Source of the DNA: an uncultured Acidobacteriota bacterium
GTDB taxonomy: Bacteria; Actinomycetota; Acidimicrobiia; Spongiisociales; ZC4RG35
Length of the DNA: 64,000 bases
Assembly: GCA_963828465.1 (NCBI GenBank)
Contig: CAWHEU010000022.1
Coordinates: 320,001-384,000 of the forward strand
Reading direction: 5' to 3'
Positions 1 to 64,000 of this stretch are shown here, piece by piece. The notes under the pieces are model-generated. The model was not told the DNA's origin and did no database searches. It saw only the letters and a list, made by a program, of their open reading frames with translations. The first letter of the stretch is position 1, and the number at the start of each line of letters is the position of its first letter. Both the position numbers and the translations under genes were made by a program.

Positions 1-2
1 AC

Positions 3-668
3 CAGGTCTTTGCCCCGTCCTTCCCCACGCGGCCCCTCGTAACCACGGATCAGAGCGGCGGGAATCCCGTCCGCCTTTCCCATCACGAGATCGGCCGCTG
101 CGGCCAGCTCGTCGGCGACCGCGATCTCAGTGACCTCGAGCTCACGGCCCGCCCAGTCGCTGGTGCCCCTCAGATCGATCACGGCTTCGATGCCCGACAC
201 ACCGACAGCGACATCGGTGAGGCCCCGCCGCCACGGTCGTCCGAAGGTGTCCGAGATGACTACGGGGATGTCGATCCCGAACGAGCGATGGAGACGGGTT
301 CGAATCCGATTCGCAGATCGGTCCGGGTCCTCCGGGAGAAGGATCATGGTCCCGGGCTCGGCATTCGACCTGTCGACGCCGGCGTTGGCACAGATGAACC
401 CGTGCTTCGTCTCGGCGATTATCAGATCGCCCCGTCGCCTCACCACGGAGACGGCTTCGGATTCAACCAAAGCACGTCTGAATATCTCCTCGTCGCCTTC
501 GATCGTGACAACCCTTCCCTCTGCCTTGGAGACGATCTTGTGGGTGACGACCAACACGTCCCCGCCCTTCGGCGCCAAGGGCTGCAGAGCAGTGGTCAGG
601 ATCTCGGTGAGCTCGTCGCCCGGGTGAACGGGGCCGATCCCGGTCAGCGCAAAGATCTGAAGGGTCAC
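3..668 (-). CDS. cofE: Coenzyme F420-0:L-glutamate ligase (runs off the window edge)
   Basis: Manual translation from GTG at 668: VTLQIFALTGIGPVHPGDEL...VVTHKIVSKAEG...ICANAGVDRSN...ISDTFGRPWRRG...ADELAAAADLVMGK, which are CofE motifs; start overlaps the cofD stop (GTGA). Confidence 0.92.
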   Translation of the reverse strand, partial: MTLQIFALTGIGPVHPGDELTEILTTALQPLAPKGGDVLVVTHKIVSKAEGRVVTIEGDEEIFRRALVESEAVSVVRRRGDLIIAETKHGFICANAGVDRSNAEPGTMILLPEDPDRSANRIRTRLHRSFGIDIPVVISDTFGRPWRRGLTDVAVGVSGIEAVIDLRGTSDWAGRELEVTEIAVADELAAAADLVMGKADGIPAALIRGYEGPRGEGRGKDL

Positions 669-1576
669 AGGCTCAGTATTGCCCGGGCAAGACTGGCGGC
701 ACTGGCCAGGGCGGCGATATGGGTCTCCAGTGCCACGACGGTGACACCATCGATGTCCCCTGCATCGTCGCTATCCGTGTTGTCGACCACCAGCGTGTCA
801 ATCAGGCCCTGGTAGGAGGCGACTACGGCATTCGACCCGGATCCGAGACCCAGATCGGCCATCACGACATCGGCCGGCCCTTTCAGTGCGCGACCGCCGA
901 TCAGTGGGCTGACCGCGATCACATGAGGGTGCCGCCGGACGGCCTGCTCTATCGACTCGATTGCGAGGATCGGCCAGATCGACAGTGGGGGATTGGATGG
1001 CCCGATCACCAGGAGGTCGGCGCCGTCGATCGCCTCGATGACGCCGGGGGCGGCGGTGGCGTCCGCATCGCCTTCGAAATCCAGCTTCTTCACGTGGTCG
1101 CGGTGACGTCGATCTACGAAATACTCCCGGAAGGTGAGCCTGCTCCCGTCCGTCGTCGTGATCATTGTCCGAAGCTGGTCATCGGACGCAGGCAGCACCT
1201 TGGATCGAATCGCGAAGCCTTCGCGGACGGAGTCGGTCACCTCGGTCAAGGTGTGACCCTGGGCCAGGCGGTGGCTGCGATAGATCTTGAGAGCCAGGTC
1301 GAGATCGCCCAGTTGAAATTGGTTCTCGACACCGAATCGGGCCAGTTCGGTATTGGCAACGAAGGTGTCGTCGGCCCGCCCCCAGCCCTGCGGGCCTTCG
1401 ATTCCCGCCAGCGTGTAGACCATCGTGTCGAGGTCGGGTGACACATACAGTCCATGGATGGGGAGGTCGTCCCCGACATTCACCACAAGGGTGAGATCGA
1501 CATCCTCGAGCGAGTCGAGCCCGCGTCCGAGTCGGGCGCCACCCACCCCGCCGGAGAGCTCAACGACCCTGGTCAC
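665..1576 (-). CDS. cofD: 2-phospho-L-lactate transferase
   Basis: LSGGVGGA, VNVGDD, SPDLDT, GPSNP, VSPLIGG..KGPA motifs; adjacent to cofE. Confidence 0.95.
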   Translation of the reverse strand: MTRVVELSGGVGGARLGRGLDSLEDVDLTLVVNVGDDLPIHGLYVSPDLDTMVYTLAGIEGPQGWGRADDTFVANTELARFGVENQFQLGDLDLALKIYRSHRLAQGHTLTEVTDSVREGFAIRSKVLPASDDQLRTMITTTDGSRLTFREYFVDRRHRDHVKKLDFEGDADATAAPGVIEAIDGADLLVIGPSNPPLSIWPILAIESIEQAVRRHPHVIAVSPLIGGRALKGPADVVMADLGLGSGSNAVVASYQGLIDTLVVDNTDSDDAGDIDGVTVVALETHIAALASAASLARAILSL

Positions 1577-1626
1577 GACGTTCGATATTGCTCAGTGGCG
1601 CGCTCCGGTTCACAATGTCCTCCCGC

Positions 1627-4378
1627 ATGACAAGTGTTTCAGCACCGCAGATCGCGGACGAATCGACACCTCTGGTGCCACCGGACGCGCCCCGCGTGAA
1701 AGTGATCGTCACCCTGGTTGAGGGCGCCGACCTCGAGGCAGCCCTGGCCACCGTGGACCGGCAAGTGTATGAGGGCATTCACGACGTCGTGGTCATCACT
1801 GACGAGAATCGTGACGTGCCGGTTGGAGTGAGCCGGATGGCGACACTGGAGGAGGCCATCGCACTCACGGGAGCCGAGGTGGACTATCTCTGGATCCTGC
1901 ACTCCGACGCCAGGCCCCGGCCCGATGCTCTGGCGGCTCTGGTCTCGGAACTCGATCGGAACGAAGCGTCCCTCGGCGGGTCCAAGTTGCTCCTGGCTGG
2001 GACCCGGGACGAGTTGGAGTCGATCGGGAGCGCCACAGACGTGTTCGGCGACCCATTCACAGGTCTCGACGAAGGTGAGATCGATCTCCAGCAGTACGAC
2101 GTCGTGCGTGAGGTTGCCTTCGTGTCCTCGGTATCGATGCTCGTACGACGGGACCTCGCCCAGGGGCTGCGCGGCCTCGACGTCCTCCTCGAGCCGGTGG
2201 CTGCCGGGCTCGACTTCTCGCAGCGGGCCCGTCTTGCTGGAGGACGGGTGATCACCGTCCCTTCGTCGGAGGTCTATCACCAGGCCCGATGTGAGGAGAG
2301 AGCAGGCGGATGGCGGGAGGAAGCCGGCCGTTTGCGGGCCATGCTCAAGGCATATCGCCCGATCACTCTGCTCTGGGTCGTCCCCTTCGAGATCCTCGTT
2401 TCGGTTGTCGACTCGCTGGCCAACCTGATCCTTTTCCGCTGGAGGGTGGGCGCGCGCCACCTGATGTCCTGGCTTTGGAATCTCAGGCATCTGCCTTCGA
2501 CGATCGGCGAGCGCCGGCGCTTCCGGCAGGTTCGGGCCGTTGGTGACGAGGAGCTTTTCAGGTTCCAGTCGAGGGGCTCGGTACGACTGCGAGAGGTCGG
2601 TTCTGAGATCACCGATCGTGTGCTCTCCGTCTTCGACGACGACCAGGCCCTTGCCCGCGGGACCAGGAGGATCTGGTCGAGCCCCGGCATCTGGGGCGCC
2701 CTCTTCGCCGCTGCCGTCGTCCTGATCGCTTCGTGGTCGATCTTCTTCAATGGGGTTCCCAACGCCGGCTTCAACTTCCCATTCGAGCCTCCGACAGTGG
2801 CCCTCGACCGCTTCTTCGCCGGATGGAACGACTCCAGTCTGGGCTCGCCTGATGCGGTGCACCCCGCCTCCGGGTTCAGCGGGCTGATCTCCCTGGTCTG
2901 GTTCGGCGCAGAGGGTGCCGCTCGGACCATCGCCACCATCCTCTTTGCCGTTTTGGCCGTCCTGGGCATGGGCCGGCTGGCTGGTCGTCTCGGATTCAGG
3001 GGACCGGGTCGCTATCTCGCCGGCCTCGTGCTCCTCGCCGGCCCGGGAACGGCGCTCATCGTCGGAGCCGGATCCTGGCTCGCCCTGGGTGCGGCCGCCT
3101 TGTTGCCCTGGGCGGTTCGCTCCGTGGTCCTCCACCCCGACGACCGCGGGAGGAGTTGGTTGACCCATATCGGCTGGGTCCTGGTCTGGACGATCCTGCT
3201 CATGGCCGTCTCGCCCGTGCTCGGCGTCGTTCCGATCATCGCCGCGGTCCTGTGGCGCCTGTTGGGTGGGAGTCGGTCCTCCCTTCGCCTCGGCCTGGTC
3301 ACGCTCCTGGCCGGGGTCGTGGCTGTGGGATTCGTGTACGACGACCAGGGGTGGCTGCTCGATTTCGATCGTCGGCTGCGTCTGATCATCCCCGATTGGT
3401 GGCCGGTCCTCATCGCCCTCACCGCAATCCCACTGATGCTGATCGCCGGCCGCACCCGTCGGTTCGGCCTCTTCGGAGCCCTCATCGGCCTCGGCGGCAT
3501 GTTTGCCGTGAGGGTGCCGTTGGGGGGGACCCGGCATCGAAGAAGCGGGCCTGGTCCTGGCTTCGTTCGGCTCGGCCTTGCTGGTTGCCGCCGCTCTCGA
3601 CCGGCTCAGCATCGAACCCCGTCGACTCCTGGCGTCGATGGGCGCTGCTGTCATGATCCTCCTCTCGGCGGCAGGGTTGATGAATGGGCGTCTCGGTTTG
3701 CCCGCTGGTGACATCAACGACCGGTTCGGTTTTGCCTCGACGCTGGCAGAGCAGGGGAATCCAGGGCGCGTGTTGGTGATCTCGGCCGATCGCGGGCTGA
3801 TCCCTGGCGAGGCGCGGCCCGGGCCGGGCATCTGGTACCGGACACTGGACGGTCAGGGAACAACTCTCGATGAGGTTTGGCTGCCCGAGCCGCAGCCGGG
3901 TGACGACCGCCTCGCCGATGTGATCGACCGCATCGCAAGTGGTGCGGATCTCCGGCCCGGGGCGCTCCTGGCCGAATTCGCCATCGATTGGGTTGTGGTC
4001 GAGGGCACCGAGACCCCGTTGGACCCGATTCTCGACTCCCAGGTGGACCTCACCCCGACCCCGCTGATCACCGGGGCCAAGGTGTTCGAGAACCCCCAGT
4101 CTGCCGAAATGGCGGCTGTCGACGAAGACCTGGTCTGGCATCGGGAAGGAACTGGCTTCGCGGGCGCTCCCTCGTCGGACCCTCTCTCGATACGGGTCAA
4201 CTACTCGGATGGATGGGCACCGCAACCAGGGCAGAGCGACTGGTTCACTGCCGTGTCTGCGGTGGACGGGCAGGCGAGCTTCTCGGCCTCGGGATACCTG
4301 TCCTACGCTCCCTACGCCGCCGCACTGCTCTTCGTTTTGGCAATTGGCCTCGTTTCCTGGGGAAGGGCGCGACGATGA
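1627..4378 (+). CDS. Large membrane GT2-family glycosyltransferase (apparent +1 frameshift at G7 run 3522-3528)
   Basis: N-terminal GT2 domain (WILHSDARP) followed by many TM segments; ORFs 1588..3711 and 3578..4378 join (VPLGGPGIEEAGLVLASFG) if one G is removed; usual neighbour of cofD and DUF5719. Confidence 0.8.
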
Positions 4379-5667
4379 TGAAGGCTCTTCTCGCCATCCT
4401 GGTTGCGGCCCTAACCGTCGGCGTTTTGCTGATCCCGAGACCCGAGCCGCCTCAGGCCGACGAAGTTGCTGCCGTCAACGCGCCGGCCGTTGCCGTGTGC
4501 CCGGTGGAGGAGGGGAGTGGTCGGACCACGACCATCGGGGTGGCATCCGGGGTCAACGGCGAGGGCCGCTTCACCGCCTTCGCCGCCGGCGTGCCGGCGG
4601 GCTCGGTCACGTTCTCGACCGGAGAGTCTGGCTCGGCTGCGATTCCTATTGCCGAGGTTGCCCCGCTGGGCACGGGGGCCGGTCTCGCCGAATTGCCGGG
4701 GCAGGACGTGGCTGCGGCATCTGTCTTCGTGGGGGCCCAAACGGCCGCCGTCGAGGGCTGTCTCCGCACACCCACACAGCAATCGTTGCTCGCCGGCGGA
4801 TCCACGGTGAGCGGCGAGAGATTCCAGGTACAGCTGATGAACCCGTATGCGGGTGAGGCGATTGTGGATCTGATCGTCCAGTCGGAGTCCGGTCTCGAGG
4901 CCGCTCCGCAGCTGCGAGGGATTTTGGTGCCGTCACGCTCATCCGTAGTGATCGACCTCGCCGAGCTCTTGCCCGGAAGACAGTCACTTTCCATTGCCAT
5001 CGAGGTGGCGAGTGGAAATGTCATGACGGTCGGCCGCTTCGATGCCGGCGCAGACGGCGCTCTCTGGCATTCGGTGGCGCCGGCGTCCGATTGGTACGTG
5101 CCGGTGCCAGGTGGGGGTCTCGAAGGCGAACTCATCGTCTCGACGGGTGTCGCCGCCGAGATGACATTTCAGGTCGATGTCTATGGGGCGCAAGGCGTGA
5201 TCGAGGGGTTCCGGGAGGGCGTCGTGCCGAGCAGGGGAGCGACGAGCGTGCCGCTTGCCGATATGGAGCTCCAGGGTGCGTCTGCATTCAGGGTGATCAC
5301 GACTCAGCCGGCGGCGGTCTTCCTGCGAGATATTTCCGATGCGGGCGTGGCGATCACAAGTGGAGCGACGACGACGGCGTCGACATGGCTCCTCCCCGGT
5401 GCCGGATTGGCTCCCGGCGGGAGGGGTAGCGCTGTCATCCTCAATGCGGGACTCGAGGAGGCTTCCGTCGTCCTCACGGCTCGACGAGCGCAGTCTGCCA
5501 CTAAGGAACTGACCGTCCCGGCCGGAACCGTCGTCCAGGTGCAGGCGGTCGAGGGTCGCGCCAGCGCCTACACGGTCGAGGGATCCGGCGACCTGGTGGC
5601 GCTGTGGGTGACGAATACCGACACCGGCAAAGCTGAGAGCATCGGCGTGCCGATCATCGATGAATGA
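4375..5667 (+). CDS. DUF5719-like secreted/membrane-anchored protein
   Basis: N-terminal hydrophobic segment; LAGGST...LMNPYAGEAIVD pattern; conserved position downstream of the GT2 gene in actinobacteria. Confidence 0.7.
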   Translation: MMKALLAILVAALTVGVLLIPRPEPPQADEVAAVNAPAVAVCPVEEGSGRTTTIGVASGVNGEGRFTAFAAGVPAGSVTFSTGESGSAAIPIAEVAPLGTGAGLAELPGQDVAAASVFVGAQTAAVEGCLRTPTQQSLLAGGSTVSGERFQVQLMNPYAGEAIVDLIVQSESGLEAAPQLRGILVPSRSSVVIDLAELLPGRQSLSIAIEVASGNVMTVGRFDAGADGALWHSVAPASDWYVPVPGGGLEGELIVSTGVAAEMTFQVDVYGAQGVIEGFREGVVPSRGATSVPLADMELQGASAFRVITTQPAAVFLRDISDAGVAITSGATTTASTWLLPGAGLAPGGRGSAVILNAGLEEASVVLTARRAQSATKELTVPAGTVVQVQAVEGRASAYTVEGSGDLVALWVTNTDTGKAESIGVPIIDE

Positions 5668-6019
5668 GGTCTGGCTCCGGCTGGCGATCGTCATTGCGGC
5701 CGTTGCCGTCTCCCTCCTGATCGTTGCAATGCTGCGACGTCGGCCGGCGGCCTCGGGCAGCCGCGATGGTGGTGCGCTCGCCCCCGGCGTCTACCTCTTT
5801 ACGTCCTCAACGTGCATCGACTGCATCGGGGCTCGGGAGCGCCTGGAGGACATGCTGGGCAGCGCCGGATACATCGAGATCGGGTGGGAGGACGACCCCG
5901 GTTTGTTCACACATTTGGGCATCGATGCCGTGCCTTGCACCGTCGTCGTCGGCGATGACGGCTCTGCCTCGCTCTACCTGGGCATGCCCGACGGGGCGCT
6001 CGGGGGCTTGAATCCTTGA
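5660..6019 (+). CDS. Membrane-anchored thioredoxin-like protein
   Basis: N-terminal TM helix, FTSSTCIDC (CxxC), GIDAVP cis-Pro motif. Confidence 0.7.
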   Translation: MNEVWLRLAIVIAAVAVSLLIVAMLRRRPAASGSRDGGALAPGVYLFTSSTCIDCIGARERLEDMLGSAGYIEIGWEDDPGLFTHLGIDAVPCTVVVGDDGSASLYLGMPDGALGGLNP

Positions 6020-6051
6020 ACAGGGAAGGCCCAACACCTACCGTTTCCGGC

Positions 6052-6273
6052 ATGATTCTCAGTTGTGCCCGTTGTGGCTCGCCGGCTGCCGCCGTTATGA
6101 CCTTCTCCTACCCGGACAGTTCGGTCTGGATGGACGACCTCGTCAACGGCGTCGAGCGACGCGGGTACGCCATGTGTGCCGATCATGCCGATCGCATGAT
6201 CCCCCCTCTCGGGTGGACGTTGACCGACCGTCGGACCGTCACCCGGCTGTTCGCCCCGCTTTCCGTGGCCTGA
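6052..6273 (+). CDS. DUF3499-family small Cys-rich protein
   Basis: CARCGSPAAAVMTFSY...MCADHADRMIPPLGW; TACCGT -10 box 7 nt before the ATG. Confidence 0.8.
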   Translation: MILSCARCGSPAAAVMTFSYPDSSVWMDDLVNGVERRGYAMCADHADRMIPPLGWTLTDRRTVTRLFAPLSVA

Positions 6274-6551
6274 TGTCCCTCGACCGCGATCTGCTCGATG
6301 CGGTCAAGGATCTCGACGAGCACGATCTTCGTCGGCTGCTCATCCTGACCCGAGCCCAGCTTCAGGGCTCAGGTGCCCTCGGGGCGGATGACCACCCCGA
6401 AGTGCATCTACGGCAGCAGGCGGTGCGATGCGGGAAGTCGGGTTGCACCCGTTGTCCGCACGGCCCTTACTGGTACGCCTATTGGACCGAGAACGGGCGG
6501 AGGCGGAGCCGCTATGTGGGCCGTCTCCTGGACGAGGAGGCGTTGTTGTAG
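6273..6551 (+). CDS. Small protein with CGKxxCxxCPHGPYWY motif (DUF6788-like)
   Basis: RCGKSGCTRCPHGPYWYAYWTENGRRRSRYVG; ATG overlaps the upstream stop (TGATG). Confidence 0.7.
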   Translation: MSLDRDLLDAVKDLDEHDLRRLLILTRAQLQGSGALGADDHPEVHLRQQAVRCGKSGCTRCPHGPYWYAYWTENGRRRSRYVGRLLDEEALL

Positions 6552-6596
6552 GGCCTCGACGGTCGTACCATGTGCCCACCCCAGTTTCGAGACGAG

Positions 6597-6773
6597 ATGA
6601 ACTGTCCACAGTGCTCAAAACCTGATGTGATCGAGATCGAGCACGTCCTCCCCGACGGGACCCAGGTCCTGTTCTTCGCATGTCACAACTGCGAGGAGAG
6701 GTGGTGGAATCGGGATGGCGAGGACATCGACATCTCGCAAGTTCTGGAGATCGTCCGACAGCATCGCGCGTGA
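6597..6773 (+). CDS. Small zinc-ribbon protein
   Basis: MNCPQC...FFACHNCEERWW, two CxxC pairs. Confidence 0.65.
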   Translation: MNCPQCSKPDVIEIEHVLPDGTQVLFFACHNCEERWWNRDGEDIDISQVLEIVRQHRA

Positions 6774-9110
6774 CAACTCCACGGTCTCTTCTGCGGGGCA
6801 ATCCCTGGCCGATCGTCCTCACCCTCGCCGGCATCTCCCTCGTCATCCTCGTGGTGATGAACCCGTGGTGGATCGTGTCGTCCACGACTCCGACCGGCGG
6901 CGATATGGGGGCTCACGTCCTTGGTCCCGCATTCCTGAGAGACAGCCTCCTACCTGAAGGCAGGATCCAGGGGTGGTCCAACGATTGGTTCGCCGGCTTT
7001 CCGGCCTTCTACTTCTACTTTCCCCTGCCCTCATTGACCATTGTCTTCCTGGACCTGTTCCTGCCCTACGGCGTCGCCTTCAAAGTCGTCACCGTCATGG
7101 GTCTCCTGGCCACACCACCGGCCGCCTACTACCTGGCCCGCTCCATGCGGCTCGGGAAGCACATCTCCCTGGTGGCGGCAGGCGCGGGGGTCGTGTTCGC
7201 CTTTTTCGAGAGCTATTCCATCTACGGGGGCAACATTGCCTCGACTCTCGCCGGCGAGTTTGCCTACTCCTGGTCCTTCGCCCTATCTCTGCTCTATCTC
7301 GGCTTGCTCATCCGGGCGGTCCGAGACGATCGGAGATATCTCAAGTGGGCGGCTGTCGCCCTGGCCGCCACCGCGCCTATCCCATGTCCTGACGACGATC
7401 GTCGTCATCTTCGCCTCGCTCTTCGTCCTGCCCTGGCGGAAGGGCTTCTGGCGCACTCTCGCCATCTGGCTCTGGGGATTCGCCATCGCCGCCTTCTGGG
7501 CCCTGCCGCTCATCGCTCGCATCGGGTTCAGCTCGGACATGTCATGGACTCCGCTGTCCCGGTGGGAGGAGATCTTCCCGGTCGAGTTGTGGCTCCTGCT
7601 CCCACTGGCCATCCCGGGGGCAGTCTGGATCAGCCGTCGCACTTCGCGGGCCGCGCCCTTGCTGGCAGCGACGATCCTGCCCGTCCTCTACTTCCCGCTC
7701 CCTCACATCATGCCCGAGCTCTTCCCGACCGTGTTCGGCGGGGAGCGTTGGAAGCTGTGGAACGGCCGCCTTCTCCCTTATTGGTATTTCGGAGTCGCCT
7801 TCTTCGCCGCTGTCGGCGTCGGGGCGGCGATCGTCTGGCTGTCGAGACGATTGCCCTCCCGGATCTCGGCGTATTGGCCGCGGGCATTGATTGCCGTCAT
7901 CACGGTGGTTGCCTGCTCGTTGGTCATCGATTCGACCGAGTTCCCGGCATGGGTGGCGATCCCGGTCGGCGTGGCCGGGGCTCTGATCATCGGGCTCACG
8001 TTCTTATGGGGGTCGAACCTCTCCACCCGCACGTTCCTCACCGGGGCCACGGTTTCCATCGTGGTTCTTGGCGCCCTCACCGGTGTGACCTTTGTCGACG
8101 GGTGGGCCAAATGGAACTACGCAGGGTACGAGAACAAGGACAAGTGGCCCGAGTACGAGGCGCTCATGGCCGAGATCGACACCCTTCCGGAGGGAAGAGT
8201 CCATTGGGAGGCTGCAAACAAGGAGCTCGGTGTCTATGGGACACCCATGTCCCCGATGCTGATCCCGTACTGGACCGAAGGCTCCCACCCCTCGATGGAG
8301 GGGCTCTTCTTCGAGTCTTCGCTGACCACCCCGTTCCATTTCATCAACTCGTCCGAGATGTCGGAGCGTCCGTCGAACCCGATACCGGGTTTGCAGTACC
8401 ACACGGGTGAGATGGAACGCGGGCTCAAGCACCTCGAGCTGTTCGGCGTCGACTACTACGTGTCGGTGACGCCTGAGGCCACGGAGCGCGCTGACGGGAT
8501 CTCGGAGATGTCGAAGCTGGCCACGACCGGGCCGTTCAGCATCTACCAGCTCCCCGAGACGGAGTTGGTCGAGGTGGCGTCGCACCTTCCGTCGGTCTAC
8601 GAGGTCCCGGAGCACGGCCTGCTCGACTCGCTGACGGGCTCAGATACAGTCACCGGATCGGATGGCGAGGAGCTGCCGAGCTTCTTCGACATGGCTCTCA
8701 CCTGGTACGAGGACGTCGACAATCTCGACAGATTGGTTGTGACCGACGGCCCCGTGGAATGGCCTCGCATCGAGTCCGTCGATGAGAGACCCGATGTCGC
8801 GCTGAATGCTCCGGCGGATGCGGTCAGCGACATCGTCGTCGAGAACCACAAGATCTCGTTCACTACCACTGCGGTGGGTATGCCTCACCTGGTCAAGGTT
8901 TCCTATTTCCCGAACTGGACCGCGACCGGTGCCGATGGCCCCTGGCGAGCGACGCCGTCTCTGATGGTGGTCGTGCCCACCAGCGAGCAGGTCGTTCTCG
9001 AGTTCCAGGACACGTGGGCTGAGACCGGAGGGAAGATCACCACCCTGGTCGGGGTCTTGGGTCTAGTCGGTGTCGGGATCTGGGGCGTGCGCCGCCGCCA
9101 GGCGTCGTGA
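6770..9110 (+). CDS. Polytopic membrane protein, PTPS-related/YfhO-like putative GT-C glycosyltransferase (apparent +1 frameshift near 7376)
   Basis: PTGGDMGAH, GWSNDWFAGFPAFYFYFPLP, GGNIASTLAGEF, KVSYFPNW; ORFs 6680..8410 and 7041..9110 join (ATALSHVLTT) on removing one C. Confidence 0.75.
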
Positions 9111-9800
9111 CTCGTCGGCCAGCGTCCGGCGAATGCGCAGCAACCCGTTGATCGTTCTCGGCACCCGCTTCACCAGCGAGGAACGCGCCACCCTCATCTC
9201 CTCGACAACGACCGGCACCTCCTCGATCCGATAGCCGGCCCGCTCAGCCCGGATCACCAACTCGGTATCGAAGAGGTCCTGACGACTGAGAACCGACGGG
9301 GTGACCGTGGCGACGAGATCACGACGGAAGGCCTTCATGCCGTGGGTGTCGCTCACCTTCGAGTCGAGGATGGTGCGCAACAACAGGTTGAAGACCCAGG
9401 TGGCAATCCTTCTGAGCAGTGGTCGCCTGTCCTCCGATCCGGGATCGCGCTTCGAGGCGATGACCAGGTCGACGTCGTCCAAGGCGAGAACTCGCTTCAG
9501 AAAGTCGGCCGAGAAGTAATCGATGTCGAAGTTGACTACCCAGTCGCCGTCGCCAGCGAGGAACCCATGCCGCATGGCCGCCCCGTAGTCGGGGACGTCG
9601 AGGGACAACACCGTCACCGGGTGATTTTCGGCGACCTGTTGAGCCACGGATGCGGTCCCGTCGGTCGAGCCGTTCTCGACGAGGAAGATCCGGTACGGCT
9701 CGCCGATGCTCTCCATCTGCTCGATGAGCGTCGGAACGGCTTCCGGGATGAATTCGGCCTCGTTGTACACGGGGACCACTATCGAGAAGGTGGGGCGCAT
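9063..9800 (-). CDS. GT2 glycosyltransferase, polyprenol-phosphate glycosyltransferase-like
   Basis: SIVVPVYNEA, VENGSTDGT, FDID (DxD), DTHGMKAFRR, FDTEL motifs. Confidence 0.85.
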   Translation of the reverse strand: MRPTFSIVVPVYNEAEFIPEAVPTLIEQMESIGEPYRIFLVENGSTDGTASVAQQVAENHPVTVLSLDVPDYGAAMRHGFLAGDGDWVVNFDIDYFSADFLKRVLALDDVDLVIASKRDPGSEDRRPLLRRIATWVFNLLLRTILDSKVSDTHGMKAFRRDLVATVTPSVLSRQDLFDTELVIRAERAGYRIEEVPVVVEEMRVARSSLVKRVPRTINGLLRIRRTLADESRRLAAAHAPDPDTD

Positions 9801-9858
9801 CCGGGTCGCAAGTGTAGAAATGAGCATGGGATAGGCCCACCTCTAGACTCCGCCGCCG

Positions 9859-11202
9859 ATGAGCCCCGATTCCGTGTTCAAGGCCTATGACGTGCGCGGG
9901 CGCACGGACAACGGCGAAATCACGCCGGATCTGTACCGGAAGATCGGTGGAGCGTTCCTTCTACTGGTCGAGGCCGACGAGGTGGCGGTGGGTCGGGACT
10001 GCCGCAAGTCGTCAGATCCGTTGTTCGAGGCGCTGGTGGAGGGGCTCACAGCCGCCGGCGCCAACGTCGTCGACCTGGGGCAGGTGCCGACCGATCTGGT
10101 CTATTTCTACTCGGGCAAGCACTCGGTCCCGGGTGCGATGATCACCGCATCCCACAACCCTCCCGAATACAACGGGTTGAAGCTTTGCCGGGCCGGAGCG
10201 GCTCCCGTGGGCGCGGATACGGGGCTGGATGACATCAAGAAGGCGGTGATCGAGGGCGAGACACGTCAGTCTGCATCTCCCGGCACGATTCGCACCGTGG
10301 ACGCCGTCGACGACTACATCGATCACCTCCTCGACATAGTCGATGGGTCAACGATCGGCCCGTTGCAGGTGGCCGTCGACGCCGGGAACGGGATGGCTGG
10401 GGTGACCATCGAGAAAGTCTTCGCCCGTGTCGAGGCCACGCTGGACGGCATCTACCTGGAGCCCGACGGCACCTTTCCCAACCATCCGGCGGACCCCATT
10501 CAGCCCGAGAATCTGCGTGATCTGATCGAGAAGGTGGCCGACGGTGGGCACGACATTGGTGTCGCCTTCGACGGTGACGCCGATCGCGCCTTCTTCATCG
10601 ACGACAAGGCCGAGGCAGTGAGCGGGAGCACCGTCACCGCGCTCATCGCCCGGTGGATGCTCGAACGACACCCTGGTGCCTCGATCATCCACAACCTGAT
10701 CACCTCTCGCGCCGTCCCGGAGACGATCAGAGCCGCCGGGGGGACTCCGATTCGAACCAGGGTCGGTCATAGCTACATCAAGCAGGTCATGGCGGAGTCG
10801 GGCGCTGTCTTCGGAGGTGAGCACAGCGGCCACTACTACTTTGCCGACAACTTCCGGGCGGACTCGGGGATGCTGGCAATGCTGATCCTCCTGCGCGTGA
10901 TCTCAGAAGCCGGTCGACCTCTGTCGGTCCTCCGTCGCGACGTGGAGCCATATCGGGCATCAGGGGAGATCAATTTTGTCGTCTCCGACGTCGATGTGGC
11001 CATGAAACGTGTGGAGGCGATGTATCCCGACGCCGGCGTGGACCACATCGACGGGATGACGATCGATCTGGGGGACGTTTGGTTCAATCTGCGGCCGTCG
11101 AACACCGAGCCGCTGTTGAGACTGAATGCCGAATCTGCCGACGATCGTGCCCTGAAAGCGACGGTGGACCAGTTGGTAGCCACCCTCGAGGAGGAGAAAT
11201 GA
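9859..11202 (+). CDS. manB: Phosphomannomutase/phosphoglucomutase
   Basis: FKAYDVRG, TASHNP, FDGDADR, GGEHSGH, RPSNTEP. Confidence 0.92.
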   Translation: MSPDSVFKAYDVRGRTDNGEITPDLYRKIGGAFLLLVEADEVAVGRDCRKSSDPLFEALVEGLTAAGANVVDLGQVPTDLVYFYSGKHSVPGAMITASHNPPEYNGLKLCRAGAAPVGADTGLDDIKKAVIEGETRQSASPGTIRTVDAVDDYIDHLLDIVDGSTIGPLQVAVDAGNGMAGVTIEKVFARVEATLDGIYLEPDGTFPNHPADPIQPENLRDLIEKVADGGHDIGVAFDGDADRAFFIDDKAEAVSGSTVTALIARWMLERHPGASIIHNLITSRAVPETIRAAGGTPIRTRVGHSYIKQVMAESGAVFGGEHSGHYYFADNFRADSGMLAMLILLRVISEAGRPLSVLRRDVEPYRASGEINFVVSDVDVAMKRVEAMYPDAGVDHIDGMTIDLGDVWFNLRPSNTEPLLRLNAESADDRALKATVDQLVATLEEEK

Positions 11203-11378
11203 GCCTGATCGATCCGCAGCTGGCCGCCATTCTGGTTTGCCCTGTCGACAAGGCTGACCTCACAGAGGATGAGGCGGCCTCCCGGTTGGTCTGCTCGGAA
11301 TGTGGCCGCAGGTATCCCGTCCGGGATGGGATACCTGTGATGCTGGTAGAGGAAGCAGAAGGTGGCCCCGATGAGTGA
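11199..11378 (+). CDS. Trm112-family protein
   Basis: LAAILVCPVDKADL...CSECGRRYPVRDGIPVML; SD GAGGAG upstream. Confidence 0.88.
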   Translation: MSLIDPQLAAILVCPVDKADLTEDEAASRLVCSECGRRYPVRDGIPVMLVEEAEGGPDE

Positions 11379-12372
11379 GATGCTCGACATGATCCGGACC
11401 CTGGGAGACCAGATCCGCTGGGCACGCGACCTCGAGGTGCCCGATCTCCCCGCCAATGATGAGATTCTCGTTGGCGGCATGGGGGGTTCAGGCATAGCGG
11501 GCGACTTTGGGGCTGCCCTGGCCACGGGAACCCTCGGGCGGGTCGCGGTCCACAAGGGCTATTCGCCCCTGCCCGGATGGGCGCGGCGTGTCAAGCCGAC
11601 CGTGGTTGCTGCCTCGTACTCCGGGAACACCGAGGAGACCCTGGATCTGGTCGAAGCTGCGGCTAGCGCCGGACTCCCGATCGTGACCGTGACCACCGGT
11701 GGGCGTCTGGCCGAGCTGTCGGCCGGCAATGCGTGGCCCACGATCGCAGTTCCGGCAGGGCTCCAGCCGCGTGCTGCTGTCGGCTATTTGGCCGGCGCTC
11801 TGGCGAGACTCTTGAACACGCTCGGTGTCGTGCCCGATCAGACCGCTGCTCTCGATGAAGCGGCCGATCTCGTCGACGCCGCCACTACCGAGGGCTCGGA
11901 AACCTGGGATATGGCACAGGGGCTGGCCAAGGCGCTCGTCGGCAGGGTCACCGTCGTCTACGGCGGCGGTCCCATCAGCTCCACGGCCGCCCAGCGATGG
12001 AAGACCCAGATCAACGAGAATGCCAAGATGCCGGCCTGGTGGTCGGTTCTTCCCGAGCTCGACCACAACGAGATCGTTGGGTGGGAGACGCTTCCGTCGA
12101 TGACACGGGAATCGATCGGCGTCGTGGCATTGACCGACGTCGCCGACCACGAGCGTGTTCGGGCAAGACTCGACCACACCTCACAGCTGACCGAGTTCGC
12201 GGTGCCGTGGCTCGGGGAGGTGTCGGCGCGGGGCGAGTCGGAACTCGCTCGTTTGATGTCACTCACGGTCAGCGGGGACCTGGTGTCCTACATGCTGGCC
12301 GGCGAGGCGGGTGTCGACCCGGTACCGGTCGAGACCATCGAGAAGCTGAAGAAACTACTGGTGAAGGACTGA
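11371..12372 (+). CDS. Bifunctional phosphoglucose/phosphomannose isomerase (SIS domain)
   Basis: [43 protein letters not shown]. Confidence 0.9.
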
Positions 12373-12373
12373 G

Positions 12374-13624
12374 ATGAATTACGACATTGCCAACCCCGCA
12401 CTCGCCGAGGCCGGCGCCCGAAGAGTCGAATGGGCAGGGCGCCGCATGCAGGTGCTGGCCACCGTGCGGGAGCGGTTCGCCAAGGAGAAGCCGCTCGACG
12501 GGCTGGTCGTCGCCGCCTGTCTTCACGTGACGGCCGAGACAGCCAATCTGATGCTGGCCCTCCGGGACGGCGGGGCAGATCCTCTGCTCTGTGCCTCAAA
12601 CCCGCTCTCGACCCAGGACGATGTCGCCGCTGCACTCGTCGCCGAGGGCATCCCTGTGTTCGCGATACGGGGCGAGGACGCCGATACGTATTACAAGCAC
12701 ATCCACGCCGTGCTCGACCACGCACCAGCCATCACGATGGATGACGGAGCTGACCTGGCCACGCTGCTCCACACCGATCGGCGGGACATCGAAGTCATTG
12801 GCTCCACCGAGGAGACGACCACCGGTGTCATCCGTCTCAAGGCGATGGCGGCCGACGGCACCCTTCGAGTCCCGGTGGTGGCAGTCAACGACTCAGCCAC
12901 CAAGCATCTGTTCGACAATCACTACGGGACCGGCCAGTCGGCGATCGACGGCATCATCCGCGCCACCAACATCCTCCTGGCCGGACAGAACCTCGTCGTG
13001 ATCGGTTACGGCGATTGCGGGCGCGGCGTGGCCAACCGGGCCGACGGGCTGGGGGCAAACGTGATCGTCGTCGAGATCGACCCTGTGCGGGCGTTGGCGG
13101 CGGCGATGGACGGGTTCCGCGTCATGACCGGTGCCGACGCCGCTCGAGTCGGCGATGTCTTCATCACCCTGACAGGAAACAAGCACGTGCTGAGGATGGA
13201 GCATTTCGACGTGATGAAGGACGGCGTGATCCTGGCCAACGCCGGTCATTTCGACATCGAGCTGGACCTGGCTTCACTGCGAGCGGCATCGGTGGCTCGT
13301 CGTGAGATCCGGGACAATCTCGAGGAGTTCGAGGTCCAGGACGGCAGACGGCTCCTGGTCATCGCAGAGGGGCGGTTGGTCAACCTGGGAGCCGCCGAGG
13401 GACATCCAGCAGACGTCATGGATATGTCCTTCTCCAACCAGGCGCTCGCTGCCGAATACTTGGCGTTGAACGTGGATGACCTCGAGGCGAAGATCTACAC
13501 GTTGCCCACCGAGATCGACGCCGAAGTGGCCCGGATCAAGCTCGAGCATCTCGGCGGGGGAGTCGACAGCCTCACCGAGGACCAGGTGGCATATCTCTCC
13601 GGATGGCAGGAAGGAACTGCATAG
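12374..13624 (+). CDS. ahcY: Adenosylhomocysteinase
   Basis: [46 protein letters not shown]. Confidence 0.97.
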
Positions 13625-13652
13625 TTTCTGTCCCGGACCATCGATACGGTCG

Positions 13653-14222
13653 ATGGTGATGCTTTGCCAGGCGTGTCATACCGCCGGCCGCGGGTTCCTC
13701 TGCCCCCGGTGCCGCGCCCAGTTGCGTCCTGCGCCGGAACGGATACTCGATGGCGGCATCCGGCTGGTGGCGGCGTTCGAACACGAGGGTGTGGCCCGTG
13801 AGCTCGTGCACGGGCTCAAATACAGGGGCATGACCTCGTTCGCCGATCTGGTGGTCGCCTCGGTCTCCTCTCGAGTGCCGCCTCTTCCAGTCGTGCCCGT
13901 GCCCAGGACTTGGTCACGTCAAGTCCGCTACGGCATCGACCCGGCCCGTGAGATCGGTTTGCGGCTCGCACGGGCCAAGGGTGTGCCGCTGATCGACCTT
14001 TTCTCGGCGCCCCTTCATGCTCCTCGGCGGGCAGGCGGTGACCACAACCGCCCGCCCCCGGAACTCAAGGCGGCGAAGGCCTTGTTGGGACCCGTGGTCC
14101 TTGTCGACGATGTTGTCACGACCGGGGCCACGATCACCTCTGCCGTGAAGACATTGGGATCTGAGCGAATCGCGCTTGTGCTGGCGGCCACTTTGGCCGA
14201 TACGGTGTCTAGTCCCCAATAA
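13653..14222 (+). CDS. comF: ComF-family phosphoribosyltransferase-like protein
   Basis: N-terminal CxxC..CxxC, LKYRG, VLVDDVVTTGAT PRPP motif; start could be 13659. Confidence 0.8.
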   Translation: MVMLCQACHTAGRGFLCPRCRAQLRPAPERILDGGIRLVAAFEHEGVARELVHGLKYRGMTSFADLVVASVSSRVPPLPVVPVPRTWSRQVRYGIDPAREIGLRLARAKGVPLIDLFSAPLHAPRRAGGDHNRPPPELKAAKALLGPVVLVDDVVTTGATITSAVKTLGSERIALVLAATLADTVSSPQ

Positions 14223-14278
14223 ATCCAACCTGGAGAACCCATGAATTATCGACATCTTTCGCCTCGAGGCTTGCGCTG

Positions 14279-14929
14279 ATGGCCTCTGTGGTGATAGTCG
14301 ACGACGCCGAGCTGTTTCGCGAGGCGTTGCGCGCCGCGTTCGTCCAGGAGGGCTTCGAAGTCAAAGCGGTGGCGGCCGATGCGATGCGTGCCATCGACAT
14401 GGCCAAGGTGCACCAACCCGACCTGGTGATGCTGGACCTGCTCATGCCCGGCATGTCCGGGGTGGAGGTGGTCGGAACGATCATCAAGGCATGTCCCAAC
14501 ACACGGGTCGTGCTGCTCACATCGAGCGAATCGGCCAAGGACCTGCTGGCAGCCGTCAAGGCCGGAGCCTCCGGTTACCTGACGAAGGACACACCGCTGC
14601 CCCGCCTCGTGGCAGCCATGCACGATGTCGTTGCCGGGGGCGCCGCCATCTCTCCGGCGATGGGCGGCAAACTGTTCAGTGCCCTACGTGACCTGCTCCG
14701 GCACCACGGAGAAGCCGTGGCCCGTAGCCCTGAGCTGACGGGGCGCGAGCTCGAGATCCTGGGCTATGTAGGTGCCGGCAAGACCTCGAAAGAGATTGCG
14801 GCCGAGCTGTACATCTCCGAGAACACCGTTCGCAACCACGTGCGCAACGTCCTCGACAAGCTGGGCCTCAAATCCCGGTTCGAGGCCGTCACCTGGGCGC
14901 AGCGCGAAGGCCTCATCGAGGTCCGCTGA
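14279..14929 (+). CDS. NarL/LuxR-family response regulator (no adjacent kinase)
   Basis: Receiver domain (IVDD, MLDLLMP, GYLTK) plus LuxR HTH (LTGRELEIL...ISENTVRNHVRNVLDKL). Confidence 0.92.
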   Translation: MASVVIVDDAELFREALRAAFVQEGFEVKAVAADAMRAIDMAKVHQPDLVMLDLLMPGMSGVEVVGTIIKACPNTRVVLLTSSESAKDLLAAVKAGASGYLTKDTPLPRLVAAMHDVVAGGAAISPAMGGKLFSALRDLLRHHGEAVARSPELTGRELEILGYVGAGKTSKEIAAELYISENTVRNHVRNVLDKLGLKSRFEAVTWAQREGLIEVR

Positions 14930-14990
14930 CCGGGCTCGTCTCCATTCAGGAAGTGGGTCAACTCGGGCCCACCGGTAGCATGAAATCCCA

Positions 14991-17597
<2,607 letters not shown>

Positions 17598-17605
17598 GCG
17601 TTCCG

Positions 17606-18739
17606 ATGTCCTACGAGACCTCCGACCCGAAAGCCACGCTGGCCGAGCTACGTCAACGGCTGGTTGAGGCGCGTCGCTTTCTCGACCTCGAGACCAAGGA
17701 GAAGGAGCTCGAGGACCTGAGGGAGCGGGCCTCGGCCCCGGACCTGTGGGACGACCCCGACGAGGCACGGACGGTCAGTCAGCGTCTCGCCCGATACGAG
17801 GGCCTGTTCGACATGGTCAGCGGTCTCACTGCCAAGATCGATGACGCCGAAGTGCTGCTGCAGCTGGCCGACGAGGCCGGCGACGACGTGGCACGCAAGG
17901 AAGCGCTGGAAGAACTTGCTGAAGTCTCAAGCGAGCTCGATGCGCTGGAGCTCGAGTCGCTCTATTTCGACGAGTACGACGAGTCCGACGCCATCCTCAG
18001 CGTGCATGCCGGCGCCGGGGGAGTAGATGCCCAGGATTGGGCCGAAATGCTGGCCCGGATGTATCAGCGCTTCCTCTCCGACTCCGGGTTCACCTACACA
18101 GTCGAGGAAGTAACCGAAGGTGAAGAGGCGGGGATCAAGTCGGCGACCCTCTCGGTGAAAGGTGACAGGGCGTACGGGACGTTGGAGGCAGAGAGAGGGG
18201 TGCACCGTCTCGTACGGATCAGCCCCTTCGACTCACAGGCCCGCCGGCACACCTCCTTCGCCGGCGTCGTCGTCGTCCCCGATCTCGGCGATCAGGCCAA
18301 GGTGGAGATCGACGAGGACGACCTACGTATCGACACCTATCGCTCGCAGGGAGCAGGCGGACAGCATGTGAACACCACCGATTCGGCGGTGCGTATCACT
18401 CATATCCCCAGCGGGATCGTGGTGCAATGCCAGAACGAGCGGTCCCAACTCCAAAACAAGGCGAGGGCGATGGCGATCCTCCAGTCACGTCTCGCCGAGC
18501 GGGCGCGCCAGGAAAGACAGGCTCATCTCCAAGAGCTCAGGGGAGATCAGGGAGAAGCCGCCTGGGGCCGCCAGATCCGTTCCTATGTCCTCCAGCCCTA
18601 CCAGATGGTCAAGGATCTGCGCACCGAGCATGAGGTGGGGAATGTCCAGGGAGTGCTCGACGGGGATCTGATGGGCTTCGTGGAGGCTTATCTACGTTGG
18701 CGACGGGCTCTCCACGAGGCGGGCACTGATTCCGCGTAG
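17606..18739 (+). CDS. prfB: Peptide chain release factor 2 (continuous ORF)
   Basis: RISPFD (SPF), GAGGQHVN (GGQ); no internal CTT-TGA frameshift site. Confidence 0.97.
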   Translation: MSYETSDPKATLAELRQRLVEARRFLDLETKEKELEDLRERASAPDLWDDPDEARTVSQRLARYEGLFDMVSGLTAKIDDAEVLLQLADEAGDDVARKEALEELAEVSSELDALELESLYFDEYDESDAILSVHAGAGGVDAQDWAEMLARMYQRFLSDSGFTYTVEEVTEGEEAGIKSATLSVKGDRAYGTLEAERGVHRLVRISPFDSQARRHTSFAGVVVVPDLGDQAKVEIDEDDLRIDTYRSQGAGGQHVNTTDSAVRITHIPSGIVVQCQNERSQLQNKARAMAILQSRLAERARQERQAHLQELRGDQGEAAWGRQIRSYVLQPYQMVKDLRTEHEVGNVQGVLDGDLMGFVEAYLRWRRALHEAGTDSA

Positions 18740-18811
18740 GTCCGGCCGGGCCGTTACCGTTCCCAGGTCCGTGACTCAGCCAAACGAGGCTGCGACACTC
18801 CCTTTGTCCCC

Positions 18812-19501
18812 ATGATTCGGCTCGAACACGTAACCAAGGTCTACGAGGGCGGCACCGTCGCCGCCCATGACATCTCCCTCGACATCCAGAAGGGAGAGTT
18901 CGTGTTTCTCGTCGGGCCTTCGGGCTCTGGCAAGTCCACCTTGATCCGTCTGATGCTGAGGGACGAAGGGGTCACCCGGGGCAAGGTCTGGGTGGCCGGC
19001 AAGGACATCACGACTCTGCCCAAGTGGAAGATCCCCTACCTCCGACGGTCGGTTGGCACGGTGTTCCAGGACTACAAGCTTCTCCCGAACAAAACCGTAG
19101 CGGAGAACGTCTCGTTCGCCCTCGAAGTACTGGGGCGGCCTCGCTCGGTGATCGGGCCCCAGGTCGACCAGGTGCTCGACCTCGTCGGTCTCGCCGACAT
19201 GGGCGGGCGCTATCCGAAACAGCTCTCCGGTGGCGAGCAACAACGTGTCTCGGTGGCCCGGGCATTCGTCAACAGACCGCCGATCATGCTTGCCGACGAG
19301 CCGACCGGGAACCTCGACCCCAAGACGTCGGTCGGGATCATGAAGCTGCTCGACCGTATCAACCGCACCGGCACCACCATTGTCATGGCCACCCACGACT
19401 TCGCCATCGTCGACGCCATGCAGCGGAGGGTCGTCGCCCTCGACAAGGGCGTTGTCACCAGGGATGAGCACTCGGGCAAGTACGACCAGGGCCAGGCGTG
19501 A
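18812..19501 (+). CDS. ftsE: Cell division ATP-binding protein FtsE
   Basis: GPSGSGKST, VFQDYKLL, LSGGEQQRV, ADEPTGNLD; prfB-ftsEX-smpB synteny. Confidence 0.95.
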   Translation: MIRLEHVTKVYEGGTVAAHDISLDIQKGEFVFLVGPSGSGKSTLIRLMLRDEGVTRGKVWVAGKDITTLPKWKIPYLRRSVGTVFQDYKLLPNKTVAENVSFALEVLGRPRSVIGPQVDQVLDLVGLADMGGRYPKQLSGGEQQRVSVARAFVNRPPIMLADEPTGNLDPKTSVGIMKLLDRINRTGTTIVMATHDFAIVDAMQRRVVALDKGVVTRDEHSGKYDQGQA

Positions 19502-20424
19502 GCCGGTTCTTCTTCCTCCTCAGAGAGGCGCTGGTCAACCTCAAGCGGAACTTCCTGGTCGTCGCCGGTGCCGTTCTAGCGGTGTTCATCTCCCTGAGCC
19601 TTGCCTTTGGCGCCTTGGTAGTGAATGAGATCCTGCGCCTCAACACTCTGGCCTGGCAGGAGGGGGTGCACGTCATCGCCTTCCTGCAGGACGAGGGGTC
19701 AAATGGGGTTCCACCAGGTGCCCACCTGGCCCTGCTGGATGAGGTCGAGACCTGGGAAGAGGTGAACGGCGCCTTCTACGTCGACAAGGCGCAAGCCTGG
19801 GTCGAATACCAGGAGATCTTCGCCGGCCAGGACGAATTGCTCGAAATCGACCCCACCATCCTTCCGGCCTCGATCCGCATCGAACTGGTGGCCATCGAGT
19901 TGCACCAATCGGTCAAGTTCAAGCTGGAGCAACAGCAGCAGGTGGTGCGGCGGGTCGACACCGCCGCCGAACAGATCGAACAGTTGCAGAACCTCTCGAG
20001 TGTGCTCAACGTGCTCGGCATCGGGATGGCCGTTGTCCTCGGCGTTTCGGCCGTTGTCCTCATCGCCAACACCATCCGTCTCGCCATCTACGCCCGCCGT
20101 GACGAAGTCGAGATCATGAAGCTGGTGGGGGCATCCAACTGGTACATCAGGATCCCGTTCCTCTTGGAGGGTCTTATCGAGGGGGTGGTCGGCGCGGCTC
20201 TCGCTGTGTTCACCGTGTGGTTGGGTGCATCGCGATTGGCCGAGGCGAGCCAGGGCTTCGCTCTGTTCCGGCTCGATGTCAGCAACCAGTTCTTCTTCCG
20301 TTGGGGCTTGCTCTTCATCATCTTTGGTGCGGCTGCCGGCGTTATCGGCTCCCTCCTCGGATTGAGCCGTTACCTCCGTGAGGCCGACGGGACCGGGGAA
20401 GAGATCCCGACCGGAGCGGCCTAG
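19498..20424 (+). CDS. ftsX: Cell division permease FtsX
   Basis: LIANTIRLAIYARRDEVEIMKLVGASNWYIRIPFLLEG; 4 TM segments. Confidence 0.93.
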   Translation: MSRFFFLLREALVNLKRNFLVVAGAVLAVFISLSLAFGALVVNEILRLNTLAWQEGVHVIAFLQDEGSNGVPPGAHLALLDEVETWEEVNGAFYVDKAQAWVEYQEIFAGQDELLEIDPTILPASIRIELVAIELHQSVKFKLEQQQQVVRRVDTAAEQIEQLQNLSSVLNVLGIGMAVVLGVSAVVLIANTIRLAIYARRDEVEIMKLVGASNWYIRIPFLLEGLIEGVVGAALAVFTVWLGASRLAEASQGFALFRLDVSNQFFFRWGLLFIIFGAAAGVIGSLLGLSRYLREADGTGEEIPTGAA

Positions 20425-20909
20425 TGGCGGGCTCGGCGCAGACCGAGCGGGTCAAGGCCGTGGCCAGCAACCGGAGGGCGCGACGCAACTACATGGTTGT
20501 CGAGACGGTCGAGGCGGGTCTCGCCCTTCTCGGATCCGAGGTCAAATCCTTGCGTGAGGGGCGTCTCGACCTCAAGGACTCCTACGCACTGATCAAGGGC
20601 GGCGAGGCCTTTCTGGTCGGCGCCTATATCGCTCCCTATGAGTTCGCCCGGGATGGTGGCCACGAGCCGGAACGGGAGCGAAAACTCCTGCTCCACCGGC
20701 GCGAGATCGACCGGATCGGGGGTCAGATCGCCGAGAAGGGCCTCACCCTCGTCCCGCTCCAGGTGTACTTCAAGCAGGGGAAGGCCAAGGTCGAGCTTGG
20801 CCTGGCCAAAGGCAAGACGTCCTATGACAAGCGGGAGACGCTCAAGGAAAGGGACGCGGATCGTGAGATCGAACGCGCCCTCCGGAGGCGTTCCAATAAT
20901 CCCGGATGA
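20424..20909 (+). CDS. smpB: SsrA-binding protein
   Basis: NRRARRNY, EAGLALLGSEVKSLR, RKLLLHRREI, YDKRETLK. Confidence 0.97.
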   Translation: MAGSAQTERVKAVASNRRARRNYMVVETVEAGLALLGSEVKSLREGRLDLKDSYALIKGGEAFLVGAYIAPYEFARDGGHEPERERKLLLHRREIDRIGGQIAEKGLTLVPLQVYFKQGKAKVELGLAKGKTSYDKRETLKERDADREIERALRRRSNNPG

Positions 20910-20948
20910 GAAAGTCGGGCCTAAGCGTTAGTCTCAACGTATCCCATT

Positions 20949-21296
20949 GGGGGTGAAACGGTTTCGACGTTGAGTGTTGAGGCGTTGGAAGCGAGCCGGG
21001 GTCTCCGGGGCCCCGTCAATAAACCGGAAAAACCAATAAGTGCCGAAGATAACTTCGCACTGGCTGCCTAATTAAGTAGCCCGTCCGCCCGACCGAATCC
21101 CGCACGGTCGGGGCCGGGCGCCGCAAAGCGGGACGCCCCCCACGGGGTTTCGGGACCGTGGGGCCAAGCCAACTCCGGATAGGCGCAGGGAAACTCGTCG
21201 TCAGAGTTCCTGTGGCCGAAAGCTCGCTGACGACTGCGCTCGGAGATGCCGGCGCCGACGGCTCGACGGACCGGGGTTCGACTCCCCGCACCTCCA
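20949..21296 (+). ncRNA. ssrA: tmRNA; tag reading frame 21042-21071 gives (A)AEDNFALAA*
   Basis: 5' GGGGGTGAAACGGTTTCGAC; 3' T-arm GGGGTTCGACTCCCC and CACCTCCA; alanyl G3.U acceptor pair; tag ending LAA; directly after smpB; CCA not fully encoded. Confidence 0.96.
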
Positions 21297-21298
21297 CT

Positions 21299-21324
21299 TT
21301 GTCCCGCCTCACGAGGCGGGACAA
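21299..21324. terminator. Hairpin between tmRNA and the convergent TetR gene
   Basis: TTGTCCCGCCTC-AC-GAGGCGGGACAA perfect inverted repeat. Confidence 0.7.
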
Positions 21325-21327
21325 GCT

Positions 21328-22003
21328 TTATTCGTCCCTTTCCCTTCGTGCGCTGCCGGATGCACGCTCGATCCCATCGAGCAGCCAGTCGATCCCGGCC
21401 CGGAAGGTCTCATCATCCGGAGCCCTCGCCAGGGGTTCCGCGAGACTCCTCACCTCCTGATACTCCTCACGCGGCAGGCTGCGAAAAGCGGACTCGCCTC
21501 GGTGGGATCTCTCCTCATCATTCTGTCGGGGTGCCTGAAAGGCGGCGTAGCCGAGTGAGAAGATCAGGAGGATCCGAAAAGCGCCGACCACGTCCTCGCC
21601 CTCGAGGCCTGCCTTGCGCAGAGCCAGGATGGTCACCTCACCCAGTCTCGCCGCGTTTGGGCCCGGCACTCGGTCGAGTGAGGAACACGTCTACCAATTG
21701 GGGATGAGACAACAACAGTCGACGCGAGTCGTCCATGATCTTGGTGAGCCCCTCCCGCCAGCCCATCGACTCGAGACCCTCGGTCTCTATGTCGCCCAGC
21801 AATGAATCGAGCAGGGCATCGAGCAGGGCATCCTTGGTGGGGTAGTAGGTGTAGAGAGCGTTTGGCATCACATCGAGCGCATCGGCGAGCCGTCGCATCG
21901 TCAAAGCCGCCACGCCCTCCTGATCGGCAATCGCTCGGGCCGCAGCGAGGACAGATTCCGCGGACAAACCGGCCTTTTGCCCTGCATGGCGTTGCTCTTG
22001 CAT
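21328..22003 (-). CDS. TetR-family regulator, TetR_C type (apparent +1 frameshift near 21657)
   Basis: LSAESVLAAARAIADQEGVAALTMRRLADALDVMPNALYTYYPTK; joins GPNAARLGE...FRAGIDWLLDG on removing one base. Confidence 0.85.
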
Positions 22004-22010
22004 AACTCAA

Positions 22011-22043
22011 TTGTACAGTGTACAGTAGCTGTACAGCGTACAG
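22011..22043. promoter_or_regulatory. Two tandem near-palindromic operators (TTGTACAGTGTACAG, CTGTACAGCGTACAG)
   Basis: Located in the 62-bp gap between the divergent TetR and hydrolase genes. Confidence 0.7.
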
Positions 22044-22065
22044 CAACAACCAAGGAGGCATTGTC

Positions 22066-22830
22066 ATGAGTGCGCATGTTTTGATCCCCGGCGCGTGGCT
22101 CGGAGGCTGGGCGTGGGACGACGTATCTGCGGTGCTTCGAGCCCACGGGTCTGAGGTCTTGGCGGTGACCTTGCCCGGGCTGGCGGATCGGGAAGCCGAG
22201 GCCACATCCGATACAGGCATCGAGGACTATGTGACCGACGTTGTCGATCGGATCGTCGGCGAGGATCTGGACGATGTGATCCTGGTCGGTCACAGCTTCG
22301 GTGGCGCTGTCGCCGGAGGCGTCGCCGATCGGATCGCCGAACGTCTCTCCGCCGTGGTCTATGTCGACTCGGGGCCGATGCCAAGCGGTTCCTCGTACAT
22401 GGATCTGCTCGAGGGCCCGCAACTCGAGTTCATCCGGCGCATCGTCGATGAGCGCGGTGATGGATGGCTGGTCCCGATGCCAACTTGGGAGGAGTTCGGT
22501 GCCGATTTCCAGGCGAGCCTCGAAGGTGTGGGCAGGGTCGAACTCGATCGCATGAGGACCATGGCAACGCCGCAGCCGTTGGGGACATGGACTCAGCCAC
22601 TGGTGAGGCGACAGGCCGGGACCGTGGCAAAGGTTCCGAAGGTCTTGATTGCCACGAGCCTTCCCTTGGCGGTGGTCGAGCAGCTCATTGCCGGTAGCCA
22701 TCCCTGGTTCGCAGAGTTGAGCAGCCCTGAATGGAGGTTCGAGGAGCTGCCCACCGGTCACTGGCCGATGTTCTCTCGTCCCGACGAGCTCGCAGAGCTC
22801 CTACTCAAGGTCCCGGCGAAAGTCGATTGA
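22066..22830 (+). CDS. Alpha/beta hydrolase (esterase-like)
   Basis: LIPGAWLGGWAW, VGHSFGG nucleophile elbow, TGHWPMFS; SD AAGGAGG. Confidence 0.9.
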   Translation: MSAHVLIPGAWLGGWAWDDVSAVLRAHGSEVLAVTLPGLADREAEATSDTGIEDYVTDVVDRIVGEDLDDVILVGHSFGGAVAGGVADRIAERLSAVVYVDSGPMPSGSSYMDLLEGPQLEFIRRIVDERGDGWLVPMPTWEEFGADFQASLEGVGRVELDRMRTMATPQPLGTWTQPLVRRQAGTVAKVPKVLIATSLPLAVVEQLIAGSHPWFAELSSPEWRFEELPTGHWPMFSRPDELAELLLKVPAKVD

Positions 22831-22841
22831 ACGACCGGGTG

Positions 22842-23159
22842 CTAGCCACCCGTGTTCTCGTCGATCCAGGCGAGATATGGGTGGCTGCCCTCGTCCATCT
22901 CGATCATCAGCACCGGTGGCACTTCATAGGAGTGCATCTCCGTGACAGTGGCTTGGATGGCCTCGAAACGATCACGTCGGGTCTTGACCAGCATCAGCCA
23001 CTCCTGATCCTCGATGATCTCGCCTCGCCATCGATAGATGCTCTCGATCGGGAGGATCTGTGCTCCAGCGGCCAGCCCCGATTCGACTAGTTGTTTGGCG
23101 ATGCCCCTGGCCTCCGCCGGGTCACCGCACGTGATCATCACGAGGGCGTGTCCGTCCAT
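22842..23159 (-). CDS. cutA: Divalent-cation tolerance protein CutA
   Basis: LVESGLAA, SIYRWRGEI, KT, HSYEVP, YLAWI. Confidence 0.9.
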   Translation of the reverse strand: MDGHALVMITCGDPAEARGIAKQLVESGLAAGAQILPIESIYRWRGEIIEDQEWLMLVKTRRDRFEAIQATVTEMHSYEVPPVLMIEMDEGSHPYLAWIDENTGG

Positions 23160-23196
23160 TCAGGGACTCGATGGTATTCCTGCGTACCGTAGGTGA

Positions 23197-23745
23197 ATGG
23201 GTCTCGCCTCTCATCTCGGCTACCGGCCAGGCGACCAGAACATGATCCAGCGTTGGGTCATCGCCCTGGCCTCGACCCGCGTGGTGTCGGCATTGAGCCG
23301 CAAAGTACTGCCCTCACTCGACCGGTTCGCACTCCGGATGACCGGGGGTAGATCGACTGTCACGTCCGTGACGAGCGGATTGCCCGTGCTGTGGCTGACG
23401 ACACGCGGGGCCAAGTCCGGCACCGATCGAACTGTCCCCTTGATCGGATTTCCGCTGAATGACGATCTTGCGATCCTCGGCACCCATTTCGGTTCCGAGA
23501 CGACGCCGGGATGGGTGCACAATCTCGAAATCAATCCCGGCGCAAGGGTCGCATTCAGGGGGATGGAAAGACCGGTGCGCGCACGGCCAGCCGACCCTCG
23601 AGAGGAGTCGGAGACTTGGGACCGGGCTGCCACCTCCTATCCCGGGTATCGGCACTATGCCGGCCGGGCATCTCATCGCACGATCAGGGTGTTTGTCCTA
23701 GAGCCATTGGAGATTGATGAGTCGCCACCCGGGGTAGGGTCATAA
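23197..23745 (+). CDS. Deazaflavin (F420)-dependent nitroreductase-family oxidoreductase
   Basis: LTTRGAKSG..RTVPL, PGWVHNLEINP, YPGY..Y...R.IRVFVLEP. Confidence 0.88.
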   Translation: MGLASHLGYRPGDQNMIQRWVIALASTRVVSALSRKVLPSLDRFALRMTGGRSTVTSVTSGLPVLWLTTRGAKSGTDRTVPLIGFPLNDDLAILGTHFGSETTPGWVHNLEINPGARVAFRGMERPVRARPADPREESETWDRAATSYPGYRHYAGRASHRTIRVFVLEPLEIDESPPGVGS

Positions 23746-23776
23746 TGACGGCACTTTCGAGACGAGGTGAAAAGAA

Positions 23777-24079
23777 GTGGCCGACAAGACCAAGCTGATG
23801 GTTTGGATCGATCAGGACCTGTGCACGGGCGACGGGATCTGCGAAGAGATCACACCGGACGTCTTCGTGGGTCGTGACGACGGCCTGTGGGTGGTGAAAG
23901 AAGAGTCGAAGCATTTCGGGCGCACCGTGGTATTCGACGGGGAGCAGGCGCCCGAGGGCGCCCGCGGCGTGGCCAGGGTCCCCGATGCCCTGATCGAGGA
24001 CACCATCGAGTCGGCTGAGGAATGTCCTGGCGAGTGCATCATGATCGAGCCCTACAGCGAGGACGCGGTTCATGCCTGA
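23777..24079 (+). CDS. Single-cluster ferredoxin (CxxDxxC...CP)
   Basis: WIDQDLCTGDGICEEITPDVF...AEECPGECI. Confidence 0.88.
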   Translation: MADKTKLMVWIDQDLCTGDGICEEITPDVFVGRDDGLWVVKEESKHFGRTVVFDGEQAPEGARGVARVPDALIEDTIESAEECPGECIMIEPYSEDAVHA

Positions 24080-24398
24080 GATGGCCGGCGCCCGGCTTCG
24101 CCCGATCGAGCGGGTCGTGATGAGGCTGCACGATGAAGGCTGCTCTCTGGCCGATATCGGCAAGAAGGTCGGGAAGAAACCCGGCACGGTCACCCGGATC
24201 ATGCGAATGACCGAGTACAAGCAGGATGATCTGCCGGACCAGACCGCCAGTGACCACACGCTGCGACCCGTAGAGCGTGTGGTGCTGAAGTTGCGCAACA
24301 AAGGCGAGACCTACAGCCAGATCGGCAACCGGCTGGCGCGCAGTGGCCGACGCATCCAGTTCATCGAGGGTCTCGCCGAGTTCAAGCAAAGCGGCTGA
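24072..24398 (+). CDS. Hypothetical protein with two tandem HTH-like repeats
   Basis: LRPIERVVMRLHDEGCSLADIG and LRPVERVVLKLRNKGETYSQIG internal duplication; overlaps the ferredoxin gene by 8 nt. Confidence 0.7.
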   Translation: MPEMAGARLRPIERVVMRLHDEGCSLADIGKKVGKKPGTVTRIMRMTEYKQDDLPDQTASDHTLRPVERVVLKLRNKGETYSQIGNRLARSGRRIQFIEGLAEFKQSG

Positions 24399-24431
24399 TC
24401 GGACCGAGGGTTTGCGGTTACCGTCTCTTCC

Positions 24432-25343
24432 GTGAGTGCTCTGCCCTCGCGGGTCGTCATCACCGAGTCATCCTCTCGTGACGGTCTCCAATCTCTGGGC
24501 GCATTCGTGCCCACCGCTGCCAAGTCGGGCCTGATCAACGATCTCGCCGATGCCGGGCTCCGCAATTTCGACGCAGTGTCCTTCGTGAGCCCCAAGGCGG
24601 TGCCCCAGATGGCAGATGGTGCGGATGTGCTGGCCGGTGTCGATCGTCGAGAGGGGTTGAGTCTGTTCGGGCTGGTGCCGAACGCAAAGGGACTCGGTGC
24701 GGCTGTGGCGGCCGGTGTGGACGGCATTGGCGTCCTCACCGCTGCATCCGACACCTTCAACGAGCGCAACATCAACGCCACGGTCGACGAATCCATGCAC
24801 CGAATTCGTTCGATTCTCCTCGATGCCCCCGAACATTTGGTGGTGAGGGGCTATATATCCACCGCCACGCATTGTCCTTACGAGGGGGAACAGGATCCCG
24901 ATTGGGTGGCCCATCTTGCCGAGACACTCGTGGAGTGGGGGGCTCACGCCGTCTTCCTCGGTGAGACCATCGGCAGGGCGACACCGGCCCACGTCGAGCG
25001 TCTGCTCGATGAGGTGCTGCAACGCGTGCCGGTCGAGATGGTGGGTGTTCATTTCCATGACACTTATGGGCAGGGCGTCGCCAATACCGTGGCCGCCCTT
25101 CACCGCGGCGTCGCCATGATGGATTCGTCGGCGGGCGGCCTGGGTGGGTGTCCCTACGCTCCCGGGGCGACGGGGAACGTGGCTACGGAGGACATTCTCT
25201 ATCTCCTCGACGGCCTCGGAATCGAACATGGCATCGACATCCTCGATGTAGCCCGGGTCGCCCAACGATTCTGTGCCGACCACAATCTGACCTACAACAG
25301 CGCCGCTGGGAAGGCGGTGTTGGCCTCCAGGGATGGGGAATGA
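24432..25343 (+). CDS. Hydroxymethylglutaryl-CoA lyase
   Basis: RDGLQ, SFVSPKAVPQMAD, HFHDTYGQG, GGLGGCPYAPGATGNVATED. Confidence 0.92.
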   Translation: MSALPSRVVITESSSRDGLQSLGAFVPTAAKSGLINDLADAGLRNFDAVSFVSPKAVPQMADGADVLAGVDRREGLSLFGLVPNAKGLGAAVAAGVDGIGVLTAASDTFNERNINATVDESMHRIRSILLDAPEHLVVRGYISTATHCPYEGEQDPDWVAHLAETLVEWGAHAVFLGETIGRATPAHVERLLDEVLQRVPVEMVGVHFHDTYGQGVANTVAALHRGVAMMDSSAGGLGGCPYAPGATGNVATEDILYLLDGLGIEHGIDILDVARVAQRFCADHNLTYNSAAGKAVLASRDGE

Positions 25344-26482
25344 CCAAGTCGATCTACATCAGTGATGATCTCGCGGCGATTCGCTCGCAGACCCGGGAAT
25401 ACGTCGAGAAGGAAATCGTGCCCCGAGCCGCCGCATGGGAGACCGGCGGCGTACCGCGCGACGTTCTCGACGACATGGCGAAACTCGGATTCTTTGGGCT
25501 GCGCGTGCCCGAGGAGCACGGCGGCATCGGACTCGGTGCGCTTGCATCAGTGCTGTTCGCCGAGGAGTTGGGCCGTTCGACATTTGGCGGATTCAGCATC
25601 ACGGTGCTTGTCCACACCGACCTCGCCATGCCGTATCTGACCAACTTCGGGAGCGAGGAGCAGAAGGCGCGTTGGCTGCCGGGAATGGTCACGGGTGAGG
25701 TGCTCACCGCCATTGCAGTGACCGAGCCCGACGCGGGCTCGGACGTTGCGGCCATGAGAACGACAGCGCAGAGGGAGGGCGACGGCTTCGTCATCAACGG
25801 CACCAAGATGTTCATCACCAACGGCGGGATCGCTGACCTGGTGTTCGTCGCCGCCAGGACCGACCCGGCCGCCAAGGGCTCTCGCGGCATCTCGATTTTC
25901 GCCGTGGAGAAGGACAGCCCTGGCTTCAAGGCCAGCCGAGCCCTGGAGAAGATGGGATGGCACTCGTCGGACACGGCCGAGCTCGTATTCGAGGATGTCT
26001 GGGTTCCGGAGTCCAATCTGGTCGGCGAGGAGAACCAGGGCTTCTACTACATCATGTCGAACTTCCAGAATGAACGGCTTGCCATCATGGGCCAGGGGCT
26101 GGGGGAGTCCCAGCGGGCGCTGGAGCTGACCATCGAGCATGTGAAACAACGGAGCGCATTTGGCAGCCCGTTGTGGGACAAGCAAGCGATCCGACAGCGG
26201 GTCGCCCTCCGGCAGGCCGAGATCGACGCAGGGCGGGAGCTCACCTATCACGCTGCCTGGCTCATCGACCAGGGTGAGGACGCCACCCGGCAGGTCTCGG
26301 AGGTGAAGGCGTACGTTGGGGAGATGGTCAACCGGGTCCTCTATGACTGCGTCCAGTTCCATGGCGGCATGGGTTTCATCGCCGAGACCGCCGTCGAGAG
26401 GCTCTATCGGGACGTAAGGATCGCCTCGATCGGCGGCGGCGCCACCGAGGTCATGCTCGACGAGATCGCCAAACGTCTCTAG
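25340..26482 (+). CDS. Acyl-CoA dehydrogenase
   Basis: AVTEPDAGSD, NGTKMFITNG, KMGWHSSDTAEL, VQFHGGMG, IGGGATEVM. Confidence 0.93.
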   Translation: MTKSIYISDDLAAIRSQTREYVEKEIVPRAAAWETGGVPRDVLDDMAKLGFFGLRVPEEHGGIGLGALASVLFAEELGRSTFGGFSITVLVHTDLAMPYLTNFGSEEQKARWLPGMVTGEVLTAIAVTEPDAGSDVAAMRTTAQREGDGFVINGTKMFITNGGIADLVFVAARTDPAAKGSRGISIFAVEKDSPGFKASRALEKMGWHSSDTAELVFEDVWVPESNLVGEENQGFYYIMSNFQNERLAIMGQGLGESQRALELTIEHVKQRSAFGSPLWDKQAIRQRVALRQAEIDAGRELTYHAAWLIDQGEDATRQVSEVKAYVGEMVNRVLYDCVQFHGGMGFIAETAVERLYRDVRIASIGGGATEVMLDEIAKRL

Positions 26483-26886
26483 CCGGCGGCCCGTTCCGCC
26501 GCTTCAGCCGCTTCCTTGTCCTCGAGGGGGTGCCAGGAGAGCTCCAGGGCCATCCACAGCGTCTTGGACAACGGATAGAAGAGAATCGGGAGGATGGCCA
26601 TGGTCCCCAGGGTCACCGCCGCCAGCGCTCCCCAGGGCACCTCGGGCCAGAAGACCAGCATCCCGCCGACGAAGAGGACGAGGAACGATCCAAACACCAC
26701 GGCCGTATTGATTACCAGTGCGCCAACCCAGTAACCCTCCTCACGCTCGAACCGGAGCCCACACTCCGCGCAGTGCTCACGAAGGGTGAAATAGGAGGAG
26801 AAGGCCTTGCCCCCGCACCTCGGGCAACGGCGTCGCGCTGCCCGGCCGATCATGGTGAGAGTCGATGCGCTCGGGTCTCGGCTCAC
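26479..26886 (-). CDS. DUF983-family membrane protein
   Basis: RCPRCGG...CAECGLRFEREEGYWVGA plus two TM helices; TAGCCT -10 box 7 nt before the GTG. Confidence 0.8.
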   Translation of the reverse strand: MSRDPSASTLTMIGRAARRRCPRCGGKAFSSYFTLREHCAECGLRFEREEGYWVGALVINTAVVFGSFLVLFVGGMLVFWPEVPWGALAAVTLGTMAILPILFYPLSKTLWMALELSWHPLEDKEAAEAAERAAG

Positions 26887-26910
26887 CCGCCTGAGGCTAT
26901 CGTCAGACGA

Positions 26911-27555
26911 GTGATCGAGGACCAGGTGGCTCAGCTTCGCCGCGAGTACGAGGCGATCGGTCTGAGCGAGGGCGACATGGCCCCCGACCCGATCACCCAG
27001 TTCAAATCGTGGTTCGACGGAGTCATCGAGGCAGGTCTGGAAGAGCCGAACGCCTTCGTCCTGGCCACTGCCGACGCCAAAGGGGTGCCGTCGGCAAGGG
27101 CAGTCCTGATGAAGGGAATCGACGACGAGGGGTTGGTGTTCTACACGAATCTGGCCAGTCGAAAGAGCGAAGAGTTGCGGGTGAACCCGCTCGCGGCGGC
27201 GACGTTCGTGTGGATCCCGCTGCATCGCCAGGTCAGGTTCGAGGGAAGGATTTCGATGGTCGCCGGAGAAGAGGCAGATAGATACTTCGATGCCAGGCCC
27301 AGGGGAGCCCAGATCGCGGCTCATGCATCGGCACAGAGCCAGATCGTGGCGTCCCGTGACGAGCTCGAACAGGCTTTTGAAGAGCTCGACGCCAGATTCA
27401 AAGGGGTGAAGGTGCCCCGGCCCAGGGCATGGGGTGGCTGGAGGCTGGCGCCGGAAACGGTCGAGTTCTGGCAGGGGCAGCCCAACCGGTTTCACGACCG
27501 TGTTCGTTATGTCCGGGACGGCGCCGGGTGGCGCAAAGAGAGGTTGGCACCGTGA
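26911..27555 (+). CDS. pdxH: Pyridoxamine 5'-phosphate oxidase
   Basis: LRREY, PSARAVLMK, FYTN..SRK, RQVRFEG, EFWQGQPNRFHDR. Confidence 0.95.
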   Translation: MIEDQVAQLRREYEAIGLSEGDMAPDPITQFKSWFDGVIEAGLEEPNAFVLATADAKGVPSARAVLMKGIDDEGLVFYTNLASRKSEELRVNPLAAATFVWIPLHRQVRFEGRISMVAGEEADRYFDARPRGAQIAAHASAQSQIVASRDELEQAFEELDARFKGVKVPRPRAWGGWRLAPETVEFWQGQPNRFHDRVRYVRDGAGWRKERLAP

Positions 27556-28292
27556 AGGTCAATGTCGTTGGGTCGTCGGGGACCTTTCCCGTGGCCGGTC
27601 GCCCCGCTTCGGGGTACATGGTGGAGCAGGCGGGGACAAGGGTCTGGCTGGATGCCGGGCCGGGCACATTCGTGAATCTGCCAGTCGATTCCTACATGAT
27701 CGATGCCGTCGTGATCTCGCATCAGCACCCGGATCACAGTGTGGACATCTTCACCGCATTCCATGCCTGGACCTATTGCCCGGATCCGAGAAAGGGCGTC
27801 CCGTTGTACGCCCCCCAGGAGGTGTGGGATCGAGTATCGGGCTACCTGGACGGTGGCCAGGGCTCGCGGCTGACCGAGACGTTCGAATTCACGCCGGTCT
27901 GGACGGGCGACCGCATCGACATCGGTGACATCTCCGTTTCGTTCGTCGAGATGGATCACTCGGTGCCCACCGTGGGATCCCGATGGGAAGCGGAGAACCG
28001 CACGTTTTTCTACACGGGAGACACCGGGCCGAAGGGGAACTGGCGCGATTCGGCGCGTGACGTCGACTTCATGCTGTGCGAAGCGGCGTATCAGGAGCGG
28101 GGCGACGGCGACTACCCGCATCATCTGACTGCCACCGAGGCGGGTCAGATCGCCCGCGAGGTTGGAGCACGCAACCTGGCGCTGACCCATATACCCCCGT
28201 ATCTCGATGTGAGCCGGTCGATCGACGAGGCCGAGACGGCCTTCGACAGACCGGTCTCGCTGGCCATGCCTGGTGTGAGTTTCGATGTCTGA
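27552..28292 (+). CDS. MBL-fold metallo-hydrolase (RNase Z/cAMP phosphodiesterase-like)
   Basis: SHQHPDH, YTGDTG, HLT, LTHIPP; usual gene upstream of rph in actinobacteria. Confidence 0.88.
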   Translation: MKVNVVGSSGTFPVAGRPASGYMVEQAGTRVWLDAGPGTFVNLPVDSYMIDAVVISHQHPDHSVDIFTAFHAWTYCPDPRKGVPLYAPQEVWDRVSGYLDGGQGSRLTETFEFTPVWTGDRIDIGDISVSFVEMDHSVPTVGSRWEAENRTFFYTGDTGPKGNWRDSARDVDFMLCEAAYQERGDGDYPHHLTATEAGQIAREVGARNLALTHIPPYLDVSRSIDEAETAFDRPVSLAMPGVSFDV

Positions 28293-28990
28293 TCGTCCCT
28301 TCGATCAGCTCAGAGATGTCAAGCTCGAGATCCCTTACACCTCATCCACTCCCGGTTCGGTCCTGATATCGATGGGAAGGACCAGAGTTCTATGCACGGC
28401 ATCGGTCCAGTCTGACGTGCCGCGATGGATGAGGGAGTCGGGCAAGGGATGGATCACCGCCGAGTACGCGATGCTGCCGGGATCCTCGCCGGAGAGAGTG
28501 CGGCGTGACCATGTCTCGGGTGGTCGAGCCAAGGAGATCTCCCGGCTCATCGGCCGGTCGTTGCGGGCGGTGGTCGACCTCAAGGCCATGGGCGAGGACG
28601 ATGGCGATGGTCGACTGTGATGTGATCGAGGCGGACGGCGGGACCAGGACCGCTGCGGTCACCGGCGCCTGGATAGCGCTCCATGAGGCGCTGGCGGACG
28701 CGGTCGACAAGGGTCAATTGCCTTCGATACCAATCCTCGACGAGGTGGCGGCCGTATCGGTTGGCATCGTTGAAGGCACGCCGATGTTGGACCTCGACTA
28801 CGAGAAGGATGTCGCGGCCGAGGTCGACATGAATGTGGTCATGAGCGGACGGGGTCTCCTGGTCGAAGTGCAGGGAACGGCCGAGCGCGCACCTTTCACG
28901 AGAGACGAGCTCGACCAGCTTCTCGATCTGGCCGCTTCCGGGATATCCGAGCTCCACGATCTGCAGCGCCGAGCGGTGGCCGCCGAGTGA
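28285..28990 (+). CDS. rph: Ribonuclease PH (apparent +1 frameshift near 28596)
   Basis: [36 protein letters not shown], then [27 protein letters not shown] in the next frame. Confidence 0.9.
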
Positions 28991-29568
28991 TCCCTCGTTT
29001 GGTCGTCGCCTCGAAGAACCCCGACAAGATCGCGGAAATAGAGGATGTGCTGAGGGAGGTGGGTCTTGCCGGTGAGATCGTCCGGGGCCTCGACTGGCCG
29101 GATGTCGAGGAGACAGGAGACACGCTCGAGGACAACGCCCTTCTGAAGGCGCGTGCTGTGGCGGAAGCCGTGGGGCTTCCCGCCTTGGCTGACGACACCG
29201 GCCTGGAGGTGGATTCCCTCGGCGGTCTCCCCGGGGTGAGGACGGCGCGATTCGCCGGACCGGGAGCGTCCTACCGGGACAATGTCGAGCTCCTGTTGGA
29301 GACGTTGGATGGAGTGGATGATCGACGGGCCCAGTTCCGGACAGCTGTGGCCCTGGTCATGCCTGACGGGTCTGAGATCGTGGTCGACGGTGCGCTCGAT
29401 GGGGTGATCACCGAAACCCCCAGGGGCGACGGCGGGTTCGGCTACGACCCCGTGTTCGAGGTCGAGGATCGGACATTGTCAGAGATGGGAGTGGCCCAGA
29501 AGAACACCCTGTCTCATCGGGCCCGGGCACTGCGAGCGTTGGCGGAGGCGCTCGGGATCGAGCGGTGA
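28987..29568 (+). CDS. rdgB: Non-canonical purine NTP pyrophosphatase (RdgB/HAM1)
   Basis: [39 protein letters not shown]. Confidence 0.94.
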
Positions 29569-30825
29569 CGGAAGGGCCTCTCCGCGTCGTCATCGTCGGT
29601 GCTGGTTTTGCGGGTCTCAATGCTGCCAAGGCGCTGCGCCAGGAACCGGTTCACATCACGATCGTCGATCGGCGGAACTTCCATCTCTTCCAGCCGCTTC
29701 TCTATCAGGTGGCGGCGGCGGCGCTGAATCCGAGCGACATCGCCTATCCGATTCGCTCGATCTTCCGCCGACAGGAGAACGTCAGGAGCGTCCTCCTCGC
29801 CGAGGTCACGGGGATCGACCTCTCGGATAAGACCGTGAGCCTGGACGATGCCTCGGTCCTGCCCTACGACTATCTGATCCTCGCTACCGGGGCGACCCAT
29901 TCCTACTTCGGTCACGACGACTGGGAACAGATGGCACCCGGGCTGAAGACCCTCGAGGACGCGCTGCTTCTGCGGCAGCAGGATCCTGGCCGCTTTCGAA
30001 GAGGCAGAGCGCAACCCGGACGATGCCGATCGCCTGCTCACATTCGTCGTGGTCGGTGGCGGGCCGACCGGGGTGGAGTTGGCGGGGGCACTGATCGAGA
30101 TCGCAGTCCACTCACTGGGGAAGGAATTCGACGTGATCGACCCGACCCGGGCACGCGTTCTTCTGGTGGAGGGAGCGCCGCATGTGCTGCCCGTCTATCC
30201 GGAGGACCTTTCGGACAGCGCCCGACGTCAGTTGGAGACCCTCGGCGTGGAGGTGCTGACGGGAACCATGGTCAGCGAGATCGACGAAGGGGGAGTCACC
30301 CTCAGTGACGGCCGACGGATCGAGTCGGGACTGGTGCTGTGGGCCGCCGGTGTCCAGGCATCGAAGCTTGGGGACATGCTCGGGGTGGAGACGGACAGAA
30401 CCGGTCGGGTGCCGGTCGAGGGCGATATGTCGGTCCCGGGGCACCGAGAGGTGTTCGTCGTCGGTGACCTCGCCACGGTTCCAGGTGTCCCTGGTGTCGC
30501 CCCAGCGGCGATGCAGATGGGCCGGCACGCCGGTCGCATGATCGAGGCCGACCTTCGGATGCGATCGAGGTTCCCATTCCACTATCGGAACAAAGGCGCC
30601 CTCGCCACCATCGGGCGGGCGAGGGCGGTGGCGGATTTCGGTCAGGTCAGGTTCGGCGGTTTCCTGGCTTGGCTGGCGTGGCTGGCCATCCACATCTTCT
30701 ATCTGATCGGCTTCCGCAACCGGGTCCTCGTGCTGATCTCGTGGGCCTGGAGCTATCTCACCTTCCGCCGCGGAGCGCGGATCATCACCGGAGTGCCACG
30801 ACTGCCGGAAAAGGGCGAGCCGTGA
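29565..30825 (+). CDS. ndh: Type II NADH dehydrogenase (apparent +1 frameshift near 29981)
   Basis: GAGFAG, FQPLLYQVA, YDYLILATGA, then GGGPTGVELAG, WAAGV, KGALATIGR, HIFYLIGFRNR. Confidence 0.88.
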
Positions 30826-30913
30826 TGGTGCGGGTGAGAGGATTTGAACCTCCACGACCTTTCGGTCACAGGGACCTAAACCCTGCGCGTCTGCCAAGTT
30901 TCGCCACACCCGC
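30826..30913 (-). tRNA. tRNA-Leu(TAG)
   Basis: GCGGGTG...CAGGG-TTTAGGT-CCCTG, long variable arm, GGTTCAAATCC, ends CACCCGCACCA. Confidence 0.95.
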
Positions 30914-30938
30914 GTGTGGTGGAACATTGTCCCATGAC

Positions 30939-30967
30939 ACAAGCCCTCGGTCTGACCGAGGGCTTGT
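30939..30967 (-). terminator. Hairpin downstream of tRNA-Lys
   Basis: ACAAGCCCTCGGT-CTG-ACCGAGGGCTTGT. Confidence 0.6.
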
Positions 30968-30969
30968 TG

Positions 30970-31043
30970 TAGGCCGCGTGGGACTCGAACCCACAACACC
31001 CGAGTTAAGAGCCCGGTGCTCTAGCCAATTGAGCTAGCGGCCC
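30970..31043 (-). tRNA. tRNA-Lys(CTT)
   Basis: GGGCCGCTAGCTCAATTGG...CCGGG-CTCTTAA-CTCGG...GGTTCGAGTCC. Confidence 0.95.
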
Positions 31044-31054
31044 GCGCTGGAAGG

Positions 31055-31771
31055 TTAATACCGGTAGTCGGGAAGGCTCAGACGGTCTGCTACGACCTCG
31101 ATCCAAACGATCGTTCGCTGCCATGCATCGGAGCACCGCCGCATCTTGACGGTGCAAACACCGTGTCGGAGATGGTTTTTTCGGTGCCCGGTGCCTTTCG
31201 GCTTGATGAAGGTCTTGTGGAAGTTGGCATTGTTCAGACCAGTCTCTGCGCGCCAATAGGACCTCGCTGCGCCTTCATCATTGCCCTCGTGCAGATGGAG
31301 TTGGAGCGAGAAGTCGGCAGCGGGATCCAGATAGGTCCGGATCCAGTAAATGAACAGACGCAGGGCGCGGGGATCGGCGTTCGCCAGCGTGAGATGATTT
31401 CGGGTCTTCGCACCTTCGGCCCAATAGAGGACAGCACCTGCAACCCAGAGAGGGTCTGTCATGAGGTCAGGAGTCTGAGAAAGTGCAGCGACACGCACGA
31501 GCGAGATCTCGGTGCGTCGTTTCCTGTTCGTATCCCGCGGTATGCCCTCCCGCGACCCGGACCGCGCCCGGATCGCTTGCATCTTTTCCTCCGACAACCT
31601 CACATCGCGACACCAAGTCGCAAGGGTCGATTTTGGCACCGGGATCAGGTCCATGATCTCGCCATAGGAGAGCCCGAGACGCCGTAGGTCCTTCCCCAGC
31701 TCGGACCGCTCCCATCTCGACAGTCCGTCCCACCCCTCGATCCGGGCCCGAAATTGGATCCCCAGCTCCAT
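31055..31771 (-). CDS. HTH plus LAGLIDADG-like putative endonuclease/DNA-binding protein
   Basis: GLSYGEIMDLIPVPKSTLATWCRD (HTH); VAGAVLYWAEG (LAGLIDADG-like helix); ANADPRALRLF; HGVCTV; TATGGT -10 box 6 nt before the ATG. Confidence 0.65.
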   Translation of the reverse strand: MELGIQFRARIEGWDGLSRWERSELGKDLRRLGLSYGEIMDLIPVPKSTLATWCRDVRLSEEKMQAIRARSGSREGIPRDTNRKRRTEISLVRVAALSQTPDLMTDPLWVAGAVLYWAEGAKTRNHLTLANADPRALRLFIYWIRTYLDPAADFSLQLHLHEGNDEGAARSYWRAETGLNNANFHKTFIKPKGTGHRKNHLRHGVCTVKMRRCSDAWQRTIVWIEVVADRLSLPDYRY

Positions 31772-31831
31772 AGTTCGACCATATGAGTGAGGTGGGACAG
31801 GAATCGGGACGCAAGTACGCTGACCCGATCA

Positions 31832-31905
31832 CGGGCTGTGGCGCAGCTTGGTAGCGCGCTTGCTTTGGGAGCAAGAGGCCGTCGGTTCGAATCCGACCAG
31901 CCCGA
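31832..31905 (+). tRNA. tRNA-Pro(TGG)
   Basis: CGGGCTGTGGCGCAGCTTGGTAGC...CTTGC-TTTGGGA-GCAAG...GGTTCGAATCC. Confidence 0.95.
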
Positions 31906-31929
31906 CCGGGGCTTTACAATGACGTGTCC

Positions 31930-32002
<73 letters not shown>

Positions 32003-32037
32003 GAATGGGTCGCCCTCGGGGACAGACCTAAGCCCTC

Positions 32038-32111
32038 GCCCCTGTAGCTCAATTGGATAGAGCGGCGGACTTCTAATCCGCAGGTTGGGGGTTCGAGTCC
32101 TCCCGGGGGCG
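32038..32111 (+). tRNA. tRNA-Arg(TCT)
   Basis: GCCCCTGTAGCTCAATTGGATAGAGC...GCGGA-CTTCTAA-TCCGC...GGTTCGAGTCC. Confidence 0.95.
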
Positions 32112-32136
32112 CGAAGGTAAGACCCATTCGATACAT

Positions 32137-32215
32137 GGTGGCCGTAGCTCAGCCCGGTTAGAGCACCTGGTTGTGGTCCAGGAAGTCGCGGGTTCGAATC
32201 CCGTCGGTCACCCCA
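32137..32215 (+). tRNA. tRNA-His(GTG) with encoded G-1 and CCA
   Basis: GGTGGCCGTAGCTCAG...CCTGG-TTGTGGT-CCAGG...GGTTCGAATCC...GGTCACCCCA. Confidence 0.95.
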
Positions 32216-32218
32216 GGG

Positions 32219-32245
32219 GAAGGGCGCAGGGATGCGCCCTTCTTC
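32219..32245 (+). terminator. Hairpin between the tRNA cluster and tig
   Basis: GAAGGGCGCA-GGGA-TGCGCCCTTC followed by TTC. Confidence 0.55.
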
Positions 32246-32264
32246 ATGACAACCAGGAAGACGA

Positions 32265-33698
32265 ATGACAACAACAGTCACAGAGACAGGCCCGTTCGAG
32301 CGTCTGGTCACCTTTCAACTAACCGACGACCAGATCACCGCCGGCAAGGCTGCGACCGCTCGGAAGCTGTCCCAGGACATGAAGCTGAAGGGCTTCCGGC
32401 CGGGCAAAGCGCCGTTGCCCGTGATCGAAGCGGCAGTAGGCCCAGCCCGATTGCGAAGCGAAGTGATAGATGACCTCGTTCCGCCGGCGCTGAGCGAGAT
32501 CCTCAACGACGAGGAGTTGCGCCCGGCTGTTACTCCCCAACTCGAAGCACTGAACGACGTCGATGGCGGAGTCGAGGTCGAGGTCAAGGTGACCTTGTGG
32601 CCCGAAATCGACCTACCCAAATATCGGGACCGCGAGGTCGAAGTGACGTCACCCGTGGTCACACCCGAAGAGCTCGACACCCAGGTCGAGCGCATGCTCG
32701 AGCAGTTCGCCACCGTGGAGGAGGCAAACCGGCCTGCGGCGTCCGGTGATTTCGTCTCCGTAGACGTCAAGGCAACCAAGGATGGCGACTCGGTAGATGG
32801 GGCTAACGCCGCAGATCTCCTCTATGAGGTCGGCTCTGGTCTGTTCGTCGAGGGAATCGATGAGCTCCTCGAAGGTGCCGAGCCGGGGACGGTGCTCAAC
32901 TTCGAGGCTCCGTTGCCTGTCGGTTTCGGCGACCGTGCCGGGGAGCAGGTCGGTTTCGAGGTGATCGTCAACGAGGTGAAGGAGCGGATCCTCCCCGAGC
33001 TCGATGATGCATGGGTCGACGAGAACACCGAGTTCGAGACAGTCGAGGAGCTGAAGGCAGAGCTGGGGGAGCGGCTCGCCGAGGCAAAGTTGCAGTCTGT
33101 CTCACGTCAATACGCCGAGAGAGCGCTCAGCACTCTCGTCGATCAGGTGGATATCCAGCTGCCGGAGGGATTGGTCCGGTCGGAGATGGACGACCACCTT
33201 CATCGGTTCGTCCATCGTCTAGAGGACAGCGAGCTGACCCTCGACGACTACTTCCAGGCTTCGGGAATCGATCAGGAACAGTTCCTCGACGACCTCCGCC
33301 AACAGGCAGAGATGTCCATACGGAACCAGCTGATTCTCGAAGCTGTAGCCAAGGATGCGGGGATCGATGTCACTCCTGAGGATGTCTCGGCGGTGATCCA
33401 GAACGCGGCGGCTCGTTCCGGCGACCCGGTCGCCTATCTGCAGGCCTTCCGCCAAAGCGGCCGGGAATTGGCGGTGGCCGGTGATATTCTCAGAAACAGG
33501 GCGTTGGACGCCATCCTCTCGGCAGCGAATCCGGTCGACGAAGACGGCAACCCGATCGATTTGAAAATGAATGTGACGGAAGTCGAGGCCGAGATCGTCG
33601 AGGCTGAGATCGTCGAGGCCGAGCCGGTCGGGGACATCCCGCCGGGCGAGGTTCCAATCGGCGAAGTGGTTGCGACAGCGGCGGAGGAAGAAGAATGA
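32265..33698 (+). CDS. tig: Trigger factor
   Basis: KGFRPGKAP ribosome-binding motif, FKBP-like domain, tig-clpP-clpX synteny. Confidence 0.95.
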
Positions 33699-34318
33699 AC
33701 GACCAGTTCCAGAACTATGTGATCCCCACAGTCTTCGAACAGACGAGTCGGGGCGAGCGCTACTTCGACATCTACAGCCGGCTCCTCAAGGACCGGATCA
33801 TCTTCCTTGGGACGCCGATCGACGACACCATCGCCAATTTGATCATGGCCCAGCTCCTCCACCTCGAGTCAGAGGACCCAGACAAGGACATCTTCCTCTA
33901 CATCAACTCCCCGGGAGGTTCGATCACCTCCTTGTTCGCCATCTACGACACCATGCAGTACATCAAGCCTGAGGTGAACACGGTGTGCATGGGCATGGCC
34001 GCCTCGGCGGCTGCGGTCATCCTCGCCGGTGGGGCGGTGGGCAAGCGCTACGCCCTGCCCCACGCCCGAGTCATGCTTCACCAGCCGCACGGTGGCGCCC
34101 AGGGCCAGGCCTCAGACATCGAAATCCAGGCCCGGCTCATAGTGCAGATGCGAGAGTCGCTGAACCAGATCCTTGCCGAGCACACCGGCCAGGAGCTGGA
34201 GAAGATCGCGACGGACACAGAGCGTGACTACTGGATGCTGGCCGCCGAGGCCAAGGACTACGGGGTCATCGACGGAATTCTCACCCGTCGGGAGCTTGCG
34301 GCGGTAGCCTCCACCTGA
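33695..34318 (+). CDS. clpP: ATP-dependent Clp protease proteolytic subunit
   Basis: [34 protein letters not shown]. Confidence 0.97.
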
Positions 34319-34334
34319 GGAGGTTCAAAACTCG

Positions 34335-35597
34335 ATGGCACGACTCGGTGACGGCGGTGAGCTGCTCAAGTGCAGCTTCTGCGGCAAGTCTCAGAAGCAA
34401 GTCAAGAAACTGATCGCCGGGCCCGGCGTTTACATCTGCGACGAGTGCATCGATCTCTGCAACGAGATCATCGAAGAAGAGTTCTCCGCCACCGAGGAGA
34501 TCACCTTCACCGAGCTGCCCAAGCCGGTCGAGATCAACTCGTATCTCGACGACTACGTGGTCGGCCAGGAAGACGCCAAGAAGAAGCTCTCCGTCGCCGT
34601 CTACAACCACTACAAGCGGATCCGGGGCGGCGACGTCCAGCGCGATGTCGAGCTGCAGAAATCGAACATCCTCCTCATCGGCCCCACCGGGTCGGGTAAG
34701 ACCCTTCTCGCCCAAACTCTCGCCCGCCAGCTCAATGTCCCCTTCGCCATCGCCGACGCCACGAGCCTCACCGAGGCGGGGTACGTCGGGGAGGACGTGG
34801 AGAACATCCTCCTCAAGTTGCTCCAGGCCGCCGACTACGACGTCAACCGGGCCCAACAGGGGATCATCTACATCGACGAGATCGACAAGGTCTCTCGCAA
34901 GGCCGAGAACCCGTCCATCACCAGGGACGTCTCGGGAGAAGGGGTGCAGCAAGCTCTCCTCAAGATCCTGGAGGGCACGGTGGCTTCGGTCCCGCCTCAG
35001 GGTGGGCGCAAGCACCCCCATCAGGAATTCATCCAGCTCGACACGACCAACATCCTCTTCATCTGTGCGGGAGCTTTCGGCGGCCTCGAGGACATCATCG
35101 CCAACCGAGTGGGACGGCGGGGTGTCGGCTTCGGTGCCGAGGTCCGCGGCAAAGCCGACGGGCGGCCATCCGACTTGCTCAACCAGGTCATGCCTGAGGA
35201 CCTGATGAAGTACGGGCTGATCCCCGAGTTCATCGGGCGTCTACCGGTGATGGCGACCGTGGAGGATCTCGACATGGACGCCCTGATCCGAATCCTGACC
35301 GAGCCGAAGAACGCCCTGATTCGTCAGTACGCCCGCATGTTCGAAATGGACGAAGTCGAGCTCGTCTTCACGCCCGACTCGCTCGATGCCATCGCCGCCC
35401 AGGCCATCAAGCGGGGGACCGGGGCCCGCGGCCTCCGGGCGATTCTCGAGGAAGTCCTTCTCAACACGATGTATGACCTGCCTTCCCGCACGGATGTGGA
35501 GAGAGTCGTCATCGACCGCGACGTGGTCGCAGAGAAGGTCAACCCCACTCTGGTGCCGGCGCGCGTCGAGGACGGTCCAGCCGAAAAATCGGCCTGA
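34335..35597 (+). CDS. clpX: ATP-dependent Clp protease ATP-binding subunit
   Basis: CSFCGK zinc finger, [31 protein letters not shown]. Confidence 0.98.
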
Positions 35598-35711
35598 TCG
35601 CTCGACCGCGACCACGGACTAGCGCACTCGGAGAAGTTCGTGTCAATGACACGGGCAGGTAACCCGCGCCCGTTAGGGTGTCGGCGACCGACCTCGGGCG
35701 GGCGGTCATAA

Positions 35712-35795
35712 GGGGAAAAAGGGAGGCCTTGATCCCGCGACCTGTATGCGGTCACCTGGGTCGTGGGGTAGCCAATGGTGAGACCGGCTCGTCCC
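35712..35795 (+). ncRNA. Candidate c-di-GMP-II-class riboswitch
   Basis: GGGAG-GCCTTGA; P3 TCCCGCGACCTG/TGGGTCGTGGGG; pseudoknot GGTCAC/GTGA(GA)CC; kink-turn-like TGA..TAG; 3' GAGACCGGC. Matches class-II architecture by eye. Confidence 0.75.
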
Positions 35796-35820
35796 AACGC
35801 GCAATGAAGGGATGGGATTC

Positions 35821-37285
35821 ATGCGGGTTAGCGTGCGACGGGTTCGCTTCGTCGTCGCAATGATGATGGCTCTGATGCTGGTTTCGTCGTTGTCGATCGT
35901 TCTCTCTGGAACGGCCTCAGCGACCACCGGGCAGCAAATAGACGGCGATCACCAAGGCGAGGACTGTACCGAGCTCGATGTCCAGGGCGCTGGAACGGAT
36001 CAAGAGGAATGTGAGCCTCGAGGAGTGTGATGATCTTGCCGTTCAGAGCTTTGGCGGTGGCGATCACGAGGATTGTGAGCCTGCCGAGGAGTGTCCGGAT
36101 CTAGCGGTTCAGAGCTTTGGTGGGGGTGATCACGAGGATTGTGAGCCTGCCGAGGAGTGTCCGGAGCTCACCACGCAGAGTCGTGGCGGTGGCGATGATC
36201 CCAAGGATTGTGAGCCTGCCGAGGAGTGCCCCGACCTAGCGGTTCAGAGCTTTGGTGGGGGCGGTCACGAGGATTGTGAGTCCCCTGAGGAGTGTCCGGA
36301 GCTCACCACGCAGAGTCGTGGCGGTGGCGGTCACGAGGATTGTGAGTCCCCTGAGGAGTGTCCGGAGCTCACCACGCAGAGTCGTGGCGGTGGCGATGAT
36401 CCCAAGGATTGTGAGCTCCCCGAGGAGTGCCCGGAGTTAGCCGTTCAGACTGGTGGGGATCACGGTGATGATGAGGATTGTGATTCCGAGGAGTGTCCGG
36501 AGTTAGCCGTTCAGACTGGTGGGGATCACGGTGATGATGAGGATTGTGATTCTGAGGAGTGTCCGGAGTTAGCCGTTCAGACCGGTGGGGATCACGGTGA
36601 TGATGAGGATTGTGATTCCGAGGAATGTCCGGACCTAGCCGTTCAGACTGGTGGCAGTGATCACGGTGATGACGACGATGATTGTTCAGGCACCACCACT
36701 ACGACTTCGACCACCATGCCCACGGTCGCTCCACCAACCCTCCCCGAAGAGCTCGATCTGGCGGCGGTCGGAGCGGAGTGCTTCAGCGACATCCCGTATC
36801 TGAGCTACACGATCGACTACCCGGCAGGGGAGTCGGCGACTATCACCTTCATCAATCCCGCTGGCGCCGACGTCGTCTACGAGGACGTGCCGCTGAGCGG
36901 AGCCGTGCTGTGGCCGGGGGCGAGCGAAACCCCTCCCGACTGGCCCGGCTGGATTCTCCAGGATGGAGTGTGGGTGGCGGCCGATGACGGGTTCCTCTGG
37001 GCGCGAGGAGAAATCGACGTTCTCTTCGAGGTGAACCCGAGCACGGTGCTCACGGTTTCGTATCCACAGTCAGGGGAAGCATGCGCCGATCCGGAGAACA
37101 TCCCGGACGAAGTCGAAGGAACGGTGGTCACGCCACCCACGACGCCGGACCAGGTCGATGGTGTGGACGTGCTTCCGTTCACCGGTGTCCACGGGGGTGC
37201 GCTGGCAGCGGTTGCTTTTGCCGCTCTGGCTCTGGGTGGCCTGATGCTGCTCAGCGTTAGGAGGGGTGAGGCCGAGGACGGCTGA
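35821..37285 (+). CDS. Secreted LPXTG-anchored surface protein with acidic two-Cys tandem repeats (apparent +1 frameshift near 36016)
   Basis: Signal peptide (MRVSVRRVRFVVAMMMALMLV...ASA), repeats, Thr-rich linker, Trp-rich domain (LSGAVLWPGA...WPGW), LPFTG plus TM helix plus RR. Confidence 0.8.
35958..36690 (+). repeat. About 11 tandem ~66-bp coding repeats (EECP[ED]L..Q..GG..[HD]EDC[ED]..)
   Basis: Recurrent GAGGAGTGTCCGGA...GAGGATTGTGA units in three subtypes. Confidence 0.9.
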
Positions 37286-37306
37286 ACCCGACCGTAAGTC
37301 GATGAC

Positions 37307-37338
37307 AAAGCCCCGGGATTAACCTCCCGGGGCTTTTT
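37307..37338 (+). terminator. Intrinsic terminator, possibly bidirectional
   Basis: AAAGCCCCGGGA-TTAACC-TCCCGGGGCTTTTT. Confidence 0.85.
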
Positions 37339-37339
37339 C

Positions 37340-38623
37340 ATGAACTATCCCGACGCCCTTGCCTATCTAGATGGGCACATCACACACGGCATCAAGCCAG
37401 GCTTGGAGCGCATCAATCGGCTGCTCGACGACATGGGCCGGCCCGACGAGGGATACCCGATAATTCATGTGGCGGGGACCAACGGAAAGACATCCACGTC
37501 AAGGTTTGCCACCTTGCTCTTGGTCGCCCACGGCCTGAGCACCGGCACCTATACCTCACCCCACCTCCAGAACGTGGAAGAGCGGCTTGCGATCAACGGT
37601 CGGATGGCGACCGAGGAGGAGTTTGCCGTCGCCGTCTCCGACGTGGCCGCCTTTGCCGAACTGCGGGCCAAGGCCGGCGAAGAGCCCAACACGTACTTCG
37701 AGCTCACCACGGCTGCCGCCTTCGCTTTCTTCGCCGATCAGGCAGTCAACGCCGCAGTGCTCGAAGTGGGCCTGGGCGGGCGTCTCGATGCAACCAACGT
37801 CGTGGACGCCGAGGTATGCGTCCTGACCAGCATCGGCATCGAGCACACCGAATACCTCGGCGAGGACGTGGCCACGATCGCCGGGGAGAAACTCGCAATC
37901 GCCGGGGCGAACGCGACCCTGGTCAGCGGACCGCTGCCAGACCTGGCCCTGGAAGTCGCCGATTCCCGCGCCCGTGATCTCGGCATCCATCACCGTCACT
38001 ACGGGAAGGACTTCTCCGTGCTCGACGCCGAGCGTGGAGTCAGGGGCTGGCTGGTGACAATCGGAGGCGCGGAGGACACATACGAGGACCTGTTCCTTCC
38101 CCTTCACGGAAGGTATCAACTGGTGAACCTGGCGAACGCTGTGGCTGCCACCGAGGCACTGCTGGGACGGAAGCTCGACGAAGAGGCGGTTCGAGATGCG
38201 TTGTCGGTCGCCACGGCGCCGGGTCGGATGGAGATGCTGGGCACCCATCCTCTGGTGATGGTCGATGGAGCCCACAACGCGGACGGCGTCGACGCCCTCG
38301 CCGAATCGCTCGACGAGGAGTACCCGACGACTCGATGGCAACTGGTGCTGGGCGTCATGGGCGACAAGAACGTGGAGGCAATGGTCGAAAGCCTCGAACC
38401 GATGCTGGCCGGGATAATCGCCACGGCGCCCAAGGCGGAGCGGGCGGTCCCACCGTCAGTGCTCGCGGAGAGGATCAGGACCCTGACCGACGTGGCCGTG
38501 ATCGAGGCCGAGGACGCGGAGATCGCCCTCGACATGGCTCGCGCAGAAGCCGGGCCTGAAGGGGCGGTTCTCGTAGCCGGCTCGCTCTACTTGGTGGGCG
38601 AGGCCCGGGCGCTGTTGATCTGA
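37340..38623 (+). CDS. folC: Folylpolyglutamate synthase/dihydrofolate synthase
   Basis: HVAGTNGKTS, YTSPHL, EVGLGGRLDATN, DGAHN, GSLYLVG. Confidence 0.95.
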   Translation: MNYPDALAYLDGHITHGIKPGLERINRLLDDMGRPDEGYPIIHVAGTNGKTSTSRFATLLLVAHGLSTGTYTSPHLQNVEERLAINGRMATEEEFAVAVSDVAAFAELRAKAGEEPNTYFELTTAAAFAFFADQAVNAAVLEVGLGGRLDATNVVDAEVCVLTSIGIEHTEYLGEDVATIAGEKLAIAGANATLVSGPLPDLALEVADSRARDLGIHHRHYGKDFSVLDAERGVRGWLVTIGGAEDTYEDLFLPLHGRYQLVNLANAVAATEALLGRKLDEEAVRDALSVATAPGRMEMLGTHPLVMVDGAHNADGVDALAESLDEEYPTTRWQLVLGVMGDKNVEAMVESLEPMLAGIIATAPKAERAVPPSVLAERIRTLTDVAVIEAEDAEIALDMARAEAGPEGAVLVAGSLYLVGEARALLI

Positions 38624-38656
38624 CTCCTGCCCGACCTGAAGTACGCTCCCGCCGAC

Positions 38657-39061
38657 ATGGCAATGGAAAGCACTTTCATCATGGTCAAGCCCGATGGCGT
38701 CGCACGGGGCCTGGTGGGGGAGGTCATCGCCCGATTCGAGCGAAAGGGCCTGACCCTGGAGAAGATCCGGAAACTCGATATCGACGAAGATCTGGCGCGT
38801 CGTCACTACGAGGAGCACGTTGAGAAGCCCTTCTTCCCCGAGTTGCTCGACTTCATCACCTCCGGACCGGTGGTCGCGATGGAGTGGTCGGGGGAGTCGG
38901 CGATATCGGTGTGCCGGGACCTGATGGGGGCGACGGACCCCAAGATGGCGGCTCCCGGAACCATCAGAGGAGACCTGGGCCTGATCGTCACACATAACCT
39001 CGTCCATGGCTCCGATGGGTCGGAGAGCGCGTCCCGGGAGTTGGAGCTCTTCTTCGGCTGA
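38657..39061 (+). CDS. ndk: Nucleoside diphosphate kinase
   Basis: KPDGV, HYEEH, PGTIRGD, NLVHGSD. Confidence 0.97.
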   Translation: MAMESTFIMVKPDGVARGLVGEVIARFERKGLTLEKIRKLDIDEDLARRHYEEHVEKPFFPELLDFITSGPVVAMEWSGESAISVCRDLMGATDPKMAAPGTIRGDLGLIVTHNLVHGSDGSESASRELELFFG

Positions 39062-39161
39062 GATGCACTCGGGAAAGTGCCCTACCTGGTGAAACGCGCT
39101 CTGGCACAAGATCTAGTCGACACCTACACTCCCCGAGTCGTCGCGGGAGTCATCGTCAGCC

Positions 39162-40193
39162 ATGGCTGAAACCCTTTTTTCATTCGCTGGCCAGGACATG
39201 GCCATCGACCTCGGAACCGCCAACACGCTGGTCTACGTGCGGGGCGGTGGCATCGTCCTAAACGAGCCCTCGGTGGTCGCCATCAACTCCCAGAATGGCC
39301 GCGCTCTGGCCGTCGGCATGGAGGCGAAGAGGATGATCGGGCGCACTCCAGCCCACATCACAGCCATCAGACCGCTCCGGGATGGGGTCATTGCCGACTT
39401 CGACGTGACCGAGAAGATGCTCCGCTACTTCATCCAGAAGGTCCACCGCAGGAAGTGGGCCCGCCCCAGGATCGTGGTCTGCGTGCCGTCCGGGATCACG
39501 CCGGTGGAGCGAAGGGCTGTCGAGGAGGCGGCTTATCACGCCGGCGCACGGAGGGCATACACCATCGAAGAGCCAATGGCCGCTGCCATCGGGTCAGGGC
39601 TTCCCATCGCCGAGCCGGCTGGGTCGATGGTCGTGGACATCGGCGGCGGCACGACCGAGGTGGCGGTCATCTCTCTCGGTGGCATCGTCGTCTCCCGCTC
39701 GATCAGGGTCGGCGGCGACGAACTGGACACAGCAATCATCGACTGGGTCAAAAAGGAGTACAACGTCCTCATTGGGGAGCGAACGGCGGAGCAGCTCAAG
39801 CTCGCGGTCGGATCGGCATGGCCATACGCAGATGAGCCGTCTGCCGAGGTGCGCGGGCGTGACTTGGTCACCGGTCTGCCCAAGACGATCCTTCTCTCCA
39901 GCCCCGAGATCAGGGAGGCCATCGAGGAGCCGACTCAAGCGGTCGTCGATGCCGTGAAATTCACACTCGACAAGACGCCGCCAGAGCTGGCGGCCGACAT
40001 CGTCGAGCGTGGGATCGTGCTCACCGGGGGAGGAGCGCTGCTGGTTGGGCTGGACCATCGTCTGGCCCATGAGACGGGGATGCCCATCGTCACCGCGGCC
40101 AATCCGCTGCAGTCGGTGGTGCTCGGCTCGGGGAAGTGTCTGGAGGAGTTCGACACATTGCAAGAGGTGCTCGTGTCGTCCTCCCGGCCATGA
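39162..40193 (+). CDS. mreB: Rod shape-determining protein MreB
   Basis: [33 protein letters not shown]. Confidence 0.97.
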
Positions 40194-40215
40194 CTTCCTC
40201 GACCCGTCTTGACTC

Positions 40216-41142
40216 ATGCTGACTTCGAAGCCATCCGACCGAGCCCTACCCACCTTCATCAGCCTCCTGGTGATCGGTGTGCTCCTCATGACTTTCGACG
40301 TCCGGTTGGAGGGTGGGGGAGTGGTGGGCGTTTTGCGGAGCGGGACACAGGCCATCGTGTCGCCGATGCAGCGCATCGCCGCTTTCGCGGTCACACCCAT
40401 CGCCAATGCCCTCGACAGCCTTTCCAATGTCGCTTCGCTCAGAGAGCAGAACGCCGCCCTTTCGGCCCAGCTGGCCGAATCGCAGGCCTCGCTCGTCGCC
40501 GTCCAGGACGACCTTGCGAAGCTCGATCTACTCGAACAGATCTACGACCTGGAAACCGATGGAGCGGAGTTGGGTCAGACCGTTGCCAACGTCATTGGGT
40601 CGGTTGACGCGGCCCTCATCATCGACAAGGGCATCAGCGACGGCGTGCTGATCGGCCAACCGGTGATAGACACCAATGGATACGTGATTGGAACCGTCAA
40701 GAGCGCGAGTTCCGGGAGCGCGACAGTCCTCCCCATCACGGCGAGCCGAGATGGTCTGACCGTGCTTGTCGGCTCGCAGACCGGGACGCTGGTCACGAGG
40801 CCTTTCTCGTCGGATCTGGGGCTGGAGATGGATCTCGACGTCTTCGATGCCCGTGAGCCAGTGCTGGCAGGTGATCGGGTCCTCACGTCGGCGGCGAGCA
40901 CCGACTACCCGGCAGGTCTCCCCGTCGGTGAGGTGATCGAAGATGCCTCGCCCGAGTCCACCTCGCTCACGACGAGTGTGCGGCCGTTCGTGGATCCCGA
41001 GGCCCTTCGATTCGTCGTCGTACTGGCATGGCCCCCTGATCCCGTGTCGGCTGCCACCGACGACACCATTCCCGAGACCACCGAAACGACCATCGCCGAA
41101 GACGCGACCACCACCACTACCACCCCCGAGGACGATGGTTGA
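40216..41142 (+). CDS. mreC: Rod shape-determining protein MreC
   Basis: TM helix, coiled coil, IDKG..DGV, YPAGLPVGEV; synteny. Confidence 0.9.
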   Translation: MLTSKPSDRALPTFISLLVIGVLLMTFDVRLEGGGVVGVLRSGTQAIVSPMQRIAAFAVTPIANALDSLSNVASLREQNAALSAQLAESQASLVAVQDDLAKLDLLEQIYDLETDGAELGQTVANVIGSVDAALIIDKGISDGVLIGQPVIDTNGYVIGTVKSASSGSATVLPITASRDGLTVLVGSQTGTLVTRPFSSDLGLEMDLDVFDAREPVLAGDRVLTSAASTDYPAGLPVGEVIEDASPESTSLTTSVRPFVDPEALRFVVVLAWPPDPVSAATDDTIPETTETTIAEDATTTTTTPEDDG

Positions 41143-41645
41143 TGAGAGGCCGCACCGCGCTGGTAATCGGCCTAACGGTCGTGATCGCCGTCGTGATCCA
41201 GACCACTCTGTTCGGGAGGTTGAGGGTCGTTACTCCCGACCTGGTGATGTTGATCGGGATCCTGCTCGCCTTGACGAGGGTGCGGACGGAGGCCGTTCTT
41301 GGGGTCGCATTCCTGTCCGGACTCATCATGGATCTGCTGGGAGCATCGCTCATCGGTCTTCGAGCGGTCGTGTACACCACCGTGGCCTTCATCGCTATCC
41401 GGACGAAGGAACGAGCAGAGCTGGGGCGGGTGACGATCGCCTTGTGGGCCGGGTTGCTCACCCTGATCGGAGTCGTCCTCATCCTCCTCATTGGGACACT
41501 GTTCGGGCAGGCGGCCCTGCTCGGAGAGGGTGCGGTTAGCGTCATGATCCTCGTCCCACTCGCCAATGTGGCCGTTGCCGCCCTTCTGGCACCAACCTTC
41601 GTACGATTGGTCGACCGCGACCGGACCGTCCTTCGATACCCATGA
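41142..41645 (+). CDS. mreD: Rod shape-determining protein MreD
   Basis: Hydrophobic; PDLVML, GLIMDLL; lies between mreC and mrdA. Confidence 0.88.
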   Translation: MRGRTALVIGLTVVIAVVIQTTLFGRLRVVTPDLVMLIGILLALTRVRTEAVLGVAFLSGLIMDLLGASLIGLRAVVYTTVAFIAIRTKERAELGRVTIALWAGLLTLIGVVLILLIGTLFGQAALLGEGAVSVMILVPLANVAVAALLAPTFVRLVDRDRTVLRYP

Positions 41646-43603
41646 AGTTCGCGCTGAGACTCACGACGCTGGGGATCATCTTCACCGCGATGTTTTCGGT
41701 GGTCGGGCTCAGGCTGTGGTTCATCCAGGTGGCCGAGGGGCCTCAGATCGCTCGAGCTGCTGAAGAGTCGACCTGGGTGGGCAAGACGACGTACGCGCCA
41801 CGTGGCGACATCTATGACCGAAACGGGACGCTCCTTGCCACGAGCCGAATGGTGCCGGCAATCATGATCGACCGGACGTTCGTCCAGCCCGAGCAGAAAG
41901 AGACCCTGATCCAGGAACTGGCTTCCATCGTCGGGGTCGACCCGGTCGAACTCGACGCCATGTACGAGGAGGCCGGGATCAACGGCCGCTTCCAGGTGAG
42001 CACGGTCGCGAACGAAACCGCATATGCGATCAACGAGTCGCTCGACGAGCTCCCCGGGGTCGAGGTGGTCAAGGTCCCGGAACGGGTCTACCTCTCCGGG
42101 GACACAATGGCGCATGTCATCGGTCACCTCGGTCTACCGGAGGAAGCCGATCTCACCGAGCGCCCAGAACTCGATCGAGACGTCCGCATCGGCAAGCTCG
42201 GGGTGGAGCGGGTGTACGACGAAGTGCTGCAGGGCACCGGAGGCTCAGTCGAGTACCGGGTGAGGAGGAGCGAGATCATCGAGCAGCGCCCACCGGTCGA
42301 CCCGGTCACGGGCAGCTCGATCGTGCTCAATCTCGACTTCGCCCTGCAGGAGCAGGTCGAGCTCGCCCTCGAGAATGGGGTGGCTCTGTCCAACGAGGTC
42401 AAGGAAGAGGAGAAAGCCGACGGGGAAGAGGTGTTCAACGAAACCCAGCGAGCCGCGGCTGTGGTGCTCGATGTCGACAACTTCGATGTTCTCGCCCTCG
42501 CCTCGTACCCCGACTTCGATCCGAGCAACTTCGTTGCCGGCATCGATGAGACCACGTTCCAAGAGCTCAACGAGACCCAGGCTTTCAACAATCTCGCGGT
42601 GAGTGGGCTCTATCCGCCGGCGTCGACCTTCAAGGCGATCACCTACACCGCCAAGCTCGAGGAGAACCTGCCCTTCCCGAGTGACGTGGAAGGAGTCGAT
42701 GGCGACCTGATCCATTGTGACGGGACTTTGGTCCTCGACCAGCTCGCCGATGGCTCGGCACAGGAAAAACACGACTGGTACGACCCCCGCAACCTGGGCT
42801 GGCTCGACATCCACGGAGCACTGTCGAACTCCTGCAATATCTATTTCTGGAACGTTGCCTTGGGGACCTACACCAACTACCCCCAGGGGTCGGCCAAAGA
42901 GAACATCCTGCAGGAATGGGCCACCCGCGTGGGATATGGGCACGAGACCGGGATCGACCTGACCAGCGAGGCGCCCGGCATCATCCCGACCCGGCAGCTC
43001 TTCGAGGAGTGGAAGGAATATCAGCTCGAGAACCCCGATGAGCCGCCTCGGCTCGAGCCGGCCCGCCTCGAACTGGCATCACCATGGCTCGGTGGAGACC
43101 TCATGGACTTCGCCATCGGCCAGGGCGCCTTCACGGCCACCCCGCTTCAGGTCGCGTCCTCGTTTGCGGTGCTGGTCAATGGCGGGAAGGTGATGGAACC
43201 CCGCGTGGTGAGGGAGACGATCGACAGCGAGGGAAATGTCACCCAGGTCGAGCGCCCTGCTCCGGTGATGGTGGACATCGACCCGGCAACGCGGGCTTCC
43301 CTGCTGGAAGATCTCGGCAGCGTCGTAAACGGGGGAACAGCGGCGGCCGCCTTCGCCGACTTCGGTGAAGGGGTGGAGAACGTCGGAGGGAAGACCGGGA
43401 CCGCCCAGGTGTCGGCGACCCGGGACAACCACGCCTGGTTCGTTGGGGTCGCCCCTCTCGACAACCCCAAATACGTTGTGGCGATCCTCATCGACGAGGG
43501 CGGGTCCGGAGGGCAGGTGGCGGCGCCGGTGGCCCGGAACATCATGCAGTATCTGACTGGCAACGAGCAGACCCCCATCGTCGAGGGCGAGGAGGCCGAC
43601 TGA
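41642..43603 (+). CDS. mrdA: Penicillin-binding protein 2
   Basis: APRGDIYDRNG, STFK (SxxK), SCN (SxN), KTGTAQ. Confidence 0.93.
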   Translation: MKFALRLTTLGIIFTAMFSVVGLRLWFIQVAEGPQIARAAEESTWVGKTTYAPRGDIYDRNGTLLATSRMVPAIMIDRTFVQPEQKETLIQELASIVGVDPVELDAMYEEAGINGRFQVSTVANETAYAINESLDELPGVEVVKVPERVYLSGDTMAHVIGHLGLPEEADLTERPELDRDVRIGKLGVERVYDEVLQGTGGSVEYRVRRSEIIEQRPPVDPVTGSSIVLNLDFALQEQVELALENGVALSNEVKEEEKADGEEVFNETQRAAAVVLDVDNFDVLALASYPDFDPSNFVAGIDETTFQELNETQAFNNLAVSGLYPPASTFKAITYTAKLEENLPFPSDVEGVDGDLIHCDGTLVLDQLADGSAQEKHDWYDPRNLGWLDIHGALSNSCNIYFWNVALGTYTNYPQGSAKENILQEWATRVGYGHETGIDLTSEAPGIIPTRQLFEEWKEYQLENPDEPPRLEPARLELASPWLGGDLMDFAIGQGAFTATPLQVASSFAVLVNGGKVMEPRVVRETIDSEGNVTQVERPAPVMVDIDPATRASLLEDLGSVVNGGTAAAAFADFGEGVENVGGKTGTAQVSATRDNHAWFVGVAPLDNPKYVVAILIDEGGSGGQVAAPVARNIMQYLTGNEQTPIVEGEEAD

Positions 43604-44757
43604 TGGCTGTCCTAACCCGTCTCCGCGAGGTAGCCGTAGACCGGGGCCGGAACAAGTCGGACCGCATTCTCTTCGGGACGATGCTCGCCCTCTCCGCCTT
43701 TGGATTGCTCATGGTCTATTCCGCAACCAGGAGCAGCGGATCGGTGGGAATGGAGCGGCAGATGATCTTCGTGGCTGCCGGACTGACCCTCTACGCGGTG
43801 ATCTCCAATATCGACTATCGGGAACTGAAGAACCTCATCCCGATCGTGTCGATCGCGGTTCTCGTTGGATTGTTCGCGGTCTACCTTTTCGAGCCGGTCA
43901 ACGGGGCCCGGCGCTGGATCGATCTCGGGTTCTTCAAGCTCCAACCGGCCGAGTTCGCCAAGGTGATCGTGATACTGCTCCTGGCCGCGATCCTCTCTCC
44001 CAGCAACCGCGAAGAGGTCGGTCAGCGCCAACTCACCTGGCCCACGGTATTTCGGGCGATCGCCATCGTCGCCCTCCCCGCGGTCCTGGTCCTCTTCGAG
44101 CCGGATCTCGGCACGACGCTCGTGTTCGGGTTCATTCTCTTCGTGATGCTGTTCGTGGCCGGAGCTACCTGGCGTCAGATGCTCGCGCTGGCAGCGACAG
44201 CAGCGCTGGGCGTGGTGGCGGTCCTCCAGTTCAAGTTGCTCGAGGAGTACCAGATGAACCGGATCCTGGTGCTTTTCCGACCCGAGATCGATCCACAGGG
44301 GATCGGCTACAACATCCTGCAGTCGAGATATGCCGTGGGCTCGGGCCAGCTGTTCGGCAAGGGTCTGTTCGCCGAAGGGACCCAGACCTCCTTCGAGTAC
44401 GTACCCGAACAAGAGACCGACTTCATCTTCACGGCGGTGGCCGAGCAACTTGGATTCGTAGGCGGCGTCCTGGTCGTCGCCGCCTTCGCCGTCATCATTT
44501 GGAGGCTCCTCGTGATCGCGGCCAACGCCAGGGATCGCTTCGGCGCCCTCATCGCGGCGGGTCTGGCCGCGATGATGGTTTTCCACGTGTTCGTGAATGT
44601 CGGGATGACGATCGGGATCATGCCGGTCACAGGCATCCCCCTGCCTTTCCTCTCTGCCGGCGGGTCCTTCTACTTGGCGATGACTCTCGCCCTCGGGATT
44701 GCCAACTCCGTTTGGCTATTGCGCACGCCCGTGCCAGGCGAGAACCAGCTCAGCTGA
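43603..44757 (+). CDS. rodA: Peptidoglycan glycosyltransferase RodA
   Basis: GARRWI, QPAEFAK, EPDLGT, PEQETDFIF, MPVTGIPLPFLSAGGS. Confidence 0.95.
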   Translation: MAVLTRLREVAVDRGRNKSDRILFGTMLALSAFGLLMVYSATRSSGSVGMERQMIFVAAGLTLYAVISNIDYRELKNLIPIVSIAVLVGLFAVYLFEPVNGARRWIDLGFFKLQPAEFAKVIVILLLAAILSPSNREEVGQRQLTWPTVFRAIAIVALPAVLVLFEPDLGTTLVFGFILFVMLFVAGATWRQMLALAATAALGVVAVLQFKLLEEYQMNRILVLFRPEIDPQGIGYNILQSRYAVGSGQLFGKGLFAEGTQTSFEYVPEQETDFIFTAVAEQLGFVGGVLVVAAFAVIIWRLLVIAANARDRFGALIAAGLAAMMVFHVFVNVGMTIGIMPVTGIPLPFLSAGGSFYLAMTLALGIANSVWLLRTPVPGENQLS

Positions 44758-44785
44758 ATCCCGTTCACGTCTACCCTGCCGCCCG

Positions 44786-45376
44786 ATGGACCGACGTGGT
44801 GAACGAGGGTGGGTGGAGGTCATCTGTGGCCCCATGTTCTCCGGCAAGAGTGAAGAGCTCATCCGTCGCGTGACCCGATACCAGATCGCCCGGGTCCCGA
44901 TTCAGACATTCAAGCCACAGCTCGACGTCAGATACTCCGACTCCCAAGTCGTCTCCCATTCCAGCCTCAAGGTCGAGGCGATATCGGTGGAGACATCGTC
45001 TGAGCTCCTACACAGGGTCGACGACAGCACACAGGTCATAGGGATCGACGAGGGGCAGTTCTTCGACGATGGGCTGGTGGACGTTGTCGAACAGCTCGCC
45101 TCTGCGGAGAAGCAGGTGATCGTCGCAGGGCTGGACACCGACTATCTGAGACGCCCGTTCGAGCCCATCCCGACGCTGTGCGACCGCGCCGAGTACGTGA
45201 CCAAGATGCTGGCTGTGTGTCACAAGTGCGGTGGGCCGGGCATGTACACCCAGCGGATCGTTCAATCGGAGGAGCTCGTCGTACTCGGGGCGCAAGGTGC
45301 CTACGAAGCCCGGTGCCGCGTGTGCTACGACCCAACCGAGGTCGAACAGCCCGAGCTCGATCTCGGCGCTGGATAG
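44786..45376 (+). CDS. tdk: Thymidine kinase
   Basis: GPMFSGKSEEL, IDEGQFF, AGLD.D...PF, YEARCR.C. Confidence 0.95.
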   Translation: MDRRGERGWVEVICGPMFSGKSEELIRRVTRYQIARVPIQTFKPQLDVRYSDSQVVSHSSLKVEAISVETSSELLHRVDDSTQVIGIDEGQFFDDGLVDVVEQLASAEKQVIVAGLDTDYLRRPFEPIPTLCDRAEYVTKMLAVCHKCGGPGMYTQRIVQSEELVVLGAQGAYEARCRVCYDPTEVEQPELDLGAG

Positions 45377-45622
45377 TTTCAGCGTTTCCTTTCTGGTAAC
45401 CTGGGTCGGTCCGCCAGACGCGACATCTTCCCCTCTTCGGAGTGTTTCGTTGATGAGCACCCTTGCATACCGGCGAGCCGGCATGTCAGTCTTTGGCGAC
45501 CGCCCTTATGCAGGGCGGGCGCCGCACCGCGATCTGGCGCATCCATTCGGGCCCGACAGCCCCTGCCAGGAAATGGGCATTCGGGTCGACCCAAGCATCG
45601 ACTCTCAGAGGAGTAACAACAC

Positions 45623-47179
45623 ATGGCTCTATTTCGCAAGAAGAGCCCACAGATCGTCCGGAAGTCATCGACGGAAGGGACCGTCGAGGAACGCAAGACC
45701 GTCCGCGTCAAGGGAAAAAAGGTAGAGGTCACCAGGGTCGAGGGCAGACCAGCCCCGGCCACGAAACCCAAGAAGGATCGACGTCACCAGCCGTCAGGGA
45801 AGGGTGGGGGCAACCACTCCAGGAACGGAGTCTCCACCTCCAGGACCCGGACGCGCAGGCCGGTCGACGACGAGGTGATTCTCCCGGTCGAGTCCGGGCG
45901 CAAGCAGATGCTGGTCCGGGTGCACCGGGGCCAGACACAGATGGTGATCCTCGAAGGCCCCGTCCTCGTCGAGCACTATGTCGCTCGTGAAGACGCCGGA
46001 TCGGTGGCAGGGAACATCTACCTGGCCAAGGTTCGCAACGTCCTCCCCGGCATGGAGGCGGCATTCCTGGACTTTGGTGCTTCCAAGAACGGCGTTCTAT
46101 ATGCATCGGACGTCGCCTCCGATGGGAAGGGAAACGGCCGGCCCAACCGCAGGATCGAGAACGTCCTCAAAGAGGGCGATGACGTCCTCGTTCAGGTGAC
46201 GAAGGATGCGATGGGCGCCAAGGGGGCCCGGCTGACAGGGGTGCCTTCACTACCCGGGCGCTACCTCGTCCTCGTGCCCGACTCGGACAGCGTCGGGATC
46301 AGTCGCCGGCTGCCAGACGATGACCGGACTCGACTCCGGGAAGTGATCAACAAGGTGCGCCCTGAGGGCTATGGCGTGATCGTGAGAACCGCCGCCCTCC
46401 ATGCGAGCGCCGAGGAGCTGGCTGCCGACATCTCCCGCTTGCGCAAGGTCTGGGACCAGATCGGTGAAGAATCGAAGGACGGCGGCGCGCCCCGTCTCGT
46501 TCATCAGGAGCCTGATCTCCTCATCAAGGTGATCCGTGAGCATTTCACGGCGGACTTCCGCAAGTTGCTCATCGATGACGCCAGGGCGTATGAGACCGTG
46601 GTCGACTACCTGCGGGGGACCGCGCCCGACCTCGTGTCCAAGGTGCAGCATTACACCGATGATGTCCCGCTGTTCGAGCGATATCACGTCGATGACCAGA
46701 TCAAGAAGGCCCTCGACCGAAAGGTCTATCTCCCATCAGGCGGTCATCTCGTCATCGATCGGACCGAGGCGCTCACCGTCATCGATGTCAACACCGGGAA
46801 GTTCGTCGGGTCCTCGAATCTGGAGGAGACCGTCCTGCAGAACAACCTGGAAGCGGCCGAGGAGATCGGACGTCAACTACGGCTGCGAGACATCGGCGGG
46901 ATCATCGTCATCGACTTCATCGACATGGAGACGATCGACAACCAGCAGCAGGTGCTGCGACGCCTCAAGGAAGCGCTAGCCAAGGACAAGACCCGGACCC
47001 AGGTCTTCGACGTGTCTCACCTCGGCTTGGTGGAGATGACCCGGAAGAACGTCTCGGCGGGGCTGCTCGAGCAGTTCTCATCGAAGTGCGAAGAATGCGG
47101 CGGTCGCGGTGTGATCGTCCATGACCACGCCATTCACGCAGACGATCTCGTCGTGGAGGACTTTTCGCTGGCGGAATAG
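45623..47179 (+). CDS. rne: Ribonuclease E/G family
   Basis: GNIYLAKVRNVLPGMEAAFLD, KGARLT, IDVNTG, RLRDIGGIIVIDFIDM; basic disordered N-terminus. Confidence 0.93.
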   Translation: MALFRKKSPQIVRKSSTEGTVEERKTVRVKGKKVEVTRVEGRPAPATKPKKDRRHQPSGKGGGNHSRNGVSTSRTRTRRPVDDEVILPVESGRKQMLVRVHRGQTQMVILEGPVLVEHYVAREDAGSVAGNIYLAKVRNVLPGMEAAFLDFGASKNGVLYASDVASDGKGNGRPNRRIENVLKEGDDVLVQVTKDAMGAKGARLTGVPSLPGRYLVLVPDSDSVGISRRLPDDDRTRLREVINKVRPEGYGVIVRTAALHASAEELAADISRLRKVWDQIGEESKDGGAPRLVHQEPDLLIKVIREHFTADFRKLLIDDARAYETVVDYLRGTAPDLVSKVQHYTDDVPLFERYHVDDQIKKALDRKVYLPSGGHLVIDRTEALTVIDVNTGKFVGSSNLEETVLQNNLEAAEEIGRQLRLRDIGGIIVIDFIDMETIDNQQQVLRRLKEALAKDKTRTQVFDVSHLGLVEMTRKNVSAGLLEQFSSKCEECGGRGVIVHDHAIHADDLVVEDFSLAE

Positions 47180-47245
47180 GCAGCCTTTGCGGTAACCGGT
47201 CGAACCGGTACCATTCAGCATCAATCCCCTTTCAGAGGTTTACCC

Positions 47246-47743
47246 ATGTACGCCATCATTCGCGCCGGCGGCAAACAGGCCAAGGTGCAATCCGGCGATG
47301 TAATCGAGATAGAGCGGGTGAAAGGCGACGCCGATGAGATGTCCTTTTCGCCTCTCCTGATCGTGGATGACAAGGGAAATGCGGTGTCGGATCGTGACCT
47401 CCTGTCCAAGTCATCGGTCACGGCCAAGGTGCTCGGCGAGTCCCAGGGCCCGAAGATCGACATCTTCAAGTACAAGAACAAGACCGGCTATCGGCGTCGC
47501 CAGGGTCACCGCCAGAAGTACACACAGATCGAGATCACCGGGATCACGTTGCCCGGCGCAAAGGCCAAGTCTTCTCAGGCCAAGCCTGCTGCCAAGTCGG
47601 GCTCGGCGAAGGCTTCCGAAGCGAAGCCGGCCGCGGCGAAAGCCCCAGCTGCCAAGACAACAGCTGCCAAGACTGCAACCACAAAGGCAGGGGCAGCGAA
47701 AACCAGCAAGCAAGCAAAGACCGACTCGTCAGAGGAGGAGTGA
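47246..47743 (+). CDS. rplU: 50S ribosomal protein L21 with Ala/Lys-rich C-terminal extension
   Basis: [27 protein letters not shown]. Confidence 0.95.
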
Positions 47744-47744
47744 G

Positions 47745-47996
47745 ATGTCAAAGACAAAAGCAGGCGGTTCCTCCAAGAACGGTCGGGACTCCGCCGCGAA
47801 GCGACTCGGTTCCAAGGTGTTCGACGGCGAGTTCGTGAACGCCGGAGCGATCCTGGTGCGTCAGCGTGGGACCCGAATCCATCCAGGTGAGAACGTGGGC
47901 AAGGGGTCCGATGACACCCTGTTCGCTACCGCACCCGGCACAGTCAAGTACGGGACCCGAGCCAAACGGCGTCGGGTCAGCGTCCTTCCCGAGTAG
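47745..47996 (+). CDS. rpmA: 50S ribosomal protein L27
   Basis: [26 protein letters not shown]. Confidence 0.97.
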
Positions 47997-48009
47997 TTAG
48001 CTTCCGGTC

Positions 48010-49260
48010 GTGTTCGTCGACCGGGTCCGTGTCAACCTCCGCGCCGGCAACGGCGGCGCGGGGGTTGTGTCGTTTGTGAGGGCCAAGGGGAAGCCCAAGG
48101 GCAAGCCGATCGGGGGAAACGGCGGTCCGGGCGGGTCGGTGTACCTCAGGGCCGACCCTTCGGTGGCCACACTGCTCCGCTACCAGCGAAACCCGCATTA
48201 CGCAGCGGGTCACGGCACCCACGGCCAGGGTGATGTTCGACACGGCAAATCCGGTGAGGCTCTGTACCTTCCGGTGCCGCTTGGAACCGTCGTGATCGAC
48301 GGTGAAGGCACAATGGTCGCCGACCTGGTCGAAGAGGGTCAAGAGATCGAAATTGTCAAGGGAGGGCGGGGTGGCCGGGGCAACGCCGCCTTCGTCAACC
48401 CCTCCAACCGGGCTCCGGGCGTTGCCGAGCAAGGGGAGTACGGGCGGTCGGAATGGCTCACCCTCGAGCTGAAACTCCTCGCCGACGCGGCCCTCATCGG
48501 ATTCCCTAACGCCGGGAAATCCACATTCATCTCCAAGGTGTCGGCCGCCAAGCCCAAGATCGCCGACTATCCCTTCACGACCCTCGTGCCGAACTTGGGT
48601 GTAGTGAGCTTCGACGGGCGGGAGTTCGTCCTGGCCGACATCCCGGGCCTGATCGAGGGTGCAGCCTCTGGGAAGGGTCTCGGTCACGAGTTCCTCCGTC
48701 ACGTCGAGCGGGCACGGGTCCTCGTCATACTTCTCGATCCGTCGCCGATGCAAGAACGTTCGCCGGAGGAGCAGTTGCAGATCTTGAGGCGTGAGATCGC
48801 CGACTATTCCTCCGAGATCGCGGCAAGGCCGAGCATTGTGCTCCTCAACAAGTCGGACCTAGCTGACGTCACCGACCTCGCGACGGCGCTCGATGCGACG
48901 CCGGTCTCAGCAATCAGCGGGGAGGGCATTCGAGAGTCGCTGCATGCCATCGCCGACCTGGTCGACGAAGCGGAGCGGGTCGCGCCGCTTCGTAAGGGAT
49001 ATGTCCTTCACCGTCCGTTGGGCCCGACATTCACCGTGCGTAGGGAAGAGGGTGGCTGGCGCATCGAGGGCCTCGCCGCCGAGCGAGCGGTTGCGTTCGC
49101 CGACCTGACCCTGCCAGAAGCGGCCGACATGGCAGCCTGGCGCCTCTCTCGACTCGGTGTGGATCAGGCGCTGTTGGATGCAGGGGCGATCGAGGGCGAC
49201 GAGGTAAGGATCGGAGAGATCTCCTTCGAATTCACCCCGGAGCGGGACGAGGAGGAATAG
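48010..49260 (+). CDS. obgE: GTPase Obg
   Basis: MFVDRV, GFPNAGKST, YPFTTL.PNLG, DIPGLIEGA, NKSD. Confidence 0.96.
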   Translation: MFVDRVRVNLRAGNGGAGVVSFVRAKGKPKGKPIGGNGGPGGSVYLRADPSVATLLRYQRNPHYAAGHGTHGQGDVRHGKSGEALYLPVPLGTVVIDGEGTMVADLVEEGQEIEIVKGGRGGRGNAAFVNPSNRAPGVAEQGEYGRSEWLTLELKLLADAALIGFPNAGKSTFISKVSAAKPKIADYPFTTLVPNLGVVSFDGREFVLADIPGLIEGAASGKGLGHEFLRHVERARVLVILLDPSPMQERSPEEQLQILRREIADYSSEIAARPSIVLLNKSDLADVTDLATALDATPVSAISGEGIRESLHAIADLVDEAERVAPLRKGYVLHRPLGPTFTVRREEGGWRIEGLAAERAVAFADLTLPEAADMAAWRLSRLGVDQALLDAGAIEGDEVRIGEISFEFTPERDEEE

Positions 49261-49270
49261 CCATGCGGGT

Positions 49271-49597
49271 TCAACCGCGAGCGGCACACTCGACGCAACG
49301 TGAGGCGGCGGGCAGAGCGTCCAGCCGAGCAACTCCGATGTCGTTTCCGCACACGTCACACTTCCCGTAGGTGCCGTTGTCGATCTTGACCAAAGCCCGG
49401 TCGATGTCCTCGATGGTGTGCGTGATGGATCGCGCGGTAGCTGTGGTGCTAAGTCGCTCCACCGCCTCCGTGGTGCCGTCCCCGACCCGTTTCCCGAACG
49501 AGACGGCGGCACCGGTCGTCGGCGGCGCGGTCAGTCTGCCCAATTCGACCTCGAGCTCGGCTTTGCGATCGACGAGGGTCTGACGGAGCGCGTCCAT
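49271..49597 (-). CDS. TraR/DksA-family C4 zinc-finger protein
   Basis: IDRALVKIDNGTYGKCDVCG.DI...RLDALP....CVEC. Confidence 0.88.
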   Translation of the reverse strand: MDALRQTLVDRKAELEVELGRLTAPPTTGAAVSFGKRVGDGTTEAVERLSTTATARSITHTIEDIDRALVKIDNGTYGKCDVCGNDIGVARLDALPAASRCVECAARG

Positions 49598-49653
49598 GCG
49601 ATCGAACCTTAGGAAGCGGAGTCATCAGTGTTCACCCGTACAATGGTCGGCCG

Positions 49654-50517
49654 ATGAGTTTTGAGACCCCGCGAGCGGTCGCTGAAGCGTTGCGCTCGGT
49701 CGATTATCTGCCCGACGACCGCATAGCGCAGGTCGTCTTTCTCGCTGACCGACTCGACAAGCCAATCCTTGTCGAGGGACCAGCAGGGGTCGGGAAGACA
49801 GAGCTCGCCAAGTCGCTGGCCAGGGTCACCGGACGCGACCTGATCAGGCTCCAGTGCTACGAGGGCCTCGACGAGGCCAAGGCGCTCTACGAGTGGAACT
49901 ACAAGAAGCAGTTGCTCAGAATCCAGGCCGACGTCGACCACGACTGGGAGGACATCGAGCAGGACATCTTCTCGGAGGATTTCCTTCTCACCCGCCCACT
50001 TCTCGAGGCTATTCGCTCCGAGAATCCCGTCGTGCTGCTCATCGACGAGGTGGACCGGGTCGAGGTCGAGACCGAGGCATTGCTCCTCGAGATCCTCTCC
50101 GATTTCCAGGTGTCGATCCCCGAGTTGGGGACGATGGAGGCACGAACCCAGCCGATGGTGGTTCTCACGTCCAACAACACCCGGGAGTTGAGCGAGGCGC
50201 TGAAGCGCCGCTGCCTCTTCCTCCACATCGACTACCCCGATGCTCAGAGGGAGCAGGAGATTCTCGCCGCTCGGGTTCCCGGGTTGTCCGAGCATCTGGC
50301 CGTACAGGTGGCCAAAGTGGCCCGGTCGATCCGAAGCCTCGACCTGAAGAAGGCGCCCTCCGTCTCTGAGACCATCGACTGGGCGCGGACCCTCCTCGCC
50401 CTCTCCATCGAGGATGTCGACGAGGCGATCCTGGGCGACACGCTGCACGTCCTCCTCAAGTACCAGGCCGACATCGAGAAGGCGGCCAAGGAGCTGACGT
50501 CGAGCCCTCCATCGTGA
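49654..50517 (+). CDS. MoxR-family AAA+ ATPase (CoxD-like)
   Basis: EGPAGVGKTE, RLQCYEGLD, YEWNY.KQLL, LIDEVD, LTSN.TREL..ALKRRC. Confidence 0.92.
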   Translation: MSFETPRAVAEALRSVDYLPDDRIAQVVFLADRLDKPILVEGPAGVGKTELAKSLARVTGRDLIRLQCYEGLDEAKALYEWNYKKQLLRIQADVDHDWEDIEQDIFSEDFLLTRPLLEAIRSENPVVLLIDEVDRVEVETEALLLEILSDFQVSIPELGTMEARTQPMVVLTSNNTRELSEALKRRCLFLHIDYPDAQREQEILAARVPGLSEHLAVQVAKVARSIRSLDLKKAPSVSETIDWARTLLALSIEDVDEAILGDTLHVLLKYQADIEKAAKELTSSPPS

Positions 50518-50518
50518 C

Positions 50519-51946
50519 GTGCTCGGGATAATCACCGGTTTCATCGACGAGCTGAGGGCGGCCGGCGTCCCTGTGTCGATGGTGGAGGCCATCGACGGGA
50601 TGCGGGCAGTCGAGGCCGTTGAGATCGGCGACAGGATCGCCCTTCGCGAGACCTTGCGGGCCACCTTGATCAAGAACCTGCGTCATGAGCGCGCCTTCGA
50701 TACTGCGTTCGACGTCTATTTCTCGATGGTTCCCCAGTCCCTTTCCGAGCCAGGGGATTCCGGGGAGTCCGATTCTCAGCCGCATGCCGACCGGTCCGAT
50801 GCCCTTGAGCCGCCCCCGTTCGATATCGACGGGCTCCTCGATTCGCTCCTCGAGGCGCTGGCCGGTCTCGAGGAGGAGGCGATCCGGCGTGGCGCCCGTA
50901 CCGCGGTAGACGAGTTGGCCGGCATGGAGCCGGGGCGGCCCGTCGGCGGGACCTACTACCTGTACCGAACGCTGCGCAGGCTTGATCTGGCGGACCTCGA
51001 GGAGAGATTGATCTCTGCCCTCACCGACGATCAGGACCTGTCCGATTTCGAAAGGCGTCTCCTCCGCGAGGAGGTGGAGGCCAGGATCGAGCGTCTGCGG
51101 CAGGAAATCGAGGAAGAGATTCGACGACGACTCGTGGCCGATCGCGGTCGTGATGCGGTGGCGCGCACCCTGCGGCGCCCTCTCATCGAGGATGTCGACC
51201 TGATGCACGCCACGACCAGCGACCTCCACGAAATGGAGGACGCCATCGGGCCCCTTACACGGAAGCTGGCAGCGCGGTTGGCCCGACGCCGTCGGATGCG
51301 GGCAGGTCGGCTCGATTTCCGTCGCACCGTGCGAAAGTCGTTGGCAACCGGCGGCGTCCCGGCAGACCCACAGTTCCGCCATCCACGGCCTCACCGGCCG
51401 GAGGTCTGGCTCCTCTGCGACATCAGCGGGTCCATGGCGACATTCTCCCGTTTCACCCTCCAGTTCACCCACGCCATGTCGACCCACTTCTCCAAGCTGC
51501 GGTCTTTCGCTTTCGTCGACACCATCGATGAAGTCAGTGACTTCTTCGGCCCGGGGGTGGATTTCGGGTCGGCATTGCGGCGGGTTACTACCGAGGCCGA
51601 GGTGGTGTGGCTGGATGGGCACTCCGATTACGGCAACTCCCTGGAGACGTTTCACACCCGGTACGGCCGTCAGCTCACCCCCCGGACGACCGTGATCATC
51701 ACAGGGGACGCCCGTAACAATTACCGGCCGCCACGGGATGGGGTGCTCGGCGACATCGCAGAGGCGTCACGTGCCTTGATCTGGCTCAACCCCGAACCTG
51801 AGGCATACTGGGACACCGGCGATTCGGCGATGTCTCACTATGCCGGCCATTGCACCTCGGTCCATGAGGTGCGGACGCTGCGCCAGCTCGAGCAATTCAT
51901 CGAGGATTTGACCCTCCCCGGGCCAAGGCTCCTCCAGAATGTCTAA
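50519..51946 (+). CDS. VWA domain protein (CoxE-like)
   Basis: GRLDFRRTVRKSL, CDISGSM (MIDAS), SDYG, GDARNN, WLNPE. Confidence 0.9.
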   Translation: MLGIITGFIDELRAAGVPVSMVEAIDGMRAVEAVEIGDRIALRETLRATLIKNLRHERAFDTAFDVYFSMVPQSLSEPGDSGESDSQPHADRSDALEPPPFDIDGLLDSLLEALAGLEEEAIRRGARTAVDELAGMEPGRPVGGTYYLYRTLRRLDLADLEERLISALTDDQDLSDFERRLLREEVEARIERLRQEIEEEIRRRLVADRGRDAVARTLRRPLIEDVDLMHATTSDLHEMEDAIGPLTRKLAARLARRRRMRAGRLDFRRTVRKSLATGGVPADPQFRHPRPHRPEVWLLCDISGSMATFSRFTLQFTHAMSTHFSKLRSFAFVDTIDEVSDFFGPGVDFGSALRRVTTEAEVVWLDGHSDYGNSLETFHTRYGRQLTPRTTVIITGDARNNYRPPRDGVLGDIAEASRALIWLNPEPEAYWDTGDSAMSHYAGHCTSVHEVRTLRQLEQFIEDLTLPGPRLLQNV

Positions 51947-52017
51947 ACCGTGAGAGGCTTTCTGCCGATGTTGTGGCACACGCCCACCTACGGGCGATCG
52001 GACTAGAGGTGAAGAAC

Positions 52018-52383
52018 ATGGGCTCGCGGATACTCGTTGTCGAGGACTCGGCCGTCATCAGACGGCTCATCGAAGTCTGTCTCCGCGCTGCCGACCTCGA
52101 AATCATCACCCGTGAGGATGGCAAGACAGGGCTCGCCGCCGTTGGCTCGGAGTCACCCGACCTGGTCGTCCTGGACATCGGGCTTCCCGGCATGGACGGG
52201 TGGGAAGTGTTGGACCGCATCCGTCGGGACGAGTCGACGAGAAACATCCCGGTAGTCGTCCTCACCGCCCACGCCGAAGAGGAATCTCGACGCAGGGCGA
52301 ATGAGGGCGGGGCAGATGCTTTCGTCACCAAGCCGTTCCAGCCCAACGATTTCCGCTCGACGGTCCTGTCGCTGCTCGAGTAG
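52018..52383 (+). CDS. Single-domain response regulator (CheY-like)
   Basis: ILVVED, LDIGLPGMDG, LTA, FVTKPF. Confidence 0.9.
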   Translation: MGSRILVVEDSAVIRRLIEVCLRAADLEIITREDGKTGLAAVGSESPDLVVLDIGLPGMDGWEVLDRIRRDESTRNIPVVVLTAHAEEESRRRANEGGADAFVTKPFQPNDFRSTVLSLLE

Positions 52384-52402
52384 GCCCACCCCAAATGCGG
52401 GA

Positions 52403-53425
52403 CTAAGCCGGCTCCTTCTCCAAGACCTCAGCTAGACGCTCGGCGAGGTCCACCACCCGGTTGGAGTATCCCCACTCGTTGTCGTACCACGACATAACTT
52501 TGACCAGGTTCCCGCCGAGCACCTGAGTGCCGCCGGCATCGAAGATCGACGAGTGCGGGTTCCCGATGATGTCGGTCGAGACGATCGGATCCTCCACATA
52601 TTCCAGTATCCCGGCCATCGGGCCCTCCGCCGCGGCCCTGACCGCTGCGTTCACCTCTTCGACTGTCACATCACGGTCCAGCTCGACCACCAGGTCGACC
52701 GTCGAACCGTCGGGCACAGGCACCCGCATCGCCATGCCGTCGAGTTTCCCGGCGAGATTGGGGATGACCTCCCCGATGGCAGCCGCGGCACCTGTGCTCG
52801 TCGGGATGATGTTCTCGGTCGCCGCCCGGCTCCGGCGTAGGTCCTGGTGCGGGACGTCGGCCAGCACCTGGTCGTTGGTGTAGGCGTGCACCGTCGTCAT
52901 CACGCCCTTGCGGATGCCGAAATTGTCGTCCAGCACCTTGGCCAGAGGCGCCAGTGAGTTCGTGGTGCACGAGGCGTTGGAGACGATGATGTCGTCGGAG
53001 TCGAGTTGGTCATCGTTGACCCCAAGGACGACTGTCTCATCCACCTTGTCCTTCGACGGGACGGTGAGAATGACTCGCTTGGCCCCGGCATCGACATGCT
53101 TCTGGAGCGTTGCGCGGTCCCTGAAGACGCCAGTCGATTCGATGACGATGTCGACATCGAGGTCCTGCCACGGCAACGAGGATGGGTCGCGCTCCATGAG
53201 CATCTTGATCTCATGCTCTCCGACCCTCATCACACCCCCGTTCACAGTGACTTCTTCCTCGAACCGTCCCATCACCGAGTCGTACTCGAGGAGGTAGGCG
53301 AGAATGTCGTCATCGGAAAGGTCGTTGATGGCGACGACTTTGAGATCCGAATTCGGCCGTGAAGCGATGATGCGAAATACCGCCCGCCCGATCCGCCCGA
53401 AGCCGTTGATTGCGACGTTGGCCAT
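52403..53425 (-). CDS. gap: Glyceraldehyde-3-phosphate dehydrogenase, type I
   Basis: NGFGRIGR, SNASCTTN (catalytic Cys), TTVHAYT, PTSTGAA, MRVPV, WYDNEWGY; start may be 53431. Confidence 0.96.
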   Translation of the reverse strand: MANVAINGFGRIGRAVFRIIASRPNSDLKVVAINDLSDDDILAYLLEYDSVMGRFEEEVTVNGGVMRVGEHEIKMLMERDPSSLPWQDLDVDIVIESTGVFRDRATLQKHVDAGAKRVILTVPSKDKVDETVVLGVNDDQLDSDDIIVSNASCTTNSLAPLAKVLDDNFGIRKGVMTTVHAYTNDQVLADVPHQDLRRSRAATENIIPTSTGAAAAIGEVIPNLAGKLDGMAMRVPVPDGSTVDLVVELDRDVTVEEVNAAVRAAAEGPMAGILEYVEDPIVSTDIIGNPHSSIFDAGGTQVLGGNLVKVMSWYDNEWGYSNRVVDLAERLAEVLEKEPA

Positions 53426-53427
53426 GT

Positions 53428-54447
53428 TCATTCTCCGTTGAGGTAGGTGGCGATCATCCCGGTGACCTCGACCACCCGGTTCGAGTAGCCCCAGCCGTTG
53501 TTGAACCAGGTAATGGTCTTCACCAGAGTTCCCCCTGTCACCATGGTGGCCAGACTGTCATAGACACCGGAGTGGGAGATCGATCTCACGTCTGAGGAAA
53601 CAATCGGATCTGCGACATATTCGATGATTCCCTGGTACTTGCTCTCGCACGCCGCCCTGACGAGGCCATTGACCTCTTCCTTGTCCGTAGCGCGCTCGAC
53701 GTCGACCACCATGTCCACGGTCGAGCCGTCGACTACGGGAACATTGAGGGCGACCACTGCCAGCTTGTCCTCGAGCTCGGGCAGGACCTGGGTGATGATC
53801 TCGGCAGAATTCGTGTCGGCGGGGATGATGTTCTCCCCAGCAGCCCGGGAAGTCCGGTAGGAGTCGGTCGGTACATCTGCGAGCCGTCCTGCGTTGGACA
53901 TCGCCTTGACCACCGTCATGTAGGCGCGCTTGACCCCGAGCTCCTCGTTGATGGTCTTCAATATCGGTGCGGCGGCGTTCGATGTGTTGGAGCCGAGCGC
54001 CACCTGGTCGACGTCCGAAGTGAGGACGTCGTCGTTTATCCCACGAAGAAGCAGAGGGATCTCACCGGGGATCTCAGGGCTCGAGGTCAAGACGACTTTC
54101 TTCGCCCCAGCCTTGAGATGCTGCTCCAGGGCTTCCTTGGTCCGATAGCGGCTGGTGGTCTCGAGCACTACATCGACGCCGAGCTCCCCCCAGTCGGCAT
54201 CGCCCGGCTCACGTGCGTTCAGCCAGGCGACATTCCTGTCGCCGTAAGACAATGTGCCGTCGGCGTAGGACACAGGTGCCGGAAAGCGGCCGTAGATGGA
54301 GTCGTACTTGAGGAGGTAGGTGAGCGCCTCGGGATCGGCGATGTCGCTGATCGCCACGATGTCGAGGTCGGCCCGATTGTGGAGGAGGCGCATCACGTTC
54401 CGCCCGATACGGCCGAAGCCCATGAGCCCTATCCGGGTTGTCATCAT
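53428..54447 (-). CDS. GAPDH paralogue lacking the catalytic Cys and His
   Basis: GFGRIGR, YDSIYGRF, SRAAGENIIP, PIVSSD retained; ALGSNTSN, TVVKAMS, LNVPV, WFNNGWGY at catalytic/substrate positions. Confidence 0.85.
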   Translation of the reverse strand: MMTTRIGLMGFGRIGRNVMRLLHNRADLDIVAISDIADPEALTYLLKYDSIYGRFPAPVSYADGTLSYGDRNVAWLNAREPGDADWGELGVDVVLETTSRYRTKEALEQHLKAGAKKVVLTSSPEIPGEIPLLLRGINDDVLTSDVDQVALGSNTSNAAAPILKTINEELGVKRAYMTVVKAMSNAGRLADVPTDSYRTSRAAGENIIPADTNSAEIITQVLPELEDKLAVVALNVPVVDGSTVDMVVDVERATDKEEVNGLVRAACESKYQGIIEYVADPIVSSDVRSISHSGVYDSLATMVTGGTLVKTITWFNNGWGYSNRVVEVTGMIATYLNGE

Positions 54448-54539
54448 CGATCGATTCCTTTCTGCGGAACTGAAACTAGTGGTCATACCCCTTGGCGACC
54501 CAAACCGGCGCCGGTAGGTTCGGCTTCGGGAGGGTTGAG

Positions 54540-55134
54540 ATGCTGTTGGCTTTCGCCCTGAGCGCGGTGTGCCTGATGGCACCGGTCGATGGCCCGGTTG
54601 TCGCCGAATATGCGCCAGTGGGGTCTTATGGCGGCCACTGGGGCATCGACTATGCAGCCGGCTGTGGGTTCACAGGTGCGGGCACCGGCCTCGGGCCGGA
54701 TCACTTTCGCCGGCTCGGTAGCAGGGATGAGATCGGTGACCATCGAACCGGTCCCCGGGTTCAAGGTGTCGTTGAGCTATCTGTCGGAGATCGAGCAGTC
54801 GTCGGGAGCCAGCGTCGGTCGGGGTGAGGTGATCGGAAGATCCGGATCACCCCATGGCGTGAATGGGGTCCATCTGTCGACCAGAATCGACGGCGAGTAC
54901 GTCGACCCTGGGACCCAACTGGGATGTCGTGACACCGACATCACCCGAGCGCTCCGGCTGGTGACGCCTCCGGGACCGTATGCTCGCCAACGTGCGCACC
55001 GGGATCCTGGGCGGGACGTTCGACCCGATCCATATCGCCCATCTCCACGCCGGCGAGACGGCATTGTTCGCAGCCGACCTCGACCGGGTGTTGTTCATGC
55101 CCGCTGGCGACCCATGGCAAAAAGGAGCACGTGA
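54540..55134 (+). CDS. M23-family peptidase-like protein (apparent +1 frameshift near 54660)
   Basis: GHWGIDY, then VRAPASGRITFAG, GEVIGRSG, VHLSTRIDGEYVDP; 3' end overlaps nadD. Confidence 0.75.
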
Positions 55135-55564
55135 GCTCACACCAGCCGCCGAACGTCTGGAGATGACGAGGCTGGCCGTCGAAGAAACGGACGGATTCGA
55201 GATAGACGATCGTGAGATCGATCGGAACGGTCCTACCTACACCATCGATACGTTGCTCACTTTCCCTTCGGGCGAGGAGCTGTTCCTGATCCTCGGGGCC
55301 GACGCCGCCATCGGGCTTCCCACGTGGCACCGCTGGGAGGAGGTCATCGAAAGGGCGGGCATCCTCGTGGTGCCCCGACCGGGCACGGACCTCGCGGCGG
55401 TCGCCGCGACGGTTCCTGAGGCCACCATCCTGGAGATGTCGGCGCTCGATATCAGCTCGACATCGATCCGTGATTTGGCGGCGTCAGGGCGGCCCTATCG
55501 CTTCCTGGTGCCCTCAGAAGTCCACCGGTTTATCGACAGCAAGGGTGTCTACACGCAAATGTGA
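54992..55564 (+). CDS. nadD: Nicotinate-nucleotide adenylyltransferase
   Basis: GILGGTFDPIHIAHL, YTIDTL, ILGAD, ISSTSIR; TATGCT -10 box 7 nt before the GTG. Confidence 0.95.
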   Translation: MRTGILGGTFDPIHIAHLHAGETALFAADLDRVLFMPAGDPWQKGARELTPAAERLEMTRLAVEETDGFEIDDREIDRNGPTYTIDTLLTFPSGEELFLILGADAAIGLPTWHRWEEVIERAGILVVPRPGTDLAAVAATVPEATILEMSALDISSTSIRDLAASGRPYRFLVPSEVHRFIDSKGVYTQM

Positions 55565-55607
55565 GCAGGCGATATGGTGGGGGCGCAAACGACCAGGAGG
55601 AATCCCC

Positions 55608-55976
55608 GTAGATAGCGGAAGAGAACAGGCTCGGGTGGCGGCGGACGCCATCTTCAGCAAAAAGGGCATGGACATCGTGTTGCTCGACGTAGAAGGGCTG
55701 TTCGTTCTCTCCGACGTCTTCGTCATTGCCACCGGGACCTCTCGTCCGCACGTCCAATCGCTCGCAGAGCACGTCGAGGAACGGATGTCTGAGGAGCTGG
55801 GTCTCAAGCCTCTGCGTAGCGAAGGCCGGGTGGAAGCCGAGTGGGTGCTTCTCGATTTCGGCGATGTCATCGTCCACGTCTTTCAGGCGTCGGCACGTGA
55901 TTTCTACGGTCTGGAGCGATTGTGGGCCGATGCCGAGAATGTCGACTGGGTGGAGCCGGTCGCCGCCGACGGCTGA
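55608..55976 (+). CDS. rsfS: Ribosome silencing factor (start uncertain: GTA 55608 or GTG 55635)
   Basis: KKGMDIVLLDV, FVIATG, WVLLDFGDVIVHVF, FYGLERLW; follows nadD. Confidence 0.93.
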   Translation, partial: VDSGREQARVAADAIFSKKGMDIVLLDVEGLFVLSDVFVIATGTSRPHVQSLAEHVEERMSEELGLKPLRSEGRVEAEWVLLDFGDVIVHVFQASARDFYGLERLWADAENVDWVEPVAADG

Positions 55977-55978
55977 TC

Positions 55979-56211
55979 AGTACAGGACAGGGGTCCCTGC
56001 GGCATCCCTCGTCCACATGATCATCCCTACATCACGTGGTGGCACGGGCAGGCGTCTTGCGCCATTGAAGGGTCAACAAGCGCCCGAACTGGCGTCTCCA
56101 CTTGGCACCGGCACCGGGAGCAAACGCCTCAGCAGGAACAGCCCAGGTGGGGTAGCCAAGTTCAAGGCCCCTGGTACTGCTCTGTGGGGAAGGGATGATC
56201 TCTGTACTCAT
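55979..56211. other. Long-range base-paired intergenic element containing a 59-aa minus-strand ORF (56032-56211)
   Basis: GATCATCCCT (56019-28) pairs with AGGGATGATC (56191-200); AGTACAGG (55979-86) with TCTGTACT (56201-08); further internal stems. Confidence 0.5.
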
Positions 56212-56441
56212 GGAAAGGGTTGATTCCTCGATTCGTTGTCAGGGACGCGGACGACCACGGGTGGTGCCAGCGGGGGTGTCACGAATGCGCACTATCGCGA
56301 TTCGGTGATTAACGCATCGTTAAGACCGGGTCGCCGTATGCATCGGGCACCGGTGAAGTCGTTGTCGACTGTCTCCCGGCTGGTTTTCTCCGGGGGTTGG
56401 CTCATGCTGGCGCAGACCGATAACCTGGGGCTTCCCCGTTT

Positions 56442-56515
56442 GGGGCTGTAGCTCAGCCTGGCAGAGCACCTGACTGGCAGTCAGGGGGTCAGGGGTTCAA
56501 ATCCCCTCAGCTCCA
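56442..56515 (+). tRNA. tRNA-Ala(GGC)
   Basis: GGGGCTGTAGCTCAG...CCTGA-CTGGCAG-TCAGG...GGTTCAAATCC...CAGCTCCA. Confidence 0.95.
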
Positions 56516-56533
56516 CTTTCAACCCTCCCGGGG

Positions 56534-57917
56534 TCACTGTTCCGGTGGGATGTTCTGGTTGAGCCGGAACAGGTTGTCGGGGTCGTAATGGGCCTTGACA
56601 CGACGGAGCCGGTCCCAGGTTCCGCCCGGGTAGGCAGCCCGCACACGGTCCTGTCCCTCATCGGCGAGGAAGCCGACGTACCCGCTGAGGTCGCCGTTGC
56701 TTAGGGACTTGGCGAAGTCGGACACCCACGTCTCGCGCCGCTGGCGGTCGTCGGGGCCTTCGTAGAACGAAGCGACATTGATCATCATTTTCCGATCGCG
56801 GTGAGCGAACGCTGTGGCGTCGTTGGGGACACGAGCCATGGCTCCGCCCAGGACCCGGAGTTGGGCTACCCGCATTGGTGCATCCGAGTCTTCGAGATAA
56901 CCGAGGATGGTCTCCGCGGTTGCCGAATCGAAGGTGTCGGCCCACAACGTCCGGGCTACTGCCAGCGGTCGGTACTCCTCGTCTTCCGGTCCGTAGATCT
57001 CCGGATAGGGCATCTCTTGGACCATGTCGGCGATCGGCTGAGCGAGCCGGCGGAACCGATCCATCACCTTCTGCCCTTCGTCGATGTCGCCGCACCACGC
57101 CACCAGGGCCATGATCACGAGGCTGCCGTGGATCTCCTCTGGGACGAATGGCAGGGGCGGGCAGCTCATGACGTTGGCGATGGTCGACAGCTCTTCGGGA
57201 GCCTGCTCCGCCTCGGCGATGAACCCGACGATGGTGTCGACCGTGGCAGGGAGAACCATCATCCCGCCGACGATCCGGTCCAGCTCCTGTAGTCGAAGCT
57301 TGGAATTTGGTGGCGACCCCGAAATTGCCTCCACCTCCCCTGATGGCCCAGAAGAGGTCGGGATGAGACTCCTCGTCGGCGCGCACCACCTCGCCGTCCG
57401 CCGTGACCACCTCGGCGGCAAGTAGCGAGTCGATGGTCATGCCGTGCTTTCGCACGAGGAACCCGATTCCGCCTCCGAGGGTGATTCCGCCCAGTCCCAC
57501 CGATCCTGTGTCGCCGAGCCCGGTGGCTAGCCCGACGGCGTTGGTCTCGTTGCTGTATTCGGCGGCGGTGAGACCGGAGTCGGCCCATGCGGTCCTGGAC
57601 TCGATGTCGATCTCGAGGGACTTGAGGCTCCTCAGATCGATCACGATCCCGCCATCGGTGGTGCTGTGTCCGGCGGCGCTGTGCCCGCCACTGCGGATGG
57701 CGAGCTCGACACCGGTCTCCCGCGCGATGGTCAGGACCGTCGCTATGTCGCTGGCGTCTGCCACTTGGGCGACCGCGGCGGGGCGGACACCGTCGTAGAC
57801 GGGTATGAAGAGTCGGTGGGCGTCGTCGTATCCCTCGTCCTCGGGCGTGAAAACCTGTCCTGTCAGCGCTTGGCGGAGACGTTCGATGTCGATATTGGGT
57901 CTGGCTGCGATGGACAT
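56534..57917 (-). CDS. FAD-binding oxidoreductase, BBE-like (apparent +1 frameshift near 57302)
   Basis: IRSGGHS, GITLGGG.G, DLFWAIRGGGGNFGV, then RLRRVKAHYDPDNLFRLNQNI. Confidence 0.88.
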
Positions 57918-58032
57918 GGGCTGACCTCCTTTTCTTGCTCATCGCTTTCATCCTTACAACGAACGGGACGCTGCCCAAAACGACAGGTATCGGCCAAAGG
58001 CGATCGATGGACGTTCGCGGTAGCGTCGCATG

Positions 58033-58899
58033 ATGCGGCCCAACCACTCTTACGGCCCCTCCACGTACTCGATCGTGGGCGCCGATCCCGAGGCAGGGGA
58101 GTGTGGCGTGGCCGTGCAGTCGAAGTTCCTCGCTGTCGGTGCCTTCGTGCCTTGGGCCCGGGGAGGGATCGGGGCTGTGGCCACTCAGGCATACGGCGAG
58201 GTCACCTACGGGAGCCGCGGGCTGGATCTGCTGGAATCGGGGCTCTCACCAGAGGACACTATCGATCGTCTGACGGGCGACGACGATCTACGCAGTCATC
58301 GGCAGGTCGGGGTGGTCGCCGCCGATGGCCGCAGCGCCTCATACACCGGTGAGGAGTGCTTCGAACACGCAGTGAGCGTCACCGGGGACGGCTTCGCCGC
58401 CCAGGGCAACATCCTCACCAATCCCGACGTCCCCGAGGCGATGGCGGACACCTTCCGTGGCTCGTCGGGAAGGCTGGCGGATCGGCTCCTCGCTGCCCTC
58501 ACCGCCGGCGAGACGGCCGGGGGAGAGAAGCGTGGCATGGAGTCGGCCGCTTTGCTCGTAGTCCGGCCAGGCGGCGGGTATGGCGGGAACCACGATCGAT
58601 GGCTCGATCTCCGCATAGACCATTCCGACACCCCGATCGAAGACCTGAGCGGCCTACTCGATCTCCACACTTTGTATTTCGGCAAGACGGAGGAAGGAGA
58701 GCTCCTGGCATTCGACGAGGGTCTTCAAAACGAGGTTCGTGGGATCCTCGACTCCATCGGCTGGTGGGATCCCGGCAACACTTTGGGAGACAACCTCCAA
58801 GGGTGGCTGGGGTGGCACAACCTGGAGGAACGATGGATGGGGACGGAACGACTCGATCCCGTCGTACTGGGCGAGTTGCGCAAGGCGTCGAACGCGTAG
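58033..58899 (+). CDS. DUF1028-family Ntn-hydrolase-like protein
   Basis: TYSIVG...GVAVQSKFLAVG, GAVATQA, RQVGVV, AQGNIL, SAALLV, DLRIDH. Confidence 0.9.
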   Translation: MRPNHSYGPSTYSIVGADPEAGECGVAVQSKFLAVGAFVPWARGGIGAVATQAYGEVTYGSRGLDLLESGLSPEDTIDRLTGDDDLRSHRQVGVVAADGRSASYTGEECFEHAVSVTGDGFAAQGNILTNPDVPEAMADTFRGSSGRLADRLLAALTAGETAGGEKRGMESAALLVVRPGGGYGGNHDRWLDLRIDHSDTPIEDLSGLLDLHTLYFGKTEEGELLAFDEGLQNEVRGILDSIGWWDPGNTLGDNLQGWLGWHNLEERWMGTERLDPVVLGELRKASNA

Positions 58900-58909
58900 C
58901 CTCCCGAGA

Positions 58910-59875
58910 ATGATTGTCGACGCCGCTTGCTATCAGCTTGGACAGAGGGTCCCTGGCAACTTCGACTACGAGGAGGCAGGGAGGCTCATCACCGAGCCAG
59001 ACACGTTTGCCTGGGTGGGACTGCATGAGCCGAGCCCGGAGGAGTTCGAGAAGGCGGTCAAGACCTTCCATCTTCACGAGTTGGCGGTCGACGACGCATT
59101 GCGGGCACATCAGCGACCCAAGCTGGAGACTTTCGACGAAACCTTGTTCGTGGTGACGAAGCCGGCTCGATATGCCGACCCGGTGGAGATCATCGAATTC
59201 GGTGAGATCCTCATCTTCGTCGACCCCGACTTCGCCGTGGCGGTCCGCCACGGCGAGGCAAGCCGGCTCATCGAGGCACGGCACAAGCTCGAGGCCGATC
59301 CGCAGCGACTCGCCTGTGGGGCTGGCTCGGTGCTTCACGCCATCCTCCATCAAGTGGTGCGGGACTACGCAGTGGTCCTCGACGAACTGGGAGCCGACAT
59401 TCGTGGCATCGAGGAGGACGTCTTCTCCTCGAATGGTGATTCCGAGCGCATCTACCGGCTGAAGCAGGAGGTGCTCAGTTTCCACGAGGCGGCAGAGCCC
59501 CTCGAGGAGCCGTTGTATCGGCTGGCCACCGAGGACTTCAAGGCGATCGACGCCACATTGCGGCCCTATTTCCGTGACGTGCTCGACCACCTCCTTCGGG
59601 TATTGGACCGGATCAACATCTACCGGGACACACTCACCTCGGTCCTCGCAGCCAATCTCACCCAGGTCAGCCTCCGCCAGAACGAGGACATGCGAAAGAT
59701 CTCCGCCTATGTGGCCATCGCCGCCATCCCGACGCTGCTCGCCGGGATCTGGGGGATGAACTTCGAGCACATGCCCGAGATCAGCGCGGTCTGGGGTTAT
59801 CCGGCGGCACTGCTGATCATGGGCGGGGTCTGCCTCTTTCTCTATACCCGTTTCAAAAAGAGCGGCTGGCTCTGA
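58910..59875 (+). CDS. corA: CorA-family Mg/Co transporter
   Basis: LHELAVDDA..HQRPKLE, YFRDV.DH, QNEDMRKIS, WGMNF.HMPE. Confidence 0.93.
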   Translation: MIVDAACYQLGQRVPGNFDYEEAGRLITEPDTFAWVGLHEPSPEEFEKAVKTFHLHELAVDDALRAHQRPKLETFDETLFVVTKPARYADPVEIIEFGEILIFVDPDFAVAVRHGEASRLIEARHKLEADPQRLACGAGSVLHAILHQVVRDYAVVLDELGADIRGIEEDVFSSNGDSERIYRLKQEVLSFHEAAEPLEEPLYRLATEDFKAIDATLRPYFRDVLDHLLRVLDRINIYRDTLTSVLAANLTQVSLRQNEDMRKISAYVAIAAIPTLLAGIWGMNFEHMPEISAVWGYPAALLIMGGVCLFLYTRFKKSGWL

Positions 59876-59900
59876 GAATGCATGGGGGCGATTCCCCATG

Positions 59901-60147
59901 CTGATCCTTTGACGCTTCGACAGTTCGCTGCTCAAATTGTCGGTGAGCTCGTCGGCAGCCGAAAGCGGAGCCATGACAGGAACGCACAACATCGAGAATC
60001 GCCCGTCCGGGCGCATGTGCATCTGTCCTCGCTCTCGGGTAGCCGTGACGAGCGACGTCATTCGCTCGTAGGGACGTCAGGCTCCCGAGAGTCATCGAGA
60101 AGATCCTCGAGGCGTCCTGTTGTTCGAGAAGCGACCAGATCAGGAGG
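59901..60147 (+). other. Highly structured putative 5' leader upstream of the OsmC-like gene
   Basis: Nested stems listed under findings; closing stem CTGATC/GATCAG overlaps SD AGGAGG. Confidence 0.45.
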
Positions 60148-60154
60148 AAGAAAG

Positions 60155-60715
60155 ATGACGACGACCGACACACCGGTCAACAATGGAGTGAACGTACAGG
60201 CACTCCTCGATGCCAGAACCGCCCTCGTCGACGCCCCGGAGGCCGCCCAGTTCACCTGGAAGGCATCCACGGAGTGGAAGGGTGGGACCCATAGTCACTC
60301 TGTGGTGGAAGAATTCTACGGCCTCGGCGGCGACCAGACCCATCGCACGACCTTCGGCTTCGATGCCGATCACCCCGAGGTGTTCGCATCCGAGGACAAC
60401 GGGGCCACCCCGGTTGAGTTCGTCCTCGTGGGGCTGGCCAGCTGTCTGACCGCTGGTGTCGCCGCGGTGGCCCAGAATCGCGGGATCCAGCTCAACTCGG
60501 TGAAGGCGACGATCGAGGGCGACATGGACATCCTCGGCATCCTCGGCGCAGACCCCGAGGTCCGCAACGGGTTCAACCACATCAAGGTGAAGTACGACAT
60601 CGATGCCGATGCCTCGCAGGAGGACATCGAGGCCTTGGTGGCGCAGTCACAGAAGCGATCCGCAGTGTTCGACGTGATCACCAACCCCACCAATGTGACC
60701 GTCGAAGTCAACTGA
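60155..60715 (+). CDS. OsmC-family protein
   Basis: NNGVNV..L, DADHPE, TPVEFVLVGLASCL, EGDMDI.GILG, RNGF, SAVFD; SD AGGAGG. Confidence 0.88.
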   Translation: MTTTDTPVNNGVNVQALLDARTALVDAPEAAQFTWKASTEWKGGTHSHSVVEEFYGLGGDQTHRTTFGFDADHPEVFASEDNGATPVEFVLVGLASCLTAGVAAVAQNRGIQLNSVKATIEGDMDILGILGADPEVRNGFNHIKVKYDIDADASQEDIEALVAQSQKRSAVFDVITNPTNVTVEVN

Positions 60716-61971
60716 GCAAAGAACCCACACGCACGACGACGGTCGTTATCGGCGCTGGTCACGCCGGGCTCGCCGTCAGCCATTTCCTCAGCCAGCGCTC
60801 GATCGACCATGTCGTCATCGAGCGCGGCGAGGTGGCCAACACCTGGCGCACTGAGCGCTGGGATTCTCTTCGTCTGCTCACGCCCAATTGGCAGAGCCGC
60901 CTGCCGGGGCTCGGGTATGACGGCGACGATCCGGACGGCTACATGACCATGCCCGAGGTGATCGGGTTCATCGACACCTATGCCAAGACCGTCGATGCCC
61001 CGATCAGGACCCACACCACCGTCAAGTCCTTGCGGCCCAATCACGATGGGTACGAAGTGGTGACCGACGACGGGTCTTGGTCGAGCCCGACCGTGGTGAT
61101 GGCGACCGGCGGGTTCAATCTGGCCAACATGCCGGCCATTGCCGACGCCGTGCCCGGGTCTCTCGCGACGGTCACGCCACTTCAATACCGGGCGCCTGAT
61201 CAGCTGCCTGACGGCGGCGTATTGGTGGTCGGTGCCTCGGCGACCGGCATCCAGATCGCCGAGGAGGTGCACGCCTCGGGCCGGCCGGTGACCCTGTCGG
61301 TGGGTGAGCATGTCCGATTGCCCCGGGTGTACCGGGGCAAGGACATCATGTGGTGGCTGGATAGGACCGGAGTGCTCGACGAGCGGTGGGATGAGGTCGA
61401 CGATCTGGTCCGTGCCCGCAACATCCCATCGCCGCAGCTGGTGGGCACGCCCGAGCGCAGGACCCTGGACCTCAACGCCTTGACCGACCAGGGTGTCCGG
61501 TTGGTCGGTCGTGTGGCCGGGATCGTCGATGGAAAGGCCCAGTTGTCGGGCTCGCTGCGCAACCTGTGCAATCTCGCCGATCTCAAGATGGACCGCCTGC
61601 TCGGCACCATCGACGAATGGGTTCATGAGAACGGGTTGGAGGGCGAGGTCGAGGCGTCACATCGATTTGCCCCGACCCGCGTCGAGGAATCACCGCCCCT
61701 GAGCCTCGACCTCGCCGATGGCGGGATCTCGACGATCATCTGGGCGACCGGTTTCCGACCCGACTATTCGTGGCTCCACGCCCGGGTCCTGGACCGTAAG
61801 GGTCGTTTGAGACATGAGGCAGGAGTTGTCACTGAGGCGCCGGGTCTCTATCGAATCGGGTTGAACATGTTGCGGAGGCGCAAGTCGAGCTTCATACATG
61901 GAGCGGGAGACGATGCCCGTGACCTCACCGACCATCTTGCTGCCTACGTCGGGGTGGGCGCCGCGGTCTGA
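60712..61971 (+). CDS. Flavin-dependent monooxygenase/oxidoreductase (FMO-like); start probably CTG
   Basis: VVIGAGHAG, WRTERWDSLRLLTPNW, VVGASATG.Q, WATGFRPDY, SSFIHG. Confidence 0.85.
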   Translation: MSKEPTRTTTVVIGAGHAGLAVSHFLSQRSIDHVVIERGEVANTWRTERWDSLRLLTPNWQSRLPGLGYDGDDPDGYMTMPEVIGFIDTYAKTVDAPIRTHTTVKSLRPNHDGYEVVTDDGSWSSPTVVMATGGFNLANMPAIADAVPGSLATVTPLQYRAPDQLPDGGVLVVGASATGIQIAEEVHASGRPVTLSVGEHVRLPRVYRGKDIMWWLDRTGVLDERWDEVDDLVRARNIPSPQLVGTPERRTLDLNALTDQGVRLVGRVAGIVDGKAQLSGSLRNLCNLADLKMDRLLGTIDEWVHENGLEGEVEASHRFAPTRVEESPPLSLDLADGGISTIIWATGFRPDYSWLHARVLDRKGRLRHEAGVVTEAPGLYRIGLNMLRRRKSSFIHGAGDDARDLTDHLAAYVGVGAAV

Positions 61972-62020
61972 ACTTCGATCGGCTACCCGGCAGCCGGCAG
62001 GCTGATACCTTGCCATCGAT

Positions 62021-63280
62021 TTGATGAACCAGGCCTTCGCATCGAGCAAACTTGCAGACTCCCGTCTCGCAAAGCCGCGTGCGAGGATCGCAGCCGTCGC
62101 TGGGCTCTTGGTACTGGCCGCCCTGGGAGCGCTGATACTCGTCAATGGGTTTCCCGACGATCCCCGATACTGGCGGACGTTCCTGCTGGGTTTGCTTCTG
62201 GCTGTTCTGGCATCTGTGCCGGCCGTCGTTCTCCTGAGGTATCTGGACCGGCGAGACCCCGAACCTTGGTCTACGGCAAGTATCGCTTATCTGTGGGGAG
62301 CGGTGGTGGCGACGGGGTTCGGGATCGTGCTTCGTGCTCGTTTGGTGGAATCCCTGTTCCTCGCCTTCGATGAAGCCGCGGGCCTCTTCCGACCCACGGA
62401 ATCGGGCGTGCGGATCCACGTAGATCTCTTCGAATGGCTGGATACGGCCGTCGCCGCGCCGATGATCGAGGAGACGCTCAAGGCACTTGCTCTTGTCTTG
62501 CTCGTCGTAGTCTTTCCTGGCTTGGTCAACGGAGTGCGCGATGGTCTCGTCTACGGCGCCCTGGTCGGGCTGGGATTCGCCGTCGTGGAGGCCGCCGTGT
62601 ACATCGGCTACTGGTACGCCAATGCCGGGTCATTTGCCTTCATCGGCGAACTGGTGCCACGTTTCGTCTTCTTCGGTGTCAACGGGCATCTCATCTACAC
62701 AGCCTTGTTCGGAGCGGGGTTGGGCATCGCCGTCTTGTCCGAGCGGGGATGGGTGGCGAAGACACTCACGATCATTGGAGGGCTCTTGTTAGCCATCTCA
62801 GCGCACGCCATGTTTAATGCTTTCGGCCCCGTGTCGTTGTTGATCACGGTCTCCATCTTTGGGCTTGACCCCGGGGTTGTGGACATCGGCGAGCTGTGGT
62901 GGCTGAGCGCTCTGGCGGTCCTGATGACGTATGCCTGGGCGTACGTGGTCCTCATCTATCTGACGGTGCGCAGTGGTTACTCGGAGCTTGACGTCATCAA
63001 GGCTCAACTCCCGAGGGAGGCACCTCCCGTGGTAACCATCGAGGAGCTCGAGTTGATCCAGACTGAGGGCTTGTGGCGGCTAAGGCGCGTGCCCGATCTA
63101 CCACGGCGAACGTCGATCTACTTGGTCAGAGCCCAGAACCGGTTGGCGTTCCGACGCAGCCTCATGGACCGAAACAGCCAGCCGATTGATTCCGACGAAG
63201 CGCTCGGTCGTCTGCGTGAGCTCATCCCCACGATCAGAGAGCGCTTTACCGGGGATCCTCGCACCGTTACTCCGGATTGA
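62021..63280 (+). CDS. PrsW-family intramembrane metalloprotease
   Basis: LDRRDPEP, APMIEETLK, DGLVYG..GLGFA..E, GH..YT..G, HAMFN. Confidence 0.88.
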   Translation: MMNQAFASSKLADSRLAKPRARIAAVAGLLVLAALGALILVNGFPDDPRYWRTFLLGLLLAVLASVPAVVLLRYLDRRDPEPWSTASIAYLWGAVVATGFGIVLRARLVESLFLAFDEAAGLFRPTESGVRIHVDLFEWLDTAVAAPMIEETLKALALVLLVVVFPGLVNGVRDGLVYGALVGLGFAVVEAAVYIGYWYANAGSFAFIGELVPRFVFFGVNGHLIYTALFGAGLGIAVLSERGWVAKTLTIIGGLLLAISAHAMFNAFGPVSLLITVSIFGLDPGVVDIGELWWLSALAVLMTYAWAYVVLIYLTVRSGYSELDVIKAQLPREAPPVVTIEELELIQTEGLWRLRRVPDLPRRTSIYLVRAQNRLAFRRSLMDRNSQPIDSDEALGRLRELIPTIRERFTGDPRTVTPD

Positions 63281-63367
63281 TCACGCCTGGCCGCCGCCGG
63301 AGTAGGGTCTTGCAGGGTGGTCAGGTATCCATGTTGGACCTGGATCATCTCAGAAGGATGGAGTGGG

Positions 63368-64000
63368 ATGAAACGGAGCGCTTCGGCATTGGTGCTGGTC
63401 ATGCTCGCGGCTCCTAAGCGCATGTGACGCCACGACCTCTCTGGAGGCCACACCGGGGGCGGTGAGGGCCGGTGTGTGTCCTCGACCCCATGATCAGGTG
63501 ACAGGACCATCGGCCGATCAGGCTTGGGGCAGCGTGACTCCGGTGGCCAAGGGCGTCGAGTACACCGTCAACGCCGGATTCACTGCCACCATCTGCGCCA
63601 AGGGCGGAGACGACTACACCATCGTGACCGGTGTCGTCGGCCCGGCATCTGGATATGTCGAGACACCGGAGAACGATGGCGGGAACATCCCCGATCTGTC
63701 GCATTGGTCGGTGACGGACGTCACCGGCAGTTCGTCGTCGTCTAGTTCGTCGTCGTCTAGTTCGTCGTCGTCTAGTTCTTCGTCGTCTAGTTCTTCGTCT
63801 AGTTCTTCGTCTAGTTCTTCGTCTAGTTCTTCGTCTAGTTCTTCGTCTAGTTCGTCCTCGTCGTCCACCTCAACACTTGGCGGTGGGCCCCCGATCACCG
63901 AGGGCGGAGGGGGAGATCCCACGACCACTGCTGGCGAAGGTGGGGCCACCACCACGGTGGAGGTCGGCGCAGGTGGTCTGACCACGACGCCAGATGGCGA
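63368..64000 (+). CDS. Putative lipoprotein with poly-Ser linker (apparent +1 frameshift near 63409; runs off the window)
   Basis: Removing one G gives MKRSASALVLVMLALLSAC (lipobox)...GVEYTVNAGFTATICAKGGDDY...NDGGNIPDLSHW, then Ser x46 and a Thr/Gly-rich tail. Confidence 0.6.
63729..63866 (+). repeat. Tandem 15-bp (AGTTC[G/T]TCGTCGTCT x4) and 12-bp (AGTTCTTCGTCT x5) repeats encoding poly-Ser
   Basis: Seen directly; 138 bp, 46 consecutive Ser codons. Confidence 0.92.

Follow-up and report, generated by a model that had tools for sequence, protein, structure and literature searches.

The gene directly upstream of gap in the window, meaning the whole 64,000-nucleotide stretch of DNA analyzed here, probably encodes a non-catalytic partner of GAPDH. 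Judged by its sequence, this gene, which we call X, derives from the type I GAPDH family. It belongs to a clade that has a single origin, is old and spans multiple phyla, and the two-gene X/gap unit seems to be undescribed.

X, its active site and its junction with gap

X lies at 53428-54447 on the minus strand and encodes a 339-aa GAPDH-fold paralogue that lacks the catalytic Cys and His and both anion-site Arg residues. An earlier reading made without database searches (the sequence-only reading) had described an intact ORF of GAPDH length, which is what we found. The longest possible ORF reaches 54582; we chose the ATG at 54447 as the start, which has a ribosome-binding-like motif, GAAAGGA (54456-54462, minus strand), 8 nt upstream, although this motif is only consensus-like. 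When X is compared to the neighboring gap, the two proteins (339 aa and 342 aa) align end to end with 44% identity, and X carries neither an additional domain nor an extension or a basic patch. The Pfam domains Gp_dh_N and Gp_dh_C are both matched by X (102.5 and 144.5 bits) and by the gap protein as well. The AF2 model of X has a pLDDT of 94.5, and its best Foldseek matches are GAPDHs, with TM of 0.90-0.93.

Translation and alignment confirmed every substitution that had been listed for X, each at the expected codon on the minus strand. At the position of the catalytic Cys149, AAC (53986-53988) encodes Asn, changing ASCTTN to GSNTSN, and at that of the catalytic His176, AAG (53905-53907) encodes Lys, changing TVHAY to VVKAM. 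AAT (53743-53745) places Asn at Arg231, the substrate-phosphate site (MRVP to LNVP), and GGC (53494-53496) places Gly at Glu314 (WYDNE to WFNNG); both are founding changes of the clade. STGAA has become DTNSA. Codon reading and alignment also identified ACT (53851-53853, minus strand), which encodes Thr at Arg195, the anion-site residue in DLRRSR. This R195T change affects the second anion-site Arg and was missing from the earlier list. We take Arg195 and Arg231 to be the anion-site arginines of GAPDH.

Two base changes are required for each of the Cys-to-Asn and His-to-Lys replacements, as had been noted. In the closest 120 database relatives, Asn149 is present in 120 and Lys176 in 118. These counts indicate that neither residue reflects chance or sequencing error, in line with the earlier argument that error was unlikely. 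The pocket string N149 K176 T195 N209 N231 G314 is common to 112 of 120 close relatives.

Other parts of the GAPDH sequence are kept. GFGRIGR, YDSIYGRF, RAAGENIIP and PIVSSD are all present in X, as claimed, and X retains the Rossmann GxGxxG, the NAD-ribose Asp32, S148, T150 and Asn313. Conservation of the Rossmann motif, Asp32 and Asn313 reaches at least 90% in the X set and in the gap set alike. N6, N31, E94, F99, N180 and P188, which presumably line the NAD site, are conserved in gap and relaxed in X. Because X of the window's lineage lacks a thiol nucleophile, a His base and either phosphate-binding Arg, it is predicted to be incapable of GAPDH chemistry. The proposal of a catalytically dead copy, unable to carry out the thiol and phosphate chemistry of GAPDH, is therefore supported.

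The downstream gene is a canonical type I gap (52403-53431, minus strand) that scores 452.5 bits against the TIGR01534 cut-off of 367.2. It is the sole canonical GAPDH gene of the assembly, since a search of its own genome found only X and gap to be GAPDH-like. X and gap share a four-base ATGA overlap (53428-53431, minus strand), in which the X stop codon TGA (53428-53430) runs over the first gap ATG (53429-53431). A second gap ATG at 53423-53425 may be the true start, with a ribosome-binding-like GGAGA motif (53432-53436, minus strand) located 6 nt upstream, within the 3' end of X. Whichever start is used, X and gap are separated by 0-2 nt, so the abutting or overlapping junction described earlier is real.

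Metatranscriptome contigs cover the X gene, and contigs 92-99% alike from three studies span the X/gap junction, although contigs are no proof of one shared transcript and RNA libraries may contain DNA. No contig in four RNA runs covered 54487-54648, a gap in contigs that by itself proves nothing. Scanning 52000-55200 for promoters, terminators and Rfam families returned nothing above chance, and no riboswitch or leader was found.

Distribution, descent and selection

Each query returned more than 7,900 database relatives. In all 120 loci that contained both genes, X immediately preceded gap and shared its strand, and the X stop and gap start overlapped by 1-10 nt in 63 of the 109 loci scored. 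The tight coupling of X to an active gap, first proposed from the window, is thus seen both in the overlap and in the conserved gene order. Tandem pairs were also found in other genomes of multiple phyla, as the sequence-only reading had suggested searching for. With non-Acidimicrobiia queries, 77 of the 80 loci fetched had the tandem, and two of the three exceptions end at a contig edge. Named loci come from Acidimicrobiia (including genomes of ~1 Mb), Marinimicrobia, Acidobacteriota, Planctomycetota, Myxococcota, Latescibacterota and others. Among ~1-Mb genomes of family f16, 25 of 26 sampled had two GAPDH matches, and four of these were confirmed by residue. No third neighbor is conserved, the best being common to 20 of 84 loci. 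We found no cultured carriers among the 80 named loci or the names in database listings of relatives.

We labeled sequences as X or gap by residues 231 and 314, and gene order gave the same assignment in 120 of 120 loci. In the resulting tree, all 123 upstream copies fall in a single clan, split from the 123 downstream copies with a support of 1.0. When 94 further canonical GAPDHs were added (340 sequences), the X clan held at 0.998. The idea of a local tandem duplication did not survive this analysis; instead, the pair in the window belongs to an old, multi-phylum clade of upstream paralogues.

Reconstruction places R231N and E314G at the ancestor of the X clade, and Asn231 is found in 115 and Gly314 in 119 of the 123 X sequences. 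Cys149 was subsequently lost at least four separate times, with the gene intact throughout, and different clades carry S, A, N, T, P, V or I at this position. Lys176 arose once, late, inside the window's own family. The expectation that the Cys-to-Asn and His-to-Lys changes would be conserved held among the closest 120 relatives (120 and 118, respectively) but not clade-wide, where Cys149 is kept in 20 of 123 members and Lys176 occurs in only 23 of 123. Because only some members of the window's own family carry His-to-Lys, this change is not diagnostic of the X family. All 50 Acidimicrobiia-type X have Asn149, and nearly all of them have Asn209 and Asn231; K176 and N312 are conserved within the window's clade, and H176 stays conserved outside it. 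At positions 195, 207 and 209 the family is highly variable; parsimony counts 13 changes at 195 and 31 at 209. The relatives of one X that retains the cysteine (C-type) keep Cys149 in 120 of 120 and His176 in 119 of 120 sequences, and C-type members exceed the TIGR01534 cut-off (387 vs 367.2). GAPDH residues were compared in a 152-sequence alignment made with hmmalign.

X is under purifying selection. Across 66 pairs within the genus, the median dN/dS was 0.093 for X and 0.050 for gap, and the divergence of X is only 1.4-1.8 times faster than that of gap. As anticipated, the value for X is far below 1, and there were no decaying pseudogenes among its homologues, the ORF being intact in every relative we examined.

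What X may do

We consider the chances about even that X is a subunit that binds NAD(H), has no thiol catalysis of its own, is translated together with Gap and assembles with it; it may also affect the activity of Gap. Under this model, X and Gap would be made from one mRNA in coupled amounts. X would then join Gap in a mixed tetramer of the GAPDH type; its role there would be structural or regulatory, and it would bind NAD(H) without taking part in catalysis. The loss of Cys149 at least four times from a gene that stayed intact fits a role that is independent of catalysis. X also has some of the features of a dead-paralogue (prozyme-type) partner: it is a paralogue, it has lost catalytic residues and it is under purifying selection.

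For co-assembly, the verdict of structure prediction was weak support, which we do not count as evidence. A 1:1 complex of X and gap scored 0.44 (runs of 0.50, 0.42 and 0.44) and the best control 0.00, although this pass may mirror mere likeness because GAPDH homotetramers have already been solved. The runs agreed in at least 96% of contacts, and the partner pLDDT was at least 91. Of 80 solved complexes, 58 passed the mark, as did 2 of 110 mismatched pairs. Passes at 0.60 or below included just 7 of the 80 solved complexes and both passing mismatches. When we looked in the partner gap for hallmarks of a dedicated hetero-interface, just two columns differed from other canonical GAPDHs.

The substituted pocket residues are conserved, whereas in a subunit with a purely structural role they should drift, which suggests that the old active site may bind something. 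A less probable alternative, though one that deserves serious weight, is that X stands alone with a new ligand-binding or catalytic role in a remodeled pocket, such as a thiol-free NAD-dependent reaction or metabolite sensing, and is co-expressed with gap because their functions are linked. Consistent with this, the replaced residues show conservation instead of drift (N149, N209 and N231 in Acidimicrobiia; K176 and N312 in the window's clade), S148, T150 and N313 are kept together with H176 outside that clade, and C-type members are strictly Cys plus His and score above the TIGR01534 cut-off. However, the range of residues found at 149 in different clades does not suggest one shared chemistry, and positions 195, 207 and 209 vary widely. 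Furthermore, gap is the only conserved neighbor, and a strict order and overlap such as that seen in 120 of 120 loci is commoner for subunits than for pathway neighbors.

It is also conceivable, but improbable, that X acts outside Gap catalysis. GAPDH-fold proteins moonlight, so X could be a nucleic-acid-binding or redox-signaling Rossmann protein. It could also serve mainly to set gap expression through translational coupling, since with a stop/start overlap the translation of gap can depend on that of X. Purifying selection over the whole length (dN/dS of 0.09) and a confident fold go far beyond what a coupling ORF needs, and the lack of an extra domain, extension or basic patch also counts against this reading. 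Finally, two other genes of the window look frameshifted, so some indel errors are present in the assembly. Even so, we regard it as wholly unlikely that X is a decaying duplicate or an artefact of assembly or sequencing: the ORF is intact here and in all relatives examined, dN/dS within the genus is low, Asn149 is universal in the 120 relatives, and X occurs across phyla and in ~1-Mb genomes and has metatranscriptome cover. We separately rejected the idea of selenocysteine in this family, as the in-frame "stops" inside GAPDH matches are terminal stop codons.

Returning to the model of a co-assembled subunit, a broader form can be proposed more tentatively. Many bacterial lineages may rely on a two-gene GAPDH for glycolysis and gluconeogenesis, in which a crippled or dead NAD(H)-binding X tunes or activates Gap within a mixed tetramer, with the Asn/Lys pocket of the window's clade possibly serving as an allosteric ligand site. 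The strict retention of Cys149 and His176 in C-type X suggests that the ancestral X may have been an enzyme and in places may still be one.

Relation to known systems and significance

Textbooks present GAPDH as a homotetramer, and it serves as a standard model in both phylogenetics and biochemistry. Compared with type I GAPDH (GapA; TIGR01534; EC 1.2.1.12; Geobacillus stearothermophilus 1gd1), X has the same two-domain fold and length (TM 0.92 and 39% identity to 1gd1_O) and shares GFGRIGR, Asp32, S148, T150 and Asn313. Unlike that enzyme, X lacks Cys149, His176, Arg195, Arg231 and Glu314, lies in a separate clan of the tree and falls below the TIGR01534 equivalog cut-off (290.5 vs 367.2 bits). 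It groups with the upstream clade in the tree, carries R231N and E314G and is positioned directly 5' of gap; this clade is defined here, and we found no published name for it.

Another GAPDH paralogue is Epd (GapB) of E. coli (TIGR01532; 2x5j), which handles phosphate differently and has a changed substrate. Epd is an enzyme that retains Cys149 and His176; X, with Asn149, lacks the nucleophile and scores below both erythrose-4-phosphate dehydrogenase cut-offs (TIGR01532, 248.6 vs 530.55; NF010058, 249 vs 539). The chloroplast A2B2 GAPDH of land plants (GapA/GapB, 7q53) consists of two paralogous subunits, one of them regulatory, as we propose for X and Gap. GapB of A2B2 GAPDH is itself an active enzyme, and its regulatory element is a C-terminal extension that carries a Cys pair. 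X lacks both the extension and the catalytic Cys, and hetero-assembly is established for A2B2 and only proposed for X.

Two eukaryotic systems offer further parallels. The trypanosomatid AdoMetDC prozyme is a dead paralogue that forms the functional heteromer with the active copy (PMC6221367). Like X, it is a dead metabolic-enzyme paralogue under selection; it differs in being eukaryotic and of another enzyme family, and a heteromer and activation are only proposed for X. TbGAPDHL, a flagellar GAPDH homologue of trypanosomes, is predicted to be inactive with a conserved cofactor-site region, and possible ligand binding is raised in its report (PMC4106842). Conservation among its orthologues is given there as much lower (PMC4106842), whereas X is strongly conserved. 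TbGAPDHL is also a structural component of a eukaryotic flagellum and is unlinked to an active gap, and as far as tested it lies outside the bacterial X clade.

We searched the literature and PDB, with most subscription journals and supplements outside coverage, and found no description of a bacterial Cys-less GAPDH partner. To that extent, the suggestion that this is an undescribed system holds. If a bacterial "prozyme" GAPDH is real, its absence from model organisms and its annotation as ordinary GAPDH would explain why it was overlooked. Indeed, many X genes are labeled "type I GAPDH" or "GAPDH" by source databases, so copy counts and metabolic reconstructions over-count active enzymes.

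X is conserved across the phyla of the 80 fetched loci and is retained even in streamlined marine genomes of ~1 Mb. If real, an obligately linked second subunit gene would alter how GAPDH is annotated and modeled in the lineages that carry it. The X clade also provides a natural series, from members that keep Cys, through the at least four losses of Cys, to those in which His was lost too. This series could reveal how an enzyme subunit becomes a pseudoenzyme.

The GAPDH tandem and its transcription

X (P0001; 53428-54447, minus strand, 339 aa), a GAPDH-fold paralogue, lies directly upstream of the canonical gap (P0002; 52403-53431, minus strand, 342 aa). Both proteins contain the Pfam domains Gp_dh_N and Gp_dh_C, and they align end to end at 44% identity. 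Against TIGR01534, the NCBI type I GAPDH equivalog model with a cut-off of 367.2 bits, gap scores above the cut-off at 452.5 bits and X below it at 290.5 bits. A sequence-only reading had claimed that the X stop abuts or overlaps the gap start, and indeed the stop overlaps the first gap ATG in an ATGA; an alternative ATG lies 6 nt further on, with a better-spaced GGAGA. Because no third GAPDH-like gene was found in the window's assembly (3.07 Mb, 29 contigs, 92% complete), the partner gap must be the housekeeping enzyme. Some same-genus genomes carry a third, canonical GAPDH gene elsewhere (locus L133, G008:C53; locus L151, G001:C37; also genomes G004, G018 and G024), which belongs to another, non-partner canonical lineage.

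The active-site and motif changes claimed for X are each seen in the X-gap alignment, together with one at Arg195 that the sequence-only reading did not name. Where gap has ASCTTN, X has GSNTSN (Cys149 to Asn, AAC at 53986-88); TVHAY becomes VVKAM (His176 to Lys, AAG at 53905-07), DLRRSR becomes SYRTSR (Arg195 to Thr), STGAA becomes DTNSA, MRVP becomes LNVP (Arg231 to Asn) and WYDNE becomes WFNNG (Glu314 to Gly). We take the residue numbers, and the roles as nucleophile, base, and Pi and Ps anion sites, to be those of standard GAPDH. X retains GFGRIGR, the Asp of ISD/IND and Asn313.

Four soil metatranscriptome runs, each from a different study, yielded contigs over both X and gap; these are 92-99% alike, and so stem from relatives. 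In three runs contigs bridge the junction (53085-53616, 53376-53511 and 53305-53508), lending weak support to co-transcription: DNA may be present in RNA libraries, and a bridging contig is no proof of one transcript. RNA contigs from two studies end at 54455-54458, within GAAAGGA and 8-11 nt upstream of the X start, and 54487-54648 has no RNA contig, which hints weakly at a very short leader.

Two nearby genes appear divided between overlapping reading frames. A FAD_binding_4/BBE-type oxidase (56534-57917, minus strand) has its N-terminal FAD domain in ORF 56658-57917 and its C-terminal BBE domain in ORF 56534-57421, which suggests a frameshift or else a single-base error in the assembly. An M23 peptidase gene divergent from X (54492-55134, plus strand) has a signal-like N-terminus and HWGID motif in ORF 54492-54827 and the remaining M23 domain in ORF 54589-55134; its frame seems to shift near 54600-54650. 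At 49654-51946 (plus strand), an AAA ATPase gene (Pfam AAA, AAA_5), presumably MoxR-like, is directly followed by a VWA CoxE-like gene. This pair is flanked by obgE with a DksA/TraR zinc-finger gene and by a lone response-regulator gene converging on gap.

Conservation and predicted fold of X

The best 120 of 7,998 scored relatives of X are 70-96% identical to it, are labelled "glyceraldehyde 3-phosphate dehydrogenase" or "GAPDH NAD-binding domain-containing protein" and, where an organism is given, are Acidimicrobiia MAGs. Asn149 is present in 120/120 and Lys176 in 118/120, and 112 share N149, K176, T195, N209, N231 and G314. Within the genus (12 genomes, 66 pairs, dS about 0.83-0.86), median dN/dS is 0.093 for X, well below 1 as the sequence-only reading had looked for, and 0.050 for gap; when all loci are taken, the divergence rate of X is 1.4-1.8 times that of its partner. 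X is a conserved gene and shows no decay.

An AF2 model of X is confident (pLDDT 94.5, pTM 0.91) except for somewhat lower values in the S-loop region (181-210), and it fits solved GAPDH structures at TM 0.90-0.93 and 35-40% identity. We compared residue conservation over 85 non-redundant X/gap pairs. At least 90% conserved in both are the GFGRIGR motif, Asp32, S148, T150, R194, R197, the ENIIP stretch, Asn313 and WG. Conserved in gap and changed or relaxed in X are C149, T151, R195, the TGAA loop, R231 and E314, as well as N6, N31, E94, F99, N180, D181, P188 and H190. Asn231, Gly314, a Pro in the SSPE stretch and the Ser after PIVS are conserved and X-specific. Throughout the family, then, X has lost intact substrate and phosphate sites; it keeps the dinucleotide-binding core, with part of the surroundings loosened.

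Distribution and stepwise residue loss

An X-type match of at least 656 bits occurs in 22 of 24 other genomes of the genus (one, G018, unpublished), and X adjoins gap wherever a listed contig has both; the exceptions are a fragment in G011 and a single match in G016 (69% complete). In the order, 10 of 16 genomes of other families have the pair (two, G027 and G038, unpublished), and the remaining six (families f2, f5 and f6) carry just one gap each. Among 151 genomes of the class, each at least 85% complete, the pair is found in the window's own family (15/15), f9 (7/8), f11 (1/1) and f12 (2/6), f16 has two matches in 25/26 genomes of only 0.9-1.1 Mb, and no pair was found in the other families sampled. 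At 29 of these loci, every upstream copy has Asn149 and the downstream copy is canonical. In one f16 genome of about 1 Mb (G056:C1:131141-131896), the X match covers only positions 4-255 of the profile, in a 256-aa open frame, and may be truncated or frameshifted. In a phylum sample of 121 genomes, only the four of the window's order have the tandem; none was found in five other Acidimicrobiia or 112 genomes of other classes (six unpublished).

When 1.84 billion proteins were searched, 120 of the 150 best representatives had Cys149, His176 and Arg231; of the 30 lacking this triad some are fragments, and position 149 of the full-length ones is N, S, A, V, G or P. Ten non-Acidimicrobiia variant queries yielded 80 named loci, with MAG labels of Latescibacterota, Fibrobacteraceae, Gammaproteobacteria, Pseudomonadales, Eisenbacteria, Krumholzibacteriota, Acidobacteriota (Polarisedimenticolia, Holophagales, Thermoanaerobaculia), Deltaproteobacteria/Desulfobacterales, Myxococcota, Neomarinimicrobiota/Marinimicrobia/Fidelibacterota, Planctomycetota, Bacteroidota and Acidimicrobiia. 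A variant copy precedes a canonical gap in 77; two others are at contig ends and one is a lone canonical gap. Taking all loci together, the search for tandem gap pairs that the sequence-only reading proposed found X upstream on the same strand in 120/120 loci with both genes. No further neighbour is conserved, the best being common to 20/84 loci.

In a tree of 246 sequences, without duplicate loci and the unpublished G027 and G038 loci, 123 upstream and 123 downstream copies split with support 1.0; the X clan has support 0.998 after adding 20 solitary Acidimicrobiia gaps and 74 canonical representatives. The upstream copies are an old family of one origin. Solitary gaps of f5 and f6 nest among partner gaps, which suggests that these lineages lost X; the majority of the class's remaining solitary gaps fall in a different canonical clade.

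By parsimony, Asn231 (115/123) and Gly314 (119/123) are ancestral in the X clade. Cys149 survives in 20/123 (Acidobacteriota, Eisenbacteria, Krumholzibacteriota, Planctomycetota, Desulfobacterales) and, taken as ancestral, was lost at least four times: to S, A, T or P in one clade, to N in an Acidimicrobiia clade (50 sequences, support 1.0), to N in a Holophagales MAG, and to I or V in Myxococcota. Lys176 was gained once (23 sequences). The Asn149 and Lys176 changes, whose conservation the sequence-only reading proposed to test, are therefore conserved among the best relatives but not clade-wide, and the window's X is the most derived state of a stepwise series. C-type X, which still has Cys149, passes TIGR01534 at 387 bits; the Cys-less X tested score 284-314 bits. 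Its listed relatives have Cys in 120/120 and His in 119/120. In 31 of the 120 listed relatives (P0320-P0439) of the C-type X of locus L065, position 231 is Cys, not Asn, which places another Cys in the former substrate-phosphate site.

A possible subunit of a mixed tetramer, or a separate function

No NCBIfam model sets the X clade apart, and a PDB profile search returned nothing beyond canonical GAPDHs and the engineered mutants C149S and C149A. The pair had been proposed as undescribed, and provisionally it still appears so: a full-text literature search, chiefly of articles from journals without subscription, found no description. The nearest published item is an inactive flagellar GAPDH-like protein of trypanosomes (PMC4106842).

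Against a subunit role it counts chiefly that the substituted pocket residues are themselves conserved and that some X clades retain the Cys and the His; the former active site may therefore accommodate a ligand or, among C-type members, be catalytic still. X having a separate function of this kind seems unlikely to us. A role dependent on Gap fits best, because gene order is constant, stop and start frequently overlap, there is no other partner gene, the pair is kept in genomes of about 1 Mb, and the nucleophile was repeatedly lost while the gene was kept. We give an even chance to X being the second subunit of a mixed GAPDH tetramer with Gap, probably still binding NAD(H), with a job that would depend on Gap and not on its own catalysis. 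Inside such a mixed tetramer, the ligand pocket of X could be an allosteric site.
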